IMG/VR virus record: IMGVR_UViG_3300014886_000120
Length of the DNA stretch: 64,000 nt
Strand: one strand, 5' to 3'
Source: a virus
Taxonomy: Duplodnaviria; Heunggongvirae; Uroviricota; Caudoviricetes
A model generated the notes under the pieces. It saw nothing but the letters and a program-made list of their open reading frames with translations, did no database searches and was not told where the DNA came from. This document shows, piece after piece, positions 1 to 64,000 of the stretch; positions within the stretch are counted from its first letter, which is position 1; each line of letters starts with the position of its first letter. The translations under genes and the position numbers were made by a program.

Positions 1-474
1 AACCTCAGTATATCCTGGATAACAATGATTGTTCAGCATCAGATAAATCTGGTATACTGGTAATCCTCCTACAGTCCTTCTCTTAACCTTTCTGGCATAC
101 CAGTTCAGTGTGCAAGCTGTCGACTTTATGGATGTACAAGACACACCAGCAAGATAAGGCCTAAATTTCTTCCTATGGACAGCTGGGTCATCTTTTATCT
201 CCAGCTGATCCATATATTTCATACGAGGTTTAACTACTATATCTGTCTCTATCAGATCATTACCTAAGCTTAGAACTCTAGGAACTATATCCTTCTTGGA
301 TAAAGACGATATTGACTCTTTCTTAGTGACATATATTCTTATAACTCTAGTACCAGGTATTAGCTTTCCTCCCTTCTCTCTTTGCCATATTATACCTGAA
401 AAGCCATGTACGTTCTTACATTTCCTTATCTTGTTCCAGTACTTCTTCTTGAATACTTCTATCTCTCTATCCAA
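1..474 (-). CDS. hypothetical protein, 3' part truncated by window start; TTG start at 472-474
   Basis: Minus-strand frame open from 474 to position 1 with no stop (>=157 codons). TTG is preceded by GGAGGTG (plus 480-486) at SD spacing, the same arrangement as the RNase H start. It is not in the ORF track because it is truncated. Confidence 0.35.
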   Translation of the reverse strand, partial: MDREIEVFKKKYWNKIRKCKNVHGFSGIIWQREKGGKLIPGTRVIRIYVTKKESISSLSKKDIVPRVLSLGNDLIETDIVVKPRMKYMDQLEIKDDPAVHRKKFRPYLAGVSCTSIKSTACTLNWYARKVKRRTVGGLPVYQIYLMLNNHCYPGYTEV

Positions 475-487
475 CTTTACACCTCCC

Positions 488-856
488 TCAACCAAGAGCT
501 TTACCCATCTTGTTTTCACTTCTTGGTACCCATGTTAGAAGAATAGAGTATCCTCTTGATTTTAAGGTTTCTATTATAGACCACACCTCAACAGCTAGAC
601 TCCTAAGCTTTCCAGACTTGATGTGCCATAGATGGTTTAGCTGATTGATTACTACCTTACTGTCAGACAATATTTCTATCTCCTTGTCGTTCCCTTCTTT
701 CATCACATACTTTAGAGCCAGGAGTACAGCTCTGTATTCAGCTTCATTGCCAGTCATAAATTTGGTTCTATATTCTATCCTCACCTTCTCATTGTCCTCT
801 ACATAATATCCAAACTTTGGTCTATATCCTCCAGAACCGTCACAGTAAATCTTCAA
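488..856 (-). CDS. rnhA: RNase HI-like ribonuclease H
   Basis: IYCDGS, GNEAEYRAL and LSDSK..INQ motifs match the DEDD catalytic core of type-1 RNase H. TTG start with upstream GGAGGTG. Confidence 0.6.
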   Translation of the reverse strand: MKIYCDGSGGYRPKFGYYVEDNEKVRIEYRTKFMTGNEAEYRAVLLALKYVMKEGNDKEIEILSDSKVVINQLNHLWHIKSGKLRSLAVEVWSIIETLKSRGYSILLTWVPRSENKMGKALG

Positions 857-858
857 GC

Positions 859-1140
859 TTACAACACCTCCATAATGTACACTTCTTTAGCTCTCTTCAG
901 TACATCTGGGTCTACAAGGCTTAAGTTTTTATGACCTTTCTCAAAGTAGTTTATCAGAGCCCGTATTGCAGCCCTCTCAAGTGCCTTTTCAGAAAGGTTA
1001 AGTGTGGTGGTTACAAAGCCACATCTTGAACATACCAGCCATGGTATCTTAGTACTCAATCTTCTATGCTTTTCAAACATTATCTCAAGGTTGTTTTTCT
1101 TACATAGTGGGCATATAATACGTGTCTTGCTGGTCTTCAT
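859..1140 (-). CDS. small zinc-ribbon protein
   Basis: CPLC...CSRC pairs. Terminal codons GAG GTG TTG carry the SD for the downstream rnhA-like gene. Confidence 0.4.
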   Translation of the reverse strand: MKTSKTRIICPLCKKNNLEIMFEKHRRLSTKIPWLVCSRCGFVTTTLNLSEKALERAAIRALINYFEKGHKNLSLVDPDVLKRAKEVYIMEVL

Positions 1141-1170
1141 ATCCCCACCTCTGGCTTGCTCAGAGTGGAG

Positions 1171-1371
1171 CTATATCTCTTCCTTTATCCAGTAGCTATA
1201 CCCACATTCCTTACATTCCCAAGTTGTCTCTTTATACTCTGTAGCTCCTTTGTATGCTCCCTTAACAACCTTGTAGTATCTTACAGCTGAGGAGCTAAGC
1301 TCAACATGACAATAGGGACAGTAATACTTACCATTTTTCTCTACTGGTTTAGGCATACTATCACCCCTCAA
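1171..1371 (-). CDS. small zinc-ribbon protein
   Basis: CPYC...CKEC motifs, 66 aa. Confidence 0.35.
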   Translation of the reverse strand: MRGDSMPKPVEKNGKYYCPYCHVELSSSAVRYYKVVKGAYKGATEYKETTWECKECGYSYWIKEEI

Positions 1372-1582
1372 AGAAGTATCTTAAGATATCGTCCAGAGAA
1401 GCTAACATTGTTCCGGACGTTCTCTCATAGTCACTTAAGTCAGAGAGAAGAGCTTGTATGGTCCTGTTTATCCTTCCCTTCTCTTCTCTGTCCTTGGTTC
1501 TAGCTCTCCTCTTTTCCAGCTCTTCTATGTTGTAGATGATTATCTCTCTATAGGTTCTGTTTCTCCAGTTATTCATTCCCAT
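1361..1582 (-). CDS. hypothetical small basic protein
   Basis: 73-aa ORF in the operon; basic and charged. Confidence 0.3.
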   Translation of the reverse strand: MGMNNWRNRTYREIIIYNIEELEKRRARTKDREEKGRINRTIQALLSDLSDYERTSGTMLASLDDILRYFFEG

Positions 1583-1586
1583 CCCT

Positions 1587-4130
1587 CTACAAGTAAAAGT
1601 CTAGTCTGGACTTTCTCTGTGTATATGTCGAATTGAATACTTCCTTCCATGACGTACCTATCATCTCCAATATATCTTCTACTTTGTTCTTTATAGTCCT
1701 TACTAACATCCTGTCCCTGTCTATCTCTATTGGATATTCAGCTCTTTCAAGATCTGAAGCTTGAAGGAAACCAGCAACGTCAGAAAATATTTCTTTCTTT
1801 ATATGTCTCTTAGACCCCTTCTCTACAGTCAGGTTAAGAACTATCCGTTTGTATCTGTATGGTTTGATGTACACATAAAAGAACCTCTCACCTTCTTCAA
1901 TGTCTAGACCCAGTACTTGTCTTGCAAACTCAAAAGCTTTCAGAGTTACAATAGCCTTGTCATAGGAGTCCCTTGGTTGTCTAAGGATGCCAGTGATAGC
2001 TATTTTCTCCAGTGGATACTTACTCATCATCTCTATCTCTCTTATCACATACTTCTTGATATCCTCTATGGCACTGTCATTAAACACCATGTCAAGTACG
2101 TTACGTTGTACTATCTCAGTAAGCTCAGACTGATCCCTTCTTACCAGCTCTATCCCCTTGTATATTTTCCTGCCATCCACTGTTAGTCCAGCATAACGTT
2201 TCTTTGTGAATATTATTATCCTCTTGAAGTAGTCCTCTATGTCCAGTCTAAAGCTGGACGGATCAATGCTCCACTTCTCTGATATGAACTTATGGAGCTC
2301 CCGATGGATCATGTCCCTTATCCTTGCAGACTCCTCTTTATAGTCCTTGGTTTTAAGTACAAAAGCTATTGAGTCTGTGTCTCCAAATATCACTGTATAC
2401 CCGAAGCTCTCTATTATTTCCTTGATCTTCAGGAGCAATGTTCTACCAATGGTAGTGATGCTCTCAGCTATCTTATAGGAATACAATCTGGCAGCTGGGA
2501 ACTTCTTTTCTACATTACCACTGAAACCATAGAAGCCGTATGAACCATGGACAATGGACTTGAGAGCTAGCCTTCTCCTCTTTAGTCTCTCCACCATGTC
2601 AAAGTCCCTTTCCTTCTTAGCTTTCTCTATCTGTCTTTTGTTTTCTTCAAGTAGGGGAGCTAGCTTGTCAAGTATCTCTACAGTCCAGCTCTTCTCTACC
2701 TCAGGTCTAAGGTATTTCCATTCCGGTGTTACCTCTATTTCTCCAGCTACCTCATCGAATGTGTTCCAGCCAATGTTGAAGCTCTTTATTATGTTCACAT
2801 ACATTGAGCTGAAGTCCATCAAGCATACACTGTTGTATATCCCTCTCTTAGCCTCAAACACTGTAGCTCCAGAATACGACCTCCTAACCTTCTCTATAGG
2901 TCTGGTTCTGAGAGCTATCTTTCCATGAAGCAACCTTAGATAGGAGATGTCAGCCACCCTTGAGGGGTACATGGCATCATTGAAGTCCAGACCGGAGAGT
3001 CTCCTAACAGTGTCAACATATTCTATAAGGTCAAGCTCCTTGTCCAGGTTCTTGATTAAGAGTACGTCTCTAAGGTTGTAGTATATAACATCGAGATATG
3101 AACTGTCCCATACCTTGTCAATGTCAGTATACAGTCTCCTTTTACCATATCCAAGCTCCTTCCTACTAATAGCATCCAGAGTCTGGAACTTCCTTCCTCC
3201 TACAACTATGGAGTATATCTCGTTAAGGTCAAGGTAATGGCATCCCCCTAAGCTTATCTTTTCAGCTGACCATGTAGAGACTGTTCCAATGGAGGAAAGC
3301 ATCCTCACATCCAGCTTGAGCTTCCTCATACGTTTGATAAGGTATGCCATGTCAAACTTAGTAAACGAAATAATAAGGTCTGGATCTATATCTCTCAGAT
3401 ATACTAGGAAAGCTGAGAACATGTCTCTCTCATTTTCATAGTAATGGATATTCCTTGAGGAATACGAGCTCTTATCCTTTCTCCAGTAAAACACATGGTA
3501 TTCCCCCTCAAAGCTATCGTAGCATCCTATGATTATGACCGGAACTTTAGCTTTGTCCTTGGGTACCTTACCGTAACACTCAATGTCTACAAAAAGCTTC
3601 CTTAATGGAGGCTCATAATCCAGAGTACATGCCCTACAGTATTTGTCCGACCATACAATGTATCCCTTAGTCAGCTCAGGATGTTTAAGACACCATTCCA
3701 GATATTTGTCATCTACCTCTACACCGTCAGTAATCCCCTTGTCTATTACATACCTGTATGGAAACTTGATGTCAGCTTCATAGCTTTCTATCCCCCTGGG
3801 ATACCGTTTACTACGTCTATTATACAATGCTACCTTTAGCTCCCTAACGTACTTTGGCAGCTTGGTTATTATCTTGACTCCAGGAGCTGAAGCATCTAAC
3901 AGCCTGAATACTTCTCCATTGGGGCCCTGATGTTCTATCCTCTTTATCTTCTCCAGCTCCTCTGGTCTCCATTTAACATGTTCATAGTCCTCCCTTCTCA
4001 TATAGAAATAGGGTTCAAAGCTGTCGTCTCTTATAATGTATCTCCTGGAGCTTCTGTCTCTACAGAATATGTAGATAACCGATGAACCATGCTCTATCCT
4101 CTGATCAACAGCTGTCACTGCAAGCCTCAT
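1587..4130 (-). CDS. polB: family B DNA polymerase with 3'-5' exonuclease
   Basis: Exo I VDIECY, Exo II FTKFDMAYL, Exo III YYNLRD. Motif A DFSSMYVNII, motif B KSIVHGSYGFYG, motif C IFGDTDS. 847 aa. Confidence 0.9.
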   Translation of the reverse strand: MRLAVTAVDQRIEHGSSVIYIFCRDRSSRRYIIRDDSFEPYFYMRREDYEHVKWRPEELEKIKRIEHQGPNGEVFRLLDASAPGVKIITKLPKYVRELKVALYNRRSKRYPRGIESYEADIKFPYRYVIDKGITDGVEVDDKYLEWCLKHPELTKGYIVWSDKYCRACTLDYEPPLRKLFVDIECYGKVPKDKAKVPVIIIGCYDSFEGEYHVFYWRKDKSSYSSRNIHYYENERDMFSAFLVYLRDIDPDLIISFTKFDMAYLIKRMRKLKLDVRMLSSIGTVSTWSAEKISLGGCHYLDLNEIYSIVVGGRKFQTLDAISRKELGYGKRRLYTDIDKVWDSSYLDVIYYNLRDVLLIKNLDKELDLIEYVDTVRRLSGLDFNDAMYPSRVADISYLRLLHGKIALRTRPIEKVRRSYSGATVFEAKRGIYNSVCLMDFSSMYVNIIKSFNIGWNTFDEVAGEIEVTPEWKYLRPEVEKSWTVEILDKLAPLLEENKRQIEKAKKERDFDMVERLKRRRLALKSIVHGSYGFYGFSGNVEKKFPAARLYSYKIAESITTIGRTLLLKIKEIIESFGYTVIFGDTDSIAFVLKTKDYKEESARIRDMIHRELHKFISEKWSIDPSSFRLDIEDYFKRIIIFTKKRYAGLTVDGRKIYKGIELVRRDQSELTEIVQRNVLDMVFNDSAIEDIKKYVIREIEMMSKYPLEKIAITGILRQPRDSYDKAIVTLKAFEFARQVLGLDIEEGERFFYVYIKPYRYKRIVLNLTVEKGSKRHIKKEIFSDVAGFLQASDLERAEYPIEIDRDRMLVRTIKNKVEDILEMIGTSWKEVFNSTYTQRKSRLDFYL

Positions 4131-4339
4131 AGTTCCTCAGCTATCCTTTCCTTCAGATATTCTATATATCCTTTCTCAAGCATTTCACCCAGTGCTCTGG
4201 GGATGTTAATGACTATGAGGGGAGGAGAGGAAGGCTTGAGATATAAAAGAAGATCGTAGATACCTTCCACTTTGGAGTCATCAAAGTATACAGTAGCAGT
4301 CATACTCTCTAGAGTGTCAAGCTCAATCCTTATCTTCAT
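4127..4339 (-). CDS. small hypothetical protein translationally coupled to polB
   Basis: ATGA overlap with polB start; 70 aa. Confidence 0.35.
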   Translation of the reverse strand: MKIRIELDTLESMTATVYFDDSKVEGIYDLLLYLKPSSPPLIVINIPRALGEMLEKGYIEYLKERIAEEL

Positions 4340-5226
4340 CGTATCATCCCATGCTTCCTAAGGGTGGAGTATACCCATTCCATGAACACGTCCTTGATTA
4401 CATCTACCATTAGCTGTCCAGGTCTCTCTAGCTTCACAGCTCTAGCTGCATCCTGGTATTCTTCTCTTGTAAGCCTGACATGGTACATCTCACCTTTAAC
4501 CCTTTGTTCAGCTTCCTTTATCTTCTTCTCAATCTTCTCTGTTGTGTATTCATCAAGTGTGCCAGCCTTGGCTTCCTTCTGGATGTCCTCAAGATCTCTA
4601 TCTGTCAGCTTGCCTTTAGCTGCAGCTTCAGCAAGCTTGAGAGCAGCTTCAGGCTTGTTCTGGAATGCTGGACTCTTGAGTGTGGAGATAAGCAGCTTAG
4701 TTCTTCTTTGAGACTGGGTAAGCAGCTCTTCCTCTATAGGACTGTCCTTGACCACCTCAGGCAGCTTCTCGTATCCTGCCCATTCACTTATTGTCCTAGG
4801 AGACACCCCTATGATGTCAGCTAGCTCCTCCCTTCTAAGGTTTCTCATAGACTTGACAAAGAAGTACCTGTCTCTATTTGTCAACGAAAGTGAAAGCTCG
4901 TTTTCCAGGAATGAACGTATCCTGGCTTCAAGCTCACTCATCTTCTTCCTTAGACAAAACACCTTTGGTAGTCCAGCCCTCAGAGCTGCCCTATATCTTC
5001 TTGATCCTTCTATAACCTCCATGTTCTGGTCAAGTATTATAGGCCTGGTGTTTATACCAAGCTCCCTCATCGAAGTAACCAGTCCTTCTAGGTCAAGCTC
5101 TGGCAATGTCTTCCTGGCATTGTATGGTGACACTCCCTTTATCTCTTTAGGGTCTATAAATAGTATCTCCCATTCTTCCTCTTCCCTCTCTACATCCCAT
5201 TTCTTTCCTGGTGGTATCAAGCTCAT
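4336..5226 (-). CDS. ParB N-terminal-domain (ParB/Srx-like) protein with C-terminal HTH
   Basis: IEGSRRYRAALRAGLPKV resembles the ParB GERRxRA arginine box. C-terminal ADIIGVSPRTISEW HTH. Confidence 0.5.
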   Translation of the reverse strand: MSLIPPGKKWDVEREEEEWEILFIDPKEIKGVSPYNARKTLPELDLEGLVTSMRELGINTRPIILDQNMEVIEGSRRYRAALRAGLPKVFCLRKKMSELEARIRSFLENELSLSLTNRDRYFFVKSMRNLRREELADIIGVSPRTISEWAGYEKLPEVVKDSPIEEELLTQSQRRTKLLISTLKSPAFQNKPEAALKLAEAAAKGKLTDRDLEDIQKEAKAGTLDEYTTEKIEKKIKEAEQRVKGEMYHVRLTREEYQDAARAVKLERPGQLMVDVIKDVFMEWVYSTLRKHGMIR

Positions 5227-5639
5227 TTCTTCTTTCCACCTCCTTTACTCTGAATAGACATGTAGTACTTCATGATTATCTTATTACATTGGGACTCAAG
5301 CTCAACCAGTCTGCACAAGATCTCTATAGCCTTGGAATAATAGTAAGCTGAATAATTGGTAACCTCCATGTCCATCTTCTTAGCTAGCCTCATTATAGTG
5401 CCGGTATCCACAATCCTTCTATTCCTACCAAAGACATCTTCACTAGTAGGATCAGAGAACATGTGGATAGGAGATATAACAAACAGGTTGTAATAAAAAT
5501 AGAGAAGCTTAGCTAGACACTTATTGTATCTAGCTAGGCTTCCCATGTCTTCTACTAGACCTTCCTCCTTAGCCTTCTCTAGCAGACCCCTTAGCTGGTC
5601 TATTGTTTTTGCCCTGTTCATATTGGCCACCCTATGCAA
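5223..5639 (-). CDS. hypothetical protein
   Basis: 138 aa, overlaps neighbours by 4 and 8 nt; no recognisable motif. Confidence 0.35.
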   Translation of the reverse strand: MHRVANMNRAKTIDQLRGLLEKAKEEGLVEDMGSLARYNKCLAKLLYFYYNLFVISPIHMFSDPTSEDVFGRNRRIVDTGTIMRLAKKMDMEVTNYSAYYYSKAIEILCRLVELESQCNKIIMKYYMSIQSKGGGKKK

Positions 5640-6648
5640 AGTATATTGACTGGCTAGTTCCAGGAATCTTGAAGTACCCCTTAATGAAAACCACTATCGA
5701 CTTTGTGCCTCTCACTGTAACCTCTCCTAGCTCCCCAAGGATTATCAGTCTATCAGCTTCCTTGAATTTTACCGGTAGATGGTTAGCCAGATATCCTACA
5801 GCCTTGTATTCCTCTCCTTCCATCTCATCGTCCAGACCAATAATGTTCTGTTTGTCTTCCCTGAATATTATGCTGTACACATCTGCCTCTATGAACACTG
5901 GCTCTCTGTTCTCTCTACCAGCTCTCTTGAAGTGTGTGAGATAAACCATCTCTAGATCATTTAGCCTATAGATCTCCTTACCACAGTTCCTTATGAACCA
6001 CTCAAGCTCCTCTGGTGAAGGCTGAACTTCAAGCTTCCTCAGTCTAGTTACTGAGCTAGCCGACAGCTCATAGTGTGGAAGCTGTCTATCCCCTGCCCTG
6101 TCTATGGCCCTGAAGCAGTACACAGTCCCAAGCTCTGGGCTTAGGCTGGTAGCAGCTTTGTCCCAAGCCTCAAGCTTCAGGAACTTTACTCTGGACTTGT
6201 CTATCTGCCTACCGGTGCTACCTATACCATAGTATGTCCTATGATCTACTCCCTCTATAGGCTTCATGTAAGTGTCCCTGTCTTCCCTGTAATCTAGCCA
6301 TGTATTTGGATCTGGATGGTACTTAGCTTGTTCCTCCTTAGGCATCCTCTTTATCTTGGCAATCATCTGTTCAGCTGTGTTCTGTAGACCACTCTCTCCT
6401 ATGAAGAAAGCTGAGTACATTATGCTGGGAGACAGTATGCTACCCTCTTCTTTCTCTAGTCTGGCCTTTAGCTTCCTATATGCTAGCTGCAGACGTTTAA
6501 TGTTGCTCTTTACCTCTGGATATTCCTCAGCTACTACAGGTAGGTATTCAAGCATTTCCTGTCTTAGCTCGTCTACACTCACACCAAACTGCTTAGCTCG
6601 TTTCTTGAGTCTCTCCATTATCTTTTCAGGTATCTCTACACTCATCAC
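5632..6648 (-). CDS. hypothetical protein (338 aa) in the replication/recombination module
   Basis: Long ORF with no recognised motif. Confidence 0.4.
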   Translation of the reverse strand: MMSVEIPEKIMERLKKRAKQFGVSVDELRQEMLEYLPVVAEEYPEVKSNIKRLQLAYRKLKARLEKEEGSILSPSIMYSAFFIGESGLQNTAEQMIAKIKRMPKEEQAKYHPDPNTWLDYREDRDTYMKPIEGVDHRTYYGIGSTGRQIDKSRVKFLKLEAWDKAATSLSPELGTVYCFRAIDRAGDRQLPHYELSASSVTRLRKLEVQPSPEELEWFIRNCGKEIYRLNDLEMVYLTHFKRAGRENREPVFIEADVYSIIFREDKQNIIGLDDEMEGEEYKAVGYLANHLPVKFKEADRLIILGELGEVTVRGTKSIVVFIKGYFKIPGTSQSIYFA

Positions 6649-6714
6649 ATCACCCTCCTTTCTTTCTTTTTAAACAGTGTCATTTGCATGACCATAAAAC
6701 ACTCCAGGATATTC

Positions 6715-7377
6715 TCAAGTATGAAAGACATTATAGATACGTTCACCTCCCTTACCAAGCTTTCTACCATTAACATTCAGGTTGACCAGCTCTTCTCTTG
6801 ACATGGAGACTATCTCTGAAAGCTTATAGTTGGAGGCTAGACAAGCAGCTGTCTTCCTCCCTATCCTTGGGATACATGACAACACATCAAATGTTATTTC
6901 TTCTATGGTACGTTCCCTCTTGACAGCCTTTACTGGTCTGAGGGCAGCTGGCTTGTTAGATTTCTTGTAGTACTCAAGTAAATCTTTAATGAAATCATTT
7001 TCTGAACCTACATGTATGACTGGAACCTTGAAGGAATAGTAGCTTATGACTTTCTGTGTCCTAAGGAATGAATCCAGATCTACAGGTACAAGTCTCTTAC
7101 CTATCCTCCTTAAGGGAGGCCTTCTTGGATATACCCCAATAAGATATAGAAGGGGCTTGTCACAGCTCTTGGATAGCATGTATAGCTGCTCATAAAGCCT
7201 CTTGTTCTGTACTGAACTTATGAAGTCATCTATGGTCTTACGTTCTATTACAAGGGACTCCCCTATCTGGTAGTCTCCTACTTCAAGCTCCCTAACCTTC
7301 ACTTCTATACCCATAGCCCTGAGCTTAGCCGGTATGTGCTTGGGTTCTCTGCTGTCCACTAGTATTGTCATGTCCAA
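6715..7377 (-). CDS. xpf: XPF/Hef/Mus81-family ERCC4 nuclease with C-terminal (HhH)2
   Basis: ILVDSREP...GDYQIG...VIERKTIDD is the ERCC4 signature. C-terminal IPRIGRKTAACLA...ELVNLNVNGRKLG is a tandem HhH. Short crenarchaeal-type architecture. Confidence 0.7.
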   Translation of the reverse strand: MDMTILVDSREPKHIPAKLRAMGIEVKVRELEVGDYQIGESLVIERKTIDDFISSVQNKRLYEQLYMLSKSCDKPLLYLIGVYPRRPPLRRIGKRLVPVDLDSFLRTQKVISYYSFKVPVIHVGSENDFIKDLLEYYKKSNKPAALRPVKAVKRERTIEEITFDVLSCIPRIGRKTAACLASNYKLSEIVSMSREELVNLNVNGRKLGKGGERIYNVFHT

Positions 7378-7387
7378 GTTCTCCTCT

Positions 7388-7603
7388 TTATAGTAAATGG
7401 GACACCGATATCTCCTGTACCTTCCTTATAAAGCATTTGAAACAGTACACTGTACCTCGTTTTCCCTTCTTCAGTCTTGGAAAGAAGAATATCATGTCAC
7501 CCTCTTTTATGGTAGCTGAACACGTGTCACATATTCCAGGTTTGTCAGCTCTAGTAAAGAAGACAGGCTCCCACTTGCTCCTCTCTCCTTTCTTAGAGCT
7601 CAC
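7388..7603 (-). CDS. small zinc-finger protein
   Basis: CDTC...CFKC motifs, 71 aa. Confidence 0.3.
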   Translation of the reverse strand: MSSKKGERSKWEPVFFTRADKPGICDTCSATIKEGDMIFFFPRLKKGKRGTVYCFKCFIRKVQEISVSHLL

Positions 7604-8598
7604 CTTACTCCCTTCCGTTTCTTCACATCTTCTATACCATACTCAGTTATCATGAACAAGCAGCTGTCTCTTGGTACAGGTCCATCGGCTATCACAGCTG
7701 ACCATGTCTTGTCTGAAGACGATACTTGATCCAGACCTATGAGGTAGTTTATGGAGTGCTTGGCTACATCAGAGACTACCGGTGGCTTCCTTATACCATA
7801 CTTCTTGATAGCTCCAAGCTGCTGACCACTGTCTGGGATTCCCATAACCTGAAGTGTGAGTACTATAGCTATGTTGTACTTGCTAGCCAGTATCTGGAGA
7901 TACCCCATGTGTCTAGCTTGCTCCTGTGATCTTGGTCCCAGAGTCTCCCTTCCAGAGTATGTACTCCTGAACTTGGCATTGAAGCTGTCTATAACCAGGA
8001 GTCCAATGTCCATTCCCTCTTTGATCTTGTCCTCTATTATCTCATAAGCCTGGAACATGTGTGTAGGGGTCTCTATGAACCTTGCTGGTACAACGAACAG
8101 ATCCTTCCTTAAATCAAAGTCCACTCCCTGAGCTTCTGCCATCTCCTTTATTCTTTCTATCTGGAGTGTCCTAGGCTCAGTCTCTATCCATGCTGAGGCT
8201 CTCCCATGTTGCTTCTTCATATTGACAACTAGCTGTTTACATAGCTGTGACTTTCCGGTAGCTATCTCACCAAAGAAAGCTGTTATGGCATCGGTAGGTA
8301 CCCCTCTACCTCCCAGTATTCTGTCTAGCTCTTCACTACCAGTTGAAATCCACTGAGTACGTTCCTCCCTTAGCTGATACTCGTCAAGGGCTGGGACTAT
8401 CTTGATGGAGTCCTTGGTAAGATCCTTAGCTGACTTTATCATTTTCTTAGCCTTAGCTACTGAGATACCAAGGATGACTGAGAGCTGCTCTGGATCCATT
8501 ATAGCCAGCTGGTTGACCGTGAGGATGTTCTTTGACTCTAGCAGCTCTACTGTCTTGGGTCCTACCCCATCTATATCTTCTAGCTTAGGCATGTTCAC
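7600..8598 (-). CDS. radA: RadA/Rad51-like recombinase
   Basis: N-terminal HhH (IDGVGPKTVELL) and a RecA core with Walker A GEIATGKSQLC; 332 aa. The palindromic motif sits 18 nt upstream of the start. Confidence 0.85.
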   Translation of the reverse strand: MNMPKLEDIDGVGPKTVELLESKNILTVNQLAIMDPEQLSVILGISVAKAKKMIKSAKDLTKDSIKIVPALDEYQLREERTQWISTGSEELDRILGGRGVPTDAITAFFGEIATGKSQLCKQLVVNMKKQHGRASAWIETEPRTLQIERIKEMAEAQGVDFDLRKDLFVVPARFIETPTHMFQAYEIIEDKIKEGMDIGLLVIDSFNAKFRSTYSGRETLGPRSQEQARHMGYLQILASKYNIAIVLTLQVMGIPDSGQQLGAIKKYGIRKPPVVSDVAKHSINYLIGLDQVSSSDKTWSAVIADGPVPRDSCLFMITEYGIEDVKKRKGVR

Positions 8599-8858
8599 AA
8601 TACCTCCATTAGTAGTATATCCGAGAGATATAGTTCAACACATTTCCCACATAGGGCAATATTCCTTCCCCTAAACCATATAATGACTACAGGAGAGACC
8701 ATCTCTTTCCCACATATGGAACAGCTAACATGTGAACTAAAGTAAATATTCAAGTCAAACGAGGGGCTTGAACTATAATAATAATTGGGGCCTTCCAATG
8801 TGGTAGCCCATAAGGTACCAGTCCAGTATGAAGGATACAAGGATGCAGGAAAGGTCAT
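8595..8858 (-). CDS. small zinc-finger protein (paralog of 8862-9119)
   Basis: CSICGK...LCGKC; ends MEVL with GGAGGT encoded in its terminal codons. Confidence 0.35.
   Translation of the reverse strand: MTFPASLYPSYWTGTLWATTLEGPNYYYSSSPSFDLNIYFSSHVSCSICGKEMVSPVVIIWFRGRNIALCGKCVELYLSDILLMEVL
8616..8632. promoter_or_regulatory. palindromic motif TATATCCGAGAGATATA (motif 1)
   Basis: Inverted repeat TATATC/GATATA with a 5-nt spacer, 18 nt upstream of the radA start. One of about 14 copies. Confidence 0.5.
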
Positions 8859-8861
8859 AAC

Positions 8862-9119
8862 CTAGAGCTCCTCTGCAATTATTATTTTGGCAAGATATTT
8901 CTGGCCGCACTTGTCACATAGCTCAAGCTTCTTCCCCTGATACAATATCTTGTAAGCCTTAGACTCCTTCACTCTCCTTCCACACACATGACACTTTATG
9001 AACTTAACCTCAATTCTTGGCCATATCGGAGCTATGGTTGAAGGAGATGTACCAGAGACCTGATAAGTGACAGAGCCAGTAGTAGTATTCAATTGCCATT
9101 GATGATGCAACCATCTCAA
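8862..9119 (-). CDS. small zinc-finger protein (paralog of 8595-8858)
   Basis: CHVCGRR...LCDKCG; 85 aa. Confidence 0.4.
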   Translation of the reverse strand: MRWLHHQWQLNTTTGSVTYQVSGTSPSTIAPIWPRIEVKFIKCHVCGRRVKESKAYKILYQGKKLELCDKCGQKYLAKIIIAEEL

Positions 9120-9355
9120 CTACTTTCACCCTCTATATAGCTCCTAATGAACTTGATGTGTTTGCACACCCTTGGTCTGGTTGTGTAATATGGACATGTA
9201 CACACCCATTTCCTGTCATCTTTCCACACATAATACAGCTTTCCCTTGGGTGATATTACCTTCCATACCCTGTAGCTTTCCTGCTTTATGATATATCCCT
9301 GCTCCAGCAAGCTGGGGCTAGACATCCCCTCTCTCCTTGAGCTTAGCCTCTTCAT
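9116..9355 (-). CDS. SWIM-type zinc-finger protein
   Basis: CTCPYYTTRPRVCKH matches the CxCxnCxH SWIM pattern. Confidence 0.45.
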   Translation of the reverse strand: MKRLSSRREGMSSPSLLEQGYIIKQESYRVWKVISPKGKLYYVWKDDRKWVCTCPYYTTRPRVCKHIKFIRSYIEGESS

Positions 9356-9587
9356 ATGGCCCCACTACGTGTCTGTAGAGCTCAAGCTTGCAGCACTCAA
9401 GTACTCCTATGGCCCTGTTATAGTTAAAGTATCCTGGAGTATAAACTTCCTTCAATATCCTTGTAAAGATATAATTAATGTGTCCATCTACTCTCTGATC
9501 ATGAGGCAAGCTGCTTATTATCCGTCTTATAGCAGACTCATATTTTAACCTTTCTTTTATGGTTATATAGGGCAATATTACACCTCC

Positions 9588-9800
9588 TCAAGCTTTCCTA
9601 CAGGACTCACACTTTCTCCTGTCATACATTCCTTCTCTACAGTGAGACTTACATTCATAATACATCTTGTTCCTCCATACTATACGGAATGAAGCATCAG
9701 TGGAAAGTAGCCTACATAGGAACAAGGGATGTTTCCTCCTTATCTCTCCAGTAGCCATGTAGTTCCATTCCCTAAGAGCTTCCCTTTCCTTTCTGTTCAT
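9588..9800 (-). CDS. small Cys/His-rich protein
   Basis: CKSHCREGMYDRRKCESC cluster, 70 aa. One of four small ORFs packed into 9318-10168. Confidence 0.3.
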   Translation of the reverse strand: MNRKEREALREWNYMATGEIRRKHPLFLCRLLSTDASFRIVWRNKMYYECKSHCREGMYDRRKCESCRKA

Positions 9801-10190
9801 ACCTAGGTCTCCAGTAAGTTATCTCTCTAATAAGGTCTGGAAGTATAATAGCTCTACACCTTGGACATACTATCCCACATAGTGGAAAGCTATATATTCC
9901 CTCACCTTTGTATCCACATCTTCCACAGCTTATCTCTATGTTAACCATCCTTTGCCCTCCTAAGCTTAAGATATAGCTTGAAGTCATTAATGTAATATTT
10001 CAGCTTTTCAATCAATGTAAGTCTCTTCTTTGCTATGGATGTCCTTACTGGAAACACCATTTCTCCTCTGGTCCATATTGGGATGAAGGACTGTTTCTTC
10101 TCTATGGTGTAATGTGTGAGGATGAACAGGACATATTCAGGATCATCCTCAAGCCTTTTCAGCTTCATATAGGCTTCACTCTTAGACGTT

Positions 10191-11210
10191 CTATAACATA
10201 GACAGTACCTTTCTCAGTCTAGACACAAAGCTTTCAATGTCTTGATTAGGTAGCAATGTGCAAGCTGCAAATCCATAGTGTCCACCACACAAGTATCCAA
10301 TGCTGGCTAGCTTGTTAGCCAGGTACTTAGCTTGTATCCCCCGTATGCTGACCTCCCTGTTGGTCTCATTTATAACCAGATAAGTTACATACCTGTCCGA
10401 TGACTGAAGCATGGTAGCTACCCTTGAAGCTATCCAGCTCTTAGACCTGAAACGTACTATAGCAAAGTGTCCTATCTTCTCTATCACAAGAGGGTTGCTG
10501 GAGTCATTGAATATCCTGTCTATCTCAGAGCTAATCTCATTCTGTGCCCTTATAGCTTTAGGATTGTTTATGACATCCCTCAAGCTCCTGGCACTCCTCA
10601 CTATCGAGTAAGCTCCCATAACATCCCCAGTCCTACAGAGGGCATTGACTGGACTAGATAGCTTAGAGAACAAGGGATAAGGGTATGACTTGATATTCTT
10701 GTATCTGTCCATGTAGATATTACCCTGCATGTCCCATAGTTCTTTAACGGTGTCCCATATCTCGTCTGGAATAATCTCAGGCTGTCCGTCTCCTACACAG
10801 CTCAACACAGCTAGCCATGTCTTCTCAGCCGGTATACGGTCTTTGAATAGCTTGTATATCATCAGTCCTGTTGGTACACTTCCAAGGACAAGCTTGTAGG
10901 TTATCTCTCCAATATGGTCATGATGATCTATTACTATCTTACCCTTCCATTTGTCCCTAAACAATGGAGCTCCAAGATCAAGTGCTATGTGTCCGTCCCT
11001 ATATCCCCCAAACACAGCTGGAGATCTGGGCCACTCCTTTGACTCTTCTATCTCAAATGCACAAGCTAATAGGGCACAAGCTCCTATACCGTCAGCATCA
11101 CTGTGGAAGTTAACTTGTAAAGGCTCAAGGGACTCCAGCTCTCTAACAAGCTGTTCTATGCTCTTGATGTTATAAAGTTCAAGCTCTCTCAAGACATTCC
11201 TCCCCATCAT
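10191..11210 (-). CDS. DHH-family phosphoesterase (RecJ/Cdc45/GAN-like)
   Basis: DHH motifs HSDADGIGA and IVIDHHDHIG; 339 aa. Confidence 0.65.
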   Translation of the reverse strand: MMGRNVLRELELYNIKSIEQLVRELESLEPLQVNFHSDADGIGACALLACAFEIEESKEWPRSPAVFGGYRDGHIALDLGAPLFRDKWKGKIVIDHHDHIGEITYKLVLGSVPTGLMIYKLFKDRIPAEKTWLAVLSCVGDGQPEIIPDEIWDTVKELWDMQGNIYMDRYKNIKSYPYPLFSKLSSPVNALCRTGDVMGAYSIVRSARSLRDVINNPKAIRAQNEISSEIDRIFNDSSNPLVIEKIGHFAIVRFRSKSWIASRVATMLQSSDRYVTYLVINETNREVSIRGIQAKYLANKLASIGYLCGGHYGFAACTLLPNQDIESFVSRLRKVLSML

Positions 11211-11522
11211 ATCAAGCTACTTCAGAATTTTGTTTGATGGTCTGGAAGCTAATATTTAAGGCTTGCTCTTTACTCTTGATGTTCCTCAGTCCTTGCCTGC
11301 TTCGTTCTTTTCTTCTTCAGGACTACCTTCTTGTTGTTAACATACAGTACCATCTTTACACCTCCTCTTAGATGTACTTTCTTACAAGTAACATCTCTAT
11401 AGGTATCTTACCCTCTATGCTTACAGACACTACCTTTTCACTCTCAAGGGCCAGAGCTAGATTCCTTAGAAGCTCTGGGGTTACTTCCCATTTTACCACT
11501 AAGGTAACATTTTCTGTGTCCT

Positions 11523-11858
11523 TCACATCACCTTCCTCCTATGCAGCTTAGGTCTGGTAAGGTTCCTTCTACTTTCCCTTATAATTTCACTTTCCAGGTT
11601 GTATCCCTTCCTCATGGAATAGTTAGATAGTCTAATGAAGACTCCAGCTAGCTCTTTACTTTCAGCTTTGCTATTGTCGTCTCTTATTTCCTCCATAGCT
11701 TCAGCTATCTCTGTGACCACAAGTCCCAGCTCAGCTAAGTCAACTATCCTTTCCAGTCCATGTTCTCTTAGTATCTTTCTGGCCTTCTCCCATTTCTCCA
11801 GGAATCCCTTTTCCCTATATCCCTTATACGCCAAGTGCTGTATGTCCTTAAAGTCCAT
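11523..11858 (-). CDS. MazG-like all-alpha NTP pyrophosphohydrolase
   Basis: ELGLVVTEIAEAMEEIRDD...ELAGVF matches the MazG/HisE EExxE...D metal-binding helices. Confidence 0.5.
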   Translation of the reverse strand: MDFKDIQHLAYKGYREKGFLEKWEKARKILREHGLERIVDLAELGLVVTEIAEAMEEIRDDNSKAESKELAGVFIRLSNYSMRKGYNLESEIIRESRRNLTRPKLHRRKVM

Positions 11859-11860
11859 AC

Positions 11861-12145
11861 TTAAAGTTCTCCTTGATCAAGAAGTATCAAGCCTATTAAG
11901 GAGTATCCCCAAATATCCCGTAGCTCCTCCTCTACTATCAGCTTGTCATCTATGTTCCTAGACACTCTGTTCAGCTTGTCATCTATCCTTACAAGTATCA
12001 TCCTTATCGGAGATATATTCCATTTCTTTGAGTATTCCTTTATGTTGCCCAATGGAGTATCTCCAGCATACTTCCTATCCTTTTCCATCAAGAACTTAAG
12101 TAGTTCATTAGCCTTCTTTCTAAAGAGATGTTCCCTACTACTCAA
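11861..12145 (-). CDS. hypothetical protein
   Basis: 94 aa; ends QGEL with an SD embedded for the downstream gene. Confidence 0.3.
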   Translation of the reverse strand: MSSREHLFRKKANELLKFLMEKDRKYAGDTPLGNIKEYSKKWNISPIRMILVRIDDKLNRVSRNIDDKLIVEEELRDIWGYSLIGLILLDQGEL

Positions 12146-12561
12146 ACCTGAATCTCTCCACTAGACTTGTCAACATTCTTAGACATCTTTTCCCAGCATT
12201 CTGGACATACCAGGAACTTGTCAATCCTGTAGACATTGCCATCAGCTGCAAAGTCAAGGTCTGGCTTAAGAAGTACAGTTTCACATGAGCATGACTTCTC
12301 AACACGGTACTTCATACCTAAGGGGTCATAGTATATCCTGACTGTCTGTTCATGGCACAATGGACATTCAACCAAGTGCCCATTATAGTATATATGCTTC
12401 ACTGAATAAAACTCTACTTTGCCCATTGAAGCTCTGGTAGCTATTGGCTTGCCACATATCCTGCATACCTCTTTTCCTATCTTCATCATACTATCACCTC
12501 TTCCTAAGAATTTAGAACTTTCCTTCCTAAGCTTATCTTCTCCCTTATGAGTTCTTCCCAC
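12142..12561 (-). CDS. multi-zinc-ribbon protein
   Basis: CRICGK, CPLCHE, CSCET, CPEC motifs; 139 aa. Confidence 0.4.
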   Translation of the reverse strand: MGRTHKGEDKLRKESSKFLGRGDSMMKIGKEVCRICGKPIATRASMGKVEFYSVKHIYYNGHLVECPLCHEQTVRIYYDPLGMKYRVEKSCSCETVLLKPDLDFAADGNVYRIDKFLVCPECWEKMSKNVDKSSGEIQV

Positions 12562-13124
12562 TCTCCATAGTTTGTTTCATCCAGACTAAGGTAAGTATAT
12601 CCGAGAGATATAAAATACCGTATCTTCTTTCTATCTGACTTAGCTCTGTTCCATCTTGAATGCCATATCGATGGGTTAACCTCTATTAATAGCTTAACCG
12701 GTTCTTCTATGACAAAGTCTGGATAATAAATATGCTTACCATTATGGAATGGCCTGTTATGTTCATACTTTATGTTCAAGCTATCCAGTATCTCCCTAGC
12801 TTTTCTTTCTGGTGGAGTGTAATAGTTAGGATCTCTATTAGGCTTGCTAGCTACTATAGAACACAGCTTCCTGAACTTGAATGAACGTAGGAAGCTTACT
12901 CTCCATTCCCCATGCTTTTCACATTCACACACAGCCCATGTCCCTTCATGGTACTTTGGAAGCTTGTAGTTTCCCTCACAATGTGGACATGGATACTTTG
13001 CTGGTACAAGCACTCCGTTATGTAAGCTAAACAGCCCATGCTTGTTGCACATGTATATATCATCCTTACTCTTCAATGGAAGATAACCATCAAATTCTTT
13101 GTTGCATACTGGACATTTCAGCAT
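12504..13124 (-). CDS. zinc-finger protein with Vsr/DUF559-like (PD-(D/E)xK-fold) endonuclease domain
   Basis: N-terminal CPVC...CPHC...CEC. C-terminal YYPDFVIEEPVKLLIEVNPSIWH resembles the Vsr-like endonuclease core. Confidence 0.4.
   Translation of the reverse strand: MLKCPVCNKEFDGYLPLKSKDDIYMCNKHGLFSLHNGVLVPAKYPCPHCEGNYKLPKYHEGTWAVCECEKHGEWRVSFLRSFKFRKLCSIVASKPNRDPNYYTPPERKAREILDSLNIKYEHNRPFHNGKHIYYPDFVIEEPVKLLIEVNPSIWHSRWNRAKSDRKKIRYFISLGYTYLSLDETNYGEWEELIREKISLGRKVLNS
12596..12612. promoter_or_regulatory. motif 1 copy
   Basis: TATATCCGAGAGATATA, about 35 nt upstream of the 12561 start. Confidence 0.45.
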
Positions 13125-13177
13125 TCCCTGGAAGTCCCCCTAGTAAACTAGCTAGCTAAGACTTGGAATGTCAAATC

Positions 13178-13528
13178 TCATGCATGTTTGTCTTCTCTCT
13201 CTAAATCATCCAGTATGGCCTGGAGCTCGTTGACGCCCAATGAATCAAAGTCAGCTGGTAAGCATCCTATCTCAACATAGATTTCGTATCCTAGCTCTGA
13301 TCTTAGTATCATTAACCTTCCAGTAGCTCTTAAATCTCCCTCTTCCTCAATATCCCTAAGGAATGTCCCTATAACTTCTTTGATGTCTCTGGTTGTGGGA
13401 ATAAACCTGCCTCTTCCAACTCCCCATGTCCACTTGAAGGTCTCAAATAAAACAGCAGCTCTGGAGCTTATCCTTTCTAGTATCCTTTCTTTCAGTTCAC
13501 TCTTGGCTTTACTATCATGATCCTCCAT
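13178..13528 (-). CDS. hypothetical protein
   Basis: 116 aa; no recognisable motif. Confidence 0.35.
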   Translation of the reverse strand: MEDHDSKAKSELKERILERISSRAAVLFETFKWTWGVGRGRFIPTTRDIKEVIGTFLRDIEEEGDLRATGRLMILRSELGYEIYVEIGCLPADFDSLGVNELQAILDDLEREDKHA

Positions 13529-13539
13529 ATTTGGTACAC

Positions 13540-13830
13540 CTACCTTTTCTTTAACCTCTTAACTTTTGTTATGAACACTCTTAATCTTCCAGGAGATAGT
13601 ATAGCTAACAAGAAAGCTATCTCCATAAACCCAAAAAACAGGACATAGGCATGTTGCTTGTCCAATGGAACATTGAAAGGCAATAGAAACGGCTCTTCAA
13701 GCGTCTCTACAAAATATTCAGTATGCCAGAATGCAGGAGCAGCTAGAAGGTCAAATTGCCAAGCTCCTACAAAGAATAAGACCATGGATGACACAGTCCA
13801 CAAGAACTCCAGAGCTCCGATTTTCTTCAT
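13540..13830 (-). CDS. small membrane protein
   Basis: Two hydrophobic segments. Confidence 0.35.
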   Translation of the reverse strand: MKKIGALEFLWTVSSMVLFFVGAWQFDLLAAPAFWHTEYFVETLEEPFLLPFNVPLDKQHAYVLFFGFMEIAFLLAILSPGRLRVFITKVKRLKKR

Positions 13831-13977
13831 AAACTATCCACCTCTAACCGTTCCTTGACTTCCACCTCTTCCTTGTGAAGCATGTAACTTCAGCATGTAC
13901 TGAGCCTCTACTAGGAACGGTACTATCTGCTGAGGTAAATCTGTGTTTCTTTCCATCCAATAGTACCTCTATTCTTG

Positions 13978-14241
13978 TCAAAGCTCTCCCAGCACATAAC
14001 ATTTCATACTACAATATATCTTCAAAACATACATCTCTACTATTTTGAACCTATACAGCTTCTTGATTACATGCCACTTGAAGTATGCAGTGTTTCCAGG
14101 CCCTATAGATACACCACAGAAGTCACATTTAGCCGTTGTAGATACTTTGAAGGTACCAAAGGACTCATGGTGAATAGCATATCTGGTCGATAGGCCAGAT
14201 ACAACTTCAAGGTCTCTATGATCCTTACCATACATGCACAT
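13978..14241 (-). CDS. small zinc-finger protein
   Basis: CDFCG...CSMKC; ends LGEL. Confidence 0.35.
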   Translation of the reverse strand: MCMYGKDHRDLEVVSGLSTRYAIHHESFGTFKVSTTAKCDFCGVSIGPGNTAYFKWHVIKKLYRFKIVEMYVLKIYCSMKCYVLGEL

Positions 14242-14251
14242 TTAGTGTCAC

Positions 14252-14524
14252 TTAGCATTTCAGGACTATCTCAATGGTGGATATGTGTCTCTCCCTGTTG
14301 GTCTTAGTATCCTGGACTAGCTCACTTCCAAGCCTTATCTCGGCAACCTTAGCTTCCTTGACAAGCTCCCTCCTGAGGATTTCAGCTACATCAACAGCTC
14401 TGCTGATAGCTCTGCCCCTTGCCTTAAGGACTACTTCTTTATCCTTCCTGAGGAAGCTTGTGGCAGCCACAACATAATTCCCGATACTCTTCTTGGTTCC
14501 TATAAACACATCCATAGATATCAC
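14252..14524 (-). CDS. albA: Alba (Sso10b-family) DNA/RNA-binding chromatin protein
   Basis: KARGRAISRAVDVAEI...ISTIEIVL closely matches the Alba core. Confidence 0.8.
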   Translation of the reverse strand: MISMDVFIGTKKSIGNYVVAATSFLRKDKEVVLKARGRAISRAVDVAEILRRELVKEAKVAEIRLGSELVQDTKTNRERHISTIEIVLKC

Positions 14525-14543
14525 CTCTTTTAAGAGTGTGTCT

Positions 14544-15044
14544 TTAAGAATGGGATTTCTTATTTAAGCTTTGCTCAAGGGTAGCCTGGGCTATTCTATC
14601 CCTCTTCCTTAAGCACACCCAGAAGGTCTGGGAGCTGTGTTTGGTACGATAGGACACTCTCTGTCCAAACAGGGGAACAAAATAAGCTCCCATGAGGTGG
14701 AGAACCTTTTCCAGGGACATGTCATGAGTATTCCATTTGAATAGCAGGACACCATCGTCCTTCAACACTCTGTGAAACTCTCTAGCTCCCAAGCTAATCA
14801 GCTCCCGTATTTGTTGAAGGGAGAACCTTCCATATAGACTGGCCATAATGCTCTTGGGACCAAGAGACACATGTGGTGGATCAAACACTATCACATCGAA
14901 TATTTTGTCAATGAACGGAAGGTTCTTGTCGTCAGCTAGTATGTCTGGCTTGACCACTCTACGAATGTCTAGGTAGACAGCTTCATTATTCTCCTTGTCA
15001 AACCATATCCCCCTTCTCCCACATGTAGCATCCAGTATCAGCAA
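14544..15044 (-). CDS. small SAM-dependent methyltransferase (N6A/N4C/m2G-type, DPPH motif)
   Basis: Motif I-like LDATCGRRGIW followed by motif IV VFDPPHV; 166 aa. Confidence 0.5.
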   Translation of the reverse strand: MLILDATCGRRGIWFDKENNEAVYLDIRRVVKPDILADDKNLPFIDKIFDVIVFDPPHVSLGPKSIMASLYGRFSLQQIRELISLGAREFHRVLKDDGVLLFKWNTHDMSLEKVLHLMGAYFVPLFGQRVSYRTKHSSQTFWVCLRKRDRIAQATLEQSLNKKSHS

Positions 15045-15114
15045 GCTTCCCCACCTTAGACTCTCAGGAAGAGGGTATATTCAAACAGACAGCCTATAGC
15101 TCTTTCTGTCCACC

Positions 15115-15354
15115 CTAATGCTCTTTTACAATGGCTACAGCCTTTAGATAGAATTTGCCTTCTATAGTGGCAGTCTCAAACTGGACTTTACCTATCTTGA
15201 ATCCTTGTCTATTAGCTTCCCTGAATATGGCTTTTTCAATAGCTGTCTGGATATCGTCTTTGTACTCATTGTACATCTTCTCATCCATCTCCAGTACAGT
15301 ACCTAGCACAGGATGCCCTGTAGTGTTCTTGAAAAACTCTTCATTCTCATCCAA
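15115..15354 (-). CDS. hypothetical protein
   Basis: 79 aa. Confidence 0.3.
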   Translation of the reverse strand: MDENEEFFKNTTGHPVLGTVLEMDEKMYNEYKDDIQTAIEKAIFREANRQGFKIGKVQFETATIEGKFYLKAVAIVKEH

Positions 15355-15694
15355 ACCTTCCTTACCTCCTACATGTTGTTTATCTGAGTCATCCTCTATG
15401 GCTCTTGATTATCTTCTTTATGACTTCATTTGACCAAGCATAGAACTGGTCAAACGTTAGTCCAAGAGGATAGCTCTTAGGGAAGACTATAACCTTCTTT
15501 TCTTCCCTGTCTATTCTATATTCAAGGGGTAGTTCTTCTTTCTTATCCATTTCAATATCACTCCTTTATCTTGGAATCTAGCTTTAGACTATGCCTTACC
15601 TTTTCAACTATACTATCCAACAGTCTTGCATACTCTTCATCTTCTGGCAAGCTTTTGAACCACCTGTATACACTGACAATCTTGCCATCCACTG

Positions 15695-16099
15695 TTACAC
15701 CACTCCAGGAGTCCTTTTACCATGAGTACGTTTGAACTCTCTATACTTTTTGAAAGACAGTAGCATAGCCAGCTCTTTGTCTCCTCCAGTCTCTTCTATG
15801 GTAGGACAGAATAGATGAGACAAAGATGCACACTTGACCTTACTATCCTTTAACATTGAGGCTATTACCTTGAAAGATAGTTCCTGGAAATACTCAATAC
15901 GTTCACATGCTGGACACTGGACATAAATAACCAGTCTGTCCTTCTTTCTTTCAGCTAACACATTAAAGTTCTCTGGGATGTCCTTGAAGCCACAACCATT
16001 ACAGCTTATGAATATCTTACACTCACTCATTGGTACAGCTCCTCTTTCTTCTGTTATACTCTTCAATTGTCTTCTGGAGCTCCTTAACAAACTGTTCAT
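15695..16099 (-). CDS. zinc-binding hypothetical protein
   Basis: CNGCG...CPAC. Confidence 0.35.
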   Translation of the reverse strand: MNSLLRSSRRQLKSITEERGAVPMSECKIFISCNGCGFKDIPENFNVLAERKKDRLVIYVQCPACERIEYFQELSFKVIASMLKDSKVKCASLSHLFCPTIEETGGDKELAMLLSFKKYREFKRTHGKRTPGVV

Positions 16100-16403
16100 T
16101 TGAGTGCTTATAGAAGAGTAGTCCTTCAGCTATCTTGGCATCCAACATGGAGTCAAATTCTTCTATGACATTTTCATGTGGAACAAGCTCATATCCAATG
16201 TTTTGCTTACCACAAGCTGCACATTCAATGCCTATCTTTACAATGCATACTCTGGGATAGAAGTATTTCTCAGCATACTCACTGTCTACTATACCCCATG
16301 TTCTTATTACCCTGAAGATATTGCTTCCACAGTTATAACATTTGGTGTAGACTTCTGGACTTCCAGTAAGCTGTTTCACAAGAACTGGAATCATATCTTC
16401 CAT
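16023..16403 (-). CDS. zinc-binding hypothetical protein
   Basis: CYNCG...CAACG. Confidence 0.35.
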   Translation of the reverse strand: MEDMIPVLVKQLTGSPEVYTKCYNCGSNIFRVIRTWGIVDSEYAEKYFYPRVCIVKIGIECAACGKQNIGYELVPHENVIEEFDSMLDAKIAEGLLFYKHSNEQFVKELQKTIEEYNRRKRSCTNE

Positions 16404-16655
16404 ACCACCATCTCCTACAAGTAATGATGTGCTAAAGAGAAAAAGTGTCCATTTATATGTCTTTCTCTAGTGACACAGACGTGTGCTTCAAACATTATTT
16501 CAAGACTTCAAGATATTATTTCCAGATTGCATTTGGAACATCTGATCTTAATTAGATAGCATCCCTCAAAGAACAAGCAAACATGCCTTCCAGTATGGCT
16601 AAGCAGCTGAAGCTGAAGCTCCATGAATGAACAGCAAACAGGACACACCATTATC

Positions 16656-16934
16656 CTATCGTTTATTGTGTTTCTTGGCATAAGCATCCCAGCATTTGTC
16701 ACATACAAACATGTCGTCCCATGTCTTTCCATACCCTTTACGAGGTCTTCTCTCTAAGAAATCATCTACAGACTCATATTTGTGTCCACAATAAGCACAC
16801 TTAGCTCCTCCATCATATACCCATAGGGCTATCTGTAGCCTAGTCATAGCCTTAGCCCATTTCTTCCTTTCCTCAGGATCTTTGGGAGCTACTGACACCA
16901 AGAAATAATACTCATCCTTATTGGATTCCTTCAA
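16656..16934 (-). CDS. small zinc-finger protein
   Basis: CAYCG...CDKC. Confidence 0.35.
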   Translation of the reverse strand: MKESNKDEYYFLVSVAPKDPEERKKWAKAMTRLQIALWVYDGGAKCAYCGHKYESVDDFLERRPRKGYGKTWDDMFVCDKCWDAYAKKHNKR

Positions 16935-16947
16935 GCTTATCCCTCCT

Positions 16948-17577
16948 TTAATAAGATGTCAATGGATGGTGTCCCTTTACTTTGAAGACAAGAAAATACC
17001 CATGAGCTGTCTGGGCGTGCTTTTCATTCTTGAACAGTCCAACCAAGGTACGAATATAGACTAACAAGTCTATGAGTTCAAATCTAGTCAAGGAGTCTAT
17101 TATCAGCTTATGGTTCAAGACTAGCTCTCCCTTGTATCGGGTATCCATGATTTTAACTATAAGGAAACCCTCTCTCTTCAACAGGACAGGAGCTATGTTG
17201 TTGAGATCAAAAGCACATTTTTTCTGTAGCTCAATGCTCCATTTAGTCTTTATGGGTGTCCAGTCCTGATCACTACGTTGGTACAGGATGTAGCTGGGTT
17301 TATCATACTTGTATGGAGGATCATAAATTATGGCATCAAAGCTATGCCATGGAAATACACTAGGTAGCTCGGTGATGGGAACATGGAACTGTGCTGGAGA
17401 CTCAGGGTCTATGTCATTGGTTACCACTTCATACCTAAACCTGGCTGCCTTACCAACAGTTTGCCATAGCTTGCCGTGACCGTAGGTTACATCAAGTATC
17501 CTGGCTCCCTCTGGCAGATAGAACTCTAGTATATGTCTGAAGGTGTCAAATTGCTCTCCAAACAAGACAGTTAGCAT
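16948..17577 (-). CDS. small SAM-dependent methyltransferase (DPPY)
   Basis: LDVTYGHGKLW (motif I-like) then IIYDPPYKYDKP (motif IV); 209 aa. Confidence 0.6.
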   Translation of the reverse strand: MLTVLFGEQFDTFRHILEFYLPEGARILDVTYGHGKLWQTVGKAARFRYEVVTNDIDPESPAQFHVPITELPSVFPWHSFDAIIYDPPYKYDKPSYILYQRSDQDWTPIKTKWSIELQKKCAFDLNNIAPVLLKREGFLIVKIMDTRYKGELVLNHKLIIDSLTRFELIDLLVYIRTLVGLFKNEKHAQTAHGYFLVFKVKGHHPLTSY

Positions 17578-17578
17578 T

Positions 17579-17872
17579 CTAGGAGCTTCTCCTCAGTGCT
17601 TTGACTATCATGAGATAGAGTGTCACCAGAAACCAGTAAACTAGGGTGGGAATAGCTAGGAAGACACTTGTCCATAAGCTGAGTAGTATAAAGCCTGTCA
17701 AGAAGAATATCATAGCCATAAAGGTCAGTAATGACCCCAGAAAGGAATATCCTCTCAGAGCTTCCCTGTTCTTCACTACTTCCTTAATCTGTAGTAACGT
17801 TCCTATCAGGCATATAAGATTACCTATTCCCATTATGATGCCTATCAATAAATGTTCACCTCTTAGCTTCAT
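17579..17872 (-). CDS. small membrane protein
   Basis: Three predicted TM helices; 4-nt proximity to the MTase start. Confidence 0.4.
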   Translation of the reverse strand: MKLRGEHLLIGIIMGIGNLICLIGTLLQIKEVVKNREALRGYSFLGSLLTFMAMIFFLTGFILLSLWTSVFLAIPTLVYWFLVTLYLMIVKALRRSS

Positions 17873-18040
17873 ACCTGAAGTAGGACACTGGCTTGATGAT
17901 TATCTCCAGGTTAGGATAGAAGTGCTTAGCAAATCTTATGGCATCCTCATGCGACTCAAAGTATTCTATGAAAGTATCCTTAATGTAGAGAGCATAGATG
18001 AACCCTGACAGCCTAAGTGGACTGGACATCCAGAACCTCC

Positions 18041-18604
18041 TTATAGCCTAATGTTTGGATAACCTGGGCCATAGAAGTATGTGATGAGCTCCTTGTGAAC
18101 CATACCGTTGTACTCCTTTAGTACAAAGTCTATGTCATACTCGTCAAAGTCAAACCTATGTCCATAGCTGAACTCTTCATTAATCTCCAGAGCTATGTTG
18201 TAGAATTGATCCCTTATCTTCCTATCATGGCTGGATATCTTGATGGTTACCGAACCATGCTTGTTGTTCAATAGTCCAAGTAGGTTTCTAGCTGTCCCAA
18301 ACAGGAAGCCCACTGGTACCTTATACTTATATCTGGCAGTCTTGAAGAGTCTTATAGCTCTCAGCTGGGAAGTCTGAATGAAGCTGAGGACATCCTCAAT
18401 GGTGTCATACCTCACAGTAACCAGAACTGGATCACAGTACTGAGGCTTAGGCTTGGTTCTGATAACCCGGTAGTGCTCAAGAAACACCCCATACTTTCCC
18501 AGCTCATACGCTATGATCCTGGGGTCTATACAGTACACCAGAAGTTTGGTTACTTTCCCAGGTACTTCAAACCTTGTTGATATAGCTGGTCTTGTCTCAT
18601 TCAA
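18041..18604 (-). CDS. hypothetical protein downstream of the E1-like gene
   Basis: 187 aa, no recognised motif; no E2 HPN motif. Confidence 0.35.
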   Translation of the reverse strand: MNETRPAISTRFEVPGKVTKLLVYCIDPRIIAYELGKYGVFLEHYRVIRTKPKPQYCDPVLVTVRYDTIEDVLSFIQTSQLRAIRLFKTARYKYKVPVGFLFGTARNLLGLLNNKHGSVTIKISSHDRKIRDQFYNIALEINEEFSYGHRFDFDEYDIDFVLKEYNGMVHKELITYFYGPGYPNIRL

Positions 18605-18729
18605 GTTCTTTCACCTCACCTCTATTCTAAATCTTCAGGATACAAAACACTCTATACCATGGAACGCCCAGATTTTTCTACTAATATTTTGGAGCTCTCT
18701 CTTAACTGTCCCCAATTGACGGTACCCCT

Positions 18730-19377
18730 TTATGTTTCCCTAAACAGCCATCTGAGCACAAAGCTGGAACCCTTCTTCCTCCCTGTAAGTAGAAACTCTA
18801 TGGCTGACTCAGCTAGAACAGATGAAGCAAACAACACTAGAGTGGTTGAAAGTGGATAGCTGCATGGATCTACATTTATTGTTTCTGGGTCTGGGGGAGG
18901 AAGATAATTACTAGCCCATTTTACCTCTCCATACTCAGCCTTCCCGTTTATACCTCCAAACAAACATGGTACATTCAGCTTGCATGCATATTCCTTCATT
19001 AGCCTTCTGGACTCATAGTTGTCAAACGTACATATGGTAAGATCTCCAGAAGACAGTACCTCTTCAACATTGCTTTCATTCACTTCTACAAAGTATGTCC
19101 TAGCTCTGGCTTTGTTTATCTGGTAAAGGATGCCAGACAGAGCTCTTACCTTGGACTGGTTAAGGTTCTCTAAAGTAAAGGCTTGGGTAGATGTGTTGTG
19201 CATCTCTACACGATCTTTGTCATACAAAACAAAGCTTGACACTCCACTTCTAGCCAGGATTACTGAAGTCCAGCTACCAAGTGCCCCACAACCAGCTATA
19301 GTAACTGTCTTGTCCCTGAGCTTACTGAACTGTCTTCCCCTATGGAGCTCCTCATGAAGGAACATTCTAGAGACCAT
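18730..19377 (-). CDS. ThiF/MoeB/E1-like adenylyltransferase
   Basis: RQ motif (HRGRQFSKL), Rossmann IAGCGALGS, LYDKDRVEMHN and FDN motifs of E1-like enzymes. 215 aa, with no CxxC zinc motifs. Confidence 0.65.
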   Translation of the reverse strand: MVSRMFLHEELHRGRQFSKLRDKTVTIAGCGALGSWTSVILARSGVSSFVLYDKDRVEMHNTSTQAFTLENLNQSKVRALSGILYQINKARARTYFVEVNESNVEEVLSSGDLTICTFDNYESRRLMKEYACKLNVPCLFGGINGKAEYGEVKWASNYLPPPDPETINVDPCSYPLSTTLVLFASSVLAESAIEFLLTGRKKGSSFVLRWLFRET

Positions 19378-19454
19378 TCAATAGTCCCTCCTAATGAAGG
19401 TTATATTGAAACCTCACATTTTCTGATACATTATGATATATCTCAAACTTCATG

Positions 19455-19471
19455 TATATCCGAGAGATATA
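19455..19471. promoter_or_regulatory. motif 1 copy
   Basis: TATATCCGAGAGATATA in the intergenic region upstream of the E1-like gene. Confidence 0.45.
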
Positions 19472-19518
19472 CAACATGCTTGACCTTATAGAGGAGAGCT
19501 ATGTTACATACCAGACAG

Positions 19519-19803
19519 TCAAAACACTGTACTCTCGTATGTAAGATGTTTATCTAGGACACACCAGTATATCCATTCTTTAAACTCAGCTATTTTCTCA
19601 CAGTCTATACTCACAGCAGAGCCTTTAGATTCATTTTCAATAGAACAATCAAATATTCCTAAACAGCCGTTTCTCTCATGTACCCTTAAGAACTCTTTCT
19701 TAGGTTCAAATATTAGAAACCCATAACGTGTCATTACCTTTACAGCTTTCTTAGTCTCTATCAAATTTATAAGCTCTCCATTACTCCATGTCTTGCTTCT
19801 CAC
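19519..19803 (-). CDS. hypothetical protein
   Basis: 94 aa. Confidence 0.3.
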   Translation of the reverse strand: MRSKTWSNGELINLIETKKAVKVMTRYGFLIFEPKKEFLRVHERNGCLGIFDCSIENESKGSAVSIDCEKIAEFKEWIYWCVLDKHLTYESTVF

Positions 19804-20146
19804 TTCTTATCGTCTCATCCAGGTAAGGGTTCTCCCTCAGTATAGATTCAGCTAGTCTATCTAGCTCACTAGCATAATCTCCCCAATCCTGCTCATCCAA
19901 GTAAGCTCTAAGAATTGGAATCAACAAGCTTGTTCTAATTTTACAATATTCAGGATATTCATTTTTTGACATCTCTTTTAGTCCTCCATTGGTAACTGTC
20001 TCCTTTACGGTAAAGTAGAGTATGGAGAAATACCATAAGCACAAGTTTCTTGTACCAAGCCTTAAGGCTTTCTTTATAGACACACTTGGTGGCAGTACAG
20101 TAGCTTCACCCTCATGATCACTGTACCACAGTATCTTTGTTTCCAT
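19781..20146 (-). CDS. hypothetical protein
   Basis: 121 aa. Confidence 0.3.
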   Translation of the reverse strand: METKILWYSDHEGEATVLPPSVSIKKALRLGTRNLCLWYFSILYFTVKETVTNGGLKEMSKNEYPEYCKIRTSLLIPILRAYLDEQDWGDYASELDRLAESILRENPYLDETIRSEKQDME

Positions 20147-20148
20147 TA

Positions 20149-20430
20149 CTATAGCTTCACCCTTTCTCTTAGCTTCTTCAAGAGCTTAACCTGATAGCTG
20201 TCAGGATGTTCCAGGGACTCTTCTGTTATGAAGTAAGGACACTCTGCACAGTATATCCCATCGTATATGCCCCATGTTCTACCTCTACGGATTAAGCCTA
20301 CTGGACACATTTCGTCTCCAGCCCTAACCTTGACTATCCTCTTTCTAGCCATAGACTCATTCCAGCATATCCCAGTCTTGTTCCCATCCATCTCTATTGT
20401 CTGTTCCACAAAACGCTTGATCTTTATCAT
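20149..20430 (-). CDS. hypothetical protein
   Basis: 93 aa with Cys pairs. Confidence 0.3.
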   Translation of the reverse strand: MIKIKRFVEQTIEMDGNKTGICWNESMARKRIVKVRAGDEMCPVGLIRRGRTWGIYDGIYCAECPYFITEESLEHPDSYQVKLLKKLRERVKL

Positions 20431-20441
20431 TTCTATCCTCT

Positions 20442-21257
20442 CTAGTAGTAGTCATTCTCATGTAGGCCCTCATAAAACTGGTGTTTCACTATAACTATAG
20501 AAGCTAAATCGAAGTCTCTGTCTCTTCCAGATAAGCAAATCCCACTGTCCCTTACAAATAACGAGCTGTCGATGAGTACATTGTCAAGCCTGTCTTTGTA
20601 TCTATATTCTACCTTGTATAAGTCTTTACCCCAGTCCTTCAACGATACAAGCTCAGCTCCTACCAGCCTAAGTGAATATCTAACAAGCTTTTCTAAAGGT
20701 GGAACCATAGAGTCAGCTATAAGCTTCAGGGCCTTCTTGAGCTCTCTTGGTACAGACAATTTGTCCAGAACTGAACTAGTGTCCCTGATGTTCTTACTCT
20801 TAATCTCTTCAAGGACACTCCTAGCTTCCTCCACTATACCATAGTCATACTTACGATGATAGTTCTCAAAGAACAGGTAAGTCCGTTTGCCTCTGTATAC
20901 TCTTGCTACCACTGGTTCCAAGACAGACAGAGATGGACTGAACAGTAATGGTAGGGGAGCTGAGTATGGCACATGCCTCCTGTAATGATGCTCTATAGAA
21001 GGGATACACATCCAGTATCTCGTCCTAAGAACTGGAAACACATACACTCTCGGGAGCTCAAGCTTGTCATAGTACTCATTTCTTTCATGTATCTCTGCTT
21101 CTCTCTCTGGTACAGCATATATACCGTTCTCTCTAAACCATAAGACTCCACAATTTTCTGGTGTACATCCCTTTAGGATGAACTCTCTGGCTCCAGACCT
21201 GTCAAGCTTAACTACCTTCCTGCTTCCAGGAAGCACATGACTGATAAACAATTTCAT
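20442..21257 (-). CDS. hypothetical protein (271 aa)
   Basis: Long ORF; ATGA overlap with the upstream zinc-finger gene. Confidence 0.4.
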   Translation of the reverse strand: MKLFISHVLPGSRKVVKLDRSGAREFILKGCTPENCGVLWFRENGIYAVPEREAEIHERNEYYDKLELPRVYVFPVLRTRYWMCIPSIEHHYRRHVPYSAPLPLLFSPSLSVLEPVVARVYRGKRTYLFFENYHRKYDYGIVEEARSVLEEIKSKNIRDTSSVLDKLSVPRELKKALKLIADSMVPPLEKLVRYSLRLVGAELVSLKDWGKDLYKVEYRYKDRLDNVLIDSSLFVRDSGICLSGRDRDFDLASIVIVKHQFYEGLHENDYY

Positions 21258-21436
21258 AGCTCACCAGCAACCATACATTCATAGCTGCAATAAGTCACTA
21301 TCACATACCCTATAAGCTGTCCATGATGATCCAGGATAGGCTCAGAATTTACATTTATACCCTTAAGACGTTCAACCCTCTTGCCACAATAATGGCATAG
21401 GAAAATAGACTTGCTTTCTTCAGGCATAAACCTCAC
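21254..21436 (-). CDS. small zinc-finger protein
   Basis: CHYCGK...CSYEC; terminal GGT GAG CTA TGA embeds the SD and start of the next gene. Confidence 0.4.
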   Translation of the reverse strand: MRFMPEESKSIFLCHYCGKRVERLKGINVNSEPILDHHGQLIGYVIVTYCSYECMVAGEL

Positions 21437-21448
21437 TTTGGTAAATGT

Positions 21449-21733
21449 TCAGGCATCCCTAAATTTCCTAGCTAGACTCTGTCCAGAAGAAAAGCTAGGC
21501 CAGAACAATATCCCTCCAATATAGCTACCGATGTACTTAAGAGGGTTATACTCCAATGGAACACCTTTAAGCAAACCTATGAATGATGCAGATACCATAA
21601 GCACTAGAAGGGTCAGCCCAAGGATAATAGCCAGTCTCCTTTTCAGCTCGTATATGAATCCCCCAATTACACCTATGCACATCCATTCCATTGTCTGGAC
21701 AAGATTATAAAAAAACAGAGTCCATAGCTCCAC
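21449..21733 (-). CDS. small membrane protein
   Basis: Multiple hydrophobic helices. Confidence 0.35.
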   Translation of the reverse strand: MELWTLFFYNLVQTMEWMCIGVIGGFIYELKRRLAIILGLTLLVLMVSASFIGLLKGVPLEYNPLKYIGSYIGGILFWPSFSSGQSLARKFRDA

Positions 21734-21736
21734 TGT

Positions 21737-22174
21737 TTACCCCTCATTTAAACGTACTTTCATTGCACCCAGATCTTTAAGGGATATGGCAAACACCAGG
21801 TATTCACCTTTCCTCCTAAGGTAGACATGTTCTAAGCCACACTTCAGACACTTACCAGTGTCTCCTTTAGTTAGATGTGAGTACGAAGAATGAAACAAGA
21901 CGTTAGAACTGCACCTGTAGCATTCTATTGTGTAGTAATAGTCATCAGGAGTGAGAGCTCCAAATGGATCATCGTCTATCTCCACACGTTTGGACTTGAG
22001 CTTAGTGTGATACTCCATCATTGAACAAAAGTTGTCATCAAAGAACTTACATCTCTTACATACGTCATGTGGGAATGAACCGAACAATCCTCTCCTGGAG
22101 CTAATGGGACATTTACCAACCACCATAGTCACTGTTTTCAGCTTAAGGGGTCTAGAAACTAGGCGTGTCTTCAT
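21737..22174 (-). CDS. zinc-finger protein
   Basis: CKRCKF...CYRC...CLKCG. Confidence 0.35.
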   Translation of the reverse strand: MKTRLVSRPLKLKTVTMVVGKCPISSRRGLFGSFPHDVCKRCKFFDDNFCSMMEYHTKLKSKRVEIDDDPFGALTPDDYYYTIECYRCSSNVLFHSSYSHLTKGDTGKCLKCGLEHVYLRRKGEYLVFAISLKDLGAMKVRLNEG

Positions 22175-22213
22175 GTTTACACCTGCTTATACGTAATTAA
22201 ACACTGCCCATGT

Positions 22214-22471
22214 CTACTTGGGCTTACTACATAGCTTGCTATTGGGGAATTTACCCTTGTCGTACACACCTAAGCTTGGTATCCATCCACAATTGATACA
22301 CCTAGGTCTTCCTGGACATCCCAGCAAAGACGCACTAATCAAATCCACAGGTATGGATACCAAGTACCCTCCACATTTTGGACATGTCCCTAGAATGGCA
22401 GCTTGGGTAACATAGCCTCTTCCGTCAATAAATACAGGGCCAATACCAGGTATGAAAGACATTTGTACCAA
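22214..22471 (-). CDS. small zinc-finger protein
   Basis: CPKCGG...CINCG. Confidence 0.3.
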   Translation of the reverse strand: MVQMSFIPGIGPVFIDGRGYVTQAAILGTCPKCGGYLVSIPVDLISASLLGCPGRPRCINCGWIPSLGVYDKGKFPNSKLCSKPK

Positions 22472-22615
22472 GACAGATATACACCTCCTATGACAGGAAT
22501 TTTACTCCCCTCTTACATTTTGGACAGTACCAGCCTCTAAGTGCATCCTTATGGAACAAAGGCTTAAGGCTTGTTTTGCACCTTGGACATTTCCTTGACA
22601 TATGCTCCTCAGTCC

Positions 22616-22837
22616 TCACTGAGAGTTCATAAGTGCCCCTAGCCTGCTTCTGATGCTGTTCATCTTAGCAATGTGTGTCATGGTTCTTCTCTTGAAGAAT
22701 GAGCTGACACCTTTTAATGGTTCATGCTTCATAGACACCAAGTTTAGTAGAGTAGCTACTTCATGATCAAACCTTAGCTCTTCAATTATTGAATCGATTT
22801 CACAGAGTACATTCACTTCTCCAGTCTTATCCTCCAT
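22616..22837 (-). CDS. hypothetical protein
   Basis: 73 aa. Confidence 0.3.
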   Translation of the reverse strand: MEDKTGEVNVLCEIDSIIEELRFDHEVATLLNLVSMKHEPLKGVSSFFKRRTMTHIAKMNSIRSRLGALMNSQ

Positions 22838-22878
22838 GTGTGTTTACACCTCCATCTTATCTTAAAATAGTAGAGAGG

Positions 22879-24333
22879 TTATTTTGAAGATATCCAGTAC
22901 ATAGGTTTCTTAGTATACTCTGGCCTGGTAGGTGGGACAGTACTCATTATCTCAGCTACAACCCTGGATGGAGAGCTCTCCCCTATCAATGCAACTATCT
23001 GGTCTACAGAATACTGGTCTACCTTCTCTATTGTCACTCTCTCATAGTTTATACCAGCTCTCTCCAGTCCTCTCCTGAAGTACGAATCTCTGCCAGTATT
23101 GATTCCCAGAATTATAACCTTTGGCTTGAAGGTAAGTTTGGAGTATTCATCAACAAACCTTGGAGGATGGTTCTCAGCTTCGTCGGTTATGAGAACCAGA
23201 GTGTCACATGTATCATTGAGCATCCTCATGAGCTGCAGTCCAGCTCCCAGTGGTGTCCATCCTCCAGTCCTTAGCAGAGAGAATGCTTCCCTCCACCCGG
23301 TAGGTGAATAGTCTACTGGAACTACCTTGACTGGACTCTCTCCAACTGCATATACTGAGGGAGGCTCCTTACATGCCAGAGTCAATGCAGTAGCTAGCAT
23401 TCTTCCAGCTTCGATGGCTGGTTGCATAGAGCCAGAGACATCAATGTGTATGGACACTCTAACGTCTAGCTTGCTGGTGTTCCTGGACTTTAGTACTATG
23501 GTGTTCTCAAGAAGCTTAAACAGCTCGTATGGCACCTTAGCTGGATCAAGATAGGATAGAATGTTGAGTATCCTTGATGCACTTACCCGTTTATCACTAA
23601 GAGCAGCTTCTATCTTACCCTTTATGATGTCCATGTTAGGCTTAATAGCTCTGAACCTACCAAGCATGTTTAAGGACTGTAAAAGCTCATTTGGAGTCAT
23701 TCCCTTTATTAGAGCTCTCAGTATCTCTGGAGTCCTTACCTTGATAGTTGTCAGAGCTATGTAGGATGGAACCGGAAGCTTACTGAGTATCTCAGCTACC
23801 CTATTGGGGTCTTCCTCCTCTCTAAGCTCTCTGAAAGCTTTCCTAACGGTTCCAGTCCTCTTGAACAGCTCTTCACCTATAAGCTTGAAGTTAGGATTAG
23901 ATGATCTGTCTGTAGGAATGTGTAGGGCTCTCACAATATATAGGAGTTCCTTCTTAGAACGTAGAATGTAGCTAACAAGCCTCCTATAGCTAAGTTCAGC
24001 TAAGTAATGTTTCACAGCTGATCTAAGACTTCTGGTCTTCCTTGCATGATAGACAACTTGATAGACTAGCCTAAGTGGTAGCTTCTGGAGTAGAGCCCAT
24101 CCAATATCTCTCAGCTGGCTCTCATCAGCTTCCATGAGTGTCTTTACGAAAGCTACCTTGTGATCTCTGACAGTTCCATTCTCTATGTACCAGCTGGCAA
24201 ATCTGGAATAGAATAGAGGATTAACATCCTTGACCTGTCTATGAACCCCAAATATCTCATCCAGATTGCCATGTGGACAGTTCATGATAGCAGAGAACAT
24301 CTGGAGGTTAGCTGATGCTTGTTCGTTACTCAT
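22879..24333 (-). CDS. vWA-domain protein with helical N-terminal region, possibly Ro60/TROVE-like
   Basis: C-terminal MIDAS motif HIDVSGSM...GGWTPLGAG...LITDEAEN. About 290-aa alpha-helical N-terminal region, 484 aa total. This matches the TROVE+vWA layout. The TROVE call is an inference. Confidence 0.55.
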   Translation of the reverse strand: MSNEQASANLQMFSAIMNCPHGNLDEIFGVHRQVKDVNPLFYSRFASWYIENGTVRDHKVAFVKTLMEADESQLRDIGWALLQKLPLRLVYQVVYHARKTRSLRSAVKHYLAELSYRRLVSYILRSKKELLYIVRALHIPTDRSSNPNFKLIGEELFKRTGTVRKAFRELREEEDPNRVAEILSKLPVPSYIALTTIKVRTPEILRALIKGMTPNELLQSLNMLGRFRAIKPNMDIIKGKIEAALSDKRVSASRILNILSYLDPAKVPYELFKLLENTIVLKSRNTSKLDVRVSIHIDVSGSMQPAIEAGRMLATALTLACKEPPSVYAVGESPVKVVPVDYSPTGWREAFSLLRTGGWTPLGAGLQLMRMLNDTCDTLVLITDEAENHPPRFVDEYSKLTFKPKVIILGINTGRDSYFRRGLERAGINYERVTIEKVDQYSVDQIVALIGESSPSRVVAEIMSTVPPTRPEYTKKPMYWISSK

Positions 24334-24346
24334 AGCTAATCCCCTC

Positions 24347-24363
24347 TATATCTCTCAGATATA
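24347..24363. promoter_or_regulatory. motif 1 copy (inverted spacer)
   Basis: TATATCTCTCAGATATA, 14 nt upstream of the vWA/TROVE-like gene start. Confidence 0.45.
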
Positions 24364-24599
24364 GTCTATCCATAAACAGCTCTTGGCCTAACAAGGATAG
24401 CCTCTTCTGTCTTGTCTATACAGTACTCATTGCTGTCAAGCTCTATGTTGGCTACTTCACTAACGTAGCTAAAAATCTCCTCGTCACTAGCTTCCTTAAG
24501 GGAGCTATCCACTTTAAGAGAGGTACTCTCTCCTCTACTAACTATCCTAAGCTCTACTTCCGGCAACTTATCACTCTCCTTACATTTTATATTTTGTCT

Positions 24600-24940
24600 A
24601 TCCTTTCCATGGACAGTCTATAAAACATGGGGGATGACCAGAATGGAATTGGGCCCGCCTTGACTTGTGTGGAAGTGCCAGGAGCTATCCCTGCACCCGA
24701 ACTGCACAGTTTGTAAGCTCCTAGCTTGCCCACACCTTTAGTCTAAGCCGGGTAGTCAAGTCAGGTAAGATGCGGGACTTACGACCTGGAACGTAGACTA
24801 AGACAGGCGGGATTTAAAGTGTGAAAGTGGTGGGAGCTAATTTTGGAACCCTGATAATTGTTCAGGTTTGTAAGCTCCCACCAAGTCACACCTTGGTTTC
24901 TGACCTTTTGGGTAAGGATGGGATATTTAAGCATTTCGGA
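24600..24940. ncRNA. candidate structured ncRNA(s), strand undetermined
   Basis: ORF-free and clearly GC-richer than its surroundings. Tandem hairpins at 24680-24722 and 24831-24880 have 7-8 bp stems (AGGAGCT/AGCTCCT versus GGGAGCT/AGCTCCC) with compensatory base changes. A further 9-bp stem pairs 24737-24745 with 24794-24802. No canonical tRNA T-loop. Confidence 0.35.
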
Positions 24941-24943
24941 GCT

Positions 24944-25273
24944 CTATACACTAGCAAGACTCTCTAGGACATCTATCAACCCTGGATATCTGGCTTTTGG
25001 AGGGTTCTTTAAATATTTCCTAATTGCCTCGGTACGGGTGTCAGCCACAATCAGGGGTACACACCAGCCGTTCCCTTCATCCCCAGTTATGACAGTCTTA
25101 CCAGTCCGGATGTTTGTCCATATCCATAGACGTTCAGAAGGCTCTAATAGCTCGACAGTGAAGGTTCCATTAGGTGACTTCCATGCTGGAACCTGTTCCT
25201 CCCTAGGTATGCCAAGGTAATGCTCTAGCATTTCTTCCTCAAGTATAGGAGTACCATCAAAATATAGTCCCAT
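24944..25273 (-). CDS. hypothetical protein
   Basis: 109 aa. The palindromic motif abuts the annotated start, so the true start may be the internal Met. Confidence 0.35.
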   Translation of the reverse strand: MGLYFDGTPILEEEMLEHYLGIPREEQVPAWKSPNGTFTVELLEPSERLWIWTNIRTGKTVITGDEGNGWCVPLIVADTRTEAIRKYLKNPPKARYPGLIDVLESLASV

Positions 25274-25274
25274 C

Positions 25275-25291
25275 TATATCCCTCAGATATA
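25275..25291. promoter_or_regulatory. motif 1 variant
   Basis: TATATCCCTCAGATATA. Confidence 0.4.
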
Positions 25292-25297
25292 GTTGAG

Positions 25298-25567
25298 CTA
25301 GGCTTCAAGTATTTCTTTGAGGATAATGATCATACCTTCCTCTTGCTCCTCAGTATAGATACTTCCAGCTCTGAGAGATTGTAGTCTTTTCAGCTTTTCT
25401 ACCAGCTTCCTCTTATCCAGCATCAAGATATCCTTGTCTAAGATGTCCATGTATATCCTTTCTATCTCCTTCCTTGTATATTCCATGCCTAGTCGTTTAA
25501 TGAACTCTTCCAGAGTTATTCTAGCTACCAGAGAACCTCCATTCCTCTTTCTCCATCCATTACACAT
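25298..25567 (-). CDS. hypothetical protein
   Basis: 89 aa. Confidence 0.3.
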   Translation of the reverse strand: MCNGWRKRNGGSLVARITLEEFIKRLGMEYTRKEIERIYMDILDKDILMLDKRKLVEKLKRLQSLRAGSIYTEEQEEGMIIILKEILEA

Positions 25568-26136
25568 TCTCTAATCACCTAAGTAAGGTATCATCCCATT
25601 AAGAGGAACATGCCATGTTATAAGTTCTACATATATTCATTGTTTATCCCTACCTTTTTCATTTATCACAACAAGAGAGTTAAACTATGTCTTTCATTCT
25701 ATCTCTGTACTTCAGATAACAACCAGAGCATAGCCGGATATAATGTCTATCAAGCTTTGAATCTACCACTATATAGTTTTCAGTTAACATATCACAAAGA
25801 CTACACGGTCTAAAGCTAAGCATGTCATAGTAGAGTTCAGACTTCATAAGCTCACCGTATCATTAACATCATTCCAGGTTAATAATATATAAAGAGAGAG
25901 AAGCAATTAACACTAAGGCATAGACCTTCATAATGAAAGCACCATTAGAAGCTCGGGTATAAGGTCTTTGTATTTCATGTAACAATAATAACACAAATAA
26001 TATGACTTGAACTTCTTATAATGGTATAAAGGGCCATTACAAAAGGCACATCTATGGAGCAAGAAGACCAGTGATAATTTAGCTTTAGACAAATTATTAA
26101 GGGCCATATAATACCTACTAGAGCTCATAAAGTCCA

Positions 26137-26547
26137 TCAATCCTCATTGGTAGATGGAACTACGACAATATCAGGAGCTTGCAACGTTTCAAAGTAGGCC
26201 TTGTACCTTTCATACTTCTTGGGTATAACCTTGCATGTAGCCACTATAAGATGGTATGGTCCAATATGCTTAACCATTTCAGGATGATCCCTTAGACAAT
26301 CATCTATGTCATATGTATCTCTAGCTTTATACTCACAGTCTTCTTTCTCACATACATATGAGAAATGATATTGATCATCCACTATCCTGACATCACCTAT
26401 AATAGCTAGATTGTTTTCTTCACATTGTTTAATTAGCTTGTCCTTTAGAGACTGTGTGTGATATGCTATAAGCTCTGGACTGGCATCGACAAACAGCTTA
26501 CATACTAAGGATACCTTCTTAGGCTTGATCTCTATTACCTTATCCAT
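26137..26547 (-). CDS. hypothetical protein
   Basis: 136 aa. Confidence 0.35.
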   Translation of the reverse strand: MDKVIEIKPKKVSLVCKLFVDASPELIAYHTQSLKDKLIKQCEENNLAIIGDVRIVDDQYHFSYVCEKEDCEYKARDTYDIDDCLRDHPEMVKHIGPYHLIVATCKVIPKKYERYKAYFETLQAPDIVVVPSTNED

Positions 26548-26733
26548 TTCAACACTCTTCCTTCTCTTTCATGTATTGATAATAGCCAAAGTATCTACCA
26601 CAATTTTTACAATAGCAGTCCCATAACCAGGGACTAGCTGGTTCAAACATGATAGTGTTCTTACTTCCACATCTAGGACATGAAGGGCCTCTAGGCTTAG
26701 TACACATCACCTATCCCTCAACTTAACATTGAC

Positions 26734-26922
26734 CTAAAGCTCTTTTGCCACTCTCATCTGTTTGACCATCTTAGTATTTGCTTCGATATCTCCAGACTTA
26801 TCTTTAACCAGATTATAACAGTCCTTACATAATAAGATATAGTCCACATAGTCATCATAATACATCAGAATATACTCTTTTTCATATCTTAGGGGTCTCT
26901 TACAATAATAGCAGAAATTCAC
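26734..26922 (-). CDS. small zinc-finger protein
   Basis: CYYCKR...CKDCY. Confidence 0.35.
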   Translation of the reverse strand: MNFCYYCKRPLRYEKEYILMYYDDYVDYILLCKDCYNLVKDKSGDIEANTKMVKQMRVAKEL

Positions 26923-26934
26923 TCCTTTATCTCC

Positions 26935-27750
26935 TTATATTAAAATCCTGACATAATGAGCCTTATCACCATGCCTATGATAATATGTTCCAGGGATAGG
27001 TTCTTGACTGTCCTTCTGTATTTCCAGTCCTTCTTTTGCATATTGTAATCTTAGCTTATGTAACAGAGATTCCTGTCCATAGAATATTCTAGCATGTTCA
27101 GGGTTAGACAGGTTTAGAACTATATGGTATCCTCTAGAAGTCTCTGTGACCATGAAGATAGGAATACCAGCTGACTCTACTATTTCTAGGATTTCCTTGC
27201 ATAGAACCCAGTCTGGCTTGTCCAAATCCAATGTAGCAAATGCAGTTCCTTGAGCTTTGTATTTATGTAGCATACCAAAGTAAAGAACTTCTTGTCTGGA
27301 GAGAACAAGCTTGGAGGATTCATCTCCCTTGTACAGTTCATCAGCATTACGTTTCATCACTTCAGCTACTGCCCTACGAGTGTTCCTTGGACTCAACGTA
27401 CCAAAAACTGCCTTAGCCTCAAAGGGTATCAACACATACTTCACTTCTCTCGATGGAAGCATCTTCCTGTAACGGTGTCTACCATACTTCTGTAGGAGAG
27501 CCAGATTGTACACCACATCGAAGTATCTACCTCTCCAGTTCTCAATAGGTCTCACTATCTTTCTCTCAACCACCAAATCCCGTATCTTAAAGCCTAGCAT
27601 CTCTCTAGCCAATCTGCTTCTTACAGCTAGCATTACCAAATGAACTGTAGAAGAAGGAGATACAGACAGTTCCGGTAACCTAGATATGAACTCTTTAGTT
27701 TCCTCTTCAACTAGAATCTCCATGTTTAGACACCCCTCAATCTTCACCAT
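26935..27750 (-). CDS. archaeo-eukaryotic primase superfamily prim-pol candidate
   Basis: AEP motif I ATLDLD, motif II TSRGYHIVL (sGxGxH), motif III-like DSQEPIPGTYYH; 271 aa. Confidence 0.5.
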   Translation of the reverse strand: MVKIEGCLNMEILVEEETKEFISRLPELSVSPSSTVHLVMLAVRSRLAREMLGFKIRDLVVERKIVRPIENWRGRYFDVVYNLALLQKYGRHRYRKMLPSREVKYVLIPFEAKAVFGTLSPRNTRRAVAEVMKRNADELYKGDESSKLVLSRQEVLYFGMLHKYKAQGTAFATLDLDKPDWVLCKEILEIVESAGIPIFMVTETSRGYHIVLNLSNPEHARIFYGQESLLHKLRLQYAKEGLEIQKDSQEPIPGTYYHRHGDKAHYVRILI

Positions 27751-27961
27751 CCTTCAAGAAGCTTAAGATGTACCCAGCCAGCCATATGACGAAAGCTAGT
27801 GTCAAGAAGAACCCTTTACAGAATGGATGGATGCTGATGCCAGTTATATAGAATACAAAATCAGCTATGTATCCCCAGAAGAACACGTCAACTAAGCTCC
27901 CCACAAAATAGGCTATAATTAGGTAGATAATCAGCTCTACCATTACACTCCCTTCACACAT
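27737..27961 (-). CDS. small membrane protein
   Basis: Two or three TM helices. Confidence 0.35.
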   Translation of the reverse strand: MCEGSVMVELIIYLIIAYFVGSLVDVFFWGYIADFVFYITGISIHPFCKGFFLTLAFVIWLAGYILSFLKDGED

Positions 27962-28091
27962 ACAGTTCTAAAATCTACTCATCCTCCCTGTTCTTTCTCT
28001 TCCTGTCGATATACCATATCTCTAAAAATGCCGTTATTGCAACTGCCAGCAAAGACAGGATAGCAAATAAAGCTACACTCATCGGATACCC

Positions 28092-28811
28092 TCAAGTACG
28101 TCTTATCTCCAGCCAGGGGACAAGCCTTAGTACTTCATGTAGGGTATATTTAGGATGAAGCCAGTTACCGAGCTCACCTAAAAACTCACCATGATCAGCT
28201 GTAACTATAATCTTTCCAGAATAGTGCTCAACAAGCTTCTCAACATATTCTAGGACAAGCTTCAGGTTGCCCCGATGAGCTTTCCTTATGTCCTCAGGAG
28301 TAATAATTCCCTTCTTCATCAGCTCCGTTAATGCACTTGCATGAGAATATCTAGCTCGCTTCTCATCGATACCAAGCTCCTTGAACACTATCCTGTCCTC
28401 TCCGATCCATGGGGCATGAGGCTGGACAAACCATATTATGCTTCCAGGCTTAGCTTCCTTAGCATGCTTGACTACGTTCCATGGAGGTACGGTCAACAAG
28501 TCATTGTCCCACCCTATATCCCATATGTCAATTACTTTGAGAAAATGCTCTGGAGCATAATACCCTTCTACCTTACGTTTGGAGTTAATCATTGGAGTAG
28601 CTGAGTAAACAACAAAGGGATACTTGTCTGGGAATGTACGGAATCTCCATATGCTGGTGTGTGAGGCTGGGCTTATTACTGTCCTGTACTCCCCTTTAAT
28701 AAAGTTCTCTTGCTGGAATATGTCAGCTCTACAAGCATCCAGAATAATGAGATAGTCCCATTTGACTGAATGAATCAAATCGAGCTGATAAGCTAGATTC
28801 AAAATCTCCAA
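28092..28811 (-). CDS. alkaline-phosphatase-superfamily metalloenzyme candidate
   Basis: ILDACRAD near the N-terminus and TADHGEF near the C-terminus resemble the metal-binding Asp and DHG motifs of AlkP/PglZ/NPP-fold enzymes. Confidence 0.35.
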   Translation of the reverse strand: MEILNLAYQLDLIHSVKWDYLIILDACRADIFQQENFIKGEYRTVISPASHTSIWRFRTFPDKYPFVVYSATPMINSKRKVEGYYAPEHFLKVIDIWDIGWDNDLLTVPPWNVVKHAKEAKPGSIIWFVQPHAPWIGEDRIVFKELGIDEKRARYSHASALTELMKKGIITPEDIRKAHRGNLKLVLEYVEKLVEHYSGKIIVTADHGEFLGELGNWLHPKYTLHEVLRLVPWLEIRRT

Positions 28812-28824
28812 GGTAGGTTCTCCT

Positions 28825-29034
28825 TTAAAGATATTTAGCTAACCAGAACACTATGTTGATCAGTAACGAGATTATGATACCAGTGATAATGGCCCATAGC
28901 TTCCTATCAGCTGAGTTCATCTGGGCCTTAAGCCATTTAATGTCTGTCTTGACAGCTGCCATATCCTGACAGAGAGCTATGACTGTTTCTGTAATGGCAC
29001 TTCCAGGATTAGGATCATTTTCATCTTTACCCAT
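28825..29034 (-). CDS. small membrane protein
   Basis: C-terminal TM helix. Confidence 0.3.
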   Translation of the reverse strand: MGKDENDPNPGSAITETVIALCQDMAAVKTDIKWLKAQMNSADRKLWAIITGIIISLLINIVFWLAKYL

Positions 29035-29504
29035 AGAGCTTACCTCTCTTTAGTGTAATAGCTTAAACCAATTAGAGTAGTGTGGAAAGTTTCTTATAAC
29101 TTTTTCACAATTGGACTAAGCTCCATAGACCCAACATCGAACTCTGAGACCAAACATTCAAAGTCTTATAGGGTCTCCAGCTTATTAGAGTATGTCTGTT
29201 TGCACTGAGAGACAGGTCATAACAGTGCTTTACAACATACACATTGTCTTCCTTCTCTACTACAGCATATGTCTTTCCATGTCTAAATTCCTTAACTATC
29301 ATGTCTACTTCTCCATTATAATAATCCTTTCTCCACAGCATGGACAGTACCATATCTGGAAATAAGCTGTCAATATCTTGTCATCTGAAGTCTTAGTAAA
29401 CACACTCAGGTATACTCCATCTTCAGCTAGAATCATAGCATTCATCAGACTGTCCATCTTCTTACAACATGTTCTTGCATACAGGTCTTTACCTTTCTTT
29501 ATAA

Positions 29505-29957
29505 TTAACATTCCAGACATCCCTGGAAGTGTATCCGATAACAACAGACTATGAACAGAAGGACTAAAAGGATTATGCCAAGTATGGTAGAAGGTACAAA
29601 GTGATCCTTACCTATAGCAAAAGGGTTATCCTGGGATACTTCATCAAGCATGAGTGAGAAGCTGACACCATGAAACAAACAGTCATACGGCTCTGGTGCC
29701 AGCAAACCTATGATCATGAGAATCAATGCATGATGATAATGCTCTAATATCCTGAGAAAGCTAGCGTTCTTCCTTTCTTTGATAGCTCTTATCTTAAGCT
29801 TAGCTACTCCCCAGAAACATTCTCTCCATACTTCACATATAACGTAGCCTATTATCATACCAGCTACCAGACATACAATATTTAGCTCAAACATCCTGTA
29901 TCCCTTACCTAATATTTCTTCTTCACTTACCTCATAGACAGTGCTGAGGGTAGGCAA
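29505..29957 (-). CDS. membrane protein
   Basis: Four hydrophobic helices. Confidence 0.4.
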   Translation of the reverse strand: MPTLSTVYEVSEEEILGKGYRMFELNIVCLVAGMIIGYVICEVWRECFWGVAKLKIRAIKERKNASFLRILEHYHHALILMIIGLLAPEPYDCLFHGVSFSLMLDEVSQDNPFAIGKDHFVPSTILGIILLVLLFIVCCYRIHFQGCLEC

Positions 29958-29964
29958 GCAGCTA

Positions 29965-30456
29965 CTAATGCTCCCTAGCCCTTACATGTCCGGTTCTGGA
30001 CACTGTTACCAAATACCCTCTCTTACCCATTTCAACAGCTTTCTTCAAAGTCCATGACCCTCCAGAACGTTTACCCTTAGGGTTAATACACCAGATAACA
30101 TCACACTCAGAAGCTATCTGGAGGTTCCTTGATCTATATCCTCTCTTGACGTAGAAGTCCCCATCAATGTAGCAACCTTTCAGGGGTCTAAGGTGTCCAT
30201 CTGGGATAGGAGATAGAATATCCTTCCACTGGTGGGCTGGAGCTGGGAATATGATTTTATCGATGCCAAGCTTGTCAGCAGCTTCCTCAGCCCATATGTC
30301 TACTCCACCCTTGTGGCATCCTCCAGACACCAGTATCACTTCCCCATACATTACGGTGTAGGCTAGGAGGATGGAGCTGATGAAACGTTTAGCTTCCTCT
30401 ATTTGTTCAGAAGTCTCCCACTTGCTCATCTGAGCTCCTACTATTGCCACCTTCAT
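29965..30456 (-). CDS. DprA/SLOG-like Rossmann-fold protein
   Basis: VSGGCHKGGVD resembles the DprA/SLOG glycine-rich loop (SGGAxGID). Confidence 0.35.
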   Translation of the reverse strand: MKVAIVGAQMSKWETSEQIEEAKRFISSILLAYTVMYGEVILVSGGCHKGGVDIWAEEAADKLGIDKIIFPAPAHQWKDILSPIPDGHLRPLKGCYIDGDFYVKRGYRSRNLQIASECDVIWCINPKGKRSGGSWTLKKAVEMGKRGYLVTVSRTGHVRAREH

Positions 30457-30593
30457 CTCTACACCCCAGAGATTAAATTATGCCGAATAGTACCTAACCT
30501 GATTATCATAATAACCCGTAAGCAACGCATTGGAACTAACATATTGCCACATCCAGTTCTTTAGCTTCCATCTTCTTCATCTATATTTCTCAC

Positions 30594-30878
30594 CTATAGT
30601 AGTTCAGTTACTTTGAACTTTAGAACTTCCTCAAGCTTAGTCAAATGTTCATGGTCCTCTTTGCTTTCAATCAACACAAACATTACATATCCCATAACAG
30701 GAGCTATTAATAATGATACCTTTACCTTGTCTCCTTTCTTTATATCAATTGGTCTAAGATTGATACCTCTCTTAACTACATAGAATCCATCCTTCTTCTT
30801 TCCTATACCAACTACCCCTTCATTTGGATCTAACACTTCAGCTATAGCTTCATACCATGGCATTTTAGGCTCCCACAT
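30594..30878 (-). CDS. hypothetical protein
   Basis: 94 aa. Confidence 0.3.
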   Translation of the reverse strand: MWEPKMPWYEAIAEVLDPNEGVVGIGKKKDGFYVVKRGINLRPIDIKKGDKVKVSLLIAPVMGYVMFVLIESKEDHEHLTKLEEVLKFKVTELL

Positions 30879-30885
30879 TGGAAGT

Positions 30886-31476
30886 TCAAGTTCTCTCCCA
30901 TATGGTTACTACTCTTACCCTCCTATTTGTTCCAGTCAACAACAAGATATGGCCAGAAAGTTTCCATAGCTCTTTAGAGTAAATAGGAACAATCGTATCC
31001 AGCCATACTAGAAATCCTCCTGGTTCCGTAATATAGGCAACATCTCTTACCACTTTAGCTTTTGAGAACGGCTTAGTACCATATCTTTCAAAGTCTCGTT
31101 TCTCGTAAGGAGGATCAGCTATCACCAAATCAAATTGTCCCTTAGAAAAATACTTTAGTAAATCTCTCACATCCCCAACTACATCTGGATTAAGGTTTGG
31201 GTTGATATCAAAAGTAATTCCTTGTTTGTCCCTGACAGTTCCAGAAAATAGGTGAAGTATTCTATGCTTGTCTGGAAATAGGGCATAAACTCTTTCTAGA
31301 TATGAAGGAGGATATTCTCCATAATATCCCTCTTTTCTTTGATAGTTGTGTCCTATTTGCCATATGCCATAAATCCTCCAGGATACCCCTAGCTCATGAG
31401 TGTAGTCCTTGAAGATTCGTTTGTAGTTTCTTACTCTGTCCTGTAAAGTCATTCTTCCAAATCTAGTCTGACACAT
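30886..31476 (-). CDS. small SAM-dependent methyltransferase (DPPY)
   Basis: DLVIADPPYEKRD motif IV with an upstream glycine-rich SAM loop. Confidence 0.55.
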   Translation of the reverse strand: MCQTRFGRMTLQDRVRNYKRIFKDYTHELGVSWRIYGIWQIGHNYQRKEGYYGEYPPSYLERVYALFPDKHRILHLFSGTVRDKQGITFDINPNLNPDVVGDVRDLLKYFSKGQFDLVIADPPYEKRDFERYGTKPFSKAKVVRDVAYITEPGGFLVWLDTIVPIYSKELWKLSGHILLLTGTNRRVRVVTIWERT

Positions 31477-31513
31477 TGACTATCACCTTTATTTGGATAG
31501 GAGAGAAAGGAGC

Positions 31514-32473
31514 TTATCCTTCCTCTCCATCTCCTTCTTCTCCAGGTAGAGCATAGATTATAGGTGTTCCATGACCGTCTGTAGACAATATTAGCACCTT
31601 AATGTTTGGTGATATCTCCTTCAGAGCTTCAAGGTACAGATACAGCTTGGTAATCTCTTCAGTACTGTTCAAGCCAGCTGCTTTAGCTATCATCTCAATA
31701 GACTCTCTGGTGGCATTGGCAACTATCAACCTAACCTGGGCTTCAGCTTGGGCTATCCTTATCTTCTGTTGAGCTTCTGCATCAGCCAATATAACTATAC
31801 GTTCCCGTTCATACTCAGCTTGTATCTTCTTCTGTTCAGCTACCATCTTGTCCTCAATAGCTTGCATGTACTTGTCTGGTAGAGCAATGTTCCTTAGGTC
31901 AAACTCTAGATGGATTAGAGCTCCCTGGAGTGACACAGTATTCCTAAGGGCATCAAACACAGCTTCCTGGATAGCCAATGCCACAAGCTCTCTCTGGGTT
32001 ATCATCTGGATGGCTGTAAAGTTCTTGGTAACAAACCGTATGGTCTCTCTCACTGTAGAAGCTATAGCTCTGTCCTCCCAGTCAAGGTTTGGATATGACA
32101 AGTATAGAGACCTGAGCTTACTTGGATCCAAGCTCCATCTAACCATAACATCGATAGTAGCTTCAAGCTGGTCTGAAGTAAAGCATTTGATAGCTGGATA
32201 TTCTGCATAGGGGTCACTTCCATCACCCCACATGCCTATGCTTTCAGTAGCATAATAAATGAAGACCACGTACTGCCATGGCATCTTGACAAACCAACAT
32301 GGACCAAGCACAGGTTCCGATACTCCTCCAGTCATTGGGTCTATTACCAATGCTCCATATCCGGTATCTACTGATACAAACATGGTAGCAAAGAACACTC
32401 CAAGAGCTATCCCCCCTATTATCAGGGATACCAACAGAAGTGCTTTCATAGCTTTCAAGTACAGTTTCCTCAT
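31514..32473 (-). CDS. SPFH/band-7 (prohibitin/HflC-like) membrane protein
   Basis: N-terminal TM helix, SPFH core, and a coiled-coil EQKKIQAEYERERIVILADAEAQQKIRIAQAEAQ. Confidence 0.65.
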   Translation of the reverse strand: MRKLYLKAMKALLLVSLIIGGIALGVFFATMFVSVDTGYGALVIDPMTGGVSEPVLGPCWFVKMPWQYVVFIYYATESIGMWGDGSDPYAEYPAIKCFTSDQLEATIDVMVRWSLDPSKLRSLYLSYPNLDWEDRAIASTVRETIRFVTKNFTAIQMITQRELVALAIQEAVFDALRNTVSLQGALIHLEFDLRNIALPDKYMQAIEDKMVAEQKKIQAEYERERIVILADAEAQQKIRIAQAEAQVRLIVANATRESIEMIAKAAGLNSTEEITKLYLYLEALKEISPNIKVLILSTDGHGTPIIYALPGEEGDGEEG

Positions 32474-32754
32474 TGTTCCACCTCCTTAAAGTTAACATGA
32501 TTCCTCTTTATTGGAGATAGAGGAACAGGACAGCTATCACATCCTTCCTCTCTATGATCACAGTCTTCTATACACCATGCCCATCCTTTAGGGCATAGCT
32601 TACATTCTTCTAGCTTAGGTTGAGGAGCTTCCATTCTTATTTTCCGTCTATAAAATAGAATCTCTATCACAGCTGTTAGTCCCACAACCAGAAGGGCTAA
32701 TAGAGAGACTATAAGGGTTAACTCCATATTCCCACTTCCCTTTAAATTTAACAC
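32470..32754 (-). CDS. small membrane protein with C-terminal Cys-rich domain
   Basis: TM helix plus CKLCPKGWAWCIEDCDH...CDSC; ATGA-coupled to the SPFH gene. Confidence 0.4.
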   Translation of the reverse strand: MLNLKGSGNMELTLIVSLLALLVVGLTAVIEILFYRRKIRMEAPQPKLEECKLCPKGWAWCIEDCDHREEGCDSCPVPLSPIKRNHVNFKEVEQ

Positions 32755-32815
32755 CTCTCAGCTAGCTCAGCTCACATCACGTCTCAGGTGCTGGCCTATT
32801 CATCATCAGGTGTCT

Positions 32816-33619
32816 CTATTCCTTCTTAAACACCAAGATATACTCATGAGCCTTACTGGTATATTTCATCCTGTCACACTTGGATATCTGGGTCCATACA
32901 AAGGGGCTTCTTAATACTGAAATAACTATGTCCCATGGAGTGAAGCTGTTCTTTGCAGCAAGCTCTATCGTGTCCTTATGGAGAATCCTAAAGCCTTCCT
33001 TCCTAAAGTCAGCTACTACAAATATACAGAACTTACCAGGCTTAAGGACTCTGTAACAGTTGGATAATGCTTCATCTATCCTAACCAGATATTCGTCATA
33101 AGTCTTACAGTCTGAGAGCTGACCTTCTACACTTTCATATTTTTCAAGGTTCCAGTACGGAGGACAAGTAAATACTAAATCAACAGAGCTATTAGCTGAA
33201 TGTTCAAGCTTACATCCATCTGCATTGTACAATATGTAGTCTCCCGTAGATGAAGTTAATAGAGTACTTCTACTCTTGACCTTATCTAGGAAGGAACTAG
33301 CAATACTGAACATTCTTGGTGAGATGTCATATCCAATATAGGTTCTCTCAAGCTCTATAGCTACAGCTCCTCTAATACCCCATCCCATGAATGGATCAAG
33401 GATAATATCTCTTTTCTTACTCCAGTATTTAATCACAAAGGATGATAGTCCATAAGAGAACTTTGAATACTTTAGCCCTGGAAGGTATTTACTACTTGAG
33501 CTTCTCTTACACATGTCTATGGTCAAATAGCTATCTATCTCTCTCCATCTTTTAGGTACATTCTCAAAAGTCATTACAGACTTAGGTAGGAAGCCGTACT
33601 TCTCTTTTACAGTTGGCAA
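32816..33619 (-). CDS. SAM-dependent DNA methyltransferase (CPPY)
   Basis: Motif I DPFMGWGIRG and motif IV FTCPPYWN; 267 aa. Confidence 0.6.
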   Translation of the reverse strand: MPTVKEKYGFLPKSVMTFENVPKRWREIDSYLTIDMCKRSSSSKYLPGLKYSKFSYGLSSFVIKYWSKKRDIILDPFMGWGIRGAVAIELERTYIGYDISPRMFSIASSFLDKVKSRSTLLTSSTGDYILYNADGCKLEHSANSSVDLVFTCPPYWNLEKYESVEGQLSDCKTYDEYLVRIDEALSNCYRVLKPGKFCIFVVADFRKEGFRILHKDTIELAAKNSFTPWDIVISVLRSPFVWTQISKCDRMKYTSKAHEYILVFKKE

Positions 33620-33812
33620 AGGTGTTACCTCTATAACAGTCCATCCAGTGCTTCCATTATCTCTTCCATGAGGTACTTGTCTGATTCTTCCTCTACCTCT
33701 ATAACAATCTTCTTAACCTTCCTGAAATCTTTAGAAGAAAGTAAGTCCCATAGGCAAACACCTTCTGGAAAATCTCTGGGATAGCTAACTTCTAGACTGT
33801 CAATCTTAATCT

Positions 33813-34004
33813 TCAAAATCCAGGCTCCTCCACAACTGGTATAAGCTTCACTCTAGCTCCACACCTTCCACATATATAACGATTAGACTCCAACAACTTA
33901 GCCCATTCATCTTCACTCAGTATGGTTGCCTCATACATCAAGGAACCCTCCATTTCTGGGATTAAGGTAGCTCCACACCTAGGACACTTCAATTGCACCA
34001 CCAT
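33813..34004 (-). CDS. small zinc-ribbon protein
   Basis: CPRCGA...CGRCGA. Confidence 0.4.
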   Translation of the reverse strand: MVVQLKCPRCGATLIPEMEGSLMYEATILSEDEWAKLLESNRYICGRCGARVKLIPVVEEPGF

Positions 34005-34333
34005 TAAAGCTCTTCCGTAATAGCTACTTTAGAGAAGAACAATATGGATGCATCTATCCATGACATTATATCTTCCATATGCTTGTATGATATTTCAGTG
34101 TTCCACCTGAACCTGGTAAGATGGTTGCATATCCTTGCCTTAGCTCTGAACTCAAGCTTAAAGGTTGAAAGCCCTGCTGAACCTACAGAGATTTTAAGCA
34201 GCAGCTCAGTGTTAGCTTTCTTGTCTTCGTTTACTTTCAAGGTAGCCTCTCCAGTATGTAGCTCAATAATCCTGAAGTCTTTGTCCCTAACCAGATGATT
34301 AGCCAGTGCAATCAGCTTCTTAGAAAAGGACAA
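34004..34333 (-). CDS. hypothetical protein
   Basis: 109 aa. Confidence 0.3.
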   Translation of the reverse strand: MSFSKKLIALANHLVRDKDFRIIELHTGEATLKVNEDKKANTELLLKISVGSAGLSTFKLEFRAKARICNHLTRFRWNTEISYKHMEDIMSWIDASILFFSKVAITEEL

Positions 34334-34336
34334 GCT

Positions 34337-34648
34337 TTACTCCCTCTTAACAAGGAAGTCAAAAGCTCCAGCCAGTACTCCCAGAAAGGAGGGAGGAGGT
34401 ATCTTCATGTTTAGTACCTCCTCCCTATGCTTCAGAAGGAACTGCTCTATGTTCTCTCTTGTCAAGCCTTCCGGTAGCTCTTCATATTTGTAGCACTGGA
34501 AATCAAGGATCTCAAGAAGGGCAAACACTAGCTTCTCATCCTGTCCCTGAGGTACAAGCTGTCCAGAATGGAGCCCAGCATGTTTTAGTACCTCAAGTAG
34601 AACTGTCTCTCCAAACTGTTTCCTAAAGTCTTCTACTATCCGTCCCAT
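34337..34648 (-). CDS. hypothetical protein
   Basis: 103 aa. Confidence 0.3.
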   Translation of the reverse strand: MGRIVEDFRKQFGETVLLEVLKHAGLHSGQLVPQGQDEKLVFALLEILDFQCYKYEELPEGLTRENIEQFLLKHREEVLNMKIPPPSFLGVLAGAFDFLVKRE

Positions 34649-34704
34649 ATACTTTCCCCTTCTGCTGCATAAATCTTGTTCACCAAAGATAACCTGAAAG
34701 ACAC

Positions 34705-35478
34705 TCAGGCAGCTCTTAGCTCAACCTTCTTGTTGCTTATTAGCTTAGCTCCACACTGTGGACACATGACAATGTACTCTCTTGGAGAAGATCTGGCTTT
34801 CTTCCTTGGCTTGACTATACCTTGCAGCTTCATGTCCTGTTTCTTGATAGCTCTCAGTACTTTCTCTTCTGGAGCTCCATCAAGAACGTTCTGAAGAGCC
34901 TGGTAAGCTCGGTATACCGTAAGAGTTCCCCGATCAAGCTCAGCTACTATGTTTGGAATCTTGTCTTCATTCTCATATATTGTCTTCAGCTGGTATAGCT
35001 TGCCAGACGATATTCCCAGCTCATGGGCAACCTTGTCTCTAAGCTTTGGGAATTCGGTCAAAGTTTGTCCTAATTTCCCTTTCTTGGGTTTCCCCACCTT
35101 GTAAAAGGGCTGGAACTTCTTCTCTAAGACCTTTGCTTCCATGAACAGTTCTCTGGGTGTCTTCTGTCTGTATTTGTTAAGCATTACTATGGCAAGCTCT
35201 TCGTCTTCGTAGTATCTGATGATTACTGGTACCTTCCTTATCCCAAACCTCAATGCCCTGTTGTAACGTCTCCTACCATCCAATATCTGGAGCTCTTTGT
35301 TTACAACAAGGGGAGTACGGATGCCATTGTCAGCTATGTCCTTATCTAGCATTTCATCGATATGATCTGTATAGATTTTCTTGTTGAACGGATGTACTTC
35401 CAGCCTGTCCGTATCCACCAGATATATAGTGTCCATAGGCTTGAGCTCTCTTAGGCCAATACCTTTACCTAGACTCAA
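34705..35478 (-). CDS. ParB N-terminal-domain (ParB/Srx-like) protein with C-terminal zinc ribbon
   Basis: ILDGRRRYNRALRFGIRKVPV matches the ParB arginine box; C-terminal CPQCG. Confidence 0.5.
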   Translation of the reverse strand: MSLGKGIGLRELKPMDTIYLVDTDRLEVHPFNKKIYTDHIDEMLDKDIADNGIRTPLVVNKELQILDGRRRYNRALRFGIRKVPVIIRYYEDEELAIVMLNKYRQKTPRELFMEAKVLEKKFQPFYKVGKPKKGKLGQTLTEFPKLRDKVAHELGISSGKLYQLKTIYENEDKIPNIVAELDRGTLTVYRAYQALQNVLDGAPEEKVLRAIKKQDMKLQGIVKPRKKARSSPREYIVMCPQCGAKLISNKKVELRAA

Positions 35479-35831
35479 CTATTTCTCACCTCATCCCCTA
35501 AAACATTCAAGGCTATGGATTCGACATGTTTTCTATATTTAAGCATTTCGTTACACTGTAAGGACTAAAGCTTGTATAGCTTGAACACTCTCTCTTTAGG
35601 GTGAATAATTAGGACCAGGCAAATATCCAGCAATCCTATGTGAGTGTGTGCTGTGACAGATATCATTCCATTTCCCGTCTGAAGCATGAGGAACAGTTCT
35701 CCTTTCTCCAGAAATATGTCCATATAGCACACCTATTCTATGTTTCTAGGATGTCTCGTCACCAGATATTGCCTACTGAACAAGCCATACACATACCACA
35801 TGCTTGTACCTTGGACTTTTATATGGCTCGT

Positions 35832-36140
35832 TTATATCCACTCATAGACTGCATTTATCAGAACGTATAGGATAACAATCAAATCCTCTGCTCTTGGGTT
35901 TCCATAAACCTTGATGTATGAATCTAAGGCATAATCTAAGTTATCCTTTAGCAAGGCTATGAAGGAGCTAAGGCATCCTTCACTAAACTTACCTCCCTCA
36001 TTGAAGGTAAGCTTTCTAGCTATTAAAGGACCATTTGGGCCTCTCTGGTACACCCATGACAAATATTTCTGTTCAAGAGCTATCTGGTAGACAATGTCTA
36101 GCATTCCTAAAAGTCTTCTCTTAGCTTCACTTCTCTTCAT
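35832..36140 (-). CDS. hypothetical protein
   Basis: 102 aa. Confidence 0.3.
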   Translation of the reverse strand: MKRSEAKRRLLGMLDIVYQIALEQKYLSWVYQRGPNGPLIARKLTFNEGGKFSEGCLSSFIALLKDNLDYALDSYIKVYGNPRAEDLIVILYVLINAVYEWI

Positions 36141-36157
36141 TTACACTCCACCTCTCT

Positions 36158-36484
36158 CTAGCCTATTTTCTTGAGCTGAACATGAGCATGTTCATATTGC
36201 CTGTTAACCCAATCGAATACTTTTCTAGCTTCTCTTCCCCATAAGGCATTGCTAATCCCGGTAAGTAACTCTACTACTTCCTCCTTTCTTTTAAGTAGCC
36301 ATTCTTGTTTTACATGCTTATGGGGAAATAATATGATAGTATCAGGTTTACCAACATCATCAGCTACCACATATATGGAGCCGTCATAATACCATCTAGA
36401 CTTTTTAGGGTTGACACAGAATGGACAAGTATCTCCAGTCAAGCTATATCGACACCTTGAAGCTCCTTTTATTGCTGCTTTCAA
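36158..36484 (-). CDS. HIT-superfamily protein (GalT/Apa-branch HxHxQ)
   Basis: N-terminal CPFC, central LFPHKH, C-terminal EHAHVQ resembling the HxHxQ variant of the histidine triad. Confidence 0.4.
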   Translation of the reverse strand: MKAAIKGASRCRYSLTGDTCPFCVNPKKSRWYYDGSIYVVADDVGKPDTIILFPHKHVKQEWLLKRKEEVVELLTGISNALWGREARKVFDWVNRQYEHAHVQLKKIG

Positions 36485-36746
36485 AGAAAACCAGGGTAGC
36501 TAACAGCTTCCATGCTTGATAGAAGGGGCATATGGACTTGTCACATTTTGTTGGATATGCAAGACCACAAGCTACAGTTCCTTCAATAACTTGGAAGGTA
36601 CATTCCTTCTTTTTCACCATTATCTCTCACCTCCCATTCTTAACCTAGTTCCTGACGGTATCTCTCACTTAACGGCATACCGTTCTGTCCATTCCATTTC
36701 CATACATAGAGTACAAATGAAACAATCAATATCAAGACTGGCAAAT

Positions 36747-36763
36747 GTATATCCCTCGGATAT
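36747..36763. promoter_or_regulatory. motif 1 variant
   Basis: TATATCCCTCGGATATA, immediately downstream of the P-loop gene stop. Confidence 0.4.
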
Positions 36764-36766
36764 AGT

Positions 36767-37507
36767 TCATATAACGTACTTTGAGAGTATCATGGTAGCA
36801 GTGAATCTTGAAACATGCTTTACTCTCCTGAGATAGTTCTCCTTGGCCATAGGGAAATATATCAGTCCTACCCTCCCAGTCCTTGTTCTAAATATAGAGT
36901 AGTTCTTGAGGACTGGGTACAAGTCCCTATACTCTTGAATAAGGTGCAAATCAGACAGTCCAGCTTCTCCAATAAACCTCTTAATCAGAGAGTGATCAAA
37001 GGGATTCAAGCTATCATCCCTTATTATCACAACATCAGCTGTGCTCCTAATCTCTTTAGATGAAGAGTGAAACCTGTGCTGTGCAAATATTGTAACTATC
37101 AGGCCATAGTTCCTGTTAATCATCTTGCTCCATAAGTGTCTAATGTTAAAGTAAGCCTTTAAGGCCAAGGTAGGAGTTTCATCTATAGTAAAATCATCTA
37201 CAAAGACAAGCTGAACGAGCTTCCTATTAAGGCCAGTAGACAGAATAGACATGAGATCCCCCTTGATCATTACTGGATTAACATTGCGTCTGCCATAGAT
37301 ACGTACAGCTTCTTCAGCTATCGACCTTACAAGCTCTGTCTTGCCAGAGCCCTGAGCTGAAAACAAGATTACTCTCTTGTGCTTGATGGCATTTGTCCTA
37401 TACTTCGTCTCTGGAACCATCTTTATAGCTTCAACACTTGGAAACAAATACCTTATGAAATATTCATTGTCACATGGTAGATAAAACATATCCTTAAGGT
37501 TGGTCAA
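36767..37507 (-). CDS. P-loop NTPase
   Basis: Walker A FSAQGSGKTEL and Walker B LVFVDDF; 246 aa. Confidence 0.5.
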   Translation of the reverse strand: MTNLKDMFYLPCDNEYFIRYLFPSVEAIKMVPETKYRTNAIKHKRVILFSAQGSGKTELVRSIAEEAVRIYGRRNVNPVMIKGDLMSILSTGLNRKLVQLVFVDDFTIDETPTLALKAYFNIRHLWSKMINRNYGLIVTIFAQHRFHSSSKEIRSTADVVIIRDDSLNPFDHSLIKRFIGEAGLSDLHLIQEYRDLYPVLKNYSIFRTRTGRVGLIYFPMAKENYLRRVKHVSRFTATMILSKYVI

Positions 37508-37593
37508 CTATAGCCACCTTTTTGTACATTTCCAAGCATCTTAGCATCCCTCTTGGATAATACTAAGACTCTAAGGAAAAATTATACGTTTGG

Positions 37594-38181
37594 TTACCCG
37601 AGTAGCTCCATACTCAAGTAGACACAGTAAATGTTCTTGTGCATTCTTTCAATGACATACGGAGTCTCTAGTGTACAACATAGCCTGACAGCTCCTTCTT
37701 TTTCTTTTGCACTATAACAGAATGAACCAGCAACTATATCATGGATTGTACACCCGTAGATCTCGTCAGCTAGAACCACCTTCCTTACTTTTGTCCACAG
37801 TTCATTCCATGAAGTCACTATAGGGTTCATAGCTAGAAACCTCTCCAGAGCTACAAAGACATGGCTACAAACCAAGCCATCTTTAAGGATACCCTCAGTG
37901 TGGAAGCCACATACACCACATTTAGCCATGGTAAAGACATATTTCCCAGGTTGTCCTGACACATCAGATATGCTCTCAGCTCCCTTAGGAAGAGGTATCT
38001 CAACATATTCTATATCTTCTCTTCTAGGGGTAACAGACATGCTTCTCGGTAGAGCTATGTCACACATCTCTTCTATCCCTATACAGCCACAAATAACATC
38101 TTTATCTCCAAAGTAGGAGCACAATATCCAGGGGCTATGTGGTGCTTTTACTTGGTACCTACATCTTAGCTCTTCACTCAT
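37594..38181 (-). CDS. Cys-rich hypothetical protein
   Basis: 195 aa, many Cys. Confidence 0.35.
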   Translation of the reverse strand: MSEELRCRYQVKAPHSPWILCSYFGDKDVICGCIGIEEMCDIALPRSMSVTPRREDIEYVEIPLPKGAESISDVSGQPGKYVFTMAKCGVCGFHTEGILKDGLVCSHVFVALERFLAMNPIVTSWNELWTKVRKVVLADEIYGCTIHDIVAGSFCYSAKEKEGAVRLCCTLETPYVIERMHKNIYCVYLSMELLG

Positions 38182-38217
38182 ATTATGAACCCCTATATCT
38201 GATGGATATAAATAAGC

Positions 38218-39018
38218 TTAAAGGAACTCTATTACTCCAAGTGATGACATTAGATTGTTCAGCTTCTTATATAATACCATCTTAGTCCTTATGTCTGTTC
38301 TCCTACTCCATATTCTCATAGACATTTCTTCATAAAAGTCCTTCAAGCTCATCCCTCCATAATAATAATACCTGGAGAATATGCCTTGGTAGTACACCTT
38401 TGGAAACAGTTCAGGAAGAGCCTCCTTTAAAGCTGAGATATAAGGTTCAACACTAACCATGAATAAGTCATTGATAGCTTTGTTGAACCTTCTACTTGCA
38501 TCATAAATCTCCATAATTGCCTCGTCCAGGTCTTCAATAGTAAGATGTTTAGTGTGCCTTCTGTATAAGCTTCTAACTACAGACACCAAGATAGAGTAAT
38601 ATCTCCCAAAATGTCTGGCTTTCCTACATAAGATGGCATGAGCTTTTAGACTAATTGTTCCATCCACAGAGTTGCTAACCATAACACCGGTGCTATTCTT
38701 TTCTATAAACATATAGAGCCTCCAGTCAGGTTCAGCTATACTAACCCTAAACCCTCTCTTCCTGGCTATCTCCATAACAGCTGTCTTAACATCCTCATTA
38801 GGTATCAGCTTATAACGCCTGCTTACTATGGCTACTAAACATCCATCCTTGACTATGGCTTTGTACCTCGTATTATTACCTCTAAACAACAGGATCTTTT
38901 CTTGGTATCCATACGGTCTGTCCACAGTCCGTTCTACCTCAAACTCTACTAAGAGCTTTTCTGGTCTATTAGCTCTATCCACCTCCAGCATAAACATGCA
39001 CCACTCATTAACAATCAA
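38218..39018 (-). CDS. hypothetical protein (266 aa)
   Basis: No motif recognised. Confidence 0.35.
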   Translation of the reverse strand: MIVNEWCMFMLEVDRANRPEKLLVEFEVERTVDRPYGYQEKILLFRGNNTRYKAIVKDGCLVAIVSRRYKLIPNEDVKTAVMEIARKRGFRVSIAEPDWRLYMFIEKNSTGVMVSNSVDGTISLKAHAILCRKARHFGRYYSILVSVVRSLYRRHTKHLTIEDLDEAIMEIYDASRRFNKAINDLFMVSVEPYISALKEALPELFPKVYYQGIFSRYYYYGGMSLKDFYEEMSMRIWSRRTDIRTKMVLYKKLNNLMSSLGVIEFL

Positions 39019-39263
39019 AAGAGCTCGTTATGCTCTAGATACTTTTTCTCCCACTTCCCTCTCCTGATGCATATGTACACCTCTCTAGACACAAACTTTC
39101 TAATTGCAGCTAAGATTTGTTCTCGATATGTACGTTTAGAAAGGCCTATAACTATATTGCCCTCAGCATCCAACGTTATATACTCAAGCCTGGCAAACAC
39201 AGTTATCTCGTCCATTCTAGTCCAACCTCCTATAATGAATAGTCCTTCATGGACACTACACAT
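39015..39263 (-). CDS. hypothetical protein
   Basis: 82 aa; 4-nt overlap with the downstream gene. Confidence 0.3.
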   Translation of the reverse strand: MCSVHEGLFIIGGWTRMDEITVFARLEYITLDAEGNIVIGLSKRTYREQILAAIRKFVSREVYICIRRGKWEKKYLEHNELF

Positions 39264-40516
39264 GGAAAGTATGTAGGTATCCTACTAGGATCTCCCTTCT
39301 TGGATACTACCCATATTACGGTAAGATTTGAAGGTACCTCTCCAGGTAAAGGAAAGACACCATAAGCATCTGTAAAGTACACTAGAACTTTGGCTCTAGG
39401 CCTATTCTCCCTTATCCATCGAAATATAGGTCTAAAGTCAGTTCCTCCTCCACCTTTAAGTCTGGCAACTCTCAAATCATATTCTGAAGCTACCTTGTTA
39501 GCATCGTACAATCTAGAGTCACAGCTGAAGAGGAGTATCTCTACACTCTTGAAAGACCTTAATATTCCAAGAAGCTCACCGATCCCGTCTTTCACTTCTT
39601 CAGATGACATTGAGCCAGAAGTATCCACACAAGCTATGAGTTCAACCTTCTCTTTCTCAAGAGATGGAAAGTAGATATCAGTCACTATAGACTTCCTACT
39701 TGGTCTTCTATAAGAAAAATTGAAGGGAATACTTCTGGTCACTAAACGGGCCAGTAGCTCTCTCCATGAAAGCTTGGGCTCTACTAAATCATCTATCAGC
39801 CTCTCCATTCCAAGTGGTAGCTTGCCTATTATCTTAGCTCGTTCAAAAGCATCCTTGACTATTCTTCTCCAGTTCGGGACATGCTTCTCTGGCTCCAAGT
39901 CAGCTAGCTCCTCTGGTAGTCCGAGTTCTCTGAGTTTCTGTTTGTCTAGCTTACCATTTGGGCCTCTAGCCTGCTCAAGCTTGTCTCCAAAGATATGCCT
40001 ATCCAAGCTACCTTGTCTACAGATTACCCCGTCCTTAGACACACGTGGGATGGTACCTCTGAACGGACACTTACTACAGTCCAGTGTACACATTCTGGCA
40101 GAACGAAGTGGATCATCAGGTAGCTTGTCATATATCTCTTCCCATGCCATGCCCTTCCATCTCTCGTCTATTAGAGCTCCTCTAGGAAGAACAAACTCTC
40201 TTCTGATAATCAAGTTGAGAGCTAAGTCCATGGCAATGTTAGCCTTATATGGGTCTCGTTTACCCAGTCTCTCTAGATGCCTAAGCATGACATGTCCAAC
40301 TTCATGGGCTAGTACCCCTTTGAGCTCTTCTATGCTCAGCCTCTCTACAAACTCTTCTGAATAATAGACAGTTCCAAGATGGTTCACTCCCATAGTAGGG
40401 AGAAACGTACACTTGACAAAATTAAGGTGGAGAACAAGAGTACCCCAGAAAGGCTGTCTAGACAATAGCTGTATCCTAGCTTTTGATATCTTCTCTTCTG
40501 GAGACAACTTAGGCAT
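39230..40516 (-). CDS. HExxH zinc-metallopeptidase-like plus vWA domain protein (MoxR partner type)
   Basis: N-terminal GVLAHEVGHVMLRH (HExxH). Central Cys cluster CTLDCSKCP...C. C-terminal vWA MIDAS ACVDTSGSM. Confidence 0.6.
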   Translation of the reverse strand: MPKLSPEEKISKARIQLLSRQPFWGTLVLHLNFVKCTFLPTMGVNHLGTVYYSEEFVERLSIEELKGVLAHEVGHVMLRHLERLGKRDPYKANIAMDLALNLIIRREFVLPRGALIDERWKGMAWEEIYDKLPDDPLRSARMCTLDCSKCPFRGTIPRVSKDGVICRQGSLDRHIFGDKLEQARGPNGKLDKQKLRELGLPEELADLEPEKHVPNWRRIVKDAFERAKIIGKLPLGMERLIDDLVEPKLSWRELLARLVTRSIPFNFSYRRPSRKSIVTDIYFPSLEKEKVELIACVDTSGSMSSEEVKDGIGELLGILRSFKSVEILLFSCDSRLYDANKVASEYDLRVARLKGGGGTDFRPIFRWIRENRPRAKVLVYFTDAYGVFPLPGEVPSNLTVIWVVSKKGDPSRIPTYFPCVVSMKDYSL

Positions 40517-40533
40517 CTACACTACCTCCTAAG

Positions 40534-41748
40534 TCATTCACCTACAATGTCAAAGTATGGAGACAGCCTTGCAACAAATGGAGAGTACTCCTTTATCTCA
40601 AGTATGTTCCTCTTGAAGAAAGCTTCGTCAGTTGACTTAACCAGCTTGAGTAGGAAGACAGCAAACTCAGCTGTTAGTCTATTTGCAAATACGACTATGC
40701 TTCTCAGAGTCTCTCTCGTCTTGTGATGAATGAAGTAATCCACCAGGTTAGTACACAAAGTATAAAGCAAGTCCAGATTCTCTGGTATAGGCATAGTGTC
40801 TGGGTTCCTAATGAACTCCTCTACTGGAGGTAACTTTCTCCTGGCCTCTAGAAATGCCCTGAACATCTCAGCTACGTAAGTTCCCACCCTACCAGAGACA
40901 TACAGCATCACTTCCTCTTCATCGTACACTCCCTTAATGAGGTTGCTAGCTCTTTCCCATGATCTTGGAGTAGCAAAAGCTTTCTCTCTGTGTCCAGGCT
41001 TGTGGGTATACAGTGCTGAATTGTTAGTGTTGATGAAGCCTATTATCCTATGGTCTATGCCATGTTGTAGAGCCCATTCTGTCCAATCCTCTACAGAGGG
41101 AACTCCAAGCTCATACCAGCTGAACCTGTCATTGAGTGGATCTCCAAAGTCAAATGTAGGAGCTCCATCCAGAGGCCCTCTATTACCAGCTCCTATAACA
41201 ATGTACCCATCAGGTAGTGTGTAGTCTCCAAAACACCTGTCATTGATGAGCTCATAACATACTGCTTGGACAAGAGGTGGAGCCAGGTTGAACTCATCTA
41301 GGAATATAATTCCATGACCAGCATATGGCATCCAGCCAGGCTTGTTCCATTTAGTGATATAGTCTACTATCTTGACATCCTTGTAGTCATCTCTATCCAC
41401 GAACTGAGGTAATATCCTTACCGGTATCAGCTCAAATCTTCCCTTTACCTTTACCAGAGCATAATTATCCGGTAATCCCATTACTTCACCAGCATCTTTC
41501 TGGGCTATACGTTGGTCTACAAAGCAGAACTTGTCTACATGCTGGTTAGGCATCTTGGTCTCTATGAACTCAAGGCTGAGCTCTTGAGCCAGCTCCATAG
41601 CTGCATCCCTAGCTGTATAGCTCTTCCCTACACCTATAGGTCCCTCAATAAATATTGGTTCTTTAGTATAGTAAGCTCTCTTTATTATCTTCTTGAGCTG
41701 TTTATGGTTCACCTGGATGATATTGCCACTTCTTATGCGTTTACTCAT
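40534..41748 (-). CDS. MoxR-like AAA+ ATPase
   Basis: Walker A GPIGVGKS and Walker B IIFLDEFNLAP (MoxR has DEINRA); 404 aa. Sits immediately upstream of the vWA-peptidase gene. Confidence 0.6.
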   Translation of the reverse strand: MSKRIRSGNIIQVNHKQLKKIIKRAYYTKEPIFIEGPIGVGKSYTARDAAMELAQELSLEFIETKMPNQHVDKFCFVDQRIAQKDAGEVMGLPDNYALVKVKGRFELIPVRILPQFVDRDDYKDVKIVDYITKWNKPGWMPYAGHGIIFLDEFNLAPPLVQAVCYELINDRCFGDYTLPDGYIVIGAGNRGPLDGAPTFDFGDPLNDRFSWYELGVPSVEDWTEWALQHGIDHRIIGFINTNNSALYTHKPGHREKAFATPRSWERASNLIKGVYDEEEVMLYVSGRVGTYVAEMFRAFLEARRKLPPVEEFIRNPDTMPIPENLDLLYTLCTNLVDYFIHHKTRETLRSIVVFANRLTAEFAVFLLKLVKSTDEAFFKRNILEIKEYSPFVARLSPYFDIVGE

Positions 41749-41915
41749 ATCCCAGTATCTCCCTCCAAAGCAGTATGACAGCTCCTGAAGAGCTAGAGGC
41801 TAGTGACCATAAGAATATTGGACTCACAGTCACTGTCATCACCAAGCTTATACCTGAAAGGAATCCCAGAATGAATATCCCTACCGGTCTATACCTTTTC
41901 ATTTCCTATACCTCC

Positions 41916-42134
41916 TTACTTTTTCAGTTCTTCAATTATCTGGACTACAGCTATCATTCCAATAAAGACTATAACACAGACTATAACTGAGGAAATAAGA
42001 GCTATAAGTCTCTCCCAGAAATTTGTTGGAGCTAAGAGCATATAGTTACCTATACTAGCCAGAACTGGAATACCAAAGTATGCTAGTATAAGGTATATCC
42101 GAGAGATATATTTCTTAAACCTCTCTTTATCCAT
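41916..42134 (-). CDS. small membrane protein
   Basis: Two TM helices. The palindromic motif lies within its first codons, so the true start may be an internal Met. Confidence 0.3.
   Translation of the reverse strand: MDKERFKKYISRIYLILAYFGIPVLASIGNYMLLAPTNFWERLIALISSVIVCVIVFIGMIAVVQIIEELKK
42093..42109. promoter_or_regulatory. motif 1 copy
   Basis: TATATCCGAGAGATATA. Confidence 0.4.
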
Positions 42135-42135
42135 C

Positions 42136-42573
42136 CTAACCCTCCATCCTACTTCTAAGTATAGCTTTCAGCTTCTTGATGTCTCCCTTCTCCAGTCTTC
42201 TAGCTAACATACCATTTACTCCTGACATTCCTCTCTCTCTTGTAAAGTTCAACATCTTGTCAGCTAACCACTCTAGGAACTTGTCCTTGTTAGAGTAGTA
42301 GAACCATTTCTTTCTGGTACCAAACACTCTGGACTGTCCATGTTTCCTAGCAGAGTTAAACGAAGCCTTGAATCTTTGAGCTTTCCCTTCCAGAACAAGA
42401 GCAGTAAGGGCATTGTGTACCACTCCTATCTTCAGGCCAGTACCCTCTATAATATCAGACATGCAAGCTCCACCACTCTCTTCCAGAAACTTCAAGACTG
42501 CAAGCTTCTTTTCTTCTGAAACACTCCTCTTCTTCATCTCATATCTCCCCATAACAACCTTTAAGGAACACAC
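42136..42573 (-). CDS. winged-helix transcription regulator candidate
   Basis: VLKFLEESGGACMSDIIEGTGLKIGVVHNALTALVLEGKA resembles a wHTH. Confidence 0.4.
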   Translation of the reverse strand: MCSLKVVMGRYEMKKRSVSEEKKLAVLKFLEESGGACMSDIIEGTGLKIGVVHNALTALVLEGKAQRFKASFNSARKHGQSRVFGTRKKWFYYSNKDKFLEWLADKMLNFTRERGMSGVNGMLARRLEKGDIKKLKAILRSRMEG

Positions 42574-43175
42574 ATTATTTACTCACCAATTTCACCTTAC
42601 GGGTACAGATCAAGCCTGATGGTAATCGTATAGCATCCTGGCACTTGTCACATCTGCTTTCCTCAACGTACTTCTTAAGCTTAGGACACCATTTGAGTAC
42701 AATTATCAACAACTCAGTAAGGCACCATCCTTGACTTTAATAGACAGCTACCTTCCCTGCATAGCTATTTGTTCTATTCTGTCTAGCCTATCAATGAGGT
42801 TGTCTATTTCTCTCAAGACAAGCTGTACCCCTCTCCTGAAAGACTCTAAACATTTTGAACATACTGCTTCTTCATGCTCCATGATCTCAGAACCACAAGA
42901 TATGCACTTCAAGTATAACACCACTTTAGCTTCTTTAGACTGTTATAGCTCTTGCAACATAATATAATCCTAATCCAATACCTAATATAACAACCCAAAG
43001 TGGCTTGCCAATCATGTAGCCATAAATAGCTAAAACTAGAACGGTCAAAGCTGTTGAAGCATAAATGATCTTTCTAGCTCGTTTGAGCAGCTTCCTTACA
43101 TTCATTAACTAATACTCCTAGTCTGGTATTGTCACCTTAGTTTACACCCCAAAAAAAGTCCACTCAATGAAGCAT

Positions 43176-43397
43176 CTATGAGAAAGTGTCTTCAAGTATA
43201 TATACATATCCCAGAATAGCTGTTTCCAGCTCAGACTTAAACATGTCTATCCTCTCTCTAAATGTAAGGTATTCTATGCTCCATTCATCAGTGTCATAGC
43301 TGTATGATGGAATATATACCATAGCCATACATTTGATACCATTGATTAGAAACCTAATTCTCTGGATTATGGATATCTTCTTCCTTCTCAACCTCAA
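43176..43397 (-). CDS. hypothetical protein
   Basis: 73 aa. Confidence 0.3.
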   Translation of the reverse strand: MRLRRKKISIIQRIRFLINGIKCMAMVYIPSYSYDTDEWSIEYLTFRERIDMFKSELETAILGYVYILEDTFS

Positions 43398-43418
43398 AGT
43401 AAGTAGTCACCTCCATTA

Positions 43419-45146
43419 TTATATTCCAGTATGTTTCTTGTATGCTTCTACCACATCATTTATTGTGTTGATGTCTCTTACTGTTTTATCATCTCTTATC
43501 CTGAGTATAGATGGATTCCTAAGAGCATAACCAGAAGGGAACTCCTTACTCCTTATAACTTCATGGAACACTGTTTCCACTACTATTCTAGGCTTAACAA
43601 ACACTCCCTCTTTGTCTCTTATACCGGTCATTAACGGCCTGAGCTTCTCAGTTAATATGGACAATGTTTCTTGATCCATACCAGTAGAGTCTCCTATAGG
43701 ATATAACACTGGCTTACTTTCATGCCTAACTGCCAATGTAAAGCTTGTAAATATACCTCCTAGCTTTCCATAGCCGTATTTGGCCTTCACAATTACAGCA
43801 TCAAGTGTATCCCTTGTCCTCTTTAGCTTTAGCCAGCTTCTATGTCTCCTACCAGGATAGTATTTAGAAGATAAGTCCTTAACTACTATACCTTCAAACC
43901 CTTGCTCAACTATCTTGTCATAATGCTTCATTACATCCTCGTAGCTATTGCAAATGGTTCCATGCACTATTATTTCTGGTTCTAGAATCTCCAGTAAAGT
44001 CTTTAACCTAGAGCTCAATGGTTCTCCAAGTAAAGATTTCCTATGGTATAAGACATCAAATACTCTAGCTTCAAATCTAGCTTCTTCCTTCTGTCTTAAA
44101 GCTTCATATAAAGGCAATATCTTTCCATCTTTGAGTCCTATTATCTCACCATCAAGTATGCAAGCTCTAGGTGACCTAACTGTGCTAGTGTCCAAGGCAT
44201 CTGGGTAGTCATCATCCAGTAGCTTTCCAGTCCTGGAGTAAATATGTACTTTATCTCCTATCTTGTGTATCTGACATCTAACCCCATCTAGCTTTACCTG
44301 TACTAGAGACGGATAGGATATCCTGTTCCTATGAAATGTGTAACATAACATGGGAGCTATAAACCTGCCTGGTACCAGTCTGACTTTCCTTAGAGCTTTG
44401 TTGCCCAGCTTTGCAAGTAACAGCCCATGGATTCTTCCTCTGATTAGCATAGCCTGGGTTAACAGGTCAGCATCTAGTTTAAACATTTCACTTACTGCAA
44501 CAGCTACAACATGAGCCTGTAAATGAATGTACAGGTTCCTTCTTAATAGTCTGCTCAAGTACTTAGCTTCTTCTTTACTGGCCTTTTCAAACAAGCTTGC
44601 TATAGCTAGAATACTATGATACCTTCCAAGACTCGGTATCTCCCTTAAAGTATAATACACTTCATCCAGTAACAGCTCTGGCTCTTTCTCTCTAGCCAGG
44701 AGCTGAGCTATTTCACCTATTTCACCATACTCATGGAATAGTCTATCCATGTAGGCTGGAGTTTGGTTGTTTGCTATCCTGAGAGCTTCCAGTATGGTAG
44801 ACTCAGCTACACCATATGGTGCATCACTTACCTCTCCAAGTAACAACCGTATCTTCTTCTCATATGATATTGGGAACCCAGCTAGGAATCTGGCTACCTC
44901 AGTCTTCTTTCCCTTCATACTAGCCATCGAGCTTACTCTCTTATAGAAGTCTACAAGATGCATAAAGAGAATCTTCTTGTTTAGCTTGTAGCCCTTCTTT
45001 ATCAGTACAACCATATGGAACGGCAGATTTAGCTCCCTAGCTATCTCAACTTCATTGTATCCAGCCTTTTCCATACGGGCTATGGTAGCTGGTATAGTCA
45101 AGCTAAAGACAAGACTAGCCTTGTCAGGTACATCCACCAGAGACAT
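43419..45146 (-). CDS. lig: ATP-dependent DNA ligase
   Basis: Motif I VKLDGVRCQ (KxDG), FEGIVVKD, DGEIIG and WLKLK motifs; N-terminal DNA-binding domain; 575 aa. Confidence 0.85.
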   Translation of the reverse strand: MSLVDVPDKASLVFSLTIPATIARMEKAGYNEVEIARELNLPFHMVVLIKKGYKLNKKILFMHLVDFYKRVSSMASMKGKKTEVARFLAGFPISYEKKIRLLLGEVSDAPYGVAESTILEALRIANNQTPAYMDRLFHEYGEIGEIAQLLAREKEPELLLDEVYYTLREIPSLGRYHSILAIASLFEKASKEEAKYLSRLLRRNLYIHLQAHVVAVAVSEMFKLDADLLTQAMLIRGRIHGLLLAKLGNKALRKVRLVPGRFIAPMLCYTFHRNRISYPSLVQVKLDGVRCQIHKIGDKVHIYSRTGKLLDDDYPDALDTSTVRSPRACILDGEIIGLKDGKILPLYEALRQKEEARFEARVFDVLYHRKSLLGEPLSSRLKTLLEILEPEIIVHGTICNSYEDVMKHYDKIVEQGFEGIVVKDLSSKYYPGRRHRSWLKLKRTRDTLDAVIVKAKYGYGKLGGIFTSFTLAVRHESKPVLYPIGDSTGMDQETLSILTEKLRPLMTGIRDKEGVFVKPRIVVETVFHEVIRSKEFPSGYALRNPSILRIRDDKTVRDINTINDVVEAYKKHTGI

Positions 45147-45148
45147 CC

Positions 45149-45451
45149 TTACGTCACTTTGATATCCTTATACCATTTAGGAGTCTTCCGGTATAGAGTA
45201 ACCTCTCTCTTACCAGTAACTCGTTTCTTTTCTATAAGGCCATGACGTACTAGAAGTTTTAGAATGTAGATAGCTCTTCCATGAGTAATGTCGGAAGTAT
45301 AAGCTACATCGAAGTGTGTGAACCATCCATCAAAGCTGTCTATGTTCCTGATAGCTCTGGCAAACATTAACTTGTAGTTACGTATTTCAAGGTACTCTGG
45401 GATTACAGACAGATACTTTTGTCTCCAGCTGTTGAACTTCCCATAAGTCAT
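45149..45451 (-). CDS. hypothetical protein
   Basis: 100 aa. Confidence 0.3.
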   Translation of the reverse strand: MTYGKFNSWRQKYLSVIPEYLEIRNYKLMFARAIRNIDSFDGWFTHFDVAYTSDITHGRAIYILKLLVRHGLIEKKRVTGKREVTLYRKTPKWYKDIKVT

Positions 45452-45452
45452 G

Positions 45453-45812
45453 CTACTTATTCTCTCCTATCCGGCTATTATGCTTTGTAAGAGACGACAT
45501 AATCTCCTCATAGCTCTTGGACTTAAGAGCTTCTATCTTGTCTGAATTAGCCATAATGTATCCTCCCAACCTCCTGACTATCTTCTGGAATGAAATGAGG
45601 TGGGGAGCTGTATTGACAAAATAAGATGGGTTAGCTCTCTTCAATAGTATAAGAGCTTTCACCATGGCCTCATCGTCAAGATCTAAGACACACAGAATAT
45701 CCATAGTCTCTTCTAATAGTCTCTCTGTTGGATTGGTAGCTAGCTGCTTGGTTCTATTCTCTATGAGCCTTTCTAGGACATTTATGTGCTCCATTAACAA
45801 TCCATCCTTCAA
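45453..45812 (-). CDS. hypothetical protein
   Basis: 119 aa. Confidence 0.3.
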   Translation of the reverse strand: MKDGLLMEHINVLERLIENRTKQLATNPTERLLEETMDILCVLDLDDEAMVKALILLKRANPSYFVNTAPHLISFQKIVRRLGGYIMANSDKIEALKSKSYEEIMSSLTKHNSRIGENK

Positions 45813-45825
45813 CTAAGAAGGAACA

Positions 45826-46068
45826 TTAAGCTCCAGAACATAACTTAGCTAGGTCAGCTCCACATACAGCACACCATATATTGTTAACAGTTCTGTACTC
45901 TTCATGTTCACTGATATTCTCTACTTGAACTATCCTTCCACCTCTAATCTGGAACACTCCATAGAATCTGGCTTTGAAGCTTCCAGTAGCCTTGAACACT
46001 CTTGAACCACACTCAGGACATCTCATGTCTCTGGGAATATCTTTCCATAGAATAGTATCCTCTTCCAA
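45826..46068 (-). CDS. zinc-ribbon protein
   Basis: CPECG...CAVCG. Confidence 0.4.
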   Translation of the reverse strand: MEEDTILWKDIPRDMRCPECGSRVFKATGSFKARFYGVFQIRGGRIVQVENISEHEEYRTVNNIWCAVCGADLAKLCSGA

Positions 46069-46097
46069 ACAGCTATCACCCCAATAAAGTAGCTGTC

Positions 46098-47093
46098 CTA
46101 TGCATATTTCCTTAGTACCTCTTCTCCCTTAGGTGTTACTCGTAATAGTCCATGCTTTGTGATGTATGTCTGGATATGCTCCCTTACAAAGCCACATAAC
46201 CTACAGTCAGCTACCCTAACCATGTAGGTTACAGCTCCTCTCTTCACTCCCAAGTCTTCTGTCTGGTCTCCATAGTAGGTTCTACCTTTGTCAACCAAGA
46301 CAGTAGCATCCAAGTTATGTATCAAAGCTATCCCACCGGCTACATCATATTTGTCAAAGCTCTCAGCTATCCTCTGATTTACATAAAGACCGGTAATACC
46401 TCTGGTCTGATTGAACCTAGCTAACTCCATAACCCTGTACTTCAAGGCTCCCCTATAAGACTCAAGTATTGTTACTGAATCTATAATGATTAGCTTGATG
46501 TCATTCCTCTCAGAGGTATACCTTAGAACTTCAGCAAATGTGTTCCATTCCCTAAGCTCTGGCTTAGCCACAGTATCCATAACATAAAGGTTCTCCCTTA
46601 TCTTACTCCATTCCAGTCCGAGGAACATAGATTTGTCCATCATTCTACTCTGCAAGTCATACCTTCCAGTGCTAGATATGAAGATATCCTCTGAAGTCAC
46701 ATAGAGTACTTTTGTGCCCCTGTGAGCTGCCCTAATGGCTACCTCTTCCATGAGTATTGATTTCCCAGCTCCGGGGGTTCCGGTTATAGACAGCTGAATA
46801 CCTAGTGGTATACCGTTTATGCACTTGTCAGAATTATCCAGAAACAGCCTATCCAGTAGGGTCTCAGTCCTATACACTTCAAGCTTCTTCTTCTGTGTCA
46901 TGTCAGTGGGTATTGTTATCAGCTCTTCATAGTCCTCCCTTCTGGACAGATCCATATCTTCCTGGAATGGTTCACTTGTGATAGTCCATTCATCTTCTAC
47001 ATCTGACTCTGAACTAGCTTTTTCAGCCATCTGCTCTTGCATTTTCTTTAGAGTCTCTAGCATTTGCTTCATTAACTCTTCAGACAAGCTCAT
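46098..47093 (-). CDS. KaiC/RecA-superfamily ATPase
   Basis: Walker A ITGTPGAGKS and Walker B LIIIDSV; 331 aa. Confidence 0.6.
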   Translation of the reverse strand: MSLSEELMKQMLETLKKMQEQMAEKASSESDVEDEWTITSEPFQEDMDLSRREDYEELITIPTDMTQKKKLEVYRTETLLDRLFLDNSDKCINGIPLGIQLSITGTPGAGKSILMEEVAIRAAHRGTKVLYVTSEDIFISSTGRYDLQSRMMDKSMFLGLEWSKIRENLYVMDTVAKPELREWNTFAEVLRYTSERNDIKLIIIDSVTILESYRGALKYRVMELARFNQTRGITGLYVNQRIAESFDKYDVAGGIALIHNLDATVLVDKGRTYYGDQTEDLGVKRGAVTYMVRVADCRLCGFVREHIQTYITKHGLLRVTPKGEEVLRKYA

Positions 47094-47419
47094 ACCTCCT
47101 ATGAATTAGAACTCATAGTCACATCCACAATATATCCTCAAGTAATGCTTACACTTGTAACATTCTTCAGGATACTTCTTATTCAGATACTTGCATCTCT
47201 TCACTCCATTCTTATCGATATAAGTCCCATAGACAGTAATCTCTCATTCCTCCATCCATTCTGTTACTTTTAAGACATTAAGGAAGGTTCGTTTACAAAC
47301 TGGACACTTGTATCTAAGCTTAAGCTCTGCCATGCCTTCTTTAGATACAAGCTCCAGAACTCTTCACAATAGGGCAAGTAGATAGGAAGCCTATACCACT
47401 CTTTTTCTGATAGCATGGT

Positions 47420-47638
47420 TCATGGTCTATCATCCATCTCCTGGAGCTCCCTTTGGATTATCCTCAGTTTCCTATCGTAATAATGTGACAATGGTGGATT
47501 GAGCTTCTTGTGAGCTTTAATCCACTTGACTATTGACAATAGAATGAACCTTTTAAGGGTATACCCTCTAGAGTTCTTCAGTCCATGGATTGCATTGTAA
47601 GCTTCCTCAGACACTTTGAACGATATAGTTCTCTTCAA
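47420..47638 (-). CDS. ribbon-helix-helix (CopG/Arc-like) regulator candidate
   Basis: N-terminal KRTISFKVSEEAYNAI beta-strand/helix pattern; the palindromic motif is 20 nt upstream. Confidence 0.4.
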   Translation of the reverse strand: MKRTISFKVSEEAYNAIHGLKNSRGYTLKRFILLSIVKWIKAHKKLNPPLSHYYDRKLRIIQRELQEMDDRP

Positions 47639-47657
47639 CTGTAGTAACCCTCTGGCT

Positions 47658-47674
47658 TACTTATATCTATATCC
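47658..47674. promoter_or_regulatory. motif 1 copy
   Basis: TATATCCGAGAGATATA, 20 nt upstream of the RHH gene start. Confidence 0.45.
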
Positions 47675-47685
47675 GAGAGATATAC

Positions 47686-47925
47686 TTATTCAGCTAAGAG
47701 CATCAATCCTATACCTAATGATATTACAAGTCCTATAGTCAGGACACCTATCATAAGGAGGGACAGTGTAATCCCTACTATAGATTGATAAAAGCCGTAC
47801 TTTAATAGCTTGTCGATGACAAGGGTAAGCTGGCAAATAGCATAGACACACAAGGTGGTAAGGTAAAGAAAGAAAGCTCCTATAACCTTATCCAGTAGGT
47901 TCTTCATATCCAAATCTAATGTCAT
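47686..47925 (-). CDS. small membrane protein
   Basis: Two TM helices. Confidence 0.35.
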   Translation of the reverse strand: MTLDLDMKNLLDKVIGAFFLYLTTLCVYAICQLTLVIDKLLKYGFYQSIVGITLSLLMIGVLTIGLVISLGIGLMLLAE

Positions 47926-47941
47926 GTATAGAATAAAAGCT

Positions 47942-48286
47942 TTACAGTCTCCTAGCTATATCCCTCAGATAGTTGTTTTTAAACTCCTCCCATTCCTCTC
48001 TAATGTAACCGATAAGGAGCATGCCAGGATAAACCAGCAAGCTCATTGTGGTGTACCTGAACAACATTGGCAACCATATAACACTAGTATCCTCTATAAT
48101 TTTGTGTTCCATATCCGGTATTATCCACACCATAGCCCCAAATATTCCGAAAGCTAGATGACATCCAAAAAGTACAGCTGGCAATATCACCCTGATGATC
48201 ATAGCTATCTCCAGGAGCTTTCCCTTTACTATCTCTTTCCATTTACCAATCAGGAACTTGACAAATAAAAGGAGTACTCTCGTCAT
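47942..48286 (-). CDS. membrane protein
   Basis: Three TM helices. Confidence 0.35.
   Translation of the reverse strand: MTRVLLLFVKFLIGKWKEIVKGKLLEIAMIIRVILPAVLFGCHLAFGIFGAMVWIIPDMEHKIIEDTSVIWLPMLFRYTTMSLLVYPGMLLIGYIREEWEEFKNNYLRDIARRL
47957..47972. promoter_or_regulatory. motif 1 degenerate copy
   Basis: TATATCCCTCAGATAG, about 32 nt upstream of the 47925 start. Confidence 0.3.
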
Positions 48287-48795
48287 GTCTCTCCCTCCTT
48301 TCTTCTTAAAATCTTAGCCATCATATAGCTTCTTTCTAAGATTGCAGACTTAGAGAAGCCATGTCTCTGGAAGAATCTTATACCAGCTTCATTGTTCTTT
48401 CTTACGTATGCACATGCCAGAAACAAATCCCTCTTCACTCCAAAAGCTTCATCTCTAATAACACTGAGAGCATGGTTCAATAAGATGCTAGCTATTCCAA
48501 GTCTCCTGTACTTGTCATGTACTACAAGAGACCCTATTTTCCTGACTTTTACATCTACCCCTATAACACCAAGTATGTCTTCACTTGGCAATGTAACAAA
48601 CAAATAATATCTGACTATGCCCTTTAACACCTTGAAGGATGAGACCCGGTTTAAGTGTCCTTCACCAAACTCTCTTATCATAGACTCAACTATCTTAGCT
48701 GCTTCTTCTTCAGAATACCTCGTAAGCTCCTTCAGTCTAGCTATTTTATAGGATTTAGAATGGATAAGCTTCCTAGCTTCCTCTCTATCAAGCAT
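48283..48795 (-). CDS. GNAT-family N-acetyltransferase
   Basis: VVHDKYRRLGIASILL matches the acetyl-CoA-binding motif A (R/Q-x-x-G-x-G/A). Confidence 0.65.
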   Translation of the reverse strand: MLDREEARKLIHSKSYKIARLKELTRYSEEEAAKIVESMIREFGEGHLNRVSSFKVLKGIVRYYLFVTLPSEDILGVIGVDVKVRKIGSLVVHDKYRRLGIASILLNHALSVIRDEAFGVKRDLFLACAYVRKNNEAGIRFFQRHGFSKSAILERSYMMAKILRRKEGET

Positions 48796-48834
48796 GGGTA
48801 AGTACCCCTAGCTTTTAACGAACAACATACCTAG

Positions 48835-49119
48835 CTAGAAAACACTAACAAGATCTCCCATAGTAACAAAGCCTAGCAGATTTCTATTCCTAAGCTTCTG
48901 ACGGAGCTTATCAGCACAGCTACGGCAGAGCATCTTAGTACATCTCCATGGTATGTACCCTGGTAACGAATGTTTATAGACTGACACAGTATAGATACGT
49001 CTACCTTCATGTTTATTAGACTTGCACATGTCAGATACAAAAGACACCAGTCTAACAATCTCGTCTAAAGAGGAACTCTCATCCTCATATACAGCACAAT
49101 CATCCAGAGAAAAGCTCAT
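48835..49119 (-). CDS. small Cys-rich protein, member of a local paralog family
   Basis: C-terminal LCRSCADKLRQKLRNRN. Confidence 0.4.
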   Translation of the reverse strand: MSFSLDDCAVYEDESSSLDEIVRLVSFVSDMCKSNKHEGRRIYTVSVYKHSLPGYIPWRCTKMLCRSCADKLRQKLRNRNLLGFVTMGDLVSVF

Positions 49120-49125
49120 AACGCA

Positions 49126-49404
49126 TCACCTTATCATAAGGATACCATGTAAAGAAGCTTGGTATCCCCTATTGGCTAGCCTCTTTAGAAGCTCGTCTGC
49201 ACACTTATGGCATAGAACAGTGGCATATTTCAAATAGTAGCTACCCCCTATATGATATATTCTCCTTAGTGGAAGGACATAAACCACATATGCCTCCCTA
49301 ACGGTGTGACAACTTGAGTTGCACCTATGACTTATCATGTTTATTAGCATTCTCACAGCATCGTGTTCCGGGATACCACATTTATCCTGATATATTAGGC
49401 TCAT
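49126..49404 (-). CDS. small Cys-rich protein, paralog family
   Basis: LCHKCADELLKRLANRG. Confidence 0.4.
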   Translation of the reverse strand: MSLIYQDKCGIPEHDAVRMLINMISHRCNSSCHTVREAYVVYVLPLRRIYHIGGSYYLKYATVLCHKCADELLKRLANRGYQASLHGILMIR

Positions 49405-49417
49405 TTCTTGAGTCCAC

Positions 49418-49978
49418 CTATCTAAAGTATTTTCTGATATGCTCCATTATTATCCTGTCTATCTCACTCTCTCTCCATTCAGAGTTGCAGCACCAACATC
49501 TGGTAACCCCAAACTTGTCCTCATAGAAAAACCTACAGTGACACACGTGACAGTGTCTCGGCACAGTAAGTACTGAAAGTCTTATTATCCCACATTCTGG
49601 GCACACCAGTCTACCCTGTAAATCTCTCTTGCATACTGGACAAATAAACCTGTATTCTCCATTACCTAGACTTGCATCTTTCTCATTAGCTTCATAACAG
49701 TCTTCACATAGGGTAGAGTTTTCCATACGAGGATTCTTTTTACACCATATACACAGCTCTTCTACAGACTCTATGGTAACAACCCTATGAACTATTCCAC
49801 CTCTATTTCTAACCCTTGGTTCTAGCTCATTGAAGCAGTTGAGACATAGCTTGGTCTGTACTGTCCTAAGTCGTCCCCTATTTGAGTCATACGGGAACCT
49901 AAAGGTGACTATCACTTGTTTAGTATGACTTGAACATTTAGCTTCTGCACTTTCAATTAGCTCTTGTATTTCAGACAT
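49418..49978 (-). CDS. multi-zinc-ribbon protein, paralog family
   Basis: CLNCFNELEPRVRNRG plus four further CxxC pairs. Confidence 0.4.
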   Translation of the reverse strand: MSEIQELIESAEAKCSSHTKQVIVTFRFPYDSNRGRLRTVQTKLCLNCFNELEPRVRNRGGIVHRVVTIESVEELCIWCKKNPRMENSTLCEDCYEANEKDASLGNGEYRFICPVCKRDLQGRLVCPECGIIRLSVLTVPRHCHVCHCRFFYEDKFGVTRCWCCNSEWRESEIDRIIMEHIRKYFR

Positions 49979-50074
49979 CCTTACTCATCCCATTTACAAG
50001 AGTAGTAACAAATATCACTATCTCTATAAGCATTACACATTTCAGACTGTTCTTCTATTCCCTTATTTCCGGAC

Positions 50075-50302
50075 TTATGGCTCCCTATTCTTCAGCTTTG
50101 AAGCTATCTTACAAAAACAGCTGTTACACAATATAGCTCCAAATGGCATAGACCCCACTAGAAAAATGAATAGCCTCTTGTCTGAATGTTCACACTTCCT
50201 CTCAGCTTCCTTTACAATACCCAATACTTCTTCTCTCATCTCTAGTACTCCTCTGTATGACATAGACGTATCTCCATAAGATTCAGTAATAACCTTCAAC
50301 AA
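50075..50302 (-). CDS. small Cys-rich protein, paralog family
   Basis: CNSCFCKIASKLKNR. Confidence 0.35.
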   Translation of the reverse strand: MLKVITESYGDTSMSYRGVLEMREEVLGIVKEAERKCEHSDKRLFIFLVGSMPFGAILCNSCFCKIASKLKNREP

Positions 50303-50513
50303 ATCTAGGGAGTATAGCTTTTCTGTTCCTTAATTTAGGAACTATCTTAATGAAGCACTCCTTACATACTATTATGCCATAGGGGATAGCTCTAACCACA
50401 AAGACAATGAGATCCTTGTCTGTATGGTTACAGTTCTTTTCAGCCTTCTTAATGATTTCTATTATATCTTTTCTGATGTCTTCCTCTCTATTTCTCAGCT
50501 CTAACAGAAACAT
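50283..50513 (-). CDS. small Cys-rich protein, paralog family
   Basis: CKECFIKIVPKLRNR. Confidence 0.35.
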   Translation of the reverse strand: MFLLELRNREEDIRKDIIEIIKKAEKNCNHTDKDLIVFVVRAIPYGIIVCKECFIKIVPKLRNRKAILPRFVEGYY

Positions 50514-50721
50514 TTTTCATCACTTCTAACAATCTGGTAACTACCCTTCCTTCATAGCTTCTTCAGCTACTCTCCTGAATACTTTAGGAATAAGGAGATA
50601 AAGCTTTCCAGTAGTAATATCATATTCTTCCCTTAAACATCTGGTGTCAAGTCCAAGTCTTCTCAGCCTTTGCTTATGCTTCCATAGCTCCATTCTGGAG
50701 AGGAATGGAACCTTAATGTAC

Positions 50722-51105
50722 TCATCTCTGACCATATTTCCTAACTCCCTGGTATCTCCCACTACATTCCAGAATCTCTTTAACGTTTATCCCAGATAGC
50801 AGCTTGTCAAGATTCTCCTTTGGAATGTTCATTCTAGAGCTAAAGACTTCAGCTACTTTATCTTGGTTCCTGTAATATTCATTGTCATGATACTTCGTCT
50901 TGGATAACTTGTGAGCTATTTCATGCACTACAGTAGCCACCACTTGTTCCTCAGACTTGCATATATTCGAGTTGACGAATATATGAAGAGAGTTGTTAAC
51001 CAAAGCTATACATCCTATCTCATCCTCAAGAGCAGATGATAGGTGTATCTCCACTGGTTCATTGAGTATCTCCTCTGAGATACGTTTTATCCTTCTAAAC
51101 CTCAT
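50722..51105 (-). CDS. HExxH-motif protein, putative zinc-dependent peptidase
   Basis: VATVVHEIAHKLSKTKYH; 127 aa; directly downstream of the GATase gene. Confidence 0.35.
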   Translation of the reverse strand: MRFRRIKRISEEILNEPVEIHLSSALEDEIGCIALVNNSLHIFVNSNICKSEEQVVATVVHEIAHKLSKTKYHDNEYYRNQDKVAEVFSSRMNIPKENLDKLLSGINVKEILECSGRYQGVRKYGQR

Positions 51106-51123
51106 CCTTACACCACCTCTACT

Positions 51124-51882
51124 TTAATACAAGTACACAGTTGAACCTTTAGTCTTGGTCTTAAACCCACTCCTATAACCATAGTCATACCTATAATCGT
51201 AATAGTAGAAGCCATAGTCACCAATCTCCCTTATGCCTCTGGATGTTATCTGATAGAGACAGTTGGTCTCTGGTTTAAAGGTCAACACATTAGAGAACTT
51301 GCCCAGTCTCTTACCAAATATTCTGCATCCATCCTTAAGAGCTGACTCTGTACTAGCAAACACTAGAGCCTTATGTGGAATATACCCTACTGGAGATGGA
51401 TTGTGGTTAGACCATAGGAATATAGACCTTGGATTATCCCTCTTACATAGTGCTATAGCAGCTGTCCCCCTTATTTCATCCAAAGCTTTAGTCAACCCGT
51501 ATCTCTCTATGTAGGAGAGGATAATCTCTGAGTCTACTTGACCTATATACTCATACTTGGATAGTCTCTGGCTATATATGATACCATTATGCACCAGAAT
51601 CCAACGCTTCGAGTACAAGGGATGGTTGTTATGTGGGTTCTTAGGAGTACCTTGGGTAGCTTGCCTAGTGTGTAGCAACGTTATATAACCAAATCGTTTA
51701 GGGAAGATACTGAGCTTGACGAATATAGAGGCTCTCACTGGAGCTTTAACTATGGTGCCGTTAGTGTATATCCCAGTTGCATCTTTCCCTCGATACTCTA
51801 TCTCTAGCAACAGTTGTCTGGCAAGTCTTCTAGCTTCTCTCTGGGTTAATCCCAGGTTAAGGAAACCAGCTATCCCACACAT
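51124..51882 (-). CDS. class-II (Ntn) glutamine amidotransferase domain protein
   Basis: N-terminal MCGIAG nucleophile-cysteine motif typical of AsnB/PurF/GlmS-type GATase II; 252 aa stand-alone. Confidence 0.65.
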   Translation of the reverse strand: MCGIAGFLNLGLTQREARRLARQLLLEIEYRGKDATGIYTNGTIVKAPVRASIFVKLSIFPKRFGYITLLHTRQATQGTPKNPHNNHPLYSKRWILVHNGIIYSQRLSKYEYIGQVDSEIILSYIERYGLTKALDEIRGTAAIALCKRDNPRSIFLWSNHNPSPVGYIPHKALVFASTESALKDGCRIFGKRLGKFSNVLTFKPETNCLYQITSRGIREIGDYGFYYYDYRYDYGYRSGFKTKTKGSTVYLY

Positions 51883-51903
51883 ATCAAGATTACCTCCTCT
51901 TCT

Positions 51904-53520
51904 CTAGGTAAAACCCTCTATTTTCCTAGGTAACACTCCTGGCTTTCTCCTAACCTTCTTAAACATCTTGTCCTTATCTACGATCTTGATGCCATGTCTA
52001 TCTAGCTCTTCTATTATAGCTGCCTTTAGAGATAGAAGTATCCTATCAAACTCTTCACGACTAATAAGACCCTTCCTAAAGCTGTATGGTAAGCCAAAGC
52101 AATTACTTGGTCTAGAAATATCAGTAGCTTGAGAGTACCCGTCTAGCCTAAAGCCATACAGCTGCTTCCCTCTCTCTCTCCTTAGCCCAAACAGTACTAT
52201 ATCGTAAGGATGATTAAGGTACATTTCTAGCTCTTTAAGAACTATCCTGGTTATTTCTAAAGACCACTCATCTGAGAATCCAATAGACAGCTTGTAACCT
52301 TCACTAGTCGGGATACCCCAGTTACCCAAAATGTTATAATAGTGATTTCGTAGCTTGCCAGTAGCAAATGCTCTAAACAGCTTGTACTCTCTTCTTGACA
52401 ACCCACATATACGTTTGTAGTCTTCGTACTTCAATCTCCTATTGTACACTATCCGTCTATGGTTGACATAGTAATTAGCTACACCTCTGGCTATCTTCAA
52501 GACTATCCTAGCTATCTCTGGGAAGCATAGCCATGCAGATGGAGGTGTACGATACTCGAATCCCCATGGCTTAGGTTCAATAGCTGATAATCTGTTGTAT
52601 CCATGTCTAGCATGACCAGACTCACTCCTTAAAGGCTTACCTATAAAGTCATCCAACATCTTTATTAGGTTACCACTTGGGAATATACCAAAATGTATGT
52701 GTCCACCAAGAGGATCATGGTCTCCTTTGACTCCAATAATATGATATACCCTGCTAGCCTTCATCAACAAATTGTGAATGTTACGTACTAGCTGTACATG
52801 ACTCACTGAAGGTTCTGGTCTTATCTCTAGCTGGCTACCAGCTCCATCACACCCAACATCTTCATGATACCCAGGAGTGTAATCCTCAGCTCTAACTATC
52901 CTCCCACCAATGAACACTTCAAATTCTGGATCACATCCTATGGTAACCTTGACAGCCCTCTTTCTCTTCTTGACCTTAGATAATGGAACCAGACCAAAAT
53001 GCTCTAGTGAAGATAGCATAGAGCTCAAAATGTCATGCTGAGTAGCTGTATAGTCATGAGTAAAGTCAGACAAAACCAGTACCTTTAGCTTTGGACAATA
53101 CCCACCACAGACAAGTTCGTTCAATTTAAGCTTTACACAGGCTCTAGATATGAACTCTATCTGAGAAGATATTAGATCGTCCCAGCATGAACCAAGCTCG
53201 TTAGACGGAGCTGTGAAGGGGATTAACACTTCTTGCTTCATATTACAAGAGACACAGTCAAGCTGACGTAGCTCTCTTGAACATCCAGAGAATATTAAAC
53301 ATTTAGACTCGTCTGATGACGGTACTTTAGGGTCATGGTATATTATCTCTGAATGTGCTGCTACACAGCTGAAATACTTTGATAGGAGGTCAATGTAGTA
53401 GCTGCTATGTTCCATAGTCTTCAGGACGCCAGGTACTACACTTGTCCCACCAGATAGAACTATCTTGTCTGAGTTCTTACTCTCCTCTCTCCTAGGCATT
53501 TTAATCTCCTCTTCTAGCAT
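51904..53520 (-). CDS. large hypothetical protein, candidate carboxylate-amine ligase (GS-like amidoligase) or PP-loop synthetase partner of the GATase
   Basis: GCDPEFEVFIGG resembles the ExE metal-binding strand of the glutamine-synthetase fold (GPEPEFF). N-terminal VLSGGTSVV is a degenerate PP-loop-like SGG motif. 22-nt gap to the GATase gene. Confidence 0.35.
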   Translation of the reverse strand: MLEEEIKMPRREESKNSDKIVLSGGTSVVPGVLKTMEHSSYYIDLLSKYFSCVAAHSEIIYHDPKVPSSDESKCLIFSGCSRELRQLDCVSCNMKQEVLIPFTAPSNELGSCWDDLISSQIEFISRACVKLKLNELVCGGYCPKLKVLVLSDFTHDYTATQHDILSSMLSSLEHFGLVPLSKVKKRKRAVKVTIGCDPEFEVFIGGRIVRAEDYTPGYHEDVGCDGAGSQLEIRPEPSVSHVQLVRNIHNLLMKASRVYHIIGVKGDHDPLGGHIHFGIFPSGNLIKMLDDFIGKPLRSESGHARHGYNRLSAIEPKPWGFEYRTPPSAWLCFPEIARIVLKIARGVANYYVNHRRIVYNRRLKYEDYKRICGLSRREYKLFRAFATGKLRNHYYNILGNWGIPTSEGYKLSIGFSDEWSLEITRIVLKELEMYLNHPYDIVLFGLRRERGKQLYGFRLDGYSQATDISRPSNCFGLPYSFRKGLISREEFDRILLSLKAAIIEELDRHGIKIVDKDKMFKKVRRKPGVLPRKIEGFT

Positions 53521-53726
53521 CTATAAACTGGAGTCTTCTTCCTGACAATCTCCACTTTTTGTATGAGCTCACCCTTCTTGATTAGCTCCAGGACAACTAT
53601 CTTGTCTCTTGGAGGTAATGCCTTGATTCTCTCCACTAGAGCTTTGCTGTCCATCTTCTCTATGCTCTCCATAAGCTTCTTTATCTCTTCTAGAAGCTCT
53701 CTACACTCTTCACACAGACTTGACAC
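53514..53726 (-). CDS. hypothetical protein
   Basis: 70 aa, coiled-coil-like; overlaps the start of the large gene. Confidence 0.3.
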   Translation of the reverse strand: MSSLCEECRELLEEIKKLMESIEKMDSKALVERIKALPPRDKIVVLELIKKGELIQKVEIVRKKTPVYRC

Positions 53727-53898
53727 AGCTAGGTCTCCTCCTTATCTCCTTTAGCTGAACTAGATTGAACTCTTCAGTAACCCATTTCATAAAGACGGTA
53801 CAGAAGAGTTCACATCCCTCATCGGTTGTTCCTTTATTCCTTAAACATCTATCACATGGGTTCTCCAATTCTAGCTCTCCTTTGAAGACAGTAACCAT
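53710..53898 (-). CDS. small zinc-finger protein
   Basis: CDRC...CELFC. Confidence 0.3.
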   Translation of the reverse strand: MVTVFKGELELENPCDRCLRNKGTTDEGCELFCTVFMKWVTEEFNLVQLKEIRRRPSCVKSV

Positions 53899-54344
53899 AA
53901 AAGCTGTTTAGCCTTCCCATAAACTATCATCCATAAAACATCCTTTGCTCTGAGCTTATTTTTGGTCATGGATATACGTTCCTTAACAAACACCCTATAG
54001 AACTTACTTGGAGACACTGTAACAAACTTGTTAGTGCTAGGATTATAAATGCGTGAGCTAGTAACCATGGAAGTAATCAAGTGTGGAATTGGAATACAAT
54101 AAAGGCTTTTAGAAGTAGGGAACTCTGTTAGGATTGTAATGTTACTACATGATAGTAATGGGTGTGCCCTATAAATTATCATATGGATACTCTCTTCAGT
54201 ATATTCATGTACCCATGTAGAGATGCTGGTTAGCCTCCCCATTATACCGAATCTTGTCCTTCTATTGAACCCAGCACCATAGACTCCTTTAGCTCCGTCT
54301 GGTAACCTCTCCACTTTGGGTTGATAGACTTCTACAACACTCAT
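53871..54344 (-). CDS. hypothetical protein
   Basis: 157 aa. Confidence 0.35.
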   Translation of the reverse strand: MSVVEVYQPKVERLPDGAKGVYGAGFNRRTRFGIMGRLTSISTWVHEYTEESIHMIIYRAHPLLSCSNITILTEFPTSKSLYCIPIPHLITSMVTSSRIYNPSTNKFVTVSPSKFYRVFVKERISMTKNKLRAKDVLWMIVYGKAKQLLWLLSSKES

Positions 54345-55104
54345 CTATACACAGCTCCTCTAATCTCTCCGTAGATGAGCTGGCAATTGGTAACAAGGGT
54401 GGAGGTTACACAGAAAAACTATGCCAGCTCTGGGAAGCTACCATGGAGTCAGAGAAGCTATACATCAGACGCTAGGATACGAGATACTCTCTCTCCTTTC
54501 CTGAATTTTGATTTAGCTTTAGCTTTCAAGTGTATGATAATGTCTCCTGGTATCTTTACGGTGTATTCTTTATCCAGCCTTATATCACCCTCTATTTGTT
54601 CCTCGATTATCTTATAGATTCTCCACAGGAACCTAGCATCTCTTAGAGCTTCATATTCATCAGACAACATACTCTATCACCTTGAAACCTGGTAACCATA
54701 ACTTTGTAGAATAAGTACTCTTATCTCCATATCCTCTCCTCTACTCTATTACACCACGGTTCAAATTTACATCCTTTACATGGTCTAGCTATCTTGCATA
54801 GTCTGGGAAATGGATACTATATTTCCATGTTTGTCGTACTCAATAGTAAAATGAACTTTCAACATTCTAGCTCACTTTAAGTGTCTCAAGCTCTATATCC
54901 AAGCCTATCTTCTACCTTCAATACCTTCTCTAAGTATCCTAGCATATTCTCTCTTCAGTCTGGTAGCTCCAGAAATGAAGTGTCTAAGAGCTCTCTCTAC
55001 AGCTTCAGGATGGTCTCTCAATATACCCTCGTCTATAACACCTACTTTTATCTCATACAAGACCAGAGGCATTCTTATCTCCTCATCATAAAGTCACTAT
55101 CAAC

Positions 55105-55121
55105 TATATCTGAGAGATATA
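55105..55121. promoter_or_regulatory. motif 1 copy
   Basis: TATATCTGAGAGATATA. Confidence 0.4.
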
Positions 55122-55348
55122 GTTCCTAGCTTATTTCTTCTTGAGTAGGTAATAAAGTAAATAGAAGATGTACCCCATAACCAGGACATGGAATAGGAAC
55201 ATTGGAAGCTTCACCATGATGGTAACTTTAACGTCATAAATGAGCATTATAAGAAGACATGATAAGTTAGTCACAAACAAAATAGACCATAGTAAGAGAA
55301 GTCTGAATAAGGTTTGAGAATCAGAGTTCATACTCAAGTCCTCTAAGC

Positions 55349-55675
55349 TTATTCATCTTCTCCAAGAAGCTTAGATACCATCATAGCCGATAGGATACAA
55401 GCATCCATACAGTTGTGAAGCATGGTTGTCTTAGCTGAGCTTCTACCTATTTCAGCTATCTCATGCTTAAGGTGGGCATATATCTCCCCTAAGCTCTTGT
55501 CTCTCCACTCATCCATTTTCTTGGCTTCTTGTTCTATATAGCTACCCAAAGAAGCAAAGAAAGCTCTTATCAGTCTGTCTCTAGAGCTGCACATTCTTAT
55601 GTCTTCTTCTCTAGAGACCCTCATACTTGACATAATTCTCTTCTCCACATATCTTTTTAGACGACGTATCCTCAT
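55349..55675 (-). CDS. hypothetical protein
   Basis: 108 aa. Confidence 0.3.
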   Translation of the reverse strand: MRIRRLKRYVEKRIMSSMRVSREEDIRMCSSRDRLIRAFFASLGSYIEQEAKKMDEWRDKSLGEIYAHLKHEIAEIGRSSAKTTMLHNCMDACILSAMMVSKLLGEDE

Positions 55676-55680
55676 GAGTG

Positions 55681-55998
55681 TTACTTGATTATATAGCCTA
55701 GTACTGAAGCTCTAAGGTTCACTCTCACAACTGTAGGATAGAATGTATCCCTCTTGACTATCTCAAATTCATTGATATTGTTGTACTCCAGAATATTCAG
55801 CACATCATCAAGCTTCTCTCTAGGGAACACTAGCTCAGCTATCCCATGTTTAGGATAGTAAGTTACATTCCTAATTCCCTTGGCTATCTCTGAACCCATA
55901 ACAAACAGCTCCAGTATCTTGTTAGAGTCTTCCTTGAAGACAAACACTACGTCTCTCTCCTTGCTAAGTAGCTGGTCTATTCTCTCTCTTATGGACAT
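55681..55998 (-). CDS. hypothetical protein
   Basis: 105 aa. Confidence 0.3.
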   Translation of the reverse strand: MSIRERIDQLLSKERDVVFVFKEDSNKILELFVMGSEIAKGIRNVTYYPKHGIAELVFPREKLDDVLNILEYNNINEFEIVKRDTFYPTVVRVNLRASVLGYIIK

Positions 55999-56038
55999 TA
56001 TACATCACTCCTTGAAGAGATGACTAGGCTATAACATC

Positions 56039-56284
56039 TCAACGTCTAGAAAGTTCTCTCAAAATATCAATGTTCCTTTTAATTGATTCTTCAAGAGCTT
56101 CTCTAAATAGAAGCTTCTTACAAATGAACCAATAGTCACACTGCTCCCTTCCACATCTAGCTCTGTCTCTATCAAATGCTACACAACATATAATCTCTTC
56201 TCTTATCTCTTCTAGAATCTCATCAAGATTATCCTCTCTAGAGGTCAATGTGTTTATCTCCTTCAGTCTGTTACATCCTAACAA
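56039..56284 (-). CDS. small Cys-containing protein
   Basis: 81 aa. Confidence 0.3.
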   Translation of the reverse strand: MLGCNRLKEINTLTSREDNLDEILEEIREEIICCVAFDRDRARCGREQCDYWFICKKLLFREALEESIKRNIDILRELSRR

Positions 56285-56675
56285 TTCGTTCTCTTATTTC
56301 CTCTAGAGCTTTAGTGATCTCTTCAGGTAATCGATGACTAAGGTCTATTGCTTCCTTTTCTGTGAGGTATATATTCATAGAAACACTACGATCCTCTATT
56401 CTTATCGTTAGGTATTTGTCTCTTTTCTTAGGTGGGACAACCCACACATACACCATTGTAACACCCTCAAACCGAGCTACTTAAGTAGGTTATCTAGGGT
56501 GACTCTTCTTACTTTATAAACATCAGAAGTCAAGTTGCATATTCCATATAAACCACAATCTCTACAGCTATGGATAATCCTCTTCTTACCGAATGGATAT
56601 TTGTATGGTTTAGGAGTCTTGAGACACTTCTGTATTTCCATTACCTTATCCAAAGAATCCTCTCCATGCATCTTG

Positions 56676-57257
56676 TTATGGTAAGCTGCAAACAATTGAA
56701 TAATGCTTAATAGCCCGATTACTCAACAAGAGCTTTCTAAGCTCTTCACCCTTCTTTAGGAGCTCCATCAGTAGGGAAAATCTCTCATTAAGTAACCTTA
56801 TAGTTTTGCTAAACAATCTATAATCCTTAAGCTCCCGTTCTAGCCTACCACAAATATATTCAATACAGAGATGAGGTCTATGGACATACTTGAGTGAGCA
56901 TCCATCTTCAGACAGAAATATACACCTAGGTTTAGGCTTATCCTTCAACTTGTCTATCATGCCTAGGATATAAGCTGAAGCTCCTATGACTGCATTAAAG
57001 AAATAATCTTCATCTGTAAAGTAAGAATCATAGTTCTTACAACAACAATCTGAGCATCCATTACAAGAAGTAGCTCTAGAGAATATAGCCTCCAGCTCCT
57101 TAGTTACATTGACAATCTCATCGGCTATACGGTGAATCTCCCCTCTAAGGTGGCTAGGTATCTGTCCATAAAGTTTATGATAATAGATTATCTTGTCCCT
57201 ACGTTCCTTTAGTCTAGAACCCCTGGATAAGAGGATGATACCAGACATTAATATCAC
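56676..57257 (-). CDS. CxxCxxCC putative Fe/Zn-chelating domain protein
   Basis: CNGCSDCCC motif plus further Cys (CIEYIC). Confidence 0.4.
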   Translation of the reverse strand: MILMSGIILLSRGSRLKERRDKIIYYHKLYGQIPSHLRGEIHRIADEIVNVTKELEAIFSRATSCNGCSDCCCKNYDSYFTDEDYFFNAVIGASAYILGMIDKLKDKPKPRCIFLSEDGCSLKYVHRPHLCIEYICGRLERELKDYRLFSKTIRLLNERFSLLMELLKKGEELRKLLLSNRAIKHYSIVCSLP

Positions 57258-57630
57258 TTCAAAACTGCTTTATCATTAGTCTATAGCTGCCTAATCATAG
57301 AATAATGAGCTAGAGTACTCCCCTTATCCTGGTCTTATCAGCATCTAACCTCTACTTCTCTATCTCTCCTATCTGCTTCACTTCCTAATTAAAGCCTTTA
57401 GCTCCTTTTCCTTCTTTTCCATCAGCTCTAGAAATTCCTTAAATGTCCTAGCTCCTAGAGGGTATTTCAAGTCAACCCCTAAGCTTCTCATGGAGGTTAC
57501 AGTCCTATACACATACATCTTATACTTGAGCCTCCAGTACCATCCTGTATCTTCTCTCATAGTAATTACTGTCCGCCTCTTGAATAATGCTACTATAGCT
57601 CTCCTTATCTTTGACATTCTAGCTCTCATC

Positions 57631-57647
57631 TATATCTCTCCCATATA
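57631..57647. promoter_or_regulatory. motif 1 degenerate copy
   Basis: TATATCTCTCCCATATA, at the start of 57378-57629. Confidence 0.3.
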
Positions 57648-57834
57648 GTAATACTACTCATACCAGATAGCCCTTAACGATAAACCGTCTATGGTTCGTT
57701 ATCATAGGTCTTCATTCCTTATAGGGTAGAATAAAAGGAGTTTATAGTACTCCTTGTCCCTTTCTACCCTATGCTTAGCCTCCCCATTTTCTATATGCGA
57801 GGTCTAAGCCTATAATATAGGGACTATGATTCAC

Positions 57835-58440
57835 CTAGAAGGGATAGCTGCACCCAGAGAAAATAGCTTTTTTAGGTCTAAAAGTGATTACCTTCATTTT
57901 ATCCTTGTGATAAGCCTCTTTAGGTTTGTCCTCAATATATCTATACTTGGCATGAGGACAAGTCTTACACATACTTACGGGTATAAGCTCACCATTCTTT
58001 TTAGGACAGCTAACAGCTAAAACTGTCTGAGTCTTGGATATAGGGGTTATAGGCTTAAGCTCAATCTTCCTCTTAACCTCTATCAACCTACTGGAAATCC
58101 TATTCAAGACAGACTTAACATATCTAGGTAGTTTAGTGTCTAGGTAATAACGGTCTAACATATCATAATGGTTGAACTCCATAACCTCTCTTGTCTTGAG
58201 GTTTAAAACTATAACTCTAACCATCTGTGAGTTGCCATAAGCTCTAATATTATAATTCTTAACAGTTAATCCCTTTATGCTAAATATGTCCTCAATAGGT
58301 TTTGAGAAGGTAGATATAGGCTTACCATCTGCTGGGTATATAGTAACCTTAAGCTCCTGGGTATCCTCTACCAGAAATATTTGTCTATTCTTCTTACCCT
58401 TAACAACAATTATCTTTTTCTCAGCTATAGTAAATACCAT
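57835..58440 (-). CDS. hypothetical protein (201 aa)
   Basis: C-terminal CKTCPH. Confidence 0.35.
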   Translation of the reverse strand: MVFTIAEKKIIVVKGKKNRQIFLVEDTQELKVTIYPADGKPISTFSKPIEDIFSIKGLTVKNYNIRAYGNSQMVRVIVLNLKTREVMEFNHYDMLDRYYLDTKLPRYVKSVLNRISSRLIEVKRKIELKPITPISKTQTVLAVSCPKKNGELIPVSMCKTCPHAKYRYIEDKPKEAYHKDKMKVITFRPKKAIFSGCSYPF

Positions 58441-58502
58441 AATCTCACCATCATGCTACTACAAAAAAAGAAGAGGGTAGGACAGAGTATAAGCTCAAGA
58501 GC

Positions 58503-58829
58503 TTACTCCTCTGTCCACTTGATACTGATGCTATAAACTCCGTCCTTGTCTGGCTTTGCGTTCTCAAGCTCCGATAGAAGAATGTCTAGGAAGTGTTCAA
58601 GAGACCTATACATTGGCAATCTGGCGTTAGTGGGAACATACTTAGGTCTCCCATCTTTGCCTACAAGTATGTTCCCCTCTTTGTCCTTTCTGAACAGAGG
58701 CTTAAACTTAAGCCCCTGACCATAGAAGGCTACGAACCGTTTGAGGATGTCCTCACGGATGGGAACGTTATGTCTGACTTCGGTCTTTGCTCCGGTTAAA
58801 ACCGTCTTACCGATGGCTACCTTAGGCAT
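58503..58829 (-). CDS. hypothetical protein
   Basis: 108 aa; canonical TTTATATAG TATA box about 25-33 nt upstream (plus 58861-58872). Confidence 0.4.
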   Translation of the reverse strand: MPKVAIGKTVLTGAKTEVRHNVPIREDILKRFVAFYGQGLKFKPLFRKDKEGNILVGKDGRPKYVPTNARLPMYRSLEHFLDILLSELENAKPDKDGVYSISIKWTEE

Positions 58830-59088
58830 CCCAGGACACCGTATATGAGGGATAGGGATAAACTATATAAAGCTTTCGCTATTGTCCTTATCGTTAAGGT
58901 AAGGTTAAGAGGTTTTTCTCTATTTTGAGTATGTAAGGACATGGGAGAGGCTTCTCCCTTAAAGGTTTATACCATGTTTTCTTAAGAACCATCCCCACAC
59001 ATTACACCCTTTCACTATAAAACCCCAAAACACACCATTAAGCTTAGTATATGTTTGTGTTTTGTCTTGTCTGTCTTGTCGTGTGTAT

Positions 59089-59111
59089 AAAAAAGGTGGG
59101 AGGGGTGGGTT
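59089..59111 (-). terminator. C-rich + T6 terminator-like element (minus-strand sense CCCACCCCTCCCACCTTTTTT)
   Basis: Immediately after the stop of 59110-59340. Confidence 0.4.
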
Positions 59112-59340
59112 AGCTTGTGTGTGCCTTCAGCTCAACAAGTCTGTTCAGTGCATTTTCCAGAGCCTCAGATAGGGTTCTGAACCCTATGGCAACAGCCTTT
59201 ATCTCATATATGCAGACTCCAAAGGATGGCTCTATGTCTGTTCCAGTGTTGGCTATTTCGATGAGATACTCTCCATCGTCGAGTCTCATCTTTGTGTTGG
59301 ATTTCTCTAGAGTCTTTAATGTCTCCATGTTCCCATACAC
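59110..59340 (-). CDS. small hypothetical protein (cassette gene)
   Basis: 76 aa; motif-2 promoter upstream and terminator-like element at its stop. Confidence 0.4.
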   Translation of the reverse strand: MYGNMETLKTLEKSNTKMRLDDGEYLIEIANTGTDIEPSFGVCIYEIKAVAIGFRTLSEALENALNRLVELKAHTS

Positions 59341-59384
59341 CCTTAGGTAAGGGTAAAAGCTCTATGTCCTAATAAAGGTTAGCA

Positions 59385-59407
59385 TTTTTTAACAGCCTTA
59401 GTAAGCG
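59385..59407 (-). promoter_or_regulatory. motif 2: TTTTTTAACAGCCTTAGTAAGCG
   Basis: One of five about 23-nt copies containing the palindrome CTTA(S)TAAG and an A/T-rich block; upstream of 59110-59340. Confidence 0.45.
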
Positions 59408-59410
59408 TCA

Positions 59411-59427
59411 TAAAAAAGGGAGGGTGG
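59411..59427 (-). terminator. C-rich + T6 terminator-like element (CCACCCTCCCTTTTTT on the minus strand)
   Basis: 10 nt after the stop of 59437-59817. Confidence 0.35.
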
Positions 59428-59436
59428 AAGAGTAGC

Positions 59437-59817
59437 TTAAGCTATAATGCTCTGAGAGCTAGTTTGTCTCCGGCTACTCTCCTTGACTATCTGCTTCATA
59501 ACTTCAGCTACCATCTGAGCCTTCTTAACGTTCTCTTCTACCTTGCTGATTATCATGGAGGTCAGTAGGATACACATTGACTCTATAGCTTCCATGTATG
59601 TCTCTGGAGTTCTCTCCTTACCCATCAGCTTACAGTATGAGCTAGCCCATTCTACTGACATCTTAAGGATGTCTGGCAATATGTTGGTTTCCATGTCCTT
59701 AAGTATCCTTGTCAGAGTCATGGCATTGTGTTGATCTTCAGTTATGCTTCCCAGAACCTCTATTACCTTCTCCCTTAGAGCTTTAGCTGCCTCTCCGTCC
59801 AGCCTTCTCTCTTCCAT
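59437..59817 (-). CDS. small hypothetical protein (cassette gene)
   Basis: 126 aa; both motif families upstream. Confidence 0.4.
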   Translation of the reverse strand: MEERRLDGEAAKALREKVIEVLGSITEDQHNAMTLTRILKDMETNILPDILKMSVEWASSYCKLMGKERTPETYMEAIESMCILLTSMIISKVEENVKKAQMVAEVMKQIVKESSRRQTSSQSIIA

Positions 59818-59849
59818 CGTTACAGCCTTCTATAAGCAGTGGTATCTTC

Positions 59850-59866
59850 TATATCCCTCGGATATA
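59850..59866. promoter_or_regulatory. motif 1 variant
   Basis: TATATCCCTCGGATATA, 33 nt upstream of the 59817 start. Confidence 0.4.
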
Positions 59867-59880
59867 TTTAAGATTTAGCA

Positions 59881-59903
59881 TTTTTTAACAGCCTTACTAA
59901 GGG
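59881..59903 (-). promoter_or_regulatory. motif 2 copy
   Basis: TTTTTTAACAGCCTTACTAAGGG, upstream of 59437-59817. Confidence 0.45.
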
Positions 59904-59913
59904 AGCTAAAGAA

Positions 59914-60174
59914 CTACTCTAAGGAGGGGTAAAGGTAAGCTGGTATCTTATTATTCTCTAGCATCATGGCTAGCCACCATAGATCTATGATGTCAATCTC
60001 AGACGATACTTTGAACCTTATAGTTATCCTGTCTAGATGTTTGTCATAGCTGACATGAAACCTCTCAAGCTGCTGCTCGTTCATAATAGCTCTAGCTAAA
60101 TCCTCAACTCTTCTTATCATGCTATCAACATCCATGCTACCACCTCGAAGCCATGGTATTGAGCTATACAGCAT
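59914..60174 (-). CDS. small hypothetical protein (cassette gene)
   Basis: 86 aa; motif 2 ends 13 nt before the ATG. Confidence 0.4.
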   Translation of the reverse strand: MLYSSIPWLRGGSMDVDSMIRRVEDLARAIMNEQQLERFHVSYDKHLDRITIRFKVSSEIDIIDLWWLAMMLENNKIPAYLYPSLE

Positions 60175-60187
60175 TTAAGACTTGAGG

Positions 60188-60210
60188 TTTTTTAACAGCC
60201 TTACTAAGCC
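60188..60210 (-). promoter_or_regulatory. motif 2 copy
   Basis: TTTTTTAACAGCCTTACTAAGCC, ending 13 nt before the ATG of 59914-60174. Confidence 0.45.
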
Positions 60211-60225
60211 TGTTAAAGATTGGAG

Positions 60226-60639
60226 CTACTCCTCTTCCACATACACATGGAAGAACCCTAAGTACCTTGGCAGCTCTATGTAATCCTCATCATCTACGTC
60301 ATCTACTTCGATACCATGGAAAAACTTAGCTTCTGGGTTGTACTTACCAAAGCTATCCTTGAAGGCTTCTATGAATGTCTGGGTACTAATGTTTCTTATC
60401 TCATCCTCATGTTTCCTAAATAGCTCTTCATTGACTGGGCTAAAGTCACTATTCTCTATCTCCTCAGCTATGGCATCCACAATCTCTTTAACTGTCTCCT
60501 TTCCCGTTATGCCAATGGAAAAGCTTAGGCAAGCTGCTAGGTTGTCTGGAGCAAAAGCATGACCATGTCCCCTGAAATAGTCTACGTACCCAGCATAGTC
60601 TTCTGAGAACTCTACCACTATCTTATGCTTATCATTCAT
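60226..60639 (-). CDS. small acidic hypothetical protein (cassette gene)
   Basis: 137 aa. Confidence 0.4.
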   Translation of the reverse strand: MNDKHKIVVEFSEDYAGYVDYFRGHGHAFAPDNLAACLSFSIGITGKETVKEIVDAIAEEIENSDFSPVNEELFRKHEDEIRNISTQTFIEAFKDSFGKYNPEAKFFHGIEVDDVDDEDYIELPRYLGFFHVYVEEE

Positions 60640-60700
60640 GCCTAACCACTTCCCTTAGTGTTCTATTGTTATCCTACCATTCAGTATTTAAGACTTAGGG

Positions 60701-60723
60701 TTTTTTAACGGGCTTAGTAAGGG
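60701..60723 (-). promoter_or_regulatory. motif 2 copy
   Basis: TTTTTTAACGGGCTTAGTAAGGG, upstream of 60226-60639. Confidence 0.45.
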
Positions 60724-60733
60724 TGTTAAACAA

Positions 60734-60964
60734 CTATATCTGAGAGATATAGTTCTGTCCTTCAGCTAGCTCCACTATGAAGGTCTCAACGGCATACACT
60801 AGCTCTCTGGGATATCTCTCCATCATCTCGGTAAGCTCTTTATGGGTTACCCTACGGTATATCATTGAGTCATGGTTCTCCATAAGCCTACGTAGCTTAC
60901 TCTTTATCATGCCTACAACTATGTAGTTCATCCCTTTCCCTACCTTGGATACTTCCTTGTACAT
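60734..60964 (-). CDS. small hypothetical protein (cassette gene)
   Basis: 76 aa. Confidence 0.35.
   Translation of the reverse strand: MYKEVSKVGKGMNYIVVGMIKSKLRRLMENHDSMIYRRVTHKELTEMMERYPRELVYAVETFIVELAEGQNYISQI
60735..60751. promoter_or_regulatory. motif 1 copy
   Basis: TATATCTGAGAGATATA. Confidence 0.4.
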
Positions 60965-61133
60965 GCTTCTATAAACCTCTCCCTATCAAACCTAGGATTG
61001 TCAAGCTCGAAATATCTAGCTAAACGTAGCATGATCTCCTCTTTACTGGATGAAACCCTGATTATCCCAGCTATGTCCCGATAGTATTTCCTGGTCAACA
61101 CATTCCATCACCCCTTAAGAGACCGATGTTAAG

Positions 61134-61150
61134 TATATCTGAGGGATATA
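61134..61150. promoter_or_regulatory. motif 1 variant
   Basis: TATATCTGAGGGATATA, in the divergent promoter region. Confidence 0.4.
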
Positions 61151-61162
61151 AATCACTTATGG

Positions 61163-61185
61163 TTTTTTAACAGGCTTAGTAAGGA
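61163..61185. promoter_or_regulatory. motif 2 copy in the divergent promoter region
   Basis: TTTTTTAACAGGCTTAGTAAGGA, between the minus-strand cassette genes and the plus-strand HTH gene. Confidence 0.4.
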
Positions 61186-61295
61186 TGTGAAAAAATGCCA
61201 GCCACACATGGCAAGCTAGCCAATGAGAAATATTCAAGATGCTTATAAGGGAACTGAACATTCTTATAATGATAACAATGTGATTATATACTATA

Positions 61296-62141
61296 ATGTA
61301 TAATTGGATACACTTCTGTATTACAAAGTTTTATAAGGAGTTAAAAACTATTCAAATGTTAAAAAAAACGTGGTTGGAGATGGGAAGAATGGCAAGACCG
61401 AGAACCAAGGGAACGAGAATCTTAAGAACCTCACTAAAAGAGTACTTAGAGCAAGGACTAAGCTATAGGGAGATTGGCAACATACTAGGCTTAAGTAGAG
61501 AACTGGTTTATTACTATGCCAAACTATGGAATCTAAGGAATCTCAACGCACACAAGAAGTATAAGGAGTACTGTAAAACTAGACTCTACACCAGGAAGCT
61601 GATAAATCCCTTGATGTCCCTCCATGCTAATGCCTCAATGGATATATCCGAAATAACCTTTAGAAGACAGCGAGGGAAGAGATCCAGGTCTATACGCAAG
61701 TATATGCTAACCTTCACAAAGGGGAAGACCTACATAGTGTTCATGGATAACCAGAGAGATGAGGATATAGCTATGGCTATAACCAAACTCTTGACCCTTG
61801 GGATAATAAATAAGGGAGATAAAATCCTAGTGGATAAGCAGCTAAACAGTAAGTTACCATACACCAGCCTCAAAGGTGTGTATCTATGCAATACTCCTAA
61901 ATGGCATGCAAGTAAAAGCACCACCGAAAAAAGACATGGCTTCAAGACTTCGGTCTATGCCAAATTCTGGAGATTCAAGACCTCAAGCTATGCAAAGATG
62001 GATAACGACATGAAAGCACTCCTCCTAAAGATGTATCTTGAATCACTACAGCTAAACCCCAACTATGAAATCATCAACCCAGAAACACCAGAGAGATGGA
62101 TAAGGGAACTCCAAAGCATAACAGTAAAGACACCACACTAA
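61296..62141 (+). CDS. HTH-domain protein, the only supported plus-strand gene
   Basis: LEQGLSYREIGNILGLSRELVYYY resolvase/sigma-region-4-like HTH. TATA-like TTATATACTATA about 25 nt upstream. C-rich+T6 terminator-like element directly after the stop. Confidence 0.45.
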   Translation: MYNWIHFCITKFYKELKTIQMLKKTWLEMGRMARPRTKGTRILRTSLKEYLEQGLSYREIGNILGLSRELVYYYAKLWNLRNLNAHKKYKEYCKTRLYTRKLINPLMSLHANASMDISEITFRRQRGKRSRSIRKYMLTFTKGKTYIVFMDNQRDEDIAMAITKLLTLGIINKGDKILVDKQLNSKLPYTSLKGVYLCNTPKWHASKSTTEKRHGFKTSVYAKFWRFKTSSYAKMDNDMKALLLKMYLESLQLNPNYEIINPETPERWIRELQSITVKTPH

Positions 62142-62165
62142 ACCCACCCCACCCCTACATTTTTT
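62142..62165 (+). terminator. C-rich + T6 terminator-like element (ACCCACCCCACCCCTACATTTTTT)
   Basis: Directly after the stop of the plus-strand HTH gene, in the convergent gap with terL. Confidence 0.4.
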
Positions 62166-62252
62166 AAGGTATCAGATAAACGAATAGGAAAAGGAGAGGA
62201 TAAGGAGAAAATAAATATCCGGACTCTGGATGTATAGTTTTCGGTTTAAGGT

Positions 62253-63578
62253 TTATATGGAGGGTATTGTCCAGGAGGGTTTCTTAGGTTTAGTAATCAC
62301 CCATGTGAACTCTCTACTTTCAGAAGGCTCTATTTCTTTAAGTGCACACATTAATGCAGTAACCCTGTCATCACCCTTCCTGGTATCCCAAGTATAATGT
62401 CTAAGCTCGTTGAGGAGTCCCTGGAACTCATTTGGTATGATTATCTTCTCATGCTCAAACAATGACCTCATCCTTACCTGTAAGCTAGGAAGCTCCTGTC
62501 CCATGTTTATTGGAACTACTCTAAAACCTTTAATACCAAGCCTATCCTTAGTTCTCTGAGATTCAGACTTGGGGTTCAAGTCACAAAATATGTAGTCTGG
62601 CTTATACTTAATAGCAAAGGCTTCTATCCAGTCCTGTATGTTCTCATACTTCTTCCTATTCCAAGTCTGGACATCTAGTACTCTATACTTACCATCAACT
62701 AGTTCAACCACAACCAGAGCTGTCAAGTCAGCAAACCCATAGTCTATACCAAAGATAACTTTACCTCTCTTGTTCTCTGGATCATAAGGATTCTTGGTAT
62801 ATCCAATAGATTGTTTCCTTAGTAACGGAACTGGAACTACTGTATTAGTGATGGGATGAGGTTCACCTAGCCAGAACTGGGCAAACTGTTCCTCAGTAAG
62901 GTTCTTCCTAGCCTCCTCTATCATTTCAGAAGTAATCAACGGACAGTCTATAGCTTTCCAGTGGTACCTTTTCCATTCACTATAGGTCTTGGAATCTTCC
63001 CACATAGTTACAAACAAGCTGTTGTATTCCATTGGAGTACCAGAGAATATCAGCTTGGCATTAGGCTTACCAGCTATAATCCTGTAGCTGTCTCTAAGAG
63101 TAAAGTCATCTACAATGGCAGCTTCATCAATTATGACTGCATTACTATGTTGACCCTGTATAGACTTCAACGAATGTGGAAGAGCCTTAATGTATGAACC
63201 AGTGATAAACTTAACATAGGTTCTTAGTACTTCACCTTCAATGAACTCTTTGAATATGTTATGGCTGGGCAATAAGTCACTGGAGTACTCATACAGCTTT
63301 CTGGACTGTTCCTGTGACCCAGCTATTATGATGACATCATATGGCTTACCAATCTTCCATGCATACACTATAGCCAGGAAGATGCTTAGACATGAAAGGA
63401 GCTTAGACTTGCCTGTACCTCCAGCTGCACATATCAGAGCTCTGGATGTCTCCCTTATCTCCCTTAGTATTTCAGCTTGATACCTGAATGGTTTCTCATT
63501 GTACAAGTCCTCATAGAAGATGGCTGGATCACTCCACCATATGTTTAGCAGTATCTCCAGCCTAGCTGGCAGCTTCAT
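62253..63578 (-). CDS. terL: terminase large subunit (TerL)
   Basis: Walker A AAGGTGKSK, Walker B VIIDEA, coupling motif FSGTP, and C-terminal RNase-H-fold nuclease motif GIDYGFADLTALVVVE. Confidence 0.75.
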   Translation of the reverse strand: MKLPARLEILLNIWWSDPAIFYEDLYNEKPFRYQAEILREIRETSRALICAAGGTGKSKLLSCLSIFLAIVYAWKIGKPYDVIIIAGSQEQSRKLYEYSSDLLPSHNIFKEFIEGEVLRTYVKFITGSYIKALPHSLKSIQGQHSNAVIIDEAAIVDDFTLRDSYRIIAGKPNAKLIFSGTPMEYNSLFVTMWEDSKTYSEWKRYHWKAIDCPLITSEMIEEARKNLTEEQFAQFWLGEPHPITNTVVPVPLLRKQSIGYTKNPYDPENKRGKVIFGIDYGFADLTALVVVELVDGKYRVLDVQTWNRKKYENIQDWIEAFAIKYKPDYIFCDLNPKSESQRTKDRLGIKGFRVVPINMGQELPSLQVRMRSLFEHEKIIIPNEFQGLLNELRHYTWDTRKGDDRVTALMCALKEIEPSESREFTWVITKPKKPSWTIPSI

Positions 63579-63967
63579 TGCTTACCACTTTCATACTCTT
63601 CAAATCTTTTTAGTACCTTACGTTGCTGTAACGGAGGCAGTTCTTCAATGGCATACCTCAACCTATCGTATATCTCCTCTTCTGATTTAGTGTCCTCTAT
63701 GCTTAGCTCATCCTTGTACCTCAAGGCAGTGTTCAGTACAGCATCAGCTATCCTAATGATTTCCCTAGTCTCTTTCCTAGCCTCTGGATCATCAAGGTTG
63801 TTCTCTACCTTGGAGAGCTGATTGCTAAGATCCCTCAGCTGTCTGATTATCAAGGTGGTAGCTTCCAGTTCCTGCTCTATACGTTCCTTGAGTAGTTTCT
63901 TCCTTAGCTTGTTGGACTTGATAGAAGCTTCAAGGTATTTCTCATGCTTGCTAAAGTACTTGGACAA
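63575..63967 (-). CDS. coiled-coil protein, candidate terminase small subunit
   Basis: ATGA-coupled immediately upstream of terL; 130 aa, charged and coiled-coil. Position is the only evidence. Confidence 0.3.
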   Translation of the reverse strand: MSKYFSKHEKYLEASIKSNKLRKKLLKERIEQELEATTLIIRQLRDLSNQLSKVENNLDDPEARKETREIIRIADAVLNTALRYKDELSIEDTKSEEEIYDRLRYAIEELPPLQQRKVLKRFEEYESGKQ

Positions 63968-64000
63968 TGAAGGAATAGAGAAATGCTCTCCATACTTGTT

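Follow-up and report, generated by a model that had tools for sequence, protein, structure and literature searches.

What a block of small minus-strand genes does beside the terminase gene TerL of a large archaeal tailed virus, and which protein reads the motif repeated among them, are the questions raised by the locus described here. It lies in a stretch of 64 kb that was analysed as a whole (the window). A sequence-only reading had described a self-contained regulatory or early-gene cassette, and a distinct regulatory module was indeed recognisable by its own promoter-linked motif, a divergent gene for a DNA-binding protein and oligo-T terminator-like ends. The array consists of six small ORFs (g1 to g6) on the minus strand, served by five copies of an operator-promoter unit (p1 to p5). 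The adjoining gene, termed HTH-DDE, is the one credible plus-strand gene in the window, in line with the earlier description of the HTH gene as the only one. The features are as follows.

59089..59111, minus strand: C-rich tract CCCACCCCTCCCACC running into T6, immediately downstream of the g1 stop codon; terminator-like element closing the array
59110..59328, minus strand: g1, 72 aa, acidic (pI 4.8); conserved cassette gene
59369..59417, minus strand: unit p1, with operator at 59385-59417, 8-nt spacer and TATA-like TTTATTAG at 59369-59376
59411..59427, minus strand: CCACCCTCCC running into T6, downstream of the g2 stop codon; terminator-like element within the array
59437..59817, minus strand: g2, 126 aa; no match in the homologue search
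59865..59913, minus strand: unit p2, with operator at 59881-59913 (distal arm degenerate) and putative TATA box CTTAAATA at 59865-59872
59914..60135, minus strand: g3, 73 aa from an internal ATG after GAGGTG; no match in the homologue search
60172..60220, minus strand: unit p3, with the best palindrome, TTTAACAGGCTTAGTAAGGCTGTTAAA, within 60188-60220 and putative TATA box CTTAAATG at 60172-60179
60226..60639, minus strand: g4, 137 aa, very acidic (pI 4.4, 32 D+E), with a GHGH motif
60685..60733, minus strand: unit p4, with operator at 60701-60733 and putative TATA box CTTAAATA at 60685-60692
60734..60964, minus strand: g5, 76 aa; 25-nt overlap with g6
60940..61101, minus strand: g6, 53 aa, basic, GTG start after GGGGTGATGG; served by the motif copy at 61163
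61147..61195, minus strand: unit p5, with operator at 61163-61195 and TATA-like GATTTATA at 61147-61154
61361..61368, minus strand: T8 run behind a pyrimidine-rich tract, within the 5' leader of the HTH-DDE gene
61389..62141, plus strand: HTH-DDE gene, 250 aa, pI 10.1; N-terminal transposase-type HTH and RNase-H-fold domain with D85, D149 and E180
62142..62165, plus strand: CCCACCCCACCCCTACA running into T6, immediately downstream of the HTH-DDE stop codon; terminator-like element

An exact scan of the 64 kb found five copies of TTTTTTAACRGSCTTASTAAG with zero mismatches, at 59385, 59881, 60188, 60701 and 61163, precisely where they had been reported, and no copy elsewhere in the window; the chance expectation was 0.02 copies. 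The core CTTASTAAG was confined to the same five sites. This palindromic core had been correctly recognised, but the motif as written is 21 nt long, not 23 nt, and forms the promoter-proximal half of an imperfect palindrome of ~33 bp, AACA-N2-CTTAsTAAG-N2-TGTT, which had been missed. At four of the five sites the reverse strand matches the motif with 2-3 mismatches. A position table of 32 operator sites showed core and arms to be invariant and positions ±5 and ±6 to be variable, with mirror complementarity of 0.06 and 0.34. At ±11 (and also at +12, in the promoter-proximal arm) the window and its relatives differ symmetrically, the difference being fixed in all copies. The invariant core and arms, the non-complementary positions and the symmetric fixed differences at ±11 argue for a protein site rather than a hairpin. 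Three clades share the core CTTAnTAAG unchanged. Copies of another palindrome, TATATC-N5-GATATA, which is found genome-wide, touch array units or genes at 59850-59866 (overlapping p2), 60735-60751 (the last codons of g5) and 61134-61150 (overlapping p5).

In gene orientation every motif copy (5/5) precedes a TATA-like box (cTTAAATA) by 8 nt, and the palindrome centre lies 69-80 nt from the start codon in all five units. The spacing is fixed as palindrome, 8 nt, TATA, ~45 nt and start codon, with GAGGTG or GGGGTG before the starts. The operator is likewise at a fixed distance upstream of a putative BRE/TATA box; TATA, BRE and TSS were assigned from the sequence alone, and the five units are predicted to act as promoters.

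The link between motif and small genes proposed earlier held, whereas the count of five did not: g6 was absent both from the earlier list and from the gene calls of the source. By identity g6 is the most conserved array gene: the N-terminal part of the first array gene in two relatives, L009 and L010, matches it at ~70% identity and is extended there by an extra Cys-rich tail. Based on their overlap, g5 and g6 probably form one transcript from p5. The widest conservation was seen for g4, with orthologues in L009, L010 and L041 (43-47% identity); orthologues of g1 lie at 16039-16278 in L009 and 16123-16374 in L010 (36-37% identity); no orthologues of g2, g3 and g5 were found in the relatives. 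The starts of g1 (59328) and g3 (60135) follow gene calls, and both genes are probably shorter than the longest ORF. Several of the array genes are strongly acidic, and they are ORFans: no Pfam, PHROG or PDB match was obtained for the cassette genes, g4 included, and none of the six small proteins matched an HTH or RHH family. A role in host takeover or anti-defence would be a guess.

The block had also been described as bounded by identical terminators. A C-rich tract with T6 does follow three stop codons, and CCCACCCCTCCC (59098-59109, minus strand) and CCCACCCCACCC (62143-62154, plus strand) are the sole exact matches, each continuing into T6 right after a stop codon. The 20 nt before the three T-runs contain 55-65% C (65% at the end of g1) against a background of 17-25%, and runs of T6 or longer are scarce, each strand of the 64 kb having nine. 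In relatives, however, the T-run alone is conserved and the C-rich tract is missing, and to that extent the description did not stand. In the window, p1 and p5 are preceded by oligo-T runs, as most units of L009 and L010 are by runs of T6-T11. Insulation therefore does not extend to every unit, three of the five in the window having no run of T5 or longer upstream. The oligo-T elements are putative terminators, and the T8 run, together with T6 runs at 61927-61932 and 61190-61195, could prevent transcription from continuing out of TerL into the array. The T6 of the distal arm of p1 (59412-59417) also serves as the T-run of the g2 terminator-like element. A hairpin with T6 (61190-61213) lies directly upstream of p5, and a pyrimidine-rich T7 was noted outside the block at 58463.

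The array is conserved in a family of archaeal tailed viruses of ~110-128 kb. Comparison with related genomes, as had been suggested, showed the module in the same synteny beside TerL in L009 and L010 (~108-110 kb; TerL 56% identical), with nine operator+TATA units in L009 and eight or nine in L010. In whole-contig scans of these two, every strict operator match fell inside the array; the motif did not occur apart from the cassette. Further array fragments were present in other metagenomes. Gene content turns over: L009 and L010 carry unrelated genes in two slots, homology ending and resuming at promoter/terminator units, and L044 is without one of the L009 cassettes. One cassette deletion junction was located at the shared ATGATAACAAG start region and not at the palindrome centre. 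The orientation of the array relative to the HTH-DDE gene is opposite in L041 and L039 to that in the window, L009 and L010, as judged from short metagenome contigs, of which L041 may be chimeric.

The HTH gene had been placed at 61296-62141. Its start is likely to be M32 at 61389, since all homologues begin M-A/V-R-P-R, and a DDE/RNase-H-fold domain fused to the HTH had been overlooked. In the AF2 model the N-terminal HTH is followed by b1-b2-b3-a-b4-a-b5-a, with a D in b1, a D after b4 and an E in the next helix; this RNase-H-like catalytic fold has retroviral integrases and IS21/mariner transposases as its best structural matches. D85 does not vary, D149 hardly does, and position 180 carries E or D in 13 of the 14 sequences compared, remote homologues included; the segment with E180 is modelled with low confidence (pLDDT below 50). 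Such conservation argues for retained catalysis and against a purely regulatory role. At sequence level the HTH region matches the IstA HTH (E 2e-7). Pfam matches were to HTH families alone, with no catalytic-domain match and no assignment to a curated family of transposases or integrases, and the match in a PDB profile search was limited to the HTH region. The family is rare and unannotated, with 27 matches among 1.84 billion representative proteins, and the gene is single-copy and diverges along with the virus (35-43% identity in relatives), indicating that it is not a spreading IS.

The HTH-DDE gene adjoins the array in all six loci that extend past it (the window, L009, L010, L039, L040 and L041). 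An operator copy lies directly upstream of it in L039, and in L009, L010, L040 and L041 the operator nearest to it has TATA boxes on both sides. In L010 and L040 the gene is bracketed by palindromes in which the AACA/TGTT arms of the operator enclose a TATA-like core, and in L050 one such palindrome is located on its 3' side; in relatives the flanking, inverted arm-sharing palindromes are ~920 bp apart. No arm-sharing palindromes flank the gene in the window, where its promoter region is without a clear operator. The adjacency in six loci and the operators or arm-sharing palindromes at its own promoter in relatives make the HTH protein a reasonable candidate binder, as the sequence-only reading had proposed.

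We lean towards the view that the locus is a co-regulated, fast-turnover array of accessory genes, the operator probably being bound by the adjacent HTH-DDE protein. Each unit comprises a composite regulatory element and then a short accessory gene. The element often begins with a putative oligo-T terminator of the preceding gene and continues with a palindromic operator of 27-33 bp (AACA-N2-CTTAnTAAG-N2-TGTT plus clade-specific outer bases), a predicted BRE/TATA promoter 8-9 nt on and a Shine-Dalgarno sequence. A dimeric sequence-specific protein on the operator could switch all units together as one temporal class. Archaeal activators usually bind the upstream side of BRE, and since the operator abuts BRE on that side, activation would be favoured. 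The likeliest binder would be the oppositely oriented HTH-DDE protein, which may be a transposase/integrase-like protein domesticated as a regulator. The repeated units of ~50-75 nt would additionally provide recombination substrates for gain, loss and replacement of cassettes; as all copies are alike, homologous recombination and site-specific exchange are indistinguishable at the repeats.

It is possible, if clearly less probable, that the array is as described and the operator is read by a host regulator or another viral protein such as g6, HTH-DDE being an integrase/transposase or DNA-processing nuclease that merely neighbours it. The predicted recognition helix varies (RELVYYY, PSTIYRH and KATIFEI) among the three clades in which the core is constant, so a conserved host factor could read the core, and the conserved DDE triad suggests an enzyme. 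Although the ~70% identity of g6 would make it a candidate reader, L039 has no g6 homologue and yet keeps the core motif. The HTH-DDE gene is always near TerS/TerL, even in the differing L039 arrangement, and in L041 it is truncated beside a cellular-type dehydrogenase gene, resembling an integration junction; against a mere neighbour speak the arm-sharing palindromes flanking the gene itself and the operator copy preceding it in L039, and no virus ends or repeated transposase-binding sites were identified. We consider it improbable that HTH-DDE is an active recombinase cutting and joining at the palindromes, with integron-like excision, insertion and inversion of promoter-equipped cassettes by a DDE enzyme in place of a tyrosine recombinase. 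As in integrons, a recombinase-like gene stands next to short cassettes with imperfect palindromes between them; within one genome these palindromes are homogeneous, and here they differ between genomes. D-D-E conservation, the replacement or deletion of cassettes between close relatives and the reversed orientation in L041 and L039 would fit. However, the palindromes are in fixed phase with TATA boxes and start codons, which promoter function explains and recombination does not need, and integron cassettes are promoterless, attC-ended and dependent on a common Pc, whereas those of the array have their own TATA-like promoters. The adjacent enzyme combines an HTH with a DDE-like fold and is not an IntI tyrosine recombinase, no attI-like site was found, the deletion junction lies away from the palindrome centre, the inversion comes from short contigs, one perhaps chimeric, and homologous recombination between the 50-75 nt repeats suffices, as for the PeSLs discussed below.

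The possibilities raised earlier of an acquired cassette or a lysis/lysogeny switch are very unlikely and largely refuted by synteny: the module is syntenic in relatives at 38-60% TerL identity, and HTH-DDE has diverged in step. An inverted similarity of ~25 nt, A6...GGGGTGGGTT at 59089-59111 and AACCCACCCC...T6 at 62142-62165, does flank a block with a DDE-type gene, as would be expected of a recently acquired transposon with its own transposase. Yet each element begins right after a stop codon, as terminators would, a third lies inside the block and the T7 outside it, the C-rich tract is missing in relatives, the base composition (GC) equals that of the rest of the genome, and so rare a protein family does not resemble a spreading IS. 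As to a switch, no repressor/Cro or repressor/antirepressor pair was found; the divergent region contains one single operator, and the operators sit upstream of five separate, co-directional promoters, not between two divergent ones. Least probable of all is that the palindromes are pac-like packaging sites and HTH-DDE an accessory packaging nuclease or DNA-recognition factor, a reading suggested by the linkage of gene and array to TerS/TerL in every arrangement observed. A separate TerS candidate with homologues lies upstream of TerL (63575-63967), the distance between sites follows the length of the genes, the sites being in phase with TATA boxes and start codons, and the best structural matches of HTH-DDE are integrases and transposases, not terminases.

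Among known systems, the array resembles the promoter-early stem-loops (PeSLs) in hyperplastic regions of T4-type phages (Arbiol et al., 2010, PMC2839356; Comeau et al., 2014, PMC4122927). Both have short conserved terminator+promoter repeats around small, mostly ORFan, non-core genes in a variable region, with whole-gene insertion, deletion and replacement between close relatives and breakpoints at the repeats. Here all operator copies cluster within 59.4-61.2 kb; the likeness is one of functional class and not of homology, the two sharing no sequence homology. The array promoter is archaeal (BRE/TATA) whereas that of PeSLs is sigma-70, and the terminator is an oligo-T run (plus the C-rich tract in the window genome) instead of a stem-loop. 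The array units carry an additional palindromic operator of 27-33 bp and are linked to a dedicated HTH-DDE gene, and there is a single array beside TerL, whereas PeSLs occur in several regions.

HTH-DDE itself shares with the DDE superfamily (IS21 IstA, Tc1/mariner, retroviral IN) the HTH, the RNase-H topology and the D-D-E placement in the AF2 model, the IstA-like HTH and, as possible counterparts of terminal inverted repeats, the inverted palindromes flanking the gene in relatives. It differs in the lack of a Pfam catalytic match, its single copy and its co-divergence with the virus, and no target-site duplications or defined ends were found. Virus regulons in which a small DNA-binding protein acts on repeated operators include anti-CRISPR operons with Aca repressors, SSV1 F55 on early promoters and SIRV SvtR. 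No homology to Aca, F55 or SvtR-type regulators was found, the array operator lies upstream of BRE/TATA and not over TATA or the TSS, and the candidate is a 250-aa protein with a DDE/RNase-H fold, not a small RHH/HTH protein. As in those regulons, one palindromic site is repeated at the promoters of several small accessory or early genes and the candidate regulator is encoded beside its targets, and the related sites at the promoter of the HTH-DDE gene in relatives suggest autoregulation.

The repeated motif that the sequence-only reading had described in the cassette at 59089-62165 was recovered in all five copies: TTTTTTAACRGSCTTASTAAG matched perfectly at 59385, 59881, 60188, 60701 and 61163 and nowhere else in the window (0.02 copies expected by chance), and a window scan confined the core CTTASTAAG to the same five sites. 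The reverse strand also matched the motif, with two to three mismatches, at four of these sites, indicating that the motif is the better-conserved half of an imperfect palindrome of ~33 bp, AACA-N2-CTTAsTAAG-N2-TGTT, hereafter the operator. All five operator-promoter units (p1-p5) had one layout in gene orientation: the palindrome, an 8-nt spacer of consensus CCCTAAGT, a TATA-like box (cTTAAATA), ~30 nt, a Shine-Dalgarno-like sequence (GAGGTG or GGGGTG) and the start codon, 69-80 nt from the palindrome centre. Scanning for bacterial-type promoters and terminators gave no more than shuffled controls did, which is to be expected of an archaeal system. The locus comprises the following features:

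59385, 59881, 60188, 60701 and 61163, minus strand: motif copies upstream of the small array genes
60940-61101, minus strand: g6, the array gene behind the copy at 61163
61389-62141, plus strand: gene of the HTH-DDE protein (250 aa)
59089-59111, 59411-59427 and 62142-62165: C-rich elements ending in T6
62253-63578: large terminase, TerL

A search with TerL identified two IMG/VR contigs of 108-110 kb (L009 and L010; 56% identity), in which TerL is followed by an opposite-strand homologue of the HTH protein, an array of 10-11 small genes and homologues of window genes, those of 58503-58829 and 57835-58440 lying past the array end. Using a site model built from exact operator copies, nine operator-plus-TATA units were found in L009 and 8-9 in L010, all within the array; every strict match on these contigs in a whole-contig IMG/VR scan also lay inside the array. 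A metagenome scan added five further array fragments from other samples, and Guaymas Basin sediment assemblies were the source of related-virus fragments. In a third, more distant clade (L039; HTH protein 35% and TerL 38% identical) the core CTTAsTAAG was kept with other arms, one copy lying directly upstream of the HTH gene. Scanning IMG/VR, a collection that does not include the source genome, for window-type arms returned single chance matches only, and profile-based locus searches of metagenome and genome collections confirmed nothing.

Operator positions were compared using 32 non-identical sites, all from the relatives.

Operator positions in the relatives and in the window
-4 to +4 (core): relatives CTTAnTAAG, essentially invariant; window the same
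±5 and ±6: relatives variable, with mirror complementarity in 6% and 34% of sites; window also varies
±7 to ±10 (arms): relatives AACA / TGTT, essentially invariant; window the same
±11 (and +12 on the promoter-proximal arm): relatives GCAACA type; window TTAACA type

The difference at ±11 (and +12) is symmetric and fixed in every copy of each clade. A hairpin or cruciform was rejected for want of complementarity at the variable positions ±5 and ±6, which argues for a protein-recognition site. Conservation is higher in the promoter-proximal arm than in the distal one, and the proximal arm merges with conserved bases immediately ahead of the TATA box, the place expected for a BRE. The operator would thus span roughly -38 to -70 relative to the inferred transcription start. 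In archaea, binding upstream of the BRE is usual for activators, whereas repressors cover the TATA box or the start site; the operator's position upstream of the BRE therefore suggests activation as the direction of regulation.

The small minus-strand ORFs described earlier were present but number six (g1-g6) rather than five, since the copy at 61163 would drive a 53-aa gene, g6, that overlaps a 76-aa ORF by 25 nt. The source's gene caller had missed g6; it is the most conserved array gene, more so than TerL. It shares ~70% identity with the N-terminal part of proteins of 98 aa in L009 (12612-12908) and L010 (12630-12926), which carry an extra Cys-rich, zinc-ribbon-like tail. Orthologues were also found for g1 (36-37% identity) and g4 (43-47%) and none in the relatives for g2, g3 and g5. 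The g4 product is very acidic (pI 4.4) and that of g1 moderately so (pI 4.8); those of g5 and g6 are basic. Searched by profile against Pfam, PHROGs and PDB, neither the small proteins nor related ones gave a credible match; a homologue search with g4 returned the query itself only, a single-sequence AF2 model of g4 was unusable (pLDDT 41), and Rfam had no match in 57-64 kb.

T-runs are strongly avoided across the 64 kb, each strand having only nine of T6 or longer. Of those on the sense (minus) strand, five fall within 58.4-61.4 kb, and only ~8 of 131 minus-strand genes in the window are followed by T5 or longer, so that the array region is unusually punctuated and very long transcription units are implied outside it. 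The three C-rich elements proposed as terminators each directly follow a stop codon, and C makes up 55-65% of the 20 nt ahead of the T-run. The C-rich tract was rejected as a family-wide feature, as most array genes in the relatives are followed by runs of T6-T11 alone; it is specific to this genome. The T-runs fit oligo-T termination as known from archaea. Within the window array T6 occurs only at g1, g2 and upstream of p5, and g6-g5, g4 and g3 may consequently be read through. Between the cassette terminator and the next gene lie 280 nt without a gene (58830-59109), holding a GGGAGAGGCTTCTCCC hairpin (58944-58959) that has no Rfam match.

Nearly all genes in the window are on the minus strand, with strong strand skew, and on the plus strand only the HTH gene is credible, as had been proposed. 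Genes for a family-B DNA polymerase, a RadA/Rad51 recombinase with an HhH domain and an ATP-dependent DNA ligase are present besides TerL, and metagenomic contigs of 110-128 kb hold proteins identical to those of the window; taken together, these mark the window as part of the genome of a large tailed archaeal virus. No DNA similarity to 50,697 phage records and no tRNA genes were found in the window, and a search of genome contigs with RadA as a host clue gave no host-genome match. A phiEco32-like COOH-NH2 ligase (51904-53520) adjoins a glutamine-amidotransferase-like gene (51124-53520 together), a peptide-modification pair unusual for an archaeal virus.

For the HTH gene 61389 is the most likely start, as every homologue opens with M-A/V-R-P-R. 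The earlier label of HTH protein was right for this domain but missed a DDE domain. Pfam gave transposase-type HTH families only, and at sequence level the solved structures matched the HTH alone (best IS21 IstA, E 2e-7). An AF2 model built with seven homologues (pLDDT 72) has a three-helix HTH followed by b1-b2-b3-a-b4-a-b5-a, with D85 in b1, D149 after b4 and E180 in the next helix, a low-confidence segment. A single-sequence search in IMG/VR found no homologues; HMMER against 1.84 billion representative proteins gave 27 matches, eight of them remote full-length homologues (224-244 aa) that keep the D, D and E/D positions and carry HTH annotations only. By predicted structure and triad the protein is assigned to the DDE fold class and to no curated family; it is the founder of a rare family, so far without annotation, that joins an HTH to a DDE fold.

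Six loci extend past the array, and the HTH-DDE gene adjoins it in every one of them, although the arrangement differs: gene and array run divergently in the window, L009 and L010, but in the same direction in L039 and L041. In four loci (L009, L010, L040 and L041) the operator closest to the gene is bracketed by TATA boxes at canonical spacing. Palindromes AACATG-CTTATATAAT-CATGTT, with the operator's AACA/TGTT arms and a TATA-like core, lie on either side of the gene in L010 and L040, and in L050 one arm-sharing palindrome follows its T-run terminator:

L010: 11631-11652 and 12525-12546
L040: 109-130 and 1010-1031
L050: 841-877
Window: counterpart position 62166-62191

The window lacks flanking palindromes; its homologous 3' position has the C-rich T6 element beside a conserved ATAAACGAATAG. 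The flanking palindromes (22-28 bp, ~920 bp apart) have an IS-like look, and the 28-bp one is a clean presence/absence difference, the adjacent ATAAACGAATAG being conserved in the window. The adjacency in six loci, the two-sided TATA operators and the arm-sharing palindromes make the HTH-DDE protein the best candidate for the operator binder, on circumstantial grounds. Co-variation of arm and recognition helix was set aside as proof of binding, being weak with three clades only.

The close relatives L009 and L010 carry unrelated genes in two slots, and their homology stops just past one promoter and restarts at the next terminator or operator. The fragment L044 lacks one L009 cassette, with its junction in the start region ATGATAACAAG common to two different genes. 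The two unrelated L009 genes (12987 and 13366) share these first 11 nt, and at ~330 of L044 the promoter of the first is joined to the body of the second, so that the recombining repeat would seem to take in the 5' leader and reach into the start codon. Recombination-mediated modular shuffling has been described for the promoter-early stem-loop (PeSL) promoter-terminator cassettes of T4-type phages (PMC2839356, PMC4122927), and the gene replacement and loss seen here follow that pattern.

On balance we favour a co-regulated, recombination-prone accessory-gene array, an archaeal-virus analogue of the PeSL-type hyperplastic region to which an operator has been added. The small genes would be co-regulated through the repeated operator, probably read by the transposase-derived HTH-DDE protein. 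The earlier interpretation was partly upheld, as to a separate regulatory module and the neighbouring DNA-binding protein as a plausible binder. The operator core is invariant while the recognition helix varies, which leaves room for a host factor as reader; that another protein binds and the HTH-DDE protein acts as integrase or nuclease is a possible, less likely account. An active recombinase exchanging cassettes by DDE catalysis, with the palindromes as its sites, we consider improbable: the kept triad positions speak for it, but the palindromes have a fixed place ahead of TATA boxes. Were it so, the locus might be likened to integrons, as a cassette-capture and shuffling system of archaeal viruses, here with a DDE enzyme and cassettes that have their own promoter; a milder version has a domesticated transposase whose former end-repeats became operators of a viral regulon. 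We give either form little credence.

An acquired transposon or a lysogeny switch is very unlikely. The HTH-DDE gene is single-copy and co-diverges with the virus, and an acquired cassette is unsupported because block GC equals that of the rest of the genome and the module is conserved in relatives. The lysis/lysogeny switch proposed earlier was judged wrong. Packaging-recognition sites, a reading that TerL beside the array brings to mind, are the least probable, the palindromes lying in promoter units. Almost nothing is known of transcription organisation in large tailed viruses of uncultivated sediment archaea, and here sequence alone yields a candidate promoter grammar of operator, BRE/TATA, Shine-Dalgarno and oligo-T. 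The array would form a defined regulon of fast-evolving accessory genes, which usually hold host-takeover or anti-defence functions, and would be to archaeal viruses what the PeSL shuffling cassettes are to T4-type phages. Should the protein turn out to be a cassette recombinase, or a domesticated transposase in charge of a regulon, either would be a mechanism new to archaeal viruses.

On the 3.4-kb metagenome contig L041 (1875-3371) the HTH-DDE gene is cut short near residue 150, immediately ahead of the second catalytic Asp, and is followed by a convergent cellular-type gene of the L-sulfolactate/malate dehydrogenase family; the contig represents either a junction of virus and host (a provirus remnant) or a chimeric assembly. 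A second palindrome, TATATC-N5-GATATA, occurs genome-wide, with 15 copies in the window against 0.4 expected (for example 3387-3403, 8616-8632, 24347-24363, 47668-47684, 59850-59866, 60735-60751 and 61134-61150), three of them inside the cassette. The copies checked lie just upstream of minus-strand starts or over TATA boxes, and in relatives the same position is taken by another palindrome, GATAGTWACTATC, with 11 copies in 21 kb of L009; the genome-wide palindrome is probably the site of a global regulator.
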